From contig CAYMSV010000003.1 of the NCBI GenBank assembly GCA_964393205.1, forward strand, positions 1 to 32,607: a stretch of 32,607 nucleotides of DNA, given 5' to 3'. This document shows positions 1-32,607 of the stretch, piece after piece. Numbering within the stretch: position 1 is the stretch's first letter; the number at the start of each line of letters is the position of its first letter. The notes below the pieces were generated by a model. It worked only from the letters and a program-made list of their open reading frames with translations. It was not told where the DNA came from and ran no database searches. Made by a program: the position numbers and the translations under genes. This DNA comes from an uncultured Pseudomonadales bacterium (GTDB lineage: Bacteria > Patescibacteriota > Microgenomatia > UBA1400 > PJMF01).

Positions 1-87
1 ATGGTTGTAAGGCAGCCATGTTTGAATATATGGTTGTAGTGGGTAAGAAACAAGCCTTTTTTTTGACTGATACTCGTGATTGGCCAC
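1..87 (-). CDS. Possible 5' end of a gene divergent from rpoD, running off the window
   Basis: GTG at 87-85 opens a stop-free frame (MANHEYQSKKRLVSYPLQPYIQTWLPYNH...) to the window edge; too short to verify. Confidence 0.3.
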   Translation of the reverse strand, partial: MANHEYQSKKRLVSYPLQPYIQTWLPYNH

Positions 88-116
88 TTTTTTGATACTC
101 TTTTAACACCTACTTC

Positions 117-145
117 TTGATTTAATTCAAAATTTTTTGTATAAT
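117..145 (+). promoter_or_regulatory. Sigma70-type promoter for rpoD
   Basis: TTGATT (117-122), 17-bp spacer, TATAAT (140-145). Confidence 0.6.
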
Positions 146-255
146 TATATACTTGACGCACTGAACTTTTCTCTGGTGTAGAGGCAGATACTAAAGAAAA
201 GGACTTGACAGTGATCTTTTTTATTTTTAAAGACCCCTTAATTAGGGTAAAAATT

Positions 256-1509
256 ATGGCTAAAAGCAAAAGTAAAACCACTCCCAAAAGTAAATCTCAA
301 TCTAAAAAAAGTAAAGTTAGTTCAAAAAAAACTAAAGCTAAAGCTGAATCTAAGTCAGATAAAAAGAAAAAGACAACTAAAAACGACTCTAGTACAAAAA
401 TAGAGGCAAGTAAAAACACTAAGAAACCACCCAAATCATTACTGTCAGATGTTAAAACGCTGATCAAAACTGGTAAAAAACGTGGTTATTTAGCTCAAGA
501 TGAAATTTTAGATGTTTTTGTTGAACCAGAAATATATATTGAGCTTTTGGATGATTTTTACGATCAACTTTTCAAAAAAAATATTGATGTTTTTGAATCT
601 GTTTCCGAAGATCAATTGGAAGAAGATGAAGATGTACTACAACAAGAATTAGATGTATTGGCTAATCTAGGCAATGTTGGTGTTTCTGATCCGGTACGCA
701 TGTACTTAAAAGAAATTGGCCGAATTCCCCTATTAACTCGTGAAGAAGAAATTCGTTTGGCACAAAAAGTTGAAGCAGGCAGTCCTAAGGCTAAAAAAGA
801 TTTAATTGATGCTAACTTACGTTTAGTAGTTTCTATTGCTAAAAAATATATTGGTCGAGGGATGACTTTTTTAGATTTAATCCAAGAAGGCAATAAGGGT
901 TTAATTAGAGCAGTAGAAAAATATGATTGGACTAAAGGTTTCAAGTTTTCTACTTATGCTACTTGGTGGATTCGCCAAGCAATCACTCGTTCTATTGCTG
1001 ATCAAGCGCGTACCATTCGTATTCCTGTACACATGGTTGAAACAATCAATAAATTGATGCGTACTTCTAGGAGGTTAATGCAGGATTTAGGTAGAGAGCC
1101 TACTCCAGAAGAGATTGGTGAAAAAATGGAGCTTGAGCCAGAGAAAGTGCGAGCTATTCTAAAGATTTCTCAAAACACCACCTCATTGGAAATGCCAGTC
1201 GGTGATGGTGAGGACGACAGCACGCTTGGAGATTTTATTGCGGATGATAAACAAGCCTCTCCTTATGATTCAACTAGCAAACAAATGCTCACTGAAAACG
1301 TTGAAGAAGTGCTTAAAGCTCTTTCTGATCGCGAAGCTAAAGTGCTGAGGATGCGTTTTGGTTTAGCCGGTAACAGAACTATGACTTTAGAAGAGGTTGG
1401 ACGAGAATTTGGGGTGACAAGAGAACGTATTAGACAAATTGAAGCCAAGGCACTGCGTAAATTGAAACATCCAAGTAGACGTAAAAAATTACAAGATTTT
1501 TTGGAATAA
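256..1509 (+). CDS. rpoD: RNA polymerase primary sigma factor RpoD/SigA
   Basis: Region 1.2 [11 protein letters not shown]; region 2 [39 protein letters not shown]; region 4 [30 protein letters not shown] at 256 preferred over TTG at 205. Confidence 0.98.
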
Positions 1510-1513
1510 TTTT

Positions 1514-1834
1514 ATGACACCAGTTGAATCAGAAAAAAAGCAAGGTTTAGATAAAGAGTATTTTCGTTGGTTAATTAATCAGAATTTTGAAACTTCTGGT
1601 TTAGAAGTGCAAAGCGATGAGGTAATTGATAAAGCGATAGAAAGAACTCAAGGTTTGGTAAAAGAGATTTTGGAAGCGAGTTTTAGATTAAGAGATTTTC
1701 AAAGTATAGCTCGGGAATATGATCTTGCTCCACAGAGGGTGCAGCAATTATATGCTCAAGCCATAAAAAATGTTTCGAATTTAATAAAGAATGATTTAGT
1801 AGATGGAGAGGTCAATACTGATGAAAATAATTAG
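1514..1834 (+). CDS. Small protein with sigma-70 region 4-like helix-turn-helix
   Basis: VKEILEASFRLRDFQSIAREYDLAPQRVQQLYAQAIKNV aligns by eye with RpoD region 4; starts 4 bp after the rpoD stop. Confidence 0.65.
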   Translation: MTPVESEKKQGLDKEYFRWLINQNFETSGLEVQSDEVIDKAIERTQGLVKEILEASFRLRDFQSIAREYDLAPQRVQQLYAQAIKNVSNLIKNDLVDGEVNTDENN

Positions 1835-2552
1835 TTTAAACATTGAGGGAAATAAGCACCTTGATGATAAAATTTTACCTTTTTTTGTCAAAGAAAAAGC
1901 CGACGTTTTATGCCTGCAAGAAGTTTTTGCCAAAGATATTCAAAAAATTATGCAAGAAACAGGCTTGGATAAATACAGCTTTGTTTCACAAGCCAAGGTT
2001 ACCAAAGAAAATCCTCACCTTCCAGCCAATGGTTTATGGGGACTTTGTGTTTTTGCGAAAAACTTATCTAAAATACGCAAACACTATTACAATGGCAACG
2101 CCAATCAAATTCCAGAATTTTTTGCTTATCAAGACCCTAACTCGATGAATCGTTGTTTGCTAAGTTGTCAAACTGAGATTGATGGTGATATTTTTCAATT
2201 AGCCAGCACTCATTTTACTTGGTCTGGAGAAGGTAAAGTTAGCGATTTACAAAAAGAAAATTTTGCTAAACTTAAATCATTTTTAACTAAGTATCCAGAG
2301 ATGGTTTTTTGCGGTGATCTTAATACTCCGCGAGGCGAGAAAATTTATGATCAGTTGGCAGAGATATATACAGATAATATTCCCAGTAAGATTGATACTA
2401 CAGTGGACAAAAATATTCATAAATCTGGAAAAGATATTCGCTTAGTAATAGATGCTCTTTTTACCAGCCAACACTACAAGGTGAGCAAAGTAAAAGTAGT
2501 GGGTGGTGTTAGTGATCATAAGGCAATTGTAGCCGAAGTTAAGCGACAGTAA
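1821..2552 (+). CDS. Endonuclease/exonuclease/phosphatase (EEP) family protein
   Basis: Motifs MKIISLNIE, DVLCLQEV, THF, CGDLN, IDALF, SDHKAI; ATG at 1821 with GGAGAGG upstream. Confidence 0.9.
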   Translation: MKIISLNIEGNKHLDDKILPFFVKEKADVLCLQEVFAKDIQKIMQETGLDKYSFVSQAKVTKENPHLPANGLWGLCVFAKNLSKIRKHYYNGNANQIPEFFAYQDPNSMNRCLLSCQTEIDGDIFQLASTHFTWSGEGKVSDLQKENFAKLKSFLTKYPEMVFCGDLNTPRGEKIYDQLAEIYTDNIPSKIDTTVDKNIHKSGKDIRLVIDALFTSQHYKVSKVKVVGGVSDHKAIVAEVKRQ

Positions 2553-2633
2553 TTGTTTTGACTGGTATTTTTGTTTCTTTTTGATAAAATTCTATTATTG
2601 CTTAAATTTATTTAGGCAAAAGCTCATTTAAAA

Positions 2634-2705
2634 TCCCCTGTAGCTCAATGGCAGAGCAGGAAGCTGTTAACTTCAAGGTTGTAGGTTCGACTCCTACCGG
2701 GGGAG
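2634..2705 (+). tRNA. tRNA-Asn (GTT)
   Basis: Acceptor TCCCCTG/CGGGGGA, D arm GCTC-AATGGCA-GAGC, anticodon loop CTGTTAA, T arm GTAGG-TTCGACT-CCTAC; CCA not encoded. Confidence 0.96.
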
Positions 2706-2766
2706 CAATAAATTTTAAATAGACTGACAAATAAGTTTTTAATTACTCTTCATTTTAAGCTCTTAG

Positions 2767-2794
2767 TTGAAATAATAATATTATAGGATATAAT
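2767..2794 (+). promoter_or_regulatory. Sigma70-type promoter for the 2852 gene
   Basis: TTGAAA (2767-2772), 16-bp spacer, TATAAT (2789-2794); predicts a start near 2801. Confidence 0.6.
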
Positions 2795-2800
2795 ATTGAT

Positions 2801-3555
2801 AAGGTTTTTTTCTGGTCGTCGTTCTCGTCCTATAAAGGAAAAAGGAGTCTGATGAACAACGAAAGCAACTTAAAAATTAATGTTGGAAAAAGCGGGTGGC
2901 AACTTTCCTTCGAGCACGAAAATGAAGGAATTTGGGTTAAAATCCTGGATCTTATCAAAGATGAAGGATTAGATCCTGAAGCTATCAACTTTTGTCTTGC
3001 CAGGCCTGATGGGAAGTATTTCCATCTAACTATGGTAGAGGCACGTGTTTCTGGAAAAAATGGTGATCCTATAACTTTTCTACAGCCAATGCTTTTCGAG
3101 CATGATAACGGCAGCAAAGTGGGTGATGTATCCATTATATTCAGAAAAAATCCTTCAGGACGTTGGATGATCCAGACGGATCAAGAAGACGTCTATGAAG
3201 ATGAAACAACCATCAAAAAACTATGGAGAACGGTTCGAAGCTCGTTGGATAATATTATCCAATCGGTAAAAAAAACCGTTGTACATAGCGGTTGGATTTA
3301 TTCCAATGCTCGGCGAATTGGTGGGAAAGCAATTCAAACCCACTACGTAATTGCGGGGTGGAGTCCACAATTAGCTGAAAAAATGATGGATGTTTTTGAT
3401 TATATCCAGACCTTGGATTCGATGGGTCTAGCTTGCTTTGTGAAAGCATTGCAACATATGCCCAGCGAACCTGCTCGAGAAATTTTTGAGCAGATGAGAA
3501 TCCCGTTCGATAACGGCGATTCTGAGTAAAAGAGTTTGGCACCAGAAAAAACCTT
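2801..3555. repeat. Long-range inverted repeat bracketing the 2852-3529 ORF (arms 2801-2816 and 3541-3555)
   Basis: AAGGTTTTTTTCTGGT vs ACCAGAAAAAACCTT: 15 complementary bases with one bulged T; extendable on both sides with G-U pairs. Confidence 0.8.
2852..3529 (+). CDS. Hypothetical protein, distant NDP-hexose 2,3-dehydratase / Nudix-like fold
   Basis: 225-aa ORF with AAGGAG RBS; RPDGKYF...FLQPML...GDVSII...TVRSSLDN recalls the GxFF...WxQPII...TVQAT.SN pattern of that family. The family call is tentative. Confidence 0.6.
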   Translation: MNNESNLKINVGKSGWQLSFEHENEGIWVKILDLIKDEGLDPEAINFCLARPDGKYFHLTMVEARVSGKNGDPITFLQPMLFEHDNGSKVGDVSIIFRKNPSGRWMIQTDQEDVYEDETTIKKLWRTVRSSLDNIIQSVKKTVVHSGWIYSNARRIGGKAIQTHYVIAGWSPQLAEKMMDVFDYIQTLDSMGLACFVKALQHMPSEPAREIFEQMRIPFDNGDSE

Positions 3556-3562
3556 GTGTGGA

Positions 3563-3611
3563 GTCTGTTTGCATAGTGATCTCAAGCTGATCCTAGTTAG
3601 CGCGGATAGAC
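3563..3611 (+). other. Predicted structured RNA element in the 3' UTR
   Basis: GTCTGTTTGC (3563-3572) pairs with GCGGATAGAC (3602-3611), 10 bp including 3 G-U; encloses hairpin GCTGA-TCCTAG-TTAGC (3586-3601). Confidence 0.45.
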
Positions 3612-3623
3612 GAAACAAACCCT

Positions 3624-3651
3624 AGCCCCCTTTGAAAAAAGGGGGCTTTTT
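3624..3651 (+). terminator. Rho-independent terminator
   Basis: AGCCCCCTTT-GAAA-AAAGGGGGCT perfect 10-bp stem followed by TTTT. Confidence 0.9.
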
Positions 3652-3692
3652 CTAGATTGCTGCTAAGATTTAAATCTTGATATAATATTTTT

Positions 3693-4262
3693 ATGAGTAA
3701 GAAAGAAGAAAAACTTGAAAAATTAGACATAAAACTTTTTGAAAAACTTCATATTAAACAAAAAAATGAGGTTAAACTTTTACAATCCATATGTTTTACT
3801 AAGGTGAGTGAAGAAGAAGCTAGGGAAGATTTTTATCATCCAGAGTTAGCACAAGTCTTAGTTTATGCGGGAGAAAAATTGATTGCTTGGGCAGGAATAC
3901 ATGAAACAGAACAAAAATTTCAAGGAAAGAAAATAAAAATCGGTGGCTATGGTATTTGCACTCACCCAGATTGGCAAAGACAGGGAATAGCAAAAAAAGT
4001 TTCAAAAAGAGCTATGGATTTCTTAAAAAAAAGAGAAGTTGAGATTGGCTTTTTGTCTATAGACCCATTAAACAAAGTAAGTGTGAAATTACATCAAAAA
4101 AATGGTTTTGTGATGCTACCAAGAAAATTTTCTTGGACTAATTCTAAAGGAGAGCTTAAAACAGATTTTGGAGGAATGATAGCTCCCATTAATTCAGAAA
4201 AATTATTCGAATACGTTTTACATGGTTCAGAGATTTTTTATGTGGGAAATGGCTATTGGTAA
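3693..4262 (+). CDS. GNAT family N-acetyltransferase
   Basis: Acetyl-CoA motif A ICTHPDWQRQGIAKK, plus SVKLHQKNGF. Confidence 0.88.
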   Translation: MSKKEEKLEKLDIKLFEKLHIKQKNEVKLLQSICFTKVSEEEAREDFYHPELAQVLVYAGEKLIAWAGIHETEQKFQGKKIKIGGYGICTHPDWQRQGIAKKVSKRAMDFLKKREVEIGFLSIDPLNKVSVKLHQKNGFVMLPRKFSWTNSKGELKTDFGGMIAPINSEKLFEYVLHGSEIFYVGNGYW

Positions 4263-4391
4263 ATTTAATTTAGCTGAAGTTTACAATTGGATTATTACTT
4301 GTCTCTTACCTAAATTTGAATGATTTCTGATTAAAATAGATTAAAATCTAGGATAAATAGTAAAGTAAAATGGTCAGGAGGGATAAGCTAT

Positions 4392-4748
4392 ATGTCTAAA
4401 ACAATAGAAAAGAGCGAAATTATAGTGGAGGACACTGGGGACTCTGAAAACAACAAAGGAGCCTTTCGTGCTACCAATCAATTTATAAACCTAATTTTTG
4501 GAACAATAATTTTTCTTTTATTGATTAGATTTATTTTTAAATTAACCGGAGCAAATCCAAATGCAGGAATTGTTGCTTTTACTTATTCACTAACGAATTT
4601 TTTTATGGCTCCATTTGAATTTATATTTCCTTCACAGGTAGTAAGTGGAGCAATTATGGAATGGTCAGTGTTGGTGGCAATGATTTTTTATGCTTTATTG
4701 GCTTGGATAATTATGAAATTAATTGCTATTTTCTTTACTACTAAATAG
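4392..4748 (+). CDS. YggT-family membrane protein
   Basis: LLIRFIFKLTGANP...FTYSLTNFFMAPFEFIFP; hydrophobic helices; AGGAGG RBS. Confidence 0.75.
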   Translation: MSKTIEKSEIIVEDTGDSENNKGAFRATNQFINLIFGTIIFLLLIRFIFKLTGANPNAGIVAFTYSLTNFFMAPFEFIFPSQVVSGAIMEWSVLVAMIFYALLAWIIMKLIAIFFTTK

Positions 4749-4800
4749 TGGTTAAGATTTTATCCAAAATGAATTCTGTTTAATAGTTGAATAAGGTTAG

Positions 4801-5169
4801 ATGAAGACTAAACCATTAACACCGGAAGAAAAAAGAATCATAGAGGGTAAAGCGACTGAGCCACCATTTACTGGCAAATATAATAATTTTTTTCCAAAGA
4901 GTGGTTTATTTGTTTGTCGCAAATGTGCTAGACCTCTTTTTTCTGCCCAGACAAAGTTTGAAGCTGGTTGTGGTTGGCCCTCTTTTGATCAAAGTATCGA
5001 AGGTGCAATCAAACGAGTGTTGGATACAGATGGTAGAAGAACTGAAATTATTTGTGAAAACTGCGGCGCACATCTAGGTCATGTTTTTGAGGGAGAGGAT
5101 TTAACAGACAAAAACACTAGACATTGTGTTAACTCTTTGTCTATTCAGTATTTAAAGAAATCCAAGTAA
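4801..5169 (+). CDS. msrB: Methionine-R-sulfoxide reductase MsrB
   Basis: TEPPFTG, CRKC and CENC zinc sites, GCGWPSF, HLGHVF, RHCVNS. Confidence 0.95.
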   Translation: MKTKPLTPEEKRIIEGKATEPPFTGKYNNFFPKSGLFVCRKCARPLFSAQTKFEAGCGWPSFDQSIEGAIKRVLDTDGRRTEIICENCGAHLGHVFEGEDLTDKNTRHCVNSLSIQYLKKSK

Positions 5170-5174
5170 ATTGA

Positions 5175-5867
5175 TTATTTTTCAAAAACAATAGTATCAA
5201 CTTTGGCACCTAATTTTTTAAGAATATTTTTTAAGTCCTGAACCATAGCTGAAGGTCCACAGACGTAAAAATTTTGTTTAAAATTTTTGACGTGTTTGTT
5301 AAGAAAATTTTTATCTATGCGGCCAGCATAATAGCCTGTCTGAGTTTCTTTGGTTAAAGTAAGAAGTAGATCTTCACTAGAAAAGGTATTTCTAAACTCT
5401 TTTTCTAAAATTACATCATGAGCTTTTTTATTTGAGAAAAAAAGTCGATTACCCTTAATTTTATGTCTGTTTTTTAGATCACGAATAATAGCAATAAAGG
5501 GTGTAATTCCAGCCCCACCAGCTATAAAAATTCCCGAACCCTGATAGTTAATTGTTCCCCAAGGTTCTTCTAGGATGAGCTTATCGCCAGGCTTTAGAGT
5601 ATGCAATTGCTCCGTTACCCCTTCATGATCAGGATATTTTTTTGTAGGATAGCTTTTGATTGTAAATTCTAATACTTGATCTTCGTTGAGCGAGGTAAAG
5701 GTAAAAGGTCTTTTTTCTTTTTGCCAAGCTTCTTGTTTAATTGCTACTTCAGTTGCTTGTCCAGGCTTAAAGATATAATTTTTAGGTTTTTCAATTATAA
5801 ATCGTTTAACGTCATGGGTTACAAATTCTGTCATTAGAATTGAAGAGGTATATTTTAAATTTGTCAT
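5175..5867 (-). CDS. FAD/NAD(P)-binding oxidoreductase (FNR-like flavodoxin reductase)
   Basis: FKPGQ, RPFTFTS, IAGGAGITPF, FYVCGP motifs. Confidence 0.9.
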   Translation of the reverse strand: MTNLKYTSSILMTEFVTHDVKRFIIEKPKNYIFKPGQATEVAIKQEAWQKEKRPFTFTSLNEDQVLEFTIKSYPTKKYPDHEGVTEQLHTLKPGDKLILEEPWGTINYQGSGIFIAGGAGITPFIAIIRDLKNRHKIKGNRLFFSNKKAHDVILEKEFRNTFSSEDLLLTLTKETQTGYYAGRIDKNFLNKHVKNFKQNFYVCGPSAMVQDLKNILKKLGAKVDTIVFEK

Positions 5868-5876
5868 TTTATTAAC

Positions 5877-6329
5877 CTACTTTTTTGTAAGTGAGTGGGC
5901 CTTACCAAGCTTGATTGCTTTTTTAACTAAAAGGTCTTTATCAATGGAACTGACATCTATTTTTTCGTTATATAGAAGTTTTAAACCCATAACTAAATAT
6001 TCGACTTTTTCTGCCTGTCTCTTTGGCAAAAAATTAATTTTAGCTGGATTTTTTTCGTAACCCTCAACCTCGATTCTGAGTGAACCAAAGAGAAAATTAG
6101 TCGCAACTTGGACGCTTTTTATATCTTTGATCAAAATAGGGTAAGTATCTTTAGAGAAAAAGAAGATATAAAAAATTAGATTTACCATTTTTTTATCAAT
6201 TTCAATCTTGGTTGGAAAAATTTTAAAAGGAAAAATAGTTTTAGTTCTTAATAAAGGTTTTCCAGTTTCTTCAATTAACTCATCTACTTTTTCTATTGCG
6301 GTCTGCTTGTTTTCTTGCTTATTATTCAT
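5877..6329 (-). CDS. Hypothetical protein, possible bacterial PH-like domain
   Basis: 150-aa ORF in operon; IKDIKSVQV...FGSLRIEV beta pattern. Confidence 0.6.
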   Translation of the reverse strand: MNNKQENKQTAIEKVDELIEETGKPLLRTKTIFPFKIFPTKIEIDKKMVNLIFYIFFFSKDTYPILIKDIKSVQVATNFLFGSLRIEVEGYEKNPAKINFLPKRQAEKVEYLVMGLKLLYNEKIDVSSIDKDLLVKKAIKLGKAHSLTKK

Positions 6330-6330
6330 C

Positions 6331-6477
6331 TCAAAATACTAATCGCCAAACAAAAATAATTACTAGAATGGCAATTATTGTTCCAATAATATTTTTGGGC
6401 ATCGGGATTATTGCTAAAAATAAATTAGCAATAAAGAAAAATAAAAGTAATCCAATAATAAATTCTAAAATTCCCAT
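6331..6477 (-). CDS. 48-aa two-helix small membrane protein (absent from the ORF track)
   Basis: MGILEFIIGLLLFFFIANLFLAIIPMPKNIIGTIIAILVIIFVWRLVF; AAGGAGGTG RBS; stop lies 1 bp before the next ATG. Confidence 0.8.
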   Translation of the reverse strand: MGILEFIIGLLLFFFIANLFLAIIPMPKNIIGTIIAILVIIFVWRLVF

Positions 6478-6493
6478 TTAACACCTCCTTTAC

Positions 6494-6721
6494 TTATTTA
6501 ATACTTGTCCACTGATCATCTTCTTTTTTGTATTTTTTCTTTACCGCTGCCCAGGCAATAGCATGAGCAGTTTCTTCGAGCGTTCTATTTCCCTTTCTAT
6601 CCTCCTCATGTCGGTATTGATCCCAAGCACTATTATAGGCCTCAAGATAAATTTCTTGTGCTTTCTGCGGTAGAACTCCTTTAACGTCTTCTGGTAAATT
6701 TTTAATTTTTTCATAAGGCAT
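6494..6721 (-). CDS. chaB: ChaB family protein
   Basis: MPY..LP..V..VLP.KAQEIY..AYNSAW...AHAIAWAAVKKKY signature. Confidence 0.92.
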   Translation of the reverse strand: MPYEKIKNLPEDVKGVLPQKAQEIYLEAYNSAWDQYRHEEDRKGNRTLEETAHAIAWAAVKKKYKKEDDQWTSIK

Positions 6722-6882
6722 TACTCAAAGTTTTCCTTTTTAATTTATATGTAGGTTCAGTAAAACATTTACTTGTAAAAAAGTTGTGAATTTAAAGTTA
6801 TAGAATTGTAATAAAAAATATTTGCTAATTGGTGATAGCAAATATTTTTATTATTATTGGTTTGGAAGCAGTAGATTTAATA

Positions 6883-7716
6883 TTATTTTTCCCAAATAAC
6901 ATCCATCTCTTTAAGTTTGTAATTATGGGGCTTGTAAGAAAAGTTTTTTTCTTCTTTAAAAGTAAAGGTTTTATTTATTTGTTTTCGTCTTTCTTCCATA
7001 GCTTGCTCAAATTTGCCTCCAGTTCGATTTGTTCTAATTTGTTTGTTTTTTGACATTAAGATTTTATCAAACCCGTTGGCTTTAGCGAATTTTTCCAAAC
7101 TATGCATTAAACCTTTAAATACTGAAACTTCGTCTGTTGAAAAAAGGAAGGTGCTTGAAGGATTGAGAGAAGCAGCTAAGACTTTTTCCCCATTTTCTTC
7201 AAAATGGTGTAAGAGTACTAGTCCTAAACAGCGATTGGTTTCTGGATCTTGGAACACAAATTGAAAATAATTTTCAATATCCCATATATTAGGCATCTGC
7301 TTTTCTGGACTTCGACCAGCAATGGGGTTATCTTCACTCACACAAACTCCTCCTGTCATTCTTGCATTAGCACTTTCTTTAGTTTTAGTGAAAAAACCAT
7401 TAATTACTTGCCTTTGTTGACCAGACTCACTTTCAAATTTATCTAATTCAGTTTCCAGTAAGTTTTGTTCTTCAGCAAATAAATTGAGAAACCTTAGGGC
7501 AGTAAAAGCTTGAAATTGTTTTTCATCGTATTCGCCAGTATCTATTCTAGCTAATGAGATGGCTAAATCTTCTAGGCTAATATTTCCTAGATGAAAGTTT
7601 TGAGGATCTATTTTATCTCCAGTTAGAGCCTCAATGGCTTCCATAGTTTTAGTTCTTTGACCTCTAAGTTGTCCATAGAAAGCTTTTGTCGATTCTTTGT
7701 CTGATGTTGGATTCAA
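6883..7716 (-). CDS. Hypothetical protein; probable C-terminal part of the 7664-11623 gene (frameshift)
   Basis: TTG start with no RBS; 53-bp overlap with the upstream ORF; alpha/beta domain with GVC motif and GNAT-like ending (LEKFAKANGFDKILM). Confidence 0.65.
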   Translation of the reverse strand: MNPTSDKESTKAFYGQLRGQRTKTMEAIEALTGDKIDPQNFHLGNISLEDLAISLARIDTGEYDEKQFQAFTALRFLNLFAEEQNLLETELDKFESESGQQRQVINGFFTKTKESANARMTGGVCVSEDNPIAGRSPEKQMPNIWDIENYFQFVFQDPETNRCLGLVLLHHFEENGEKVLAASLNPSSTFLFSTDEVSVFKGLMHSLEKFAKANGFDKILMSKNKQIRTNRTGGKFEQAMEERRKQINKTFTFKEEKNFSYKPHNYKLKEMDVIWEK

Positions 7717-10700
7717 CAGTTAAACCTTGGGTTAGATTTTCATAATAAAGAATTAATTTTTGGATAGTTTCTGGAGAATATTTTTTACCTCTTCTTTTTT
7801 CTATATTACGACTGATTTGTTGAATAAAGCTGTCACTCATTCCTAAGCGGTCAAGTCGAAATCTATTGTTTTGATCGTTAAGTTTTGCTCTAGTTCTTTC
7901 CTGAGAAATTTTAGCAAAATATTTTTGCATTTTTTCTCTTAAAGCTTGGTTTTCCCATCCAGATTTCACTAAGCGGCGATTAATTTCTTTAATACGATCA
8001 GCAAAAAAACTGTGTAGTTCGCACATTAGAGCATAATCTTGATTAGGTGCTTGACTAACTCTATCTGTAGTTCCTTGAACATAATCTCTAATATCATCAA
8101 AAAATGCAAATTCATAGCGCAAAATTAAATCCTTTAATTCATCGTTAGGAATTTGTTCACTGTTGTAAATTGAATCGGCCAATAGAATAAAAATTTTTTG
8201 ATCTAAATTTTCCAATTGATCAAGACCAATGTCTTCTAAGGCGCCTTCGTCCTGTCTATTTTTTATTAAATCGTTGACTTTTGTATTTAATTCAAGTTGA
8301 ATTTTTTCTAAGTCAAAATCTAAATTTTGCATTTCTTCTGCTAAATGCAAAATGCTCATTTTTAATGACTCAATAGCAGCTTCGTTTATTGTCTCGCCAC
8401 CTTTAACCTTAATGGTAGCTGCCTCTAACAAGTCAATTTCATATTTAGGCTCAAAAGTAAATTCTGCCAAATCTTCATTTCTATCAGCACAAGCTTTAGT
8501 TTTTTCATGGCCACCCCAACTGCCAGAATTATTAGGATAAACCGCTCTGAGTAGGTCCCGATAATAAGGTTTCTGTCTATCCTGTTCAGACATTGGTTTT
8601 GAACTAATCATTTGACCTGTCATTTCCTGGAGTTCAGCAATATATGCGTCTTCTAATTGATGGGCTTCTGCTTTTAAATATCCTTCAATAATAATAGGGC
8701 TTAGCGTTCTAAATTTTTTAGTAAACTCTAAAATTTTATCTCTATTTTCATTAGTAACTGATCCAGTTTTTATACAATCTGTATATTCTTTTAGAATGCT
8801 TAAAGCCTGTTTACCATGGGTGCCAATAAATCTACTTAAAAATTTTAGGTCTTCTTGGTTGTTTGCAATTTCTTTAGCATGGCTTAAAATAAATTTTTTA
8901 ATACCTTCTTGTTCTTTCTCAAAAATATGGGGCAATATTTTAATATAATCTAGAGAAAGTTCTTGAGAAATATCCTCTCGATTCACATGGTTTGCTACTT
9001 GATCTAAGATATTATCTTCGATTCCGTTTTGTTGTGCTGTTTCAATAAATTTTCTAGCAAAAGTAACAGCCTCATCGTCAGATAAAAAGAGTTTTGGATA
9101 TTTGATAGCTATTTTATTTTCTATCAAGTCAGCTGCTTTTTCATGAATTATTAAAGTTCTTTCTGGACTAATTTTTCCTTGTCCAACCGCAATGAGAAGT
9201 GTTCTTAAGGTTTCCTGATCATGGGAACTTCCTAGGTATGCCTTATTAAATTTTTGTAAAAATAATAATCCTTCATCGGAGACAAATTCATAACTTAAAT
9301 GGTGACTGGTGATCAGATCATCGTTTATTAATTCTGGAGCTTGCTCATAAAAATTTAAAGCGTTATCTCTAGAAAGTTTACCTTCACTAACTTTAAACAA
9401 GATTACGCTTAATGCTTGAGATGAGTGTTCTTGGTCTCCATCATTATATTTGTTATAAAAATTTTGAAAAAATTCCATGCCCGATTCATTCAAGAAATAT
9501 GATGGATTATGTTGAAAAACATCAAAAATCCAATGGTTTTTTGCGTCTTTAAATAAGGGGTATGAGTCGTAAGCATCTTTAAGAAAAGTTAGTTCTTCTA
9601 TAGAAGCTTTGGGTTTTTCATTTATTCCAGTAGCTAAACTTAAGACGTCATAAGAACTTAAAAGCGATAGTTTTTCTTCGTCTTCTTGATTTTCTACCCA
9701 AAGTTCTCCTAAATGTAGAAAACGCTTAAAATCATTTAATAAATTAACATATTTATCACTTTCAGGATTAGCCTTATCTAGGTTTTTTAAAACTTCTCTA
9801 ACCACATATTCCCAGCTATACAAACGGCCATTAAAATGTCGAGCTTTTTCTGCCTCTGGAGACTCCCCATCATCACCATCATATTGACTAAGTTCAAACA
9901 AGACTTTATAAGATTGTTGATAAGATAAGGCATCTTCTTGAGTGATTAAACCCTTATTAGCCATTTCTATAATCATGGCATTGTTGAGCAAAGATTCTTG
10001 AGCCATGGTTCTTAATCTTTCATCTTCAGAATCTTTATCTATAATTTGTTTTGCTAACTCAGAGACATGTTTTTTGATGTCAGAATGATTGCCATATTCG
10101 GTGTAATTCCAATTCATCAACAATTCTTTGGCTTCAGCTAATTCTGGAAAGCTTTCAATTGTTTGATCTAAAATTAATTCCCAATCATCTCTCATGGCCA
10201 AAATAGTTAAGCTTCTATTAGCATGATTAATTCGATAGCCTCGTCCATCAGCAGCGGCAATAATCACTAAATTTTTAATTGCATCAGGAGTTGGATAAAA
10301 GGTCAAATCATCTATCCAGCCACCCTCTGTGTCACTTAGAGATTTATCCATTAAAATTTGATAAATATTATTATCTAACTCCTCAATTAAGGGGCCATAG
10401 ATTGCTTTAGCAGTTTTAGCTTTTTTAAGCAAATCAAAAGCAGCTAGGCCCACACTTATTCCTTTTGATTCTAAAAGAGATTTTGGTTTCCAACCATCTT
10501 GATAATGAGCATTAAATTTTAATTTTTCGTCTAGAATAAGACTTAGTTTAGAAGCAATTTCTTTAGGTAAGTTTTCCAAGAAATCTTGTTTAAATTGAGA
10601 TAATTGTTCGTGAGCCAAATGAGCCACCATGTCTTTAATAATTGTCAAATCTTCTCCATCGGATAAATTTTTTAATTCATAACTGACATGGTTATGGACT

Positions 10701-11623
10701 TCTCGATTATTATAAAGCTCAGTCCATAATCTGTTTTTTTCTTCAACATCTCCAGCGTTTCTGGCTTCAATAAATAAATTTAAATCAGTTAAAAATTTAT
10801 TCTTATTTTCTTTAGTAAAATATTCTTCTTGTTCGCCTTTTTCTAAAAGTGGTAAAATTCTTTCTTCGACAATCTTTTGAGTTATTTCTTCACTAACCCA
10901 GGGTTCTTGAGACATTTTATTTGCATGGTTTTTCCAAACCTCTACCAATTGACCTGTTTCTTCTTCCAGATATGTTGAGGCTTTTTCTGATAAATACTTA
11001 TCAGTTCTTCTAATAGCGTCTTGAACTATTTCTAGTTGGGAATTAACTTCTTCTAACTGTTCATTAAAGTTGTCTTTTTTGTTTTCTAAATCACGTTTGG
11101 AAAGTTTTTCGCCATATTCTCTAATTCCTAAAAATAAAGTTTTAATTTTCTTATTGATTTTTTGATGAAGAGACTCTCTTCCGTAGTGTCTTTCATTATT
11201 TAAATTTCGTCGACGATCCTGCTGATCCCAATTCAAATTTCTTAAATCAGAATCAATATTGGAAATTTGTTTGCTGAGATTTGATATTGTTTCCAATAAG
11301 GATTGCTTTTCTGCTATAAGTCTAGATCTAGCCCGATTAATAGATTCCCAATCAATTTCTTCTTTTGTTGAATTTTCTTCACCTTGCTCGTCTGAGGGAA
11401 TTGAAGCTAAGGCTAATTCTAAAGAAATGTCATTGGCATTTTGATTTAAATTGGGAAGCAGATTTTTTTTAAATTCTTCTAAATTTTGAATTATTATTTC
11501 TGTTACTCGATGAGTTTCTAGAAGCTCATTTTTGATTTCAGCTACCTTTGTTTTTTGAACCTCAACTTCTTGAGAATTGGCAGAATTTATTTGCTTATTA
11601 GAAGTTTGCAAGGAATCTCTCAT
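7664..11623 (-). CDS. Large alpha-helical hypothetical protein (coiled coil plus tandem helical repeats)
   Basis: 1319-aa ORF; E/K/L-rich coiled-coil N-terminus; internal ~60-65 aa repeats. Confidence 0.85.
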   Translation of the reverse strand: MRDSLQTSNKQINSANSQEVEVQKTKVAEIKNELLETHRVTEIIIQNLEEFKKNLLPNLNQNANDISLELALASIPSDEQGEENSTKEEIDWESINRARSRLIAEKQSLLETISNLSKQISNIDSDLRNLNWDQQDRRRNLNNERHYGRESLHQKINKKIKTLFLGIREYGEKLSKRDLENKKDNFNEQLEEVNSQLEIVQDAIRRTDKYLSEKASTYLEEETGQLVEVWKNHANKMSQEPWVSEEITQKIVEERILPLLEKGEQEEYFTKENKNKFLTDLNLFIEARNAGDVEEKNRLWTELYNNREVHNHVSYELKNLSDGEDLTIIKDMVAHLAHEQLSQFKQDFLENLPKEIASKLSLILDEKLKFNAHYQDGWKPKSLLESKGISVGLAAFDLLKKAKTAKAIYGPLIEELDNNIYQILMDKSLSDTEGGWIDDLTFYPTPDAIKNLVIIAAADGRGYRINHANRSLTILAMRDDWELILDQTIESFPELAEAKELLMNWNYTEYGNHSDIKKHVSELAKQIIDKDSEDERLRTMAQESLLNNAMIIEMANKGLITQEDALSYQQSYKVLFELSQYDGDDGESPEAEKARHFNGRLYSWEYVVREVLKNLDKANPESDKYVNLLNDFKRFLHLGELWVENQEDEEKLSLLSSYDVLSLATGINEKPKASIEELTFLKDAYDSYPLFKDAKNHWIFDVFQHNPSYFLNESGMEFFQNFYNKYNDGDQEHSSQALSVILFKVSEGKLSRDNALNFYEQAPELINDDLITSHHLSYEFVSDEGLLFLQKFNKAYLGSSHDQETLRTLLIAVGQGKISPERTLIIHEKAADLIENKIAIKYPKLFLSDDEAVTFARKFIETAQQNGIEDNILDQVANHVNREDISQELSLDYIKILPHIFEKEQEGIKKFILSHAKEIANNQEDLKFLSRFIGTHGKQALSILKEYTDCIKTGSVTNENRDKILEFTKKFRTLSPIIIEGYLKAEAHQLEDAYIAELQEMTGQMISSKPMSEQDRQKPYYRDLLRAVYPNNSGSWGGHEKTKACADRNEDLAEFTFEPKYEIDLLEAATIKVKGGETINEAAIESLKMSILHLAEEMQNLDFDLEKIQLELNTKVNDLIKNRQDEGALEDIGLDQLENLDQKIFILLADSIYNSEQIPNDELKDLILRYEFAFFDDIRDYVQGTTDRVSQAPNQDYALMCELHSFFADRIKEINRRLVKSGWENQALREKMQKYFAKISQERTRAKLNDQNNRFRLDRLGMSDSFIQQISRNIEKRRGKKYSPETIQKLILYYENLTQGLTVESNIRQRIDKSFLWTT

Positions 11624-11795
11624 TAATTAATAATATCAAGTAGCAAGCATGTCCTACAAGTATTAGATTTGCTTATTTTATTTGTTGTATATTTTAATAT
11701 ATCTTGATTTTTCAATAAAAATTAAAATAAGTATTGATATCAGGGTGATATTGTATTAGCATGAATTAATACATATTGTTAGTTTTAGGTAATTT

Positions 11796-12341
11796 ATGAA
11801 AATAAAAAAAATACTACTATTATTGATTATATTTATAATTTTCTTGTTTTCTTCATTATTTGCACTTAGAAAGATAATTATAGGTGATACGCCAGGTAGT
11901 TTTGTGGACAGGCGTTTTTTTGATTATGTTGCTATCGATAGGTCAGCAGCAGAGTGGCTAATGTATCATATTTTTGAGGGAACAAATTATCTAAAGGAAT
12001 TGATAGTTACTACTGTTGTTGAGGGTACGGTTGTTGATGTGGAATTAACAGGAGGAGAGATAGGCGGATTTAGATATTATCAGGTTGGAGAGTCAGAGGG
12101 CACTTACGAGTATTTGGTAAAGATAAGGCTAGCGAGCTTAGAGTATCCAGAACAACAAACAACTTACTTTTTTAGTCCGAGAAGAGTGGAGTTAGCAGAA
12201 TTATTTAATGAACAGGGTGAGGAAATAGATTTTGAACAAATTGAAAGTGGTTCATTAATTAGAATTGAAGAAACCGTTGATTTAATGTCAACAAATAGGG
12301 ACGATGCGAACGTTAAAAGTCTTTTAATTAAACTTCAATAA
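11796..12341 (+). CDS. Hypothetical membrane-anchored/exported protein
   Basis: MKIKK followed by a hydrophobic helix, then an acidic beta-rich domain. Confidence 0.75.
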   Translation: MKIKKILLLLIIFIIFLFSSLFALRKIIIGDTPGSFVDRRFFDYVAIDRSAAEWLMYHIFEGTNYLKELIVTTVVEGTVVDVELTGGEIGGFRYYQVGESEGTYEYLVKIRLASLEYPEQQTTYFFSPRRVELAELFNEQGEEIDFEQIESGSLIRIEETVDLMSTNRDDANVKSLLIKLQ

Positions 12342-12489
12342 TACTTAGTTGTAAATAATATTTTTTTGTTAATATTTCAAATAATTACTAAATTGTTTTT
12401 CATTTTTTAATTGGAGGTATTTTCATAAATTTAACTGAATCTGGTATAATACTTTTTTTTATAAATAATCTAAGAAAATATTGAACAAT

Positions 12490-13494
12490 ATGTTGTTTAA
12501 AGAAGCGGTCAAGGAATATCAAGCTTTAGCAGACTCACGAGCTTCATCTACCGAAAGACTACAGGTTCGATCTGATATTGCAGAGATGATTAGCTCTAAA
12601 GCAATTAGCCCAGATTGGTATCTCAATACCATTATTCTTTCTGCACTAAATTATCAATCTTGGGATTACAACAATAATAAATCTAGGCAACCATCTTTAG
12701 CAGAATCTATTATAGCCACGGAAAATTTAAATAAAAAATATAGAGAATTGGTTAAATTGTTGTCTCCTAGAGTTAGATCAATTATTAAGATTGGCTCTTC
12801 TACTTGGGCGGAAAATTTTAATGTTAGAGATTTTTCACAAGACAAATCAGATTTAGACCTTGAAGTTTTAATTGATGATGTCAGCTCTTCTATCGGAGAA
12901 GGCTTGCCAGGAGCAGAAGCTGGTTTAGAAACTTTTATGGAATTATACAAAAGAGGTCAGGCTGATTATTTTTCTTATGGTTATAAATCTGATGGCATAC
13001 CAATTAGCATTCATTTTATGCCAACGGAAACATTTAAAAGAAACTGTGGTTTAAATGTGGTTTCTCTTTCGAAATCGATCACTAATGTGGAGTTTAGAAT
13101 TAAACCAAAATCTAAGCCGCCAGTTTATGATGAGAGGTATGATGGCTCAGGTAGAGAATTTGTCTTTAGGGCCATACCACAAAAAATTACTGGTGGTATT
13201 TTAACAGAGGTGCCAGTTATGATGGTTGGTCCACAAGACCAAATTGTTATGGGTTTGATACCGAGCAAATATTTTACTTATCCAGAAGTTAGGGGTGATC
13301 GAGAATTTTTTGAAGAAAATATTGCTAAATTTAAAAAGAATTTAAATTTAAGATTAATTGCTGAGGGCGGAGATGGTAGGTTTACCAATATGCCGGCTAG
13401 AAAAAAACTAATGCCTAGTTATGTTTTAAATCTACTCGATAAAGAACAAAAAGAATTACAAAAAAGAACCATTAAGAATCAGCCAAAGCCTTGA
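12490..13494 (+). CDS. Putative Pol-beta superfamily nucleotidyltransferase-fold protein
   Basis: IIKIGSS...KSDLDLEVLID matches hG[GS]...DhDh. ATG at 12490 (alternative TTG at 12481). Confidence 0.65.
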   Translation: MLFKEAVKEYQALADSRASSTERLQVRSDIAEMISSKAISPDWYLNTIILSALNYQSWDYNNNKSRQPSLAESIIATENLNKKYRELVKLLSPRVRSIIKIGSSTWAENFNVRDFSQDKSDLDLEVLIDDVSSSIGEGLPGAEAGLETFMELYKRGQADYFSYGYKSDGIPISIHFMPTETFKRNCGLNVVSLSKSITNVEFRIKPKSKPPVYDERYDGSGREFVFRAIPQKITGGILTEVPVMMVGPQDQIVMGLIPSKYFTYPEVRGDREFFEENIAKFKKNLNLRLIAEGGDGRFTNMPARKKLMPSYVLNLLDKEQKELQKRTIKNQPKP

Positions 13495-14104
13495 GGAATA
13501 TTGATTGAAAGACAGGGGGTTGTCCTTGAATAATTTTGAACACTTCACAATTTGGAACAGTTAATGATACCCAATCTTCTGGTTTACTTTGCCAAACTCC
13601 TCCGGCTATTGCTCTAATTACGCTGTTATGTAGTATTAGCAGCATATTCAAGTTTTCCTCATCAACCTGTTCTTTTAGGAATTGATAAACTGGTAGAACT
13701 CTTTCTAAACTTTCTTTAGCTGTTTCTCCACTGGGAACGTAGTGTGTATATTTGTCCGTTTCTGGTTTATGCAAATATTCGGATAAACCAGCCTTGACGG
13801 CTTCTTCTCTAGTATATCCTTCTAACACTCCGAAGGATTGAGGTTTTAATTCTGGAATAACAAGGATGTTTTGGGGTTTTGTATATTCTGCGACAATCTG
13901 AGCTGTTAGCAAAGCTCTAGATAGAGGAGAAGAAACTATGGTATCAATTTTTATTTTTTTTAATTTTTTACCAGTTTCGTGAGCTTGAGCTAAGCCTTTT
14001 TCAGTTAAGGGTGATTCTTTGTGGCCGACTATTCTTTTTTCCACATTAGCTAAGCATTCTCCATGACGCGTTATCATTAGTCCTAACTTTTCATTATCTT
14101 TCAT
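13472..14104 (-). CDS. Histidine phosphatase (phosphoglycerate mutase) family protein
   Basis: ITRHGE, PLTEKGLAQA, SSPLSRA..TA, FGVLEG, GET, LILHNSVIR. Confidence 0.92.
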   Translation of the reverse strand: MKDNEKLGLMITRHGECLANVEKRIVGHKESPLTEKGLAQAHETGKKLKKIKIDTIVSSPLSRALLTAQIVAEYTKPQNILVIPELKPQSFGVLEGYTREEAVKAGLSEYLHKPETDKYTHYVPSGETAKESLERVLPVYQFLKEQVDEENLNMLLILHNSVIRAIAGGVWQSKPEDWVSLTVPNCEVFKIIQGQPPVFQSIFLKALADS

Positions 14105-14180
14105 AAGAGGGAATTATATCATTTTTTCTCAAGCTGTCTAAATTTGTTAAATTTAGTATAAATTGTTAAAATCTAATTAT

Positions 14181-14420
14181 ATGAAATGGAAGATTGAAAA
14201 TAAAAAACTAGTTAGAGACTTTGAGTTTGCAGATTTTCAAGAAGCACTTGTTTTTGTTAATAAAATTGCGAAAATAGCAGAAGAACTCAAGCATCATCCA
14301 GATATTTTAATTCATTCTTACAATAAAATTAGGGTTATGATTTATACTCATGATGAGGATAAAATAACAGATAAGGATTATGGCCTAGCAGAAGAAATTG
14401 ATGTTTTAAACAAGGACTAA
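14181..14420 (+). CDS. phhB: Pterin-4-alpha-carbinolamine dehydratase (PCD/PhhB family)
   Basis: FEFADFQEALVFVNKIA..AE...HHPDI...YNK...THD...ITDKDY.LA..ID. Confidence 0.9.
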   Translation: MKWKIENKKLVRDFEFADFQEALVFVNKIAKIAEELKHHPDILIHSYNKIRVMIYTHDEDKITDKDYGLAEEIDVLNKD

Positions 14421-14485
14421 TTGCAAAGAAACATGGAAGTGATTAAGAAATTTGATGGGATATAGATTTTCGAAATGTGTTGGTC

Positions 14486-14863
14486 TTAGCAAATAAGCAT
14501 TGAATAGAGCATTTTCATTAATAAAGCTTTTATTTCTTCAACACTTTGAGTTTTTTTAAGTTCAAGTACTTGATGGCCAGTTAACTGCACATAGTTTTCC
14601 ACACCAGCTTTTTCTACCACTCTTCTTTGAGCAGCCTTATGTCCATTATTTCGATTTTTGCCATTACCAATTTCTACATGAACACCCTGGCCAGTTTCAG
14701 GATTAGTTACGTAAAAATCTGGATGAGTCACCACTTTATCTTTTTTGCCATTGTGATTTTCTACTGCTTCTTGGGTTCTAATGGCCTTGGCTTGATCAAC
14801 AATAAAACCAGCAGCTTGTGCTTTTTTTGCAAAAAGTATTTCTAAGCTATGTCGTCTAGCCAT
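14486..14863 (-). CDS. Hypothetical protein, PD-(D/E)XK nuclease-like
   Basis: HSLE helix, THPDFYV and VHVEIG strands; ATG at 14863 follows a TATAAT. Confidence 0.55.
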   Translation of the reverse strand: MARRHSLEILFAKKAQAAGFIVDQAKAIRTQEAVENHNGKKDKVVTHPDFYVTNPETGQGVHVEIGNGKNRNNGHKAAQRRVVEKAGVENYVQLTGHQVLELKKTQSVEEIKALLMKMLYSMLIC

Positions 14864-14889
14864 TCGGCTATTATACAGCACAGATTTTT

Positions 14890-15240
14890 TTATTTTTTAG
14901 CCTTAGTTTTTCGTTCTTCAATTTTTTTGAGAGTATAGGTGATTCGATCATGAAGATTAATATTTTTAATGCGAGCAAAACGTAAAATGGTAACCAATAG
15001 GTCGCCAAGTTCTTGTTCATATGATTCATCTGTTTGGGCAGCAACATTAGTTTTTTTGCGACCATGCTCTGCTAGGTAAGCACGCGACATCTCTCCTAAT
15101 TCTTCAAGTAAACTCAAAATCATAATCGAACCAAATTCTTTTGAATAGCGCTTGCCTTTATCAATTCTATCTAGAATTTTAAAGTATTCCCCAAAAGGAG
15201 TGTCATGGTAGGGTCGAGTTGTAGTTTTTTTTTGTGTCAT
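14890..15240 (-). CDS. MazG-like nucleotide pyrophosphohydrolase
   Basis: LLEELGEMSRA...EQELGDLL (ExxE...ExxD) motif. Confidence 0.88.
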   Translation of the reverse strand: MTQKKTTTRPYHDTPFGEYFKILDRIDKGKRYSKEFGSIMILSLLEELGEMSRAYLAEHGRKKTNVAAQTDESYEQELGDLLVTILRFARIKNINLHDRITYTLKKIEERKTKAKK

Positions 15241-15252
15241 TGGCTAATTTTA

Positions 15253-16860
15253 TCACGAAGCAAAGAAAATCAGCTCAGTGTTATACGGAGCGAGGTTAAG
15301 ATTAAAAGAGGTTTCTTTATTTTCTAGATGAGAGTAAAGGTTTTTATTCAGTTGATAGCTACTAATCACTCGGTAATTATTTTGCTGTGGTACGTATGCT
15401 TGAGTTTGGTTTTTCCCCATATTAATGCATACGAGAGCTTTAATTGTTTGATCACTAGATATCACTTCCAACACTATTAAATTTGTTGCTTGTCCATGAG
15501 CTTTAGCCATCGACCATTGGCCCTCGCGAAATAGTTTTGATTGTTTGAGCTGTAATAGATTTTGATAATAACTTTTCAACTGTTGATCACTTTTTTCTTG
15601 AGGAGAGCGTGTGATTTGCATTGGTGGACGTATAGTTCGACCTTCATCCTGACCCTGATTAATCAATAACATGGTGTTTGGTAAAAAACTAATCAAGGCT
15701 GCTGCCGCCTGAGAAAATTCTTTACCCATGGTTTTGATGGCTCTTTCCTCATCATGATTTTCTAGATAAACAGTGTCTTTACACTGGCCTTGATTTTGAG
15801 CACACTCAAGCAAGTGAGCGATGTGTTCTTTTAAATGGTAGGGATTTTCGCCTCTGGCTACTCTGACTAAATGTTTATAAAGTTCATCACGATAAATATA
15901 ATCAAAGTTTTTAGCTAAAACATCCTTTTCCCAATAAGCTTCAGCCATAAATTCAAAATCTAACTTATTTAAAGATTGTGCTTTAGCTTTGGCTTTAGGA
16001 ATTGCTTCCTGCCAAAATTGATGATTTTGAATGTATTGTTTTTCTTCTTCATTAAGAGTCCATCCCCAAGTGCGCAAAAAAGTTGAGGGGTTAAGTAGCA
16101 TTGCCATGTCACATCTTACGCCATCAACATGTTCAACTAGTGATAGCAATTTTTCAGTCATTATATGATGAACAACTTCTTGGCCATAATTAAGCTGTAG
16201 AGTGTCAGACCATTCTGGATAATTAGGATCTTTACCATGAGCCAGATAATGTGTTTGACCGTTTTGACCCCCAATAGCTTGATATAAATTAGGATTTTTT
16301 AAAAATTGGTCCCTGCTGCCCTGAATAAAATATTCTGGATGCTCTCTTGCCCAAGGATGATCAACAGCAGTATGATTTGGTACAAAATCTACGTAAACTT
16401 TTTTATCTGCTTCGTGCAATTTTTTGACCATCTTATCCCAAGCCTCCCAGCTTTCTACGAGATGAGGGTTTGGTAGATAGTCAGCTATTGCGAATGGGCT
16501 AGCCACTACGTCTTTGTCAGGGTTAATGTCTGGCAGGGCATAGGTGTATTGATGAGTGTATTTTTTAGCATGATTGGCACTAAACTGACTTGGTAGATAG
16601 ATACCCATAAACCAAAAAATATCATAATTGTTTAATTTTTCTACCCATGCTTCATCAGGAATTGTGTCAACAGTGACTGTTCGATTATATTTTTGACCCA
16701 AGTCATTGAGCCATAACCTAGTATTAATTAAGTTTAAGCTTATTTGTTGGTCTTTTTTTTGGCTAGGTTTTAAATGTTCTTCAAGCCTACGATCAAAGAC
16801 CTCACAACTAACAAGATGAGTTTTTTTCAATGCTTGATTGCTTAGAACCTCTTTATTCAC
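15253..16860 (-). CDS. GH13 alpha-amylase family glycosidase
   Basis: VDFVPNH, GVRCDMA (nucleophile), FMAEAY (acid/base), YLENHDE. Confidence 0.93.
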   Translation of the reverse strand: MNKEVLSNQALKKTHLVSCEVFDRRLEEHLKPSQKKDQQISLNLINTRLWLNDLGQKYNRTVTVDTIPDEAWVEKLNNYDIFWFMGIYLPSQFSANHAKKYTHQYTYALPDINPDKDVVASPFAIADYLPNPHLVESWEAWDKMVKKLHEADKKVYVDFVPNHTAVDHPWAREHPEYFIQGSRDQFLKNPNLYQAIGGQNGQTHYLAHGKDPNYPEWSDTLQLNYGQEVVHHIMTEKLLSLVEHVDGVRCDMAMLLNPSTFLRTWGWTLNEEEKQYIQNHQFWQEAIPKAKAKAQSLNKLDFEFMAEAYWEKDVLAKNFDYIYRDELYKHLVRVARGENPYHLKEHIAHLLECAQNQGQCKDTVYLENHDEERAIKTMGKEFSQAAAALISFLPNTMLLINQGQDEGRTIRPPMQITRSPQEKSDQQLKSYYQNLLQLKQSKLFREGQWSMAKAHGQATNLIVLEVISSDQTIKALVCINMGKNQTQAYVPQQNNYRVISSYQLNKNLYSHLENKETSFNLNLAPYNTELIFFAS

Positions 16861-17010
16861 TGTTTTTTAACCATTAATATGAAATCTCAAAAGTTCTCTC
16901 AATTTATCATTGTCTTGGTCGATTGTAAATCTCTGAGAAAATTAAATTGATGGAAAAGACTTTGCAATCAATGATAAAATAGCTTTTTAATTTAATTAGA
17001 GGAGGAAAAA

Positions 17011-17253
17011 ATGACAAAAGAAGATGTTTTAGAAAAAAATAATGGTCATTTAAAAGAGCGCCAGACTTATAATGATTTTATAGATATGTTTATAGAATTG
17101 AAGAAACAATACCCAAATTTGAATGTTGAGCAATTTGTTGAGCAACTAGCTGAAGCCTTACCAGAAGCTAGAGCTATTATTCTTCTTGAAGAAGCTAGAG
17201 AAAAAGGTGTCCCAGTTGATAGAAATCTTATTTTTCCAGAATCAAATAAATAA
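17011..17253 (+). CDS. Hypothetical protein
   Basis: 80-aa ORF with a strong GAGGAGG RBS. Confidence 0.7.
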   Translation: MTKEDVLEKNNGHLKERQTYNDFIDMFIELKKQYPNLNVEQFVEQLAEALPEARAIILLEEAREKGVPVDRNLIFPESNK

Positions 17254-17335
17254 ATTTGCTTTATTTCAGAAAAAAATACTAGTTAATTAAATATAGACTT
17301 GTTGTCATATGTAAAATTTTGTTATACTAGAAGTT

Positions 17336-17989
17336 ATGACAAACATTAACTCTGCCCCATTTCAACAGGATTTTTCTAATGCAAATAGCGCTATAGCGTC
17401 GAACGACCAAGCAATCTCCGATAATGCCCAGACAACCCAGGAGAGTGATTCTAATAAGCTATGGTTGGCTTTACTAATAATATTAGCCATAATTGTTGGT
17501 TTCTGGATTGGTTTTTTTGTCAATGAATATTTTTATCAAAGCCCAGAAGATCAAAATGCACAAATAGATGTAATTGATGATTTAACTCCTGAGCCAATAG
17601 TGGAAAGAGCTATTGAAGTAGACAGAACTGAAGAAATTGACGGTACTGGGGAGGAATATATTGTTTTTCGGGAGGAAAATTATAATATAGGAGAAACTAT
17701 TAGTATTGCTCCAGACAATGAGTGTATATCAGAGGATTTAAACTTAATTTTAACTGATATTCAAGAAGATAAGTTGGTTTTTGAAGTAGAAGCTCTTGTT
17801 TTAGATAGAAGTATAAATCAATTTGTAGAAGAAATGATAGAAATCGAAATTGAAGACCAGTATTGTTCACCAGCCTTAACTTCATGTGAAAACACTCCAC
17901 TTGACTACTGTTTTTCTGTGAATAGTGTTGATGGAATTTATAATTTGGGCTATGAGTTGAGAGAAGGAACTCTCACACCTTTGAATTGA
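17336..17989 (+). CDS. Hypothetical single-pass membrane protein with an acidic Cys-containing domain
   Basis: Low-complexity N-terminus, TM helix LWLALLIILAIIVGFWIGFFV, four Cys in the C-terminal part. Confidence 0.75.
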   Translation: MTNINSAPFQQDFSNANSAIASNDQAISDNAQTTQESDSNKLWLALLIILAIIVGFWIGFFVNEYFYQSPEDQNAQIDVIDDLTPEPIVERAIEVDRTEEIDGTGEEYIVFREENYNIGETISIAPDNECISEDLNLILTDIQEDKLVFEVEALVLDRSINQFVEEMIEIEIEDQYCSPALTSCENTPLDYCFSVNSVDGIYNLGYELREGTLTPLN

Positions 17990-18099
17990 GCTTTAGACAA
18001 GTAATTTAAGCAATGTTTGCTAATTTTAGACTTCCATTGATGATTGGTTTTAATAATTCTGAAAAGACTTTCGAGTTAAAAAATGTCTTTATAAATACT

Positions 18100-18145
18100 A
18101 GCCTATTTAAATAGGCTTGTCTTTACTCTTGAAATTATTTATACT
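18100..18145 (+). promoter_or_regulatory. 18-bp perfect palindrome abutting a candidate promoter of the GH130 genes
   Basis: AGCCTATTTAAATAGGCT (18100-18117); TTGTCT (18117-18122), 17 bp, TATACT (18140-18145). Confidence 0.45.
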
Positions 18146-18193
18146 GATATTGTTAACAAAATACTATTTTTTATCAATAAAGACCTGCCATTA

Positions 18194-19837
18194 ATGCTGA
18201 GGATTTTCGATTTACTCTATCAAAAAAAGCACAAGCTTCTTTCTCAAAAAGTTTTCTTTTGTGAACATCAAGACCTAGTTTATTTAATTGTTCAAGATAG
18301 AAACTCAGGCAAGATTATCAAATCAGCTAAAAGCAACGATGGCCTTCTTTTTCGAAAAGTTAAAGTTAAAGAAGAAATAGTTAAACAGTATCCTCAATTT
18401 AGAGATAAAAGACGGTCTTTTATTAAAGAGCGTTATGCAAACCATCTAGCGCCAGCTAGTGAATTTATGGATCATTCCAAAATTAGTATGCAAAATGCTT
18501 TTAAAACTTCTGAGGGCGTATTGCTTTTTTATCACTATCATAACTATCAGGCCTATCAGGTAGGTGTAGCTGGTTTTAGTGATGGAGATGATCCTCATTT
18601 AATTTGGCGTCACCACCAGCCAGTTTGGGAAATGTATGATCAAGTAGCGGGTAAAAAAATTGAATTTATTGATCTTTTGGAAATCAAAGGTCAATATGTG
18701 GCCTATTGGTTGGTTGAAGATGAAGCAGTTTGGGCAACAGTTTATCCTAATTATCGAATTACAGAGCAAATTGAAATCGTAGAAAGATCTCAGCTTAACA
18801 GGCCTCAGGCTAATCCATTAATTAGTCCCGAACCCACTCATGATTGGGAGTCGTTTAATACTTTTAATCCAGCTGCCCTTTACGAAGCTGACAAAGTCCA
18901 TTTACTTTATCGAGCTCAAGGATACGATTATGTTTCATCGATTGGTTATGCTAGCAGTGAGGATGGTTTAAGTGTTGAGCAAAAACTAGAAAGACCAATT
19001 TTTGTTCCCACTCAGCCATTTGAAATTGCAGTTAAACCGGGCCAAGTTAATATGGCCTTTGCTTCTGCTGGTTGTGGTGGCTGTGAAGACCCACGCTTAA
19101 CTAGAATTGATGATCGCATCTATATGACTTATGTAGCTTTCAATGGTTATTCTGAACCACGTATCGCTCTTACCTCAATTGCACTTAAAGATTTTTTAAA
19201 TCAAAATTGGTTGTGGACTCATCCAGTTTTAATTTCTAAGCCAGGTTTAGTAACTAAAAGCGCTTGTATTTTGCCAGAAAAAATTAATGGCAAGTATGTG
19301 GTTTTTCATCGAGTTTTTCCTGATATTTTAATAGATTTCAGAGATGATTTAGATTTTAGCGATGGTCAATATTTGAAGGGCGATAAAAAAATCAGTCCTC
19401 GATCAGCTCTGTGGTGGGATAGTCGTAAGATTGGTGTTGGAGCGCCTCCGCTCAAAACCAAAGATGGTTGGTTATTAATTTATCAATCAATTGATGACAA
19501 GGAGGGGCACCCTTATAAAGTGGGAGCTATGTTACTTGATTTAGAAGATCCCAGTGTGGTTTTACACCGTTCCAGTCAGCCAATTTTACAACCTCAAGAA
19601 TGGTATGAAAACGACGGTTTTAAGGCCGGAGTAGTTTATCCTTGTGGAGCAGTAATTATTGATCAAACTTTATTCGTTTATTATGGTGGAGCGGACTCTC
19701 GAGTCTGTGTCGCTACAGCTAATCTAAATCAATTCTTGCTTGAGCTTAAAAAAGAAGGTAGAGCTAAAGTTGAACCAACAATTATTACTAAATTAGATAA
19801 GAAGAGTTTGGCCAAAAGGGGGCTTTTTAGAAAATAA
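18194..19837 (+). CDS. GH130-family glycoside phosphorylase/hydrolase with a degenerate N-terminal propeller remnant
   Basis: TFNPAA, LLYRA, GCEDPRL, YMTYVA, VFHR, KIGVGAPP, VVYPCG, YYGGAD. Confidence 0.9.
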   Translation: MLRIFDLLYQKKHKLLSQKVFFCEHQDLVYLIVQDRNSGKIIKSAKSNDGLLFRKVKVKEEIVKQYPQFRDKRRSFIKERYANHLAPASEFMDHSKISMQNAFKTSEGVLLFYHYHNYQAYQVGVAGFSDGDDPHLIWRHHQPVWEMYDQVAGKKIEFIDLLEIKGQYVAYWLVEDEAVWATVYPNYRITEQIEIVERSQLNRPQANPLISPEPTHDWESFNTFNPAALYEADKVHLLYRAQGYDYVSSIGYASSEDGLSVEQKLERPIFVPTQPFEIAVKPGQVNMAFASAGCGGCEDPRLTRIDDRIYMTYVAFNGYSEPRIALTSIALKDFLNQNWLWTHPVLISKPGLVTKSACILPEKINGKYVVFHRVFPDILIDFRDDLDFSDGQYLKGDKKISPRSALWWDSRKIGVGAPPLKTKDGWLLIYQSIDDKEGHPYKVGAMLLDLEDPSVVLHRSSQPILQPQEWYENDGFKAGVVYPCGAVIIDQTLFVYYGGADSRVCVATANLNQFLLELKKEGRAKVEPTIITKLDKKSLAKRGLFRK

Positions 19838-19847
19838 AAGGTTTTTT

Positions 19848-21791
19848 ATGAATAAAAATAATTCTCATATTCAATTTGAAAGACATCAAAAGAATCCAAT
19901 TTTATCTCCTGATGCGAGTAGGTCATGGCGGGCTCGAGCGGTTTTTAATCCCAGTTTAGTAAAAAAAACAGACGACTTTTACCAAGTTCTTTATCGGGCT
20001 TTGTCCAAGGAGCAAAATTATTTAGGACAAGAAATGAGTTTATCAAGCATCGGATATGCTGAAAGTAGAGATGGAATTAATTTTGACTATATGCGTCAAC
20101 TAATTGTTCCTGAGTATGAATGGGAAAAATTTGGTTGTGAAGATCCACGAGTAACTTATATTGATGGCAAATATTTTATTTTTTACACAGCACTATCCGA
20201 GCACCCACCGACAGCTGACGGTATTAGAGTGGCAGTTGCTATAAGTAAAGACTTAAAAACTATTGAAGAAAAACATTTAGTGACGCATTTTAATGCTAAA
20301 GCTATGGCTTTATTACCAGAAAAAATCAATGGACAGTATGTGGCTATTTTAACTCCCAATACTGATCGTCCTCCAGCAACAATTGCGGTGGCTAGATTTA
20401 ATGAAATATCAGACATGTGGTCTCCTGGTTTTTGGGAAAAATGGTATCAAAATTTAGATCATCACAGCATTAATTTAGAGCGTATTGATACTGATCAGAT
20501 TGAGGTGGGCGCAGTACCTGTTAAGACAGATGAAGGTTGGCTTTTAATTTACGCTCATATTCAAAACTATCCAATTGAAGCTAAAAGAATTTTCGGCATT
20601 GAAGCTGTGTTATTAGATTTAAAAGATCCCCAGCAGATTTTAGCTCGTACTCAAGGACCGCTTTTATTACCAAAAGTAAAGTATGAGGCTGAAGGCATAG
20701 TTCCCAATGTTATTTTCCCTTCATCAGCATTGGTAGAGGGTGAGAAACTGCGTTTATATTATGGTGCAGCTGACACCCATTGTGCTTTAGCAGAAATTAA
20801 TCTAGCTGATCTTATTAAAAGCATGCAAGACAATTCATTTAAGGAAGCCTTTCATTTAGTTAAATATCATCGCAACCCAATTTTGACGCCTCGCAGCGAA
20901 AATTTTTGGGAAGCTAATTCTGTTTTTAATCCTGCAGCTGTTTATGAAAATGGAAAATTTTATTTAGTTTATAGAGCACAATCTCCAGACAATACCTCTA
21001 CTTTAGGTCTAGCTGAAAGTGATGATGGTTTTAATTTTAAACGTCATCACGAACCCATCTATGTACCACGTAAATCTTTTGAACAAAAAAGTGAGCCTGG
21101 TCGTTTATCTGGTTGTGAAGATCCACGTATTACCCGTTTAGGCAATGAATTCTTAATGTTTTATACAGCTTATGATGGGATGAATCCTCCTAGGGTTGCC
21201 GTCACATCTATTGCTATTCAAGATTTTGTTAAACATAATTGGCAGTGGTCAGAGCCCAAGCTTATTTCTTCTCCAGATGGTGATAATAAAAATAGTTGCT
21301 TACTACCAGAAAAGGTTAGGGGTCGCTATGTAATCTTGCATCGTATGGGTGGTAAAGAGATAGCCATCGATTATTTAGATAATTTAGATCAATTGCAGGG
21401 TGAAGAAATATGGCTTGAAAAAGAGCAATCAATTGGTCCTAGAACTGAATATTGGGATGGAGCCAAAATTGGTATTGCCGGTCCGCCACTTTTAGTTGAT
21501 CAAGGGTGGTTACTACTTTATCACGGAGTGTCAGACATTGATCACCATTATCGAGTAGGTTTTATGTTGTTAGATCGTGATAATCCAGGTAAGGTTTTAT
21601 ATCGTACTCCTTATCCAATTTTAAAACCAACCGAAGAGTTTGAAAGAATTGGTGATGTAAATAATGTAGTTTTCCCATGTGGAGCAGTGATAGTGAAAGG
21701 TACACTTTTCGTTTACTATGGGGGGGCGGATAAGGTAGTTTGTGTGGCTACAGCTGATGTAAGTGAGTTATTGGCGCAGGTTAAATTATAG
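19848..21791 (+). CDS. GH130-family protein with two tandem catalytic domains
   Basis: Two complete sets of VFNP / YRA / GCEDPR / YTA / NV.FP / YYG.AD motifs. Confidence 0.92.
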   Translation: MNKNNSHIQFERHQKNPILSPDASRSWRARAVFNPSLVKKTDDFYQVLYRALSKEQNYLGQEMSLSSIGYAESRDGINFDYMRQLIVPEYEWEKFGCEDPRVTYIDGKYFIFYTALSEHPPTADGIRVAVAISKDLKTIEEKHLVTHFNAKAMALLPEKINGQYVAILTPNTDRPPATIAVARFNEISDMWSPGFWEKWYQNLDHHSINLERIDTDQIEVGAVPVKTDEGWLLIYAHIQNYPIEAKRIFGIEAVLLDLKDPQQILARTQGPLLLPKVKYEAEGIVPNVIFPSSALVEGEKLRLYYGAADTHCALAEINLADLIKSMQDNSFKEAFHLVKYHRNPILTPRSENFWEANSVFNPAAVYENGKFYLVYRAQSPDNTSTLGLAESDDGFNFKRHHEPIYVPRKSFEQKSEPGRLSGCEDPRITRLGNEFLMFYTAYDGMNPPRVAVTSIAIQDFVKHNWQWSEPKLISSPDGDNKNSCLLPEKVRGRYVILHRMGGKEIAIDYLDNLDQLQGEEIWLEKEQSIGPRTEYWDGAKIGIAGPPLLVDQGWLLLYHGVSDIDHHYRVGFMLLDRDNPGKVLYRTPYPILKPTEEFERIGDVNNVVFPCGAVIVKGTLFVYYGGADKVVCVATADVSELLAQVKL

Positions 21792-21820
21792 GTGCCTATT
21801 TAATAAGAAGAAAGATATCT

Positions 21821-23812
21821 ATGACTGAACTTAATAATGCTGGTAGAGAAATTAATAAGCCTGAGGCAGAACAAGTTTCTTTTCAAACAGATGCAAATTT
21901 TGAAACAAGAACTGAAAATGTTAATGGACAGATTGAGGCAAAAAAAAAGAAATCCCTATTTAAAAAATTTTTAATAATTTTTTTATTAATAAATTTATTG
22001 TTAGTAGTAGCTTTTTTATTTTACTATTTTTTAATTTTGAAACCCCGTTATTTGAGCCTTGATTCTCAGGAAACACCCCTGATTATGGACACTCAAATTA
22101 AGCCTTTATCTTTAGAAGAATGGACAACAGTGGAATTAAGTGTAAAGGAAAATTTATCTTTGAATTCAATTAATCAAATGCTTTCTCCATCTCAATTAAG
22201 CAATCCTTTAGAAAATGAAAGTCCGCTTAGTTTTTATAAAAATTTAGAAGAAACATATAGTTTAAATTCATCTAAAGATAGTGTTGATCAGACTTTAGGT
22301 GTTCAACAAAAAAAATCTCATTTTAGTTTAAAGCTGGGGGCGAAGTTAGAAGATGACAACAAAAAAGAACATGATTTAGACCTGTCGCTTTCATATTTAG
22401 GTTTGGAGGATCTATCAAGTCAAGAAACTCAGGTAGATATTATTGCCAATTTAAGTTTAGGAGATGTTGTTTTACAAGATGATGGCATGGATGCCTTGCA
22501 TGTTTCGATAATCAATTCTTTCGATAATAAGGCAGCTATTAACATTGAAGCATCAGATTATTTAATAGTTTTATTAGACACTTTAATTTTTCCTGAAAAA
22601 GAGCGAATTCCTGGAAAAATCTATGTTGATTCAAAAGATATTTACCCTTTTTTTGGTAATTATGTGCAGATTGAAAGTGATTTTGTAGAACTAGATGAAA
22701 ACAAAGATCAGCTTTTGAATGATTTTATTAATTTTAGTGAAAATAATTTTATTGATACTTTTGCTGATTTAAACAAGTATGTGGACACAAGCAAAGACAT
22801 TCTGCTGCTTAGTGATCAGTCGCATTTAGGTGTGGTTTTAGTAACAATTGATGAGCGTCTTTTTTTAGAAACAGTAGAAGAATATTTTACCAACACAAAA
22901 CGATATTTTGAGTCTAATCAGAATAGATATGAGATAATTTGTGCTGGTCAAAATTATGAGTGCATGTATGAATTAGGTTATCAAGATAAAGAAAGTCTTG
23001 ACGCTAGCGCTGAATTAATATCAATGCTTTTTAAGTTTTTTAGAATCAATCGTTCTGGAATTGTAGTCGCCGTAGACGATTTAAGCTTTAAAGGTTTCTA
23101 TTTAGATTTTGTTAAAAGAGGAATGGTGCTTGACATGTTTAATTTACCAATTGATATAAATCACTTAGCTTTTAGTTTCTATATTGATAATTTATTTGAA
23201 AAGCAGAATATTTTTTCACCTAAAAAGATCATTAATTTTAGCGATCAACCGGAGTTTTTGGGATATGCTGCAATGGAACAGGGTAATAGATTATATTCAG
23301 AAAATAAAGCTTTTATGCGCACTCTAGAGTTAGATGCTTTGAAAGCCTTATTGGTTGAAGGAGGAAAATTTTGTAATGTTTGGTGGAGTCCAGAATTTTG
23401 CATAAATGAATTAATTGACTGGGAGATTAATGCTTCTTCTCTATTTGATAATACCATTAATATGAATTATCCCTTTGGTAGCTATTCATCAGATCAGCAA
23501 CTCTCAGCGACCATTAGAAGTTTCGATTGGGAGTTTGAAGATGATTGTTTTTATGATGAAGAAAGTACTTTTATTTTTAATTCTTATGAGTTTTATCAGG
23601 ACGTGATTGTTGATCAAAATCTTCATTTAAGGGTTTCACTTAATTCTGATAGTGAGGGTGGTTATTTTGGTCGGGTCTGTCACCTCAAAGAACACGGCTA
23701 TAGCACTAGGTTGCCTTTTGCTGGTGAAATAAGTCTTTCAGCTAAAGGTTTCACCGCAGAAGAAGCTTTAGAAAAATTTAGTGAAGCTTTGTCGGGCATT
23801 AGGATTAAATAA
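21821..23812 (+). CDS. Large hypothetical single-pass membrane protein
   Basis: KKKKSLFKK plus TM helix near the N-terminus; acidic extracytoplasmic region with several Cys. Confidence 0.8.
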   Translation: MTELNNAGREINKPEAEQVSFQTDANFETRTENVNGQIEAKKKKSLFKKFLIIFLLINLLLVVAFLFYYFLILKPRYLSLDSQETPLIMDTQIKPLSLEEWTTVELSVKENLSLNSINQMLSPSQLSNPLENESPLSFYKNLEETYSLNSSKDSVDQTLGVQQKKSHFSLKLGAKLEDDNKKEHDLDLSLSYLGLEDLSSQETQVDIIANLSLGDVVLQDDGMDALHVSIINSFDNKAAINIEASDYLIVLLDTLIFPEKERIPGKIYVDSKDIYPFFGNYVQIESDFVELDENKDQLLNDFINFSENNFIDTFADLNKYVDTSKDILLLSDQSHLGVVLVTIDERLFLETVEEYFTNTKRYFESNQNRYEIICAGQNYECMYELGYQDKESLDASAELISMLFKFFRINRSGIVVAVDDLSFKGFYLDFVKRGMVLDMFNLPIDINHLAFSFYIDNLFEKQNIFSPKKIINFSDQPEFLGYAAMEQGNRLYSENKAFMRTLELDALKALLVEGGKFCNVWWSPEFCINELIDWEINASSLFDNTINMNYPFGSYSSDQQLSATIRSFDWEFEDDCFYDEESTFIFNSYEFYQDVIVDQNLHLRVSLNSDSEGGYFGRVCHLKEHGYSTRLPFAGEISLSAKGFTAEEALEKFSEALSGIRIK

Positions 23813-23839
23813 AAAAATAGATGAAAATAAAGTAACAAT

Positions 23840-26554
23840 TTAAATCTTTTTTTTAATTAATTTTTTTCCTAATTTATACAACTCCCCAACAACAAATACT
23901 GAGCTAGATAAAAGTATGCCTGTTAAAACTTCCATCCCGGTTAGTGGTACAAAATTAAAAATATTAACTAAAAAGCTGTTGGTCATAGCTATATATAAAA
24001 GAAACAATGATGCGGCTACTGCTGCCACCACATATTTGTTGCTAAACACACCAATGCTAAATAGAGAGCGATCGAGGGAGCGCATGTTAAAAATATTAAC
24101 CAATTGAGTAAGGCAAATAACTAAGAAAGCTCCAGTTCTAGCTTTATCTATTCCCTGAGGTAAAAATCTAATAAACGTCCACATTGAAGTAACAACCATA
24201 CAAAAGACAATGGGACTTAAGAAGCCTAGCATTTTTCTAGATAGAATATTTTCTTCTTTAGTTCTTGGTGGCTGACTTAAAACATCTCCGTGTCCTGGTT
24301 CTGCTGCTAAAGCAATATCTACCAAGCCATCAGTAACTAAATTTACCCATAAAATTTGTGAAGCAAGTAGGGGCAGGGGAAGGCCAAAGGCAATAGAAAT
24401 AATAATAATCAGATCTTCAGCGAGGTTAGTGGTAATGAGAAAGGCGCTAGCCTGCCTAGTGTTGACAAAAACCACTCTTCCTTCCTCGACCGCATCAATG
24501 AGTGAAGCAAAGTTGTCATCGGCCAAAACAATATCACTAGCCTCCCTAGCAACATCTGTCCCAATCTTGCCCATGGCAATTCCGATATTAGCTTTTTTCA
24601 AAGCCAATACGTCGTTGACACCATCACCAGTCATTGCAACCGTATGTCCTAGATCTTGTAGTCTTTCTAAGATTTTTAGCTTCATGTTTGGTGTTAATCT
24701 GGCAAAAACGGATACTTGTTCAATGGCTTGGTCAAATTCTTCAGCACTTAGTGCTTCTAAGTCATTTTCAGTCATTACCAAGGAATATTCGCCAGTTTTT
24801 TCTTTATCGTCAATAATGCCAATTTGTTTGGCAATTGCTAGGGCTGTTTCTTTATGGTCGCCAGTTTTCATAATTACTCGAATGCCGGCTCCTTTGGCTT
24901 TTTTAATTGCTTCGGCGACGCCTGCCCGAGGAGGATCAATCATTCCTACAAAACCAACAAACACTAAATCATTAATGCTGTCAACTGATAAATTACGCTT
25001 ATTGCCAGTTGTTTTTTTGTATGCAAAGGCAATCACACGCATTGCTTGAGCAGAATAATTTTTAACCTTGTCTAAGGCTTCTTCTTTATTTTTTTGACTA
25101 AAGTTACTAACCTCTTTATCAAGCAGTTGTTTATTGCATAGTCCAATTATTGATTCTGGAGCACCACTGACAAAAATTTCTCTTTTTTCATTTTCCTCAA
25201 TCAAAACTGCTTTATATTTTAATTCCTGATTAAAAGGCAAATGATCAACAATTTTTGTTTCTTTTAATTGGCCATTAAATTTAGCCTTATAAGTTAAAAT
25301 AGTTGATGCGCCTTCGGTCGGGTCACCACTAATTTGGTAATGAGGTTCTTCTTTACTGCCTTTATTAATTAAGCGGGCTCGACTATTTAATCCAGCAATC
25401 ATAATTAATTTTTTTAAAGCAAAATTTTTTAGGGGATCAATGACTTTTTCATCTTTAAAAAATTTACCCTCTGGGTTCCAGCCAGAACCTGAAACGACAA
25501 AAGATTGATTAGTTAAGCAAATTTGTTCAATAGTCATCGTATTTTGAGTAAGGGTGCCAGTTTTATCGGTAGCAATAACGTCAGTAATGCTTAAAGTTTC
25601 AGTAGCAGGTAAAGATCTAACAATAGCTTTTTTATTAGCCATTCTTTTAGCTCCAGAAGCTAAGATAATGACTAAAACTGCTGGCAAACCCTCTGGAATA
25701 CCAGAGACAAGTGAAGCCACAGCAAAGGTGAAAATATCGGCAAAACTCATTTCTCTAAAAAAGAAACCAATTGTAAAGGTAAACAAAGCGCCAAAAATAG
25801 CAATAATGGACATTTGTTTAGCAAGACGTGCAGTTTTGATTTCAAAGTGAGATTTTTCTTTTTTAATTTCTCCCAGGGTTTTAGCAATTTTACCAATAGC
25901 AGTTTTATTGCCTGTTTCAGTTACTACGAATTTGCCAAAACCACTAACCACAAAAGTACTCATCCACACATAGTTTTTTCTATCAGCCATTGGGGTTTTG
26001 TTAGCCATAGCTCGTGTACTTTTTTCAACAGCAAAAGCCTCTCCAGTTAAAGATGATTCAACTACTTGTAGGTTATTAGCTTCAATCAATCTGCCGTCAG
26101 CAGAAACCCGATCTCCTTCTTCTAGTAAAACAATATCTCCAGGCACCAAATTTTTAGAAGGAACTTCAATGAGTTGTCCATCCCTATAAACCTTGCTAGT
26201 GGCGACAATAATTTCTTTGAGAGACTCAATTGCTTTGTTGGCCTTATATTCTTGAATAAATCCGATAATGGTATTTATTAAGAGAACAAATAAAATTACA
26301 TAGGTGTCAAGAGCATGATCCAAAAAGTAGGTAATGGCTGCTGCCATCAACATAACTAAAACCAAGAGATTATTAAATTGATGCCAAAGAATATTGAGTA
26401 TTAAATGTTTTGGTTTGTCGTCAGCAATCTCGTTGCTACCATATTTTATCCGTCTTTTGTCAAGCTCGTTTTTACTTAAGCCTTTTTCTGGATCGGTGTT
26501 GAGTTTTTCTAAAACTTCTTGATAAGAAATGGTGTAATAGGGAATTTTGGGCAT
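23840..26554 (-). CDS. P2A-type (Ca2+-like) cation-transporting P-type ATPase
   Basis: LTGE, IPEGLP, DKTGTLT, DPPR, TGD, MTGDGVND, LWVNLVTDG. Confidence 0.95.
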   Translation of the reverse strand: MPKIPYYTISYQEVLEKLNTDPEKGLSKNELDKRRIKYGSNEIADDKPKHLILNILWHQFNNLLVLVMLMAAAITYFLDHALDTYVILFVLLINTIIGFIQEYKANKAIESLKEIIVATSKVYRDGQLIEVPSKNLVPGDIVLLEEGDRVSADGRLIEANNLQVVESSLTGEAFAVEKSTRAMANKTPMADRKNYVWMSTFVVSGFGKFVVTETGNKTAIGKIAKTLGEIKKEKSHFEIKTARLAKQMSIIAIFGALFTFTIGFFFREMSFADIFTFAVASLVSGIPEGLPAVLVIILASGAKRMANKKAIVRSLPATETLSITDVIATDKTGTLTQNTMTIEQICLTNQSFVVSGSGWNPEGKFFKDEKVIDPLKNFALKKLIMIAGLNSRARLINKGSKEEPHYQISGDPTEGASTILTYKAKFNGQLKETKIVDHLPFNQELKYKAVLIEENEKREIFVSGAPESIIGLCNKQLLDKEVSNFSQKNKEEALDKVKNYSAQAMRVIAFAYKKTTGNKRNLSVDSINDLVFVGFVGMIDPPRAGVAEAIKKAKGAGIRVIMKTGDHKETALAIAKQIGIIDDKEKTGEYSLVMTENDLEALSAEEFDQAIEQVSVFARLTPNMKLKILERLQDLGHTVAMTGDGVNDVLALKKANIGIAMGKIGTDVAREASDIVLADDNFASLIDAVEEGRVVFVNTRQASAFLITTNLAEDLIIIISIAFGLPLPLLASQILWVNLVTDGLVDIALAAEPGHGDVLSQPPRTKEENILSRKMLGFLSPIVFCMVVTSMWTFIRFLPQGIDKARTGAFLVICLTQLVNIFNMRSLDRSLFSIGVFSNKYVVAAVAASLFLLYIAMTNSFLVNIFNFVPLTGMEVLTGILLSSSVFVVGELYKLGKKLIKKKI

Positions 26555-26646
26555 AACTGTAGTTTAGTCTAGCAAAATTAAGAGCTGTGAACAAGCGCTG
26601 ACTCTGGTTTTTTACTCTGGTAGCTGTTAAACTAAAATTCTTAATC

Positions 26647-28488
26647 ATGTTCAAAAAAATTTTAGAATATACTAGGCCCTATCGAAAAACACTAATTTTT
26701 ATTAGTTTTTTGATTGTAATTATGGCTCTACTTAGTCAAATTGAGCCTTTTATTACCAAAGCTATTACCGATCAATTAGTAGAAAACGAAACTCAAGGGG
26801 TTTTTAATTACATTGCTATTCTTTTGGTAGTACTATTATTAGTAAAACTGATTCAGTCAGGTCTTAATCGTTTGTCTTGGTATTTAACTAATATTTTTGT
26901 GATTAAATTTGAATCTAGCCTAAAACAATTGGGCTTTGATCATTTAATGAAATTATCTCTATCTTTTTTCAATGAACAGGAAACTGGCAAGGTGATGAGC
27001 AAGTTGGATCGAGGCGTAAATCGTTTAACCTCAATTGTTAATAATTCTGGAATGCACTTCATTCCCAGTGTAACTACGGCCTTAATTTCTTTTTCAATTG
27101 TTTTGTATTATGAATGGCGAATTGGTGTACTGACAGTTTTGGCTTTTGTTCCCTATGTGGCTATTAATCGTTGGCGTTTTGAAAAAAACAATAAATTGGA
27201 AAAAAGAGAATATAGGCTTTATGACAAACAATATGCTCATTTTTGGGAGGTTTTAAGTTCAATGGAATTGATTAAAGCTTTTCGTGCTGAAGAGTTTGAA
27301 AAAAATAAGCTAAGTAATTTTTTTAAAAAAATCATTAATATTCGCACAGAAATGGAAAAAAACACTAATCGCTCAATTGCTGGTGATATTATCTTAGAGT
27401 CATTGAGTTGGTCAATGTATGCTTATATTGTTTATATGACTTGGCAGGGTCAAATTACTATTGGTACTTTAATTCTATTGGTGGGTTTGATTCAAATGAT
27501 CCGTCAGCCCTTATGGCAAATTAATTGGATTTTTTGGGAGGTGAAAAGGGCGCAAATTGGAGCTAGAGACTTTTTCAAGATTATGAATGCTAAACCGGAG
27601 GTGGTTGATCCGTCTAAGCCAGTACCTATTAAAAATTTGCGTGGAGAAATTACTTTTGATCAAGTCTCTTTTACTTACAAGCAAAGCATGCGTGATTATT
27701 TTGATAAGTATTATGAAGAGGAAGGTGAAGCTAAAAATAAATTGGCTAATAAAAAAGCAGAAATAGGTAAAGGATTAAAAGTTCTTGATAGGGTTAACTT
27801 TACTATTGAAGCGGACAAGGTGACGGCTTTTGTTGGGCCTTCTGGAGCGGGAAAAACTACCATTGCTAGTTTGTTAATGCGTTTTTTTGATCCAGATCAA
27901 GGCAAGATTTTATTAGATGGTATTGATATTAAAAAGTTTCGTCAATATGATCTACGCGCTCAAATGGGTTTAGTTAGCCAGGATGCTCACCTCTTTGCCA
28001 GTTCTATTGAAGAGAATCTTAAATACGCCAAACCAAATGCTAGTGAAGCAGAGATGTGGCGAGCTTGTAAAATTGCTCGGGCAGATGAATTCATCGAGAA
28101 ATTAGATAAGGGTTTAAAGACCACTATTGGTGAACGAGGAGTTAAATTATCAGGCGGTCAGCGTCAAAGATTATCTTTAGCAAGAACAATTTTGCGTGAT
28201 CCCAAAATTGTAATTTTAGATGAGGCAACCAGCGCCTTAGACTCAGAATCGGAAATGTATATTCAACAAGCTTTAACTGAAGTTTTGAAGGGCAGAACTT
28301 CTATTGTCATTGCTCACCGTTTATCAACGGTTCAGCGCTCTGACAAAATTATTGTACTCAAAGATAAACATTTATTAGAACAAGGCACTCATCAACAACT
28401 GCTTAAAAAAGATGGCCTATATGCAAGTTTATTTAAAATTCAATCTGGAGATAGTGAAAAACTGAAGGAGTGGGATCTAGTTAGATAG
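26647..28488 (+). CDS. ABC exporter, fused TMD-NBD (MsbA/MdlB-like)
   Basis: N-terminal TM helices; Walker A GPSGAGKTT, LSGGQRQR, Walker B ILDEATSALD, IAHRLST. Confidence 0.95.
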   Translation: MFKKILEYTRPYRKTLIFISFLIVIMALLSQIEPFITKAITDQLVENETQGVFNYIAILLVVLLLVKLIQSGLNRLSWYLTNIFVIKFESSLKQLGFDHLMKLSLSFFNEQETGKVMSKLDRGVNRLTSIVNNSGMHFIPSVTTALISFSIVLYYEWRIGVLTVLAFVPYVAINRWRFEKNNKLEKREYRLYDKQYAHFWEVLSSMELIKAFRAEEFEKNKLSNFFKKIINIRTEMEKNTNRSIAGDIILESLSWSMYAYIVYMTWQGQITIGTLILLVGLIQMIRQPLWQINWIFWEVKRAQIGARDFFKIMNAKPEVVDPSKPVPIKNLRGEITFDQVSFTYKQSMRDYFDKYYEEEGEAKNKLANKKAEIGKGLKVLDRVNFTIEADKVTAFVGPSGAGKTTIASLLMRFFDPDQGKILLDGIDIKKFRQYDLRAQMGLVSQDAHLFASSIEENLKYAKPNASEAEMWRACKIARADEFIEKLDKGLKTTIGERGVKLSGGQRQRLSLARTILRDPKIVILDEATSALDSESEMYIQQALTEVLKGRTSIVIAHRLSTVQRSDKIIVLKDKHLLEQGTHQQLLKKDGLYASLFKIQSGDSEKLKEWDLVR

Positions 28489-28500
28489 TCTTTATTCTAC

Positions 28501-28549
28501 TTGAAAAGTAATAAAAGAGGCGTATTATATATGAATATGTGTTCATATA
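28501..28549 (+). promoter_or_regulatory. Promoter plus ArsR/SmtB-type operator
   Basis: TTGAAA (28501-28506), 16 bp, TATTAT (28523-28528); inverted repeat TATATGAA-N6-TTCATATA (28528-28549). Confidence 0.8.
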
Positions 28550-28851
28550 AATGTTGTTCACTAAACACTAAAGAATCTAGCGAAATTTCTCAACTTACCG
28601 AAGTTTTAAAATTGTTGGCTGAAGAAAATCGGTTAAAAATTTTTTCTTTATTGGAAAAGACGAGTTGTTGTGTCTGCGAAATGTTTGAGCCCCTATCTAT
28701 GTCTCAAAGTTTACTTTCTCATCATTTAGCAGATTTAAAAAAAATGGGCTTAATTGAGAGTAAAAAAAACGGTCGACGAGCCTATTATTCTCTTACAAAA
28801 AAAGGTAAAAAAATCAGCAAACTAATTTTGGCTTTAAGAAAGGAATTATGA
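28537..28851 (+). CDS. arsR: ArsR/SmtB family metalloregulator
   Basis: LKLLAEENRLKI, CCVCE, SQSLLSHHLADLKKMGLI, GRRAYYSL; start is ATG 28537 or 28531. Confidence 0.92.
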   Translation: MCSYKCCSLNTKESSEISQLTEVLKLLAEENRLKIFSLLEKTSCCVCEMFEPLSMSQSLLSHHLADLKKMGLIESKKNGRRAYYSLTKKGKKISKLILALRKEL

Positions 28852-29090
28852 TTATTAAGGTTCTAGGTTCTGGTTGTGCAACTTGCAAAAGACTTTACGA
28901 AATGACTAAACAAGCTGTATCAGAATTAAATTGGAATGAAGAGGTGGAATATATTACCGATATTAATCAAATTATTAACTTAGGATTAATGACCAGTCCA
29001 GTGTTAATGGTTGATGAACAAGTATTATTGGCTGGAAAAATTAGCGATGTTGAAGGTATTAAAAAATTATTGGAAGATCTAAAAAAATAA
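28848..29090 (+). CDS. Small redox-active disulfide protein (MTH895-like thioredoxin family)
   Basis: IKVLGSGCATC...GLMTSPVLMVD...GK; ATGA overlap with arsR. Confidence 0.9.
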   Translation: MIIKVLGSGCATCKRLYEMTKQAVSELNWNEEVEYITDINQIINLGLMTSPVLMVDEQVLLAGKISDVEGIKKLLEDLKK

Positions 29091-30131
29091 ATGTCAAATT
29101 TATTAATTAATACTCTTAGTCAGGGTTATTTAGGTTTAATCGATTATTTATCAGCCCATGTTTTATTTTGTTTAATTCCTGCCCTATTTATTGCTGGAGC
29201 AGTTAATAGTCTGTTGGCTGCTGATGCTATTTTGAAATATTTAGGCAATAAAAGTAAAAAAGTCATGGCTTATGGTATTGCTTCAATTAGTGGTTTATTG
29301 GTTCAGGTTTGTTCTTGTACAATTATTCCTCTATTTGCCGGTATTTGGAAAAGAGGAGCGGGTCTGGGAGTAGCCATTACTTTTCTTTATGCTGGTCCAG
29401 CAGTTAATTTATTAAGCCTGCTCTTAACTGGACAAAGGTTGGGTTGGGATTTTGCTCTGGTGCGTTTTGTTTTATCTATTATTTTTGCTATCAGCATCGG
29501 TTTAATTATGCAAGCTGTTTTTGGTAATGGTCATAGTAGTGAACAAAAACTGGTGATAGCTGAGCAAAAAAGTGCTCTTTCAGGTACTAAAGCTAAATAT
29601 TTTTGGTTAAGTTTGCTGGGCATTTTAATTATTGGTACAGCTCCGATTGATGGTGCTATTAAAATACCCAGTGTTTTAGTTTTAACTCTATTGCAGCTAT
29701 TGATGTCTTATAAGTGGTTGAGTGTTGAAAGTCGTCGAGCTTGGTGGAGCGAAACTTTAAAGTTTTTTAAGCAGATTTTACCCCTATTGTTTCTTGGTGT
29801 CTTTTTGGCTTCATCCATCACTTCTTTGATTCCCCAAGAATTATTTCAAACTTTAACTAGTCAAAATAACTTATTAACCAATTTTTTAATGGTTTTATTT
29901 GGAGCCTTGGCCTATTTTCCAGCTTTAGTAGAAGTGCCAATTGCCGAAAGCTTTATGAAGCTTGGTATGCATCGTGGTCCGCTTATGGCTTATCTTTTAT
30001 CTGATCCCGTGCTATCGCTACAGGGCTTATTAATTATTGCTAAATTCTTAGGAGTGAAAAAAACTTTGTTTTACACGATATTGATTATAATGTTAACGAC
30101 TACTGCTGGCTATTTATATGGATTAGTATAA
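29091..30131 (+). CDS. arsP: ArsP/DUF318 family permease
   Basis: VCSCTIIPL, GAGLGVAITFLYAGPAVN, GPLMAYLLSDP; multiple TM helices. Confidence 0.85.
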   Translation: MSNLLINTLSQGYLGLIDYLSAHVLFCLIPALFIAGAVNSLLAADAILKYLGNKSKKVMAYGIASISGLLVQVCSCTIIPLFAGIWKRGAGLGVAITFLYAGPAVNLLSLLLTGQRLGWDFALVRFVLSIIFAISIGLIMQAVFGNGHSSEQKLVIAEQKSALSGTKAKYFWLSLLGILIIGTAPIDGAIKIPSVLVLTLLQLLMSYKWLSVESRRAWWSETLKFFKQILPLLFLGVFLASSITSLIPQELFQTLTSQNNLLTNFLMVLFGALAYFPALVEVPIAESFMKLGMHRGPLMAYLLSDPVLSLQGLLIIAKFLGVKKTLFYTILIIMLTTTAGYLYGLV

Positions 30132-30157
30132 AAATTTTATTAATTTAGAAAGAAAAT

Positions 30158-30583
30158 ATGACAAAATTAATTATTACTATCAGTTTGTTAGTTACTAGCC
30201 TGGTATTTATAGCTGTAATTGTGATGGGGAGTCAACAAGGCGAAGAATTACCACTAGCTGACAATGGTCAACAAACTGAGCAAGAAGGCACAGAAGCTGG
30301 TGAAAAAGTCGATGCCGACATTTTTTATTGGGGCACTACTTGTCCTTATTGTCATGATGTTCAAGACTGGATGGAAGAACAAGGGGTGGAAGAAAAAATT
30401 GAAGTTATTAGTAAAGAGGTTTATAACAATCGAGCTAATTCGCTAGAATTAAGTGCTAGAGCTGAAAGTTGTGGAATGGATACTCAAAGAATTGGTGTAC
30501 CGTTTTTATACACCATTGATGGTCGCTGTTTAGTAGGTTCTCCAGACATTATTGAATACTTAGAAGGAAGGATTGCTGAATGA
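30158..30583 (+). CDS. Membrane-anchored glutaredoxin-like protein
   Basis: N-terminal TM helix; YWGTTCPYC; GVPFL cis-Pro loop; extra Cys pair. Confidence 0.85.
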   Translation: MTKLIITISLLVTSLVFIAVIVMGSQQGEELPLADNGQQTEQEGTEAGEKVDADIFYWGTTCPYCHDVQDWMEEQGVEEKIEVISKEVYNNRANSLELSARAESCGMDTQRIGVPFLYTIDGRCLVGSPDIIEYLEGRIAE

Positions 30584-31083
30584 AAATATTTACTTTTTTA
30601 TTAAGTAGCGCATTGTTTTTGATTTTTACGAAGCCAATACAAGCAGTTTGTCCTATTTGTACTGCAGCTGTTGCTGGTGGACTAGGTATTTCTAGATGGT
30701 TAGGAATTGATGATTCAGTAGTTGGTTTGTGGATTGGTGCTTTAGTTGTTTCTGCTTCTCTTTTGTTAGCAAATATTTTTGAAAAAAAGTGGCCGCAATT
30801 GCCGGCTAAAAGAGCGATGTCATTAATAATGTTTGCTTTATTTTTCTTGCCCATTCTGTGGTTAATTGGAGTAATTGGTTTACCGGGAAATACTTTAATG
30901 GGTGTTGATAAAATTTTACTAGGCATTGGGTTTGGAGGACTAATCTTTTTTTTAGCTGTGGTTTTAGATACTTATTTGAAGAAAATCAATGATGGAAAAG
31001 TTATTATTTATTATCAAACAGTAATTATTCCAGTTTTTTTATTATCTCTAGCTAGTTTTATTTTTTATTTAATAACAGTTTAA
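30580..31083 (+). CDS. Hypothetical membrane protein with a CxxC motif
   Basis: Signal-like N-terminus ending in IQA, then VCPICT; about 4-5 TM helices; ATGA overlap with the previous gene. Confidence 0.8.
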   Translation: MKIFTFLLSSALFLIFTKPIQAVCPICTAAVAGGLGISRWLGIDDSVVGLWIGALVVSASLLLANIFEKKWPQLPAKRAMSLIMFALFFLPILWLIGVIGLPGNTLMGVDKILLGIGFGGLIFFLAVVLDTYLKKINDGKVIIYYQTVIIPVFLLSLASFIFYLITV

Positions 31084-31095
31084 AGAAAGGCTAAT

Positions 31096-31662
31096 GTGGC
31101 GAAAACACAAAATCTACAAATTGACATTGACCAATTTATGAAAAAAGTCAAAGCAATGGAAAAAGGAGAAAAACTAGATCTGTCATCAGATGAAGACTTA
31201 TCCATTGGTATTATGAATTTAATTTCTATTGAAGAACACTTCTTTTTTACCTATAGCAAAACCAAAGATCAAAAATATTTAGATTTATTACATGAAGTTA
31301 GAGAAATGCGCAAAAAAGCTCTGAAAAAGATTATTAAAGATTATGAGGGCGAAGTGTGGTGTATTAGTAAACACTTACTGGCTGCTTCAATGCGCTTTAT
31401 GGAAGTTGGCACTAAGGCACTCACTAAGGGTGACCACAAAGAGGCTCAAAGCATGTTTGATAATTCTTACAACCTTTATAGTCTTTTTTGGGGATTAAAT
31501 TTGGGCGTAGTTGAAACTAAAGATATTAAACAAGATGAAAAAGATAAGCAAAAAATTAATTTAATTTCTGAAGATAAAAAGCCAAAAGTAAAAAGTTCAG
31601 TTAGTGTTTTTGATAAACTAGGTGAATTTGTTAAAAAAGCTCTCGACTGTTGTAAAGAGTAA
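31096..31662 (+). CDS. Hypothetical helical protein with a C-terminal Cys-Cys
   Basis: AAGAAAGG RBS and GTG start; motifs NLISIEEH, WCISKHLL, terminal DCCKE. Confidence 0.8.
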   Translation: MAKTQNLQIDIDQFMKKVKAMEKGEKLDLSSDEDLSIGIMNLISIEEHFFFTYSKTKDQKYLDLLHEVREMRKKALKKIIKDYEGEVWCISKHLLAASMRFMEVGTKALTKGDHKEAQSMFDNSYNLYSLFWGLNLGVVETKDIKQDEKDKQKINLISEDKKPKVKSSVSVFDKLGEFVKKALDCCKE

Positions 31663-31757
31663 CTTCTTGTTAAAAAAATATTTTTCTATTATTTCTAATT
31701 AATTTTGGTAATTTTCCTATCTTGTAGTATATTAAAGATAATTAAGGAAAGGATTTT

Positions 31758-32607
31758 ATGTCTCGTCGGGACTTTTTTAAAATTTTACAAAAAGAAGTAG
31801 CGCGCATTGATGCCGCTAGTGTAACTAAAAGAAAAGAGCACTTAATTGAAGGATTTACTAAAGAAGCCTCTCCCAAAGCAATTATTAATGGTCAGCCCTA
31901 TCGAATTTTTAACTCAAATGATTATTTGGGTTTGCGCCATCATCGCAAGTTAAAGAAAGCCGAACACCAGATGGCTGAGCTTTGTGGGACTGGGCCTGGA
32001 GCAGTGCGTTTCATATCTGGCTCATTTCAGGTGCATCGTGATTTAGAAAAGGCGTTAGCTAATTTTCATGGACAAGACGACGCTATGGTTTTTTCTAGTG
32101 CTTTTGCTACCAATTTAGCGGTACTTTTTAGCTTAATTAAAGGACAAAGTAAAGATTCTTTAGTAGGAGACGAGGTTTTAGTAATTTCTGATGAATTAAA
32201 TCATCGCAGTATTATTGACGGCATTCGTATTGCCAACCTAGAAAAAAGTCAAAAAGCTATCTTTAAGCACCTAGATGCCAATTCTTTGGAAGAAATTTTA
32301 GAAAAAAATATTAAAAAATTTAAACGTGTTTTGGTAATTACTGATGGTGTATTTTCAATGCTTGGGGAATATCAGGATCTAAAGAAAATACGTCGCATTA
32401 TTAATCGTTACGACAAAATTTATCCAGAGGGAGTTTTATTAGTGGTCGATGATTGCCATGGAGTGGCAGCTTTTGGCGAAACAGGTCGAGGAACAGAGGA
32501 AGTCTCTGGAGCAAAAGCTGATGTGTTAATTGGTACTTTGGGCAAGGGTTTGGGAGCAGATGGAGGATATGTAGTAGCCAAGCAAGTTGTCATTGATTAT
32601 CTTCGGG
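31758..32607 (+). CDS. kbl: PLP-dependent alpha-oxoamine synthase, probably 2-amino-3-ketobutyrate CoA ligase (3'-truncated by the window)
   Basis: Translated by hand from ATG 31758: NSNDYLGL, GAVRFISG, SDELNHRSIIDG, TDGVFSM, VDDCHG, GTLGKGLG; GAAAGGA RBS. Confidence 0.8.
   Translation, partial: MSRRDFFKILQKEVARIDAASVTKRKEHLIEGFTKEASPKAIINGQPYRIFNSNDYLGLRHHRKLKKAEHQMAELCGTGPGAVRFISGSFQVHRDLEKALANFHGQDDAMVFSSAFATNLAVLFSLIKGQSKDSLVGDEVLVISDELNHRSIIDGIRIANLEKSQKAIFKHLDANSLEEILEKNIKKFKRVLVITDGVFSMLGEYQDLKKIRRIINRYDKIYPEGVLLVVDDCHGVAAFGETGRGTEEVSGAKADVLIGTLGKGLGADGGYVVAKQVVIDYLR

Follow-up and report, generated by a model that had tools for sequence, protein, structure and literature searches.

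The window analysed here, a 32,607-nucleotide stretch of patescibacterial DNA, carries on its forward strand what is predicted to be one monocistronic transcription unit: a promoter, an mRNA of about 850 nt with a single open reading frame (ORF), and a terminator. The sigma-70-type promoter (2767–2794) agrees with the consensus at 11 of 12 positions, with TTGAAA (2767–2772) as its -35 element and, after a 16-nt spacer, TATAAT (2789–2794) as its -10 element. The segment AAGGTTTTTTTCTGGT starts shortly downstream, at 2801, an arrangement that the initial annotation described and that can be read directly in the sequence. This segment is the core (2801–2816) of the 5' arm (2799–2826) of a helix that we call P1; the arm lies at the predicted first transcribed bases and has an inner extension at 2818–2821 and 2824–2826. 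Overlapping it is an anti-start segment, UCGUCG (2816–2821), predicted from ensembles of 5'-truncated transcripts to pair with the start-codon region, and in the loop between the two lies the Shine-Dalgarno sequence AAGGAG (2842–2847). The ORF (2852–3529) encodes 225 aa of an orphan family, from the start codon at 2852–2854 to a TAA stop at 3527–3529. The 3' arm of P1 (3531–3557) starts 2 nt past this stop and consists of a core (3541–3555) preceded by the inner elements GAG (3532–3534) and UGGC (3537–3540).

Downstream of P1, single-sequence folds predict an extended hairpin (3557–3617) adjoining the 3' arm, and then an intrinsic terminator (3624–3652) with a 10-bp stem, AGCCCCCUUU/AAAGGGGGCU (3624–3647), followed by UUUUU—the second structured element and the terminator expected from the first inspection of the DNA are both in place. 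The hairpin has an outer stem (3563–3572/3602–3611), an inner GAUC/GAUC stem, and the apical loop UCAAGCU. A similar shape was seen in 12 of 16 homologous loci, with AAGCU in the apical loop at six of them; RNAalifold gave no consensus for it from an unedited MAFFT alignment of eight. Comparison of single-sequence folds, inspected by eye, suggests that the hairpin is conserved. The gene had also been described as an orphan beside a tRNA. Its orphan status holds; the tRNA does not stand as a general feature, being adjacent only in the window and at one other locus (L005) among the 17 scanned, and the tRNA neighbourhood is incidental.

In the window, AAGGTTTTTTTCTGGT is complementary, with one bulged U, to ACCAGAAAAAACCTT (3541–3555), which begins 11 nt past the stop codon, exactly where it had been noticed; the bulge arises because the 5' arm has seven T and the 3' arm only six A. 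RNAduplex gives a duplex of 24 bp in total, three of them G-U, at -28.5 kcal/mol, interrupted by two bulges and one internal loop, and it returns the same inward extensions that had been proposed (GTCG 2818–2821 with TGGC 3537–3540, and CTC 2824–2826 with GAG 3532–3534). The minimum-energy fold of 2795–3655 is closed by P1 and encloses the whole ORF, as anticipated, and in the ensemble the first 25 nt share 19.4 expected base pairs with the region past the stop. Of the 774 ORFs in the genome that are 100 aa or longer, this one has the strongest pairing between its 5' and 3' flanks and so ranks first, its -28.5 kcal/mol standing against a mean of -9.9 (sd 3.8); an exact match to either arm occurs nowhere else in the 897-kb genome. 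Taken as a single case the window is only moderately unusual, because its T/A run lowers complexity: mononucleotide shuffles of its flanks pair equally well in 3 of 200 trials. That figure, together with a near-complement of the 5' arm inside the ORF (3142–3155, 13 of 14 matches), is what speaks for a chance match between T and A runs of low complexity; against it stand the first rank among 774 and the comparison with homologues that follows.

We compared 16 complete homologous loci, which represent maybe 6–8 independent lineages (L009/L010, L008/L012, L001/L011/L014 and L002/L013 form close groups). The promoter region aligns among the loci: a -10-like hexamer lies 3–6 nt upstream of the 5' arm in all 16, a -35 element matching at least 5 of 6 positions is present in 11, and the extended -10 region ATTATAGGATATAAT is common to the window and several homologous loci. 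At every locus (16/16) the predicted transcription start coincides with the first paired bases. In 15 of the 16 loci, all in Patescibacteria, local alignment of the DNA detects the inverted repeat in the corresponding position, and in most homologues the contiguous complementary core has 9–18 matched bases. Full-length ensembles hold 11.5–19.4 expected P1 base pairs in 14 of the 16 transcripts; the weak loci are L016, with a short P1 (6.1 pairs), and L001, with an interrupted version only (3.2). The first 12 nt of the transcripts have unpaired probabilities of 0.02–0.36 in these ensembles.

The complementarity is kept at the same place with compensatory changes, a check on which the initial annotation holds up. 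Cognate arms pair at -24.0 kcal/mol, non-cognate ones at -17.0 (permutation p 5e-5), and RNAalifold recovers P1 unprompted from unedited whole-transcript alignments. At 14 named pairs of P1, 74.8% of the cells are paired versus 68.0% in shuffles (none of 500 reaches 74.8%), and 21 cells are changed on both sides versus 9.7 (again none of 500), counts that overstate independence since the 16 loci contain few independent lineages; slid controls for the same pairs reach 36–59%. Across loci, then, shuffled and slid controls are clearly worse than the real arms. Some homologue arms, such as GCTTGTTCTGGC with GCCGGAACAAGC, have no T/A run and keep the pairing at the same place. Comparison across the loci shows that the first 15–25 nt of the predicted RNA pair with sequence starting 2–12 nt past the stop, and that, as far as the sequences record it, compensatory and wobble changes on the sense strand have preserved P1 throughout the gene family. 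Judged on these comparative data, chance complementarity is already refuted, and we regard it as hardly conceivable.

The mismatches bear on whether the arms act as RNA or as DNA. Over 14 fixed column pairs at 16 loci, the P1 mismatches are G·U in 25 cases and A·C in 5 (binomial p 1.6e-4); under a stricter local alignment, wobble-type mismatches number 8 in the sense and 3 in the antisense orientation. At 11 of the 16 loci the duplex is stronger in the sense than in the antisense orientation; the two are tied at three loci, and at two the sense duplex is the weaker (Wilcoxon p 0.037). A transition-tolerant DNA alignment (39 sense versus 53 antisense wobble-type mismatches) was set aside as uninformative because its stretches ran well beyond the helix into unrelated flanks. 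The excess of G·U over A·C points to pairing of P1 in the sense-strand transcript and not to inverted repeats in the DNA, in line with the RNA helix that had been preferred to DNA terminal repeats from the outset.

A DNA role—the arms as terminal inverted repeats that bound a small mobile cassette, or as sites at which recombination inverts a gene segment—would suit a gene that is accessory (found in 2 of 401 genomes sampled from the phylum and in none of five of the same genus) and a locus that varies among congeners directly after tRNA-Asn; covariation, too, would be expected of terminal repeats that one protein binds. Strand-asymmetric mismatches are not what a DNA site predicts, however, and the conserved promoter lies outside the repeats yet belongs to the conserved unit. 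The gene is single-copy and its arms unique, no transposase, integrase or invertase occurs among the neighbouring ORFs scanned, and contigs from four DNA runs show no joints, inversions or deletions over 2300–4100, although rare rearranged variants may escape a search of contigs only. With one gene copy, unique arms, strand-biased mismatches, and no transposase family among the neighbours scanned, the unit does not have the makings of a transposable element or MITE. A tRNA-linked island was likewise considered and rejected, as the window has no att-like copy of the 3' end of the tRNA and the ORFs scanned include no integrase. We hold a DNA function of the arms to be very unlikely.

The 5' UTR offers a second pairing. 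In 5'-truncated transcripts of the window, the anti-start UCGUCG is predicted to pair with UGAUGA (2850–2855); when the transcript is full-length, the GUCG part of this segment takes UGGC (3537–3540) as its partner instead. Because GUCG 2818–2821 switches to this partner, the expected pairs between the start region and the 5' UTR fall from 7.4 in the truncated to 1.4 in the full-length transcript, and similar drops occur at L004, L006, L012 and L017. Homologues have counterparts of the pairing (UGUCCA/UGGACA, GUUUCA/UGAAAC, GUCGU/..GAUGA), and the resulting start-codon hairpin reaches 4.8 or more expected pairs in 13 of the 16 truncated transcripts, with matching sequence changes, and 4.9 or more in 10 of the 16 full-length ones. 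Comparison shows that the 5'-UTR segment adjoining P1 pairs, in these predictions, with the start-codon region and covaries with the first codons. In full-length ensembles the start codon is mostly paired (unpaired probability 0.00–0.67), and the Shine-Dalgarno sequence has a mean unpaired probability of 0.47 in the window and 0.20–0.68 across loci. Neither a general sequestration of the Shine-Dalgarno sequence nor a switch in it between truncated and full-length transcripts was seen (mean unpaired 0.49 versus 0.47), so strong translational silencing is not predicted.

The enclosed ORF is itself unusually structured. Against synonymous shuffles, the window ORF has a z of -5.7 to -6.0 and lies 40.8 kcal/mol lower; six of eight family ORFs lie 20–41 kcal/mol below their own synonymous shuffles and exceed in structuredness all 36 (4 + 32) control ORFs of the same genome, which range from 18.2 kcal/mol below to 14.9 above. 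The structure of the other two family members is not unusual (L003, z +0.2; L008, z -1.5). Nine control windows gave z from -1.8 to +1.5, and the target -7.4. Comparison shows the coding region to be selected, on the evidence of these shuffles, at synonymous sites for high structure. A shared fold inside the ORF is not established, as the codon-aware alignment gives a structure conservation index (SCI) of 0.29 and a consensus energy with z -2.2 against 40 column shuffles (one of them lower) and RNAalifold on a MAFFT nucleotide alignment places few pairs inside the ORF.

The protein family has 20 homologues of 162–233 aa with 53% mean column identity, patchily spread and often neighboured by nucleotide-sugar (dTDP-sugar) genes. 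The ORF product has nothing significant among Pfam, PHROGs, PADLOC, NCBIfam or PDB sequences, and no relatives were found among viral contigs. Its AlphaFold2 model (mean pLDDT 75.8) is a mixed beta/alpha globular protein; the best VIA-align match has Z 10.1 (3i9x, rmsd 4.0, 126 residues aligned), all 12 chains with Z of at least 8 are Nudix-domain proteins, and the top Foldseek matches are a GDP-mannose hydrolase and an ADP-ribose pyrophosphatase (E 3e-4). The ESM Atlas' own model is poor (pLDDT 0.39), with uninformative neighbours. The product is thus predicted, with middling strength, to adopt a Nudix-like alpha/beta/alpha sandwich fold. The Nudix box GX5EX7REUXEEXGU is not recognized: the Pfam NUDIX model matches none of the 20 members at E up to 1, and the corresponding helix reads, by eye, RSS[VL]DN[IV]xQ[AS]VKK. 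The RNA, too, falls outside described elements, as had been supposed. At gathering thresholds Rfam reports only the tRNA in the window, and by E-value 2700–3700 yields five matches of 15–17 bits, far under the cut-offs and none relevant; in the open-access full-text literature we found no description of the family or the architecture. The sequencing runs that match the locus are sludge DNA metagenomes, with no RNA run among them.

What might such a transcript do? Searches of the genome, which is 99.5% complete, gave RNase III at 240 bits, RNase Y at 488 bits and RNase J at 433 bits, each above its cut-off, and no RNase E/G. The reading that we favour, with somewhat better than even confidence, is a closed, compact mRNA whose paired 5' end would be shielded from RNase J/Y-type decay and whose expression would be tuned by its fold. 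The transcript would fold into a closed, compact particle in which P1 leaves the 5' end without a single-stranded stretch, so that the mRNA would be shielded from 5'-end-dependent decay, that is, from the Bacillus-type machinery (RNase J, RNase Y) encoded here. We infer this stabilisation by P1 from the known requirements of RNase J, RNase Y, and RppH. Translation would be held low by the compactness of the ORF and the pairing of the start codon. As a ribosome that terminates at the stop codon could reach the 3' arm, and as either the start codon or the inner 3' arm could be the partner of the anti-start segment, translation and 3'-end integrity would probably be coupled to the stability and translatability of the message.

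P1 could instead be a processing stem, the 5'/3' helix being cut by RNase III and both ends trimmed to mature or inactivate the mRNA. The window's 24 pairs with small bulges, amounting to about two helical turns, and an RNase III gene above its family cut-off would allow for this; the homologue cores, mostly of 9–18 matched bases with bulges and internal loops, are short for a classical RNase III site. A 5'/3'-UTR pairing does make an RNase III substrate in icaR (PMC3868564). Here no sequence mark of a cleavage site is present, and processing would leave the ORF-wide structure and the start-codon hairpin unexplained; we consider it unlikely. P1 might also license translation: the anti-start segment would block the start codon in nascent or 3'-truncated RNA and full P1 would free it, so that only complete transcripts are translated—or, in reverse, a hok/aapA1-like lock would be released by 3' trimming. 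The falls in start-region pairing at full length and the covariation of the anti-start segment with the first codons fit such a switch, as does the behaviour of type I toxin mRNAs, in which the full-length fold controls translation, and 3'-end processing with rearrangement yields a translatable form (PMC5416894). The start-codon hairpin nevertheless coexists with P1 in 10 of 16 full-length transcripts, so the switch is not general; moreover, the protein, of 225 aa and predicted globular, is not a small hydrophobic toxin, and no antisense RNA gene was identified, a promoter scan giving only weak minus-strand sites. Licensing, in either direction, seems to us rather improbable.

Beyond the shielded, fold-tuned message, we mention a speculation that we rate as quite improbable. 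The closed transcript may itself be a functional RNA particle, not just a message; the protein, whose modelled fold is that of enzymes including RNA 5'-end pyrophosphohydrolases and decapping enzymes, could act on the 5' ends of host or invader RNA, with the 5' end of its own mRNA concealed in P1, making a self-immune single-gene accessory module. Alternatively, the protein might bind the junction of P1 and the 3' hairpin, the two forming an autoregulatory ribonucleoprotein.

Several known systems resemble this architecture in part. In rRNA precursors, RNase III processing stems flank and enclose the whole functional RNA; here, too, both flanks of a long RNA pair around a functional RNA, but the rRNA stems are longer and enclose non-coding RNA, whereas here a translated ORF lies inside and the core helix is often short. 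In hok mRNA, fold-back inhibition makes the 5'-3' long-distance interaction a lock. Type I toxin mRNAs such as hok and aapA1 share with our case a highly structured mRNA and an accessory, patchily distributed gene, and in aapA1 the folding of the full-length transcript governs translatability (PMC5416894). These systems encode peptides of about 30–50 aa with an antisense RNA antitoxin, in contrast to the 200–230 aa and the Nudix-like fold predicted here, where Shine-Dalgarno sequestration is not predicted and no antisense partner was found.

Closer counterparts are intramolecular 5'/3'-UTR interactions. In Staphylococcus aureus icaR the partner of the 3' UTR is the Shine-Dalgarno region, and their pairing controls expression (Ruiz de los Mozos et al. 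2013; PMC3868564); here the 5' terminus takes that role and the Shine-Dalgarno sequence lies in a loop. In the Bacillus subtilis hbs mRNA a 14-bp 5'/3'-UTR interaction modulates RNase Y cleavage, governing RNase access to the leader and linking stability with translation (Braun, Durand and Condon 2017; PMC5737220). What the two cases share is that the UTRs of a monocistronic mRNA pair with each other and that the organism has both RNase Y and RNase J. Set against those 14 bp in one gene, P1, as predicted computationally, uses the very 5' end, covaries across a divergent family, encloses a structured ORF of 600–700 nt, and has a start-codon hairpin and a 3' hairpin next to it. In other coding sequences, intrinsic ORF-wide structure correlates with translation efficiency (Burkhardt et al. 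2017, PMC5318159), and non-random synonymous codon arrangement yields very high structure (Gebert et al. 2019, PMC6544989). These are genome-wide statistical trends; here one family stands far apart from the rest of its genome, and a covarying terminal helix caps the structure.

By its prediction in 14 of 16 ensembles, its covariation, and its controls, the pairing would count as a 5'/3'-UTR interaction of the hbs/icaR type, and we take the pairing to be a real, so far undescribed RNA design that would serve the control of an orphan gene. Bacterial 5'/3'-UTR pairing has been known from a handful of single-gene studies; here it leaves a comparative signature across a divergent family, engages the extreme 5' end, and closes an ORF that appears to be under synonymous-site selection for structure. 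The cassette of about 850 nt would make a clean test case for how a closed loop affects RNase J/Y decay, RNase III processing, and translation. It comes from the Patescibacteria, whose RNA biology is almost unstudied, and it brings to notice an orphan family with a predicted Nudix fold that is often tied to dTDP-sugar genes.

On the forward strand, the unit opens downstream of a tRNA-Asn gene (2634-2706) with a near-consensus promoter, TTGAAA (−35, 2767-2772) and TATAAT (−10, 2789-2794), matching at 11 of 12 positions with a 16-nt spacer. The 5' arm AAGGTTTTTTTCTGGT, read directly at 2801-2816, begins six bases beyond the −10, and a Shine-Dalgarno sequence (SD), AAGGAG (2842-2847), precedes a 225-aa ORF (2852-3529, stop TAA), the sole long one on the 2400-4000 stretch. 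The 3' arm ACCAGAAAAAACCTT lies at 3541-3555, eleven bases past the TAA, and complements the 5' arm save for one extra U; further on come a hairpin spanning about 3557-3617 and a strong terminator, at 3624-3647 with UUUUU after it. The initial annotation had proposed that the mRNA 5' end pairs just past the stop codon; our reading of 2400-4000 agrees with all of its coordinates, its second structured element and its terminator. RNAduplex joins the flanks by 24 pairs, three of them G-U, at −28.5 kcal/mol, recovering the inner pairs GUCG/UGGC and CUC/GAG that had also been claimed, and the suggested fold of 2795-3655 gives a minimum-energy structure closed by this helix, here called P1.

Because the arms are T/A runs, the single sequence argues only moderately against chance: when the window flanks were shuffled, 3 of 200 versions paired as strongly as the real ones. 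Wider tests settle the matter. In a scan that the initial annotation had proposed, the window gene ranks first for 5'/3' flank pairing among the 774 ORFs reaching 100 aa in its own 897-kb genome (−28.5 vs a genome mean of −9.9 kcal/mol, sd 3.8); the architecture is therefore not a genome-wide property. The arms have no repeat elsewhere in the 897 kb. With this ranking, and with pairing kept in homologues, chance complementarity is exceedingly improbable, even though the shuffled controls equal the real flanks at times. The next-ranked ORFs of the same genome (C1:290260-291921(-), C1:30578-32809(+) and C1:60498-61379(+)) reach −24.9 to −23.4 kcal/mol. The 5' arm also has near-complements at two stretches inside the window ORF, 3142-3155 (13/14) and 3206-3221 (13/16), which might pair with it instead while the RNA is being transcribed or might simply reflect the A run; no homologous complements were obvious at the other loci.

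A collection of 5.8 billion proteins contains 20 homologues of the ORF (alignment A1), with every named source in the Patescibacteria. From genome and metagenome contigs we retrieved 16 complete loci, the window included, and one partial locus, leaving out L015 and L019 as duplicates of L002 and L003; these few, partly related loci represent perhaps 6-8 independent lineages, and were aligned automatically, without hand curation. The source bins of two loci, L005 and L007, bear the labels Gammaproteobacteria and Pseudomonadales, all other named sources being Patescibacteria; these labels could reflect mis-binning or real transfer.

Local alignment at the DNA level, with equal mismatch penalties, recovers an inverted repeat at the equivalent position in 15 of 16 loci, its 5' arm starting 44-55 nt upstream of the start codon and its 3' arm ending 12-40 nt past the stop. 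Examples of such arm pairs are GGTTTGTTCTGG with CCTGAACAAACC, GCTTGTTCTGGC with GCCGGAACAAGC, GCTTATTCTGG with CCAGATAAGC, and GCTTGTCCTGGG with CCCAGGGACAAGC; in L001, P1 is present only in interrupted form. When full-length transcripts (751-841 nt) were folded by partition function, the first 25 nt formed 11.5-19.4 expected pairs with the region just past the stop in 14 of 16 loci, with lower values in L016 (6.1) and L001 (3.2). Cognate arms pair better than non-cognate ones (mean −24.0 vs −17.0 kcal/mol; permutation p 5e-5), so the arms are not merely two independently conserved motifs. RNAalifold detects P1 unaided on A4, the unedited MAFFT alignment of whole transcripts, where one column pair is U-A in eight sequences and C-G in six. 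For a 14-pair helix defined on A4, 74.8% of cells are paired (68.0% in shuffles) and 21 are altered on both sides (9.7 in shuffles), values that none of 500 shuffles reach; slid registers give only 36-59%. The flank complementarity thus persists in homologues, and the comparison shows a predicted helix conserved with compensation.

Terminal inverted repeats in DNA would covary as well, and for this reason we examined strand asymmetry. Transitions in the 5' arm give A·C and those in the 3' arm G·U, in numbers that would be equal for a DNA site. The 14 fixed column pairs hold 138 Watson-Crick, 25 G·U, 5 A·C and 50 other cells plus 6 gaps; the excess of G·U over A·C (binomial p 1.6e-4, over phylogenetically non-independent cells) is not expected of a DNA site. 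The sense duplex is stabler than the antisense in 11 of 16 loci, equal in three and worse in two (Wilcoxon p 0.037). A looser alignment lacked the asymmetry; we set it aside because its aligned stretches ran far past the helix into unrelated flanks. The arms do not include the conserved promoter: in all 16 loci the last base of a −10-like hexamer falls 3-6 nt upstream of the arm (11 of them have a −35 with at least 5/6 matches), which places the arm at the extreme 5' end of the predicted RNA. The gene is single-copy in its own genome, we found no att-like repeat, and the neighbouring ORFs scanned include no transposase or integrase; contigs from four DNA runs gave no sign of inversion or excision, a weak piece of evidence. 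A DNA-level role for the arms is accordingly very improbable. We conclude from these comparisons that P1 would work as sense-strand RNA, as the initial annotation had favoured.

A 5'-UTR segment just 3' of the 5' arm is predicted to pair with the start-codon region, with matching sequence changes: UGUCCA/UGGACA (Met-Asp), GUUUCA/UGAAAC in L003 (Met-Lys), and GUCGU/GAUGA in the window, L005 and L011. Of the 16 transcripts, 13 reach 4.8 or more expected start-region pairs in 5'-truncated form, and 10 reach 4.9 or more at full length; the SD falls in the loop, about half accessible in the predicted ensemble. In the window they drop from 7.4 (truncated) to 1.4 (full length) because GUCG (2818-2821) then joins inner P1. 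That drop is what a translational licence or lock would produce, but the start-codon hairpin persists in those ten full-length transcripts, and we consider this reading unlikely. Directly past the 3' arm, 12 of 16 loci carry an extended hairpin of similar shape, as judged by eye, with an AAGCU apical loop in six; no automatic consensus was obtained for it. A third 3'-UTR domain follows in L009 (about 3660-3700), L010 (about 895-940), L013 and L002/L014—a long GC-closed hairpin, e.g. GGCCCCTTAGG...CTAAGGGGC, with an inner hairpin CAGAYCACRTCTGATAAA; the window has a plain terminator in its place.

The coding region is itself strongly structured. Against dinucleotide shuffles, 2795-3655 has z −7.4 and the ORF alone z −5.7, with nine same-length control windows at −1.8 to +1.5 and all 15 homologous ORFs negative (−1.0 to −11.4); these values are rough, at 8-12 shuffles each. 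Against shuffles preserving protein and codon usage—again few in number for such long folds—the window ORF is 40.8 kcal/mol stabler (z −6.0) and five homologues (L010, L014, L006, L004, L011) are 20-40 kcal/mol stabler; L008 (z −1.5) and L003 (z +0.2) are exceptions. Control ORFs of the same genome (four neighbouring and 32 random, 190-250 aa) range from 18.2 kcal/mol stabler to 14.9 less stable, with mean z −0.6 vs synonymous shuffles; the most structured of the 32, two nearby ORFs at C1:102452-103147(-) and C1:104175-104864(-), lie about 18 kcal/mol below their shuffles (z −3.4 and −3.3). On a codon-aware alignment the SCI is 0.29 and the consensus energy only z −2.2 vs column shuffles, so an internal fold common to the family is not clearly indicated; the selected trait seems to be structuredness, or lineage-specific folds, under a conserved closing helix. 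In L013 (2878-3678(-), 266 aa) and L016 (2191-2946(-), 251 aa), both GC-richer, the antisense strand carries the longest ORF over the gene, probably a by-product of composition, since the window has antisense ORFs of 95-101 aa only.

The product has no match in Pfam, NCBIfam, PHROGs, PADLOC or any PDB sequence. Its AlphaFold2 model (pLDDT 75.8, best in residues 100-220) resembles Nudix-fold proteins, with VIA-align Z 10.1 to 3i9x and the MUTYH C-terminal domain, NrtR and AraR close behind; the top Foldseek matches are GDP-mannose hydrolase and ADP-ribose pyrophosphatase (E 3e-4). No Nudix box was recognisable by family search or by eye in A1. Genes for dTDP-rhamnose or nucleotide sugars (NTP_transferase, RmlD, dTDP-sugar isomerase, 4,6-dehydratase) flank it in seven of 16 loci (L002, L003, L004, L008, L009, L013, L014); this setting and the fold matches, which include NDP-sugar hydrolases, hint at a nucleotide-sugar-related role for the predicted Nudix-like product. 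The gene is patchy, occurring in 2 of 401 sampled genomes of the phylum and none of five same-genus genomes, and no relative was found in viral contigs. The upstream endonuclease/exonuclease/phosphatase-family gene and the tRNA-Asn are common to four same-genus genomes (L021-L024) at ~80% nucleotide identity. Synteny with the window stops at the tRNA 3' end (2706-2715), and unrelated DNA follows wherever a contig continues, marking a variable locus without recognisable integrase or att repeat. The tRNA neighbour noted earlier is real in the window; 2 of 17 loci have one, so it does not characterise the family. A 106-aa ORF (1514-1834) lies between rpoD and the phosphatase-family gene, overlapping the start of the latter by ~30 nt; its one match, to sigma-70 region 4, is faint (E 0.13).

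Interactions between 5' and 3' UTRs are known. The closest precedent is hbs mRNA, in which a 14-bp interaction modulates RNase Y cleavage (PMC5737220); the element would work like this and like the icaR interaction (PMC3868564), and it recalls the fold-back of hok/aapA1 toxin mRNAs (PMC5416894). A type I toxin mRNA is disfavoured by the 225-aa product, in place of the defining small peptide; the promoter scan gave only weak minus-strand sites, with no antisense RNA seen. Extreme structuredness of some coding sequences is likewise a known statistical phenomenon (PMC6544989). No Rfam family matches, and searches of open-access full text brought up no account of this family, nor of a covarying helix around an ORF in Patescibacteria, in keeping with the suggestion that the architecture is undescribed.

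Comparison among loci shows P1, its placement at the predicted 5' terminus and shortly after the stop codon, its sense-strand nature, the hairpin at the start codon and structure across the ORF; from these predicted features we infer, with a modest leaning in its favour, a closed loop that stabilises the mRNA and tunes its expression. The genome encodes RNase J, RNase Y and RNase III, and no RNase E/G was found in it. Processing of P1 by RNase III is conceivable given that enzyme, though we hold it to be unlikely. The RNase J 5' exonuclease and the pyrophosphohydrolase step require a single-stranded 5' end, which in the closed loop P1 would not leave them; the first 12 nt have unpaired probabilities of 0.02-0.36 in full-length ensembles. 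The compact ORF should lower translation as well (PMC5318159). The inner 3' arm begins only 2-12 nt past the stop, and a ribosome terminating there should therefore unpair some of P1; the anti-start segment (2816-2821) may pair with either the start codon or the 3' UTR—through both features translation would be coupled to the state of the helix.
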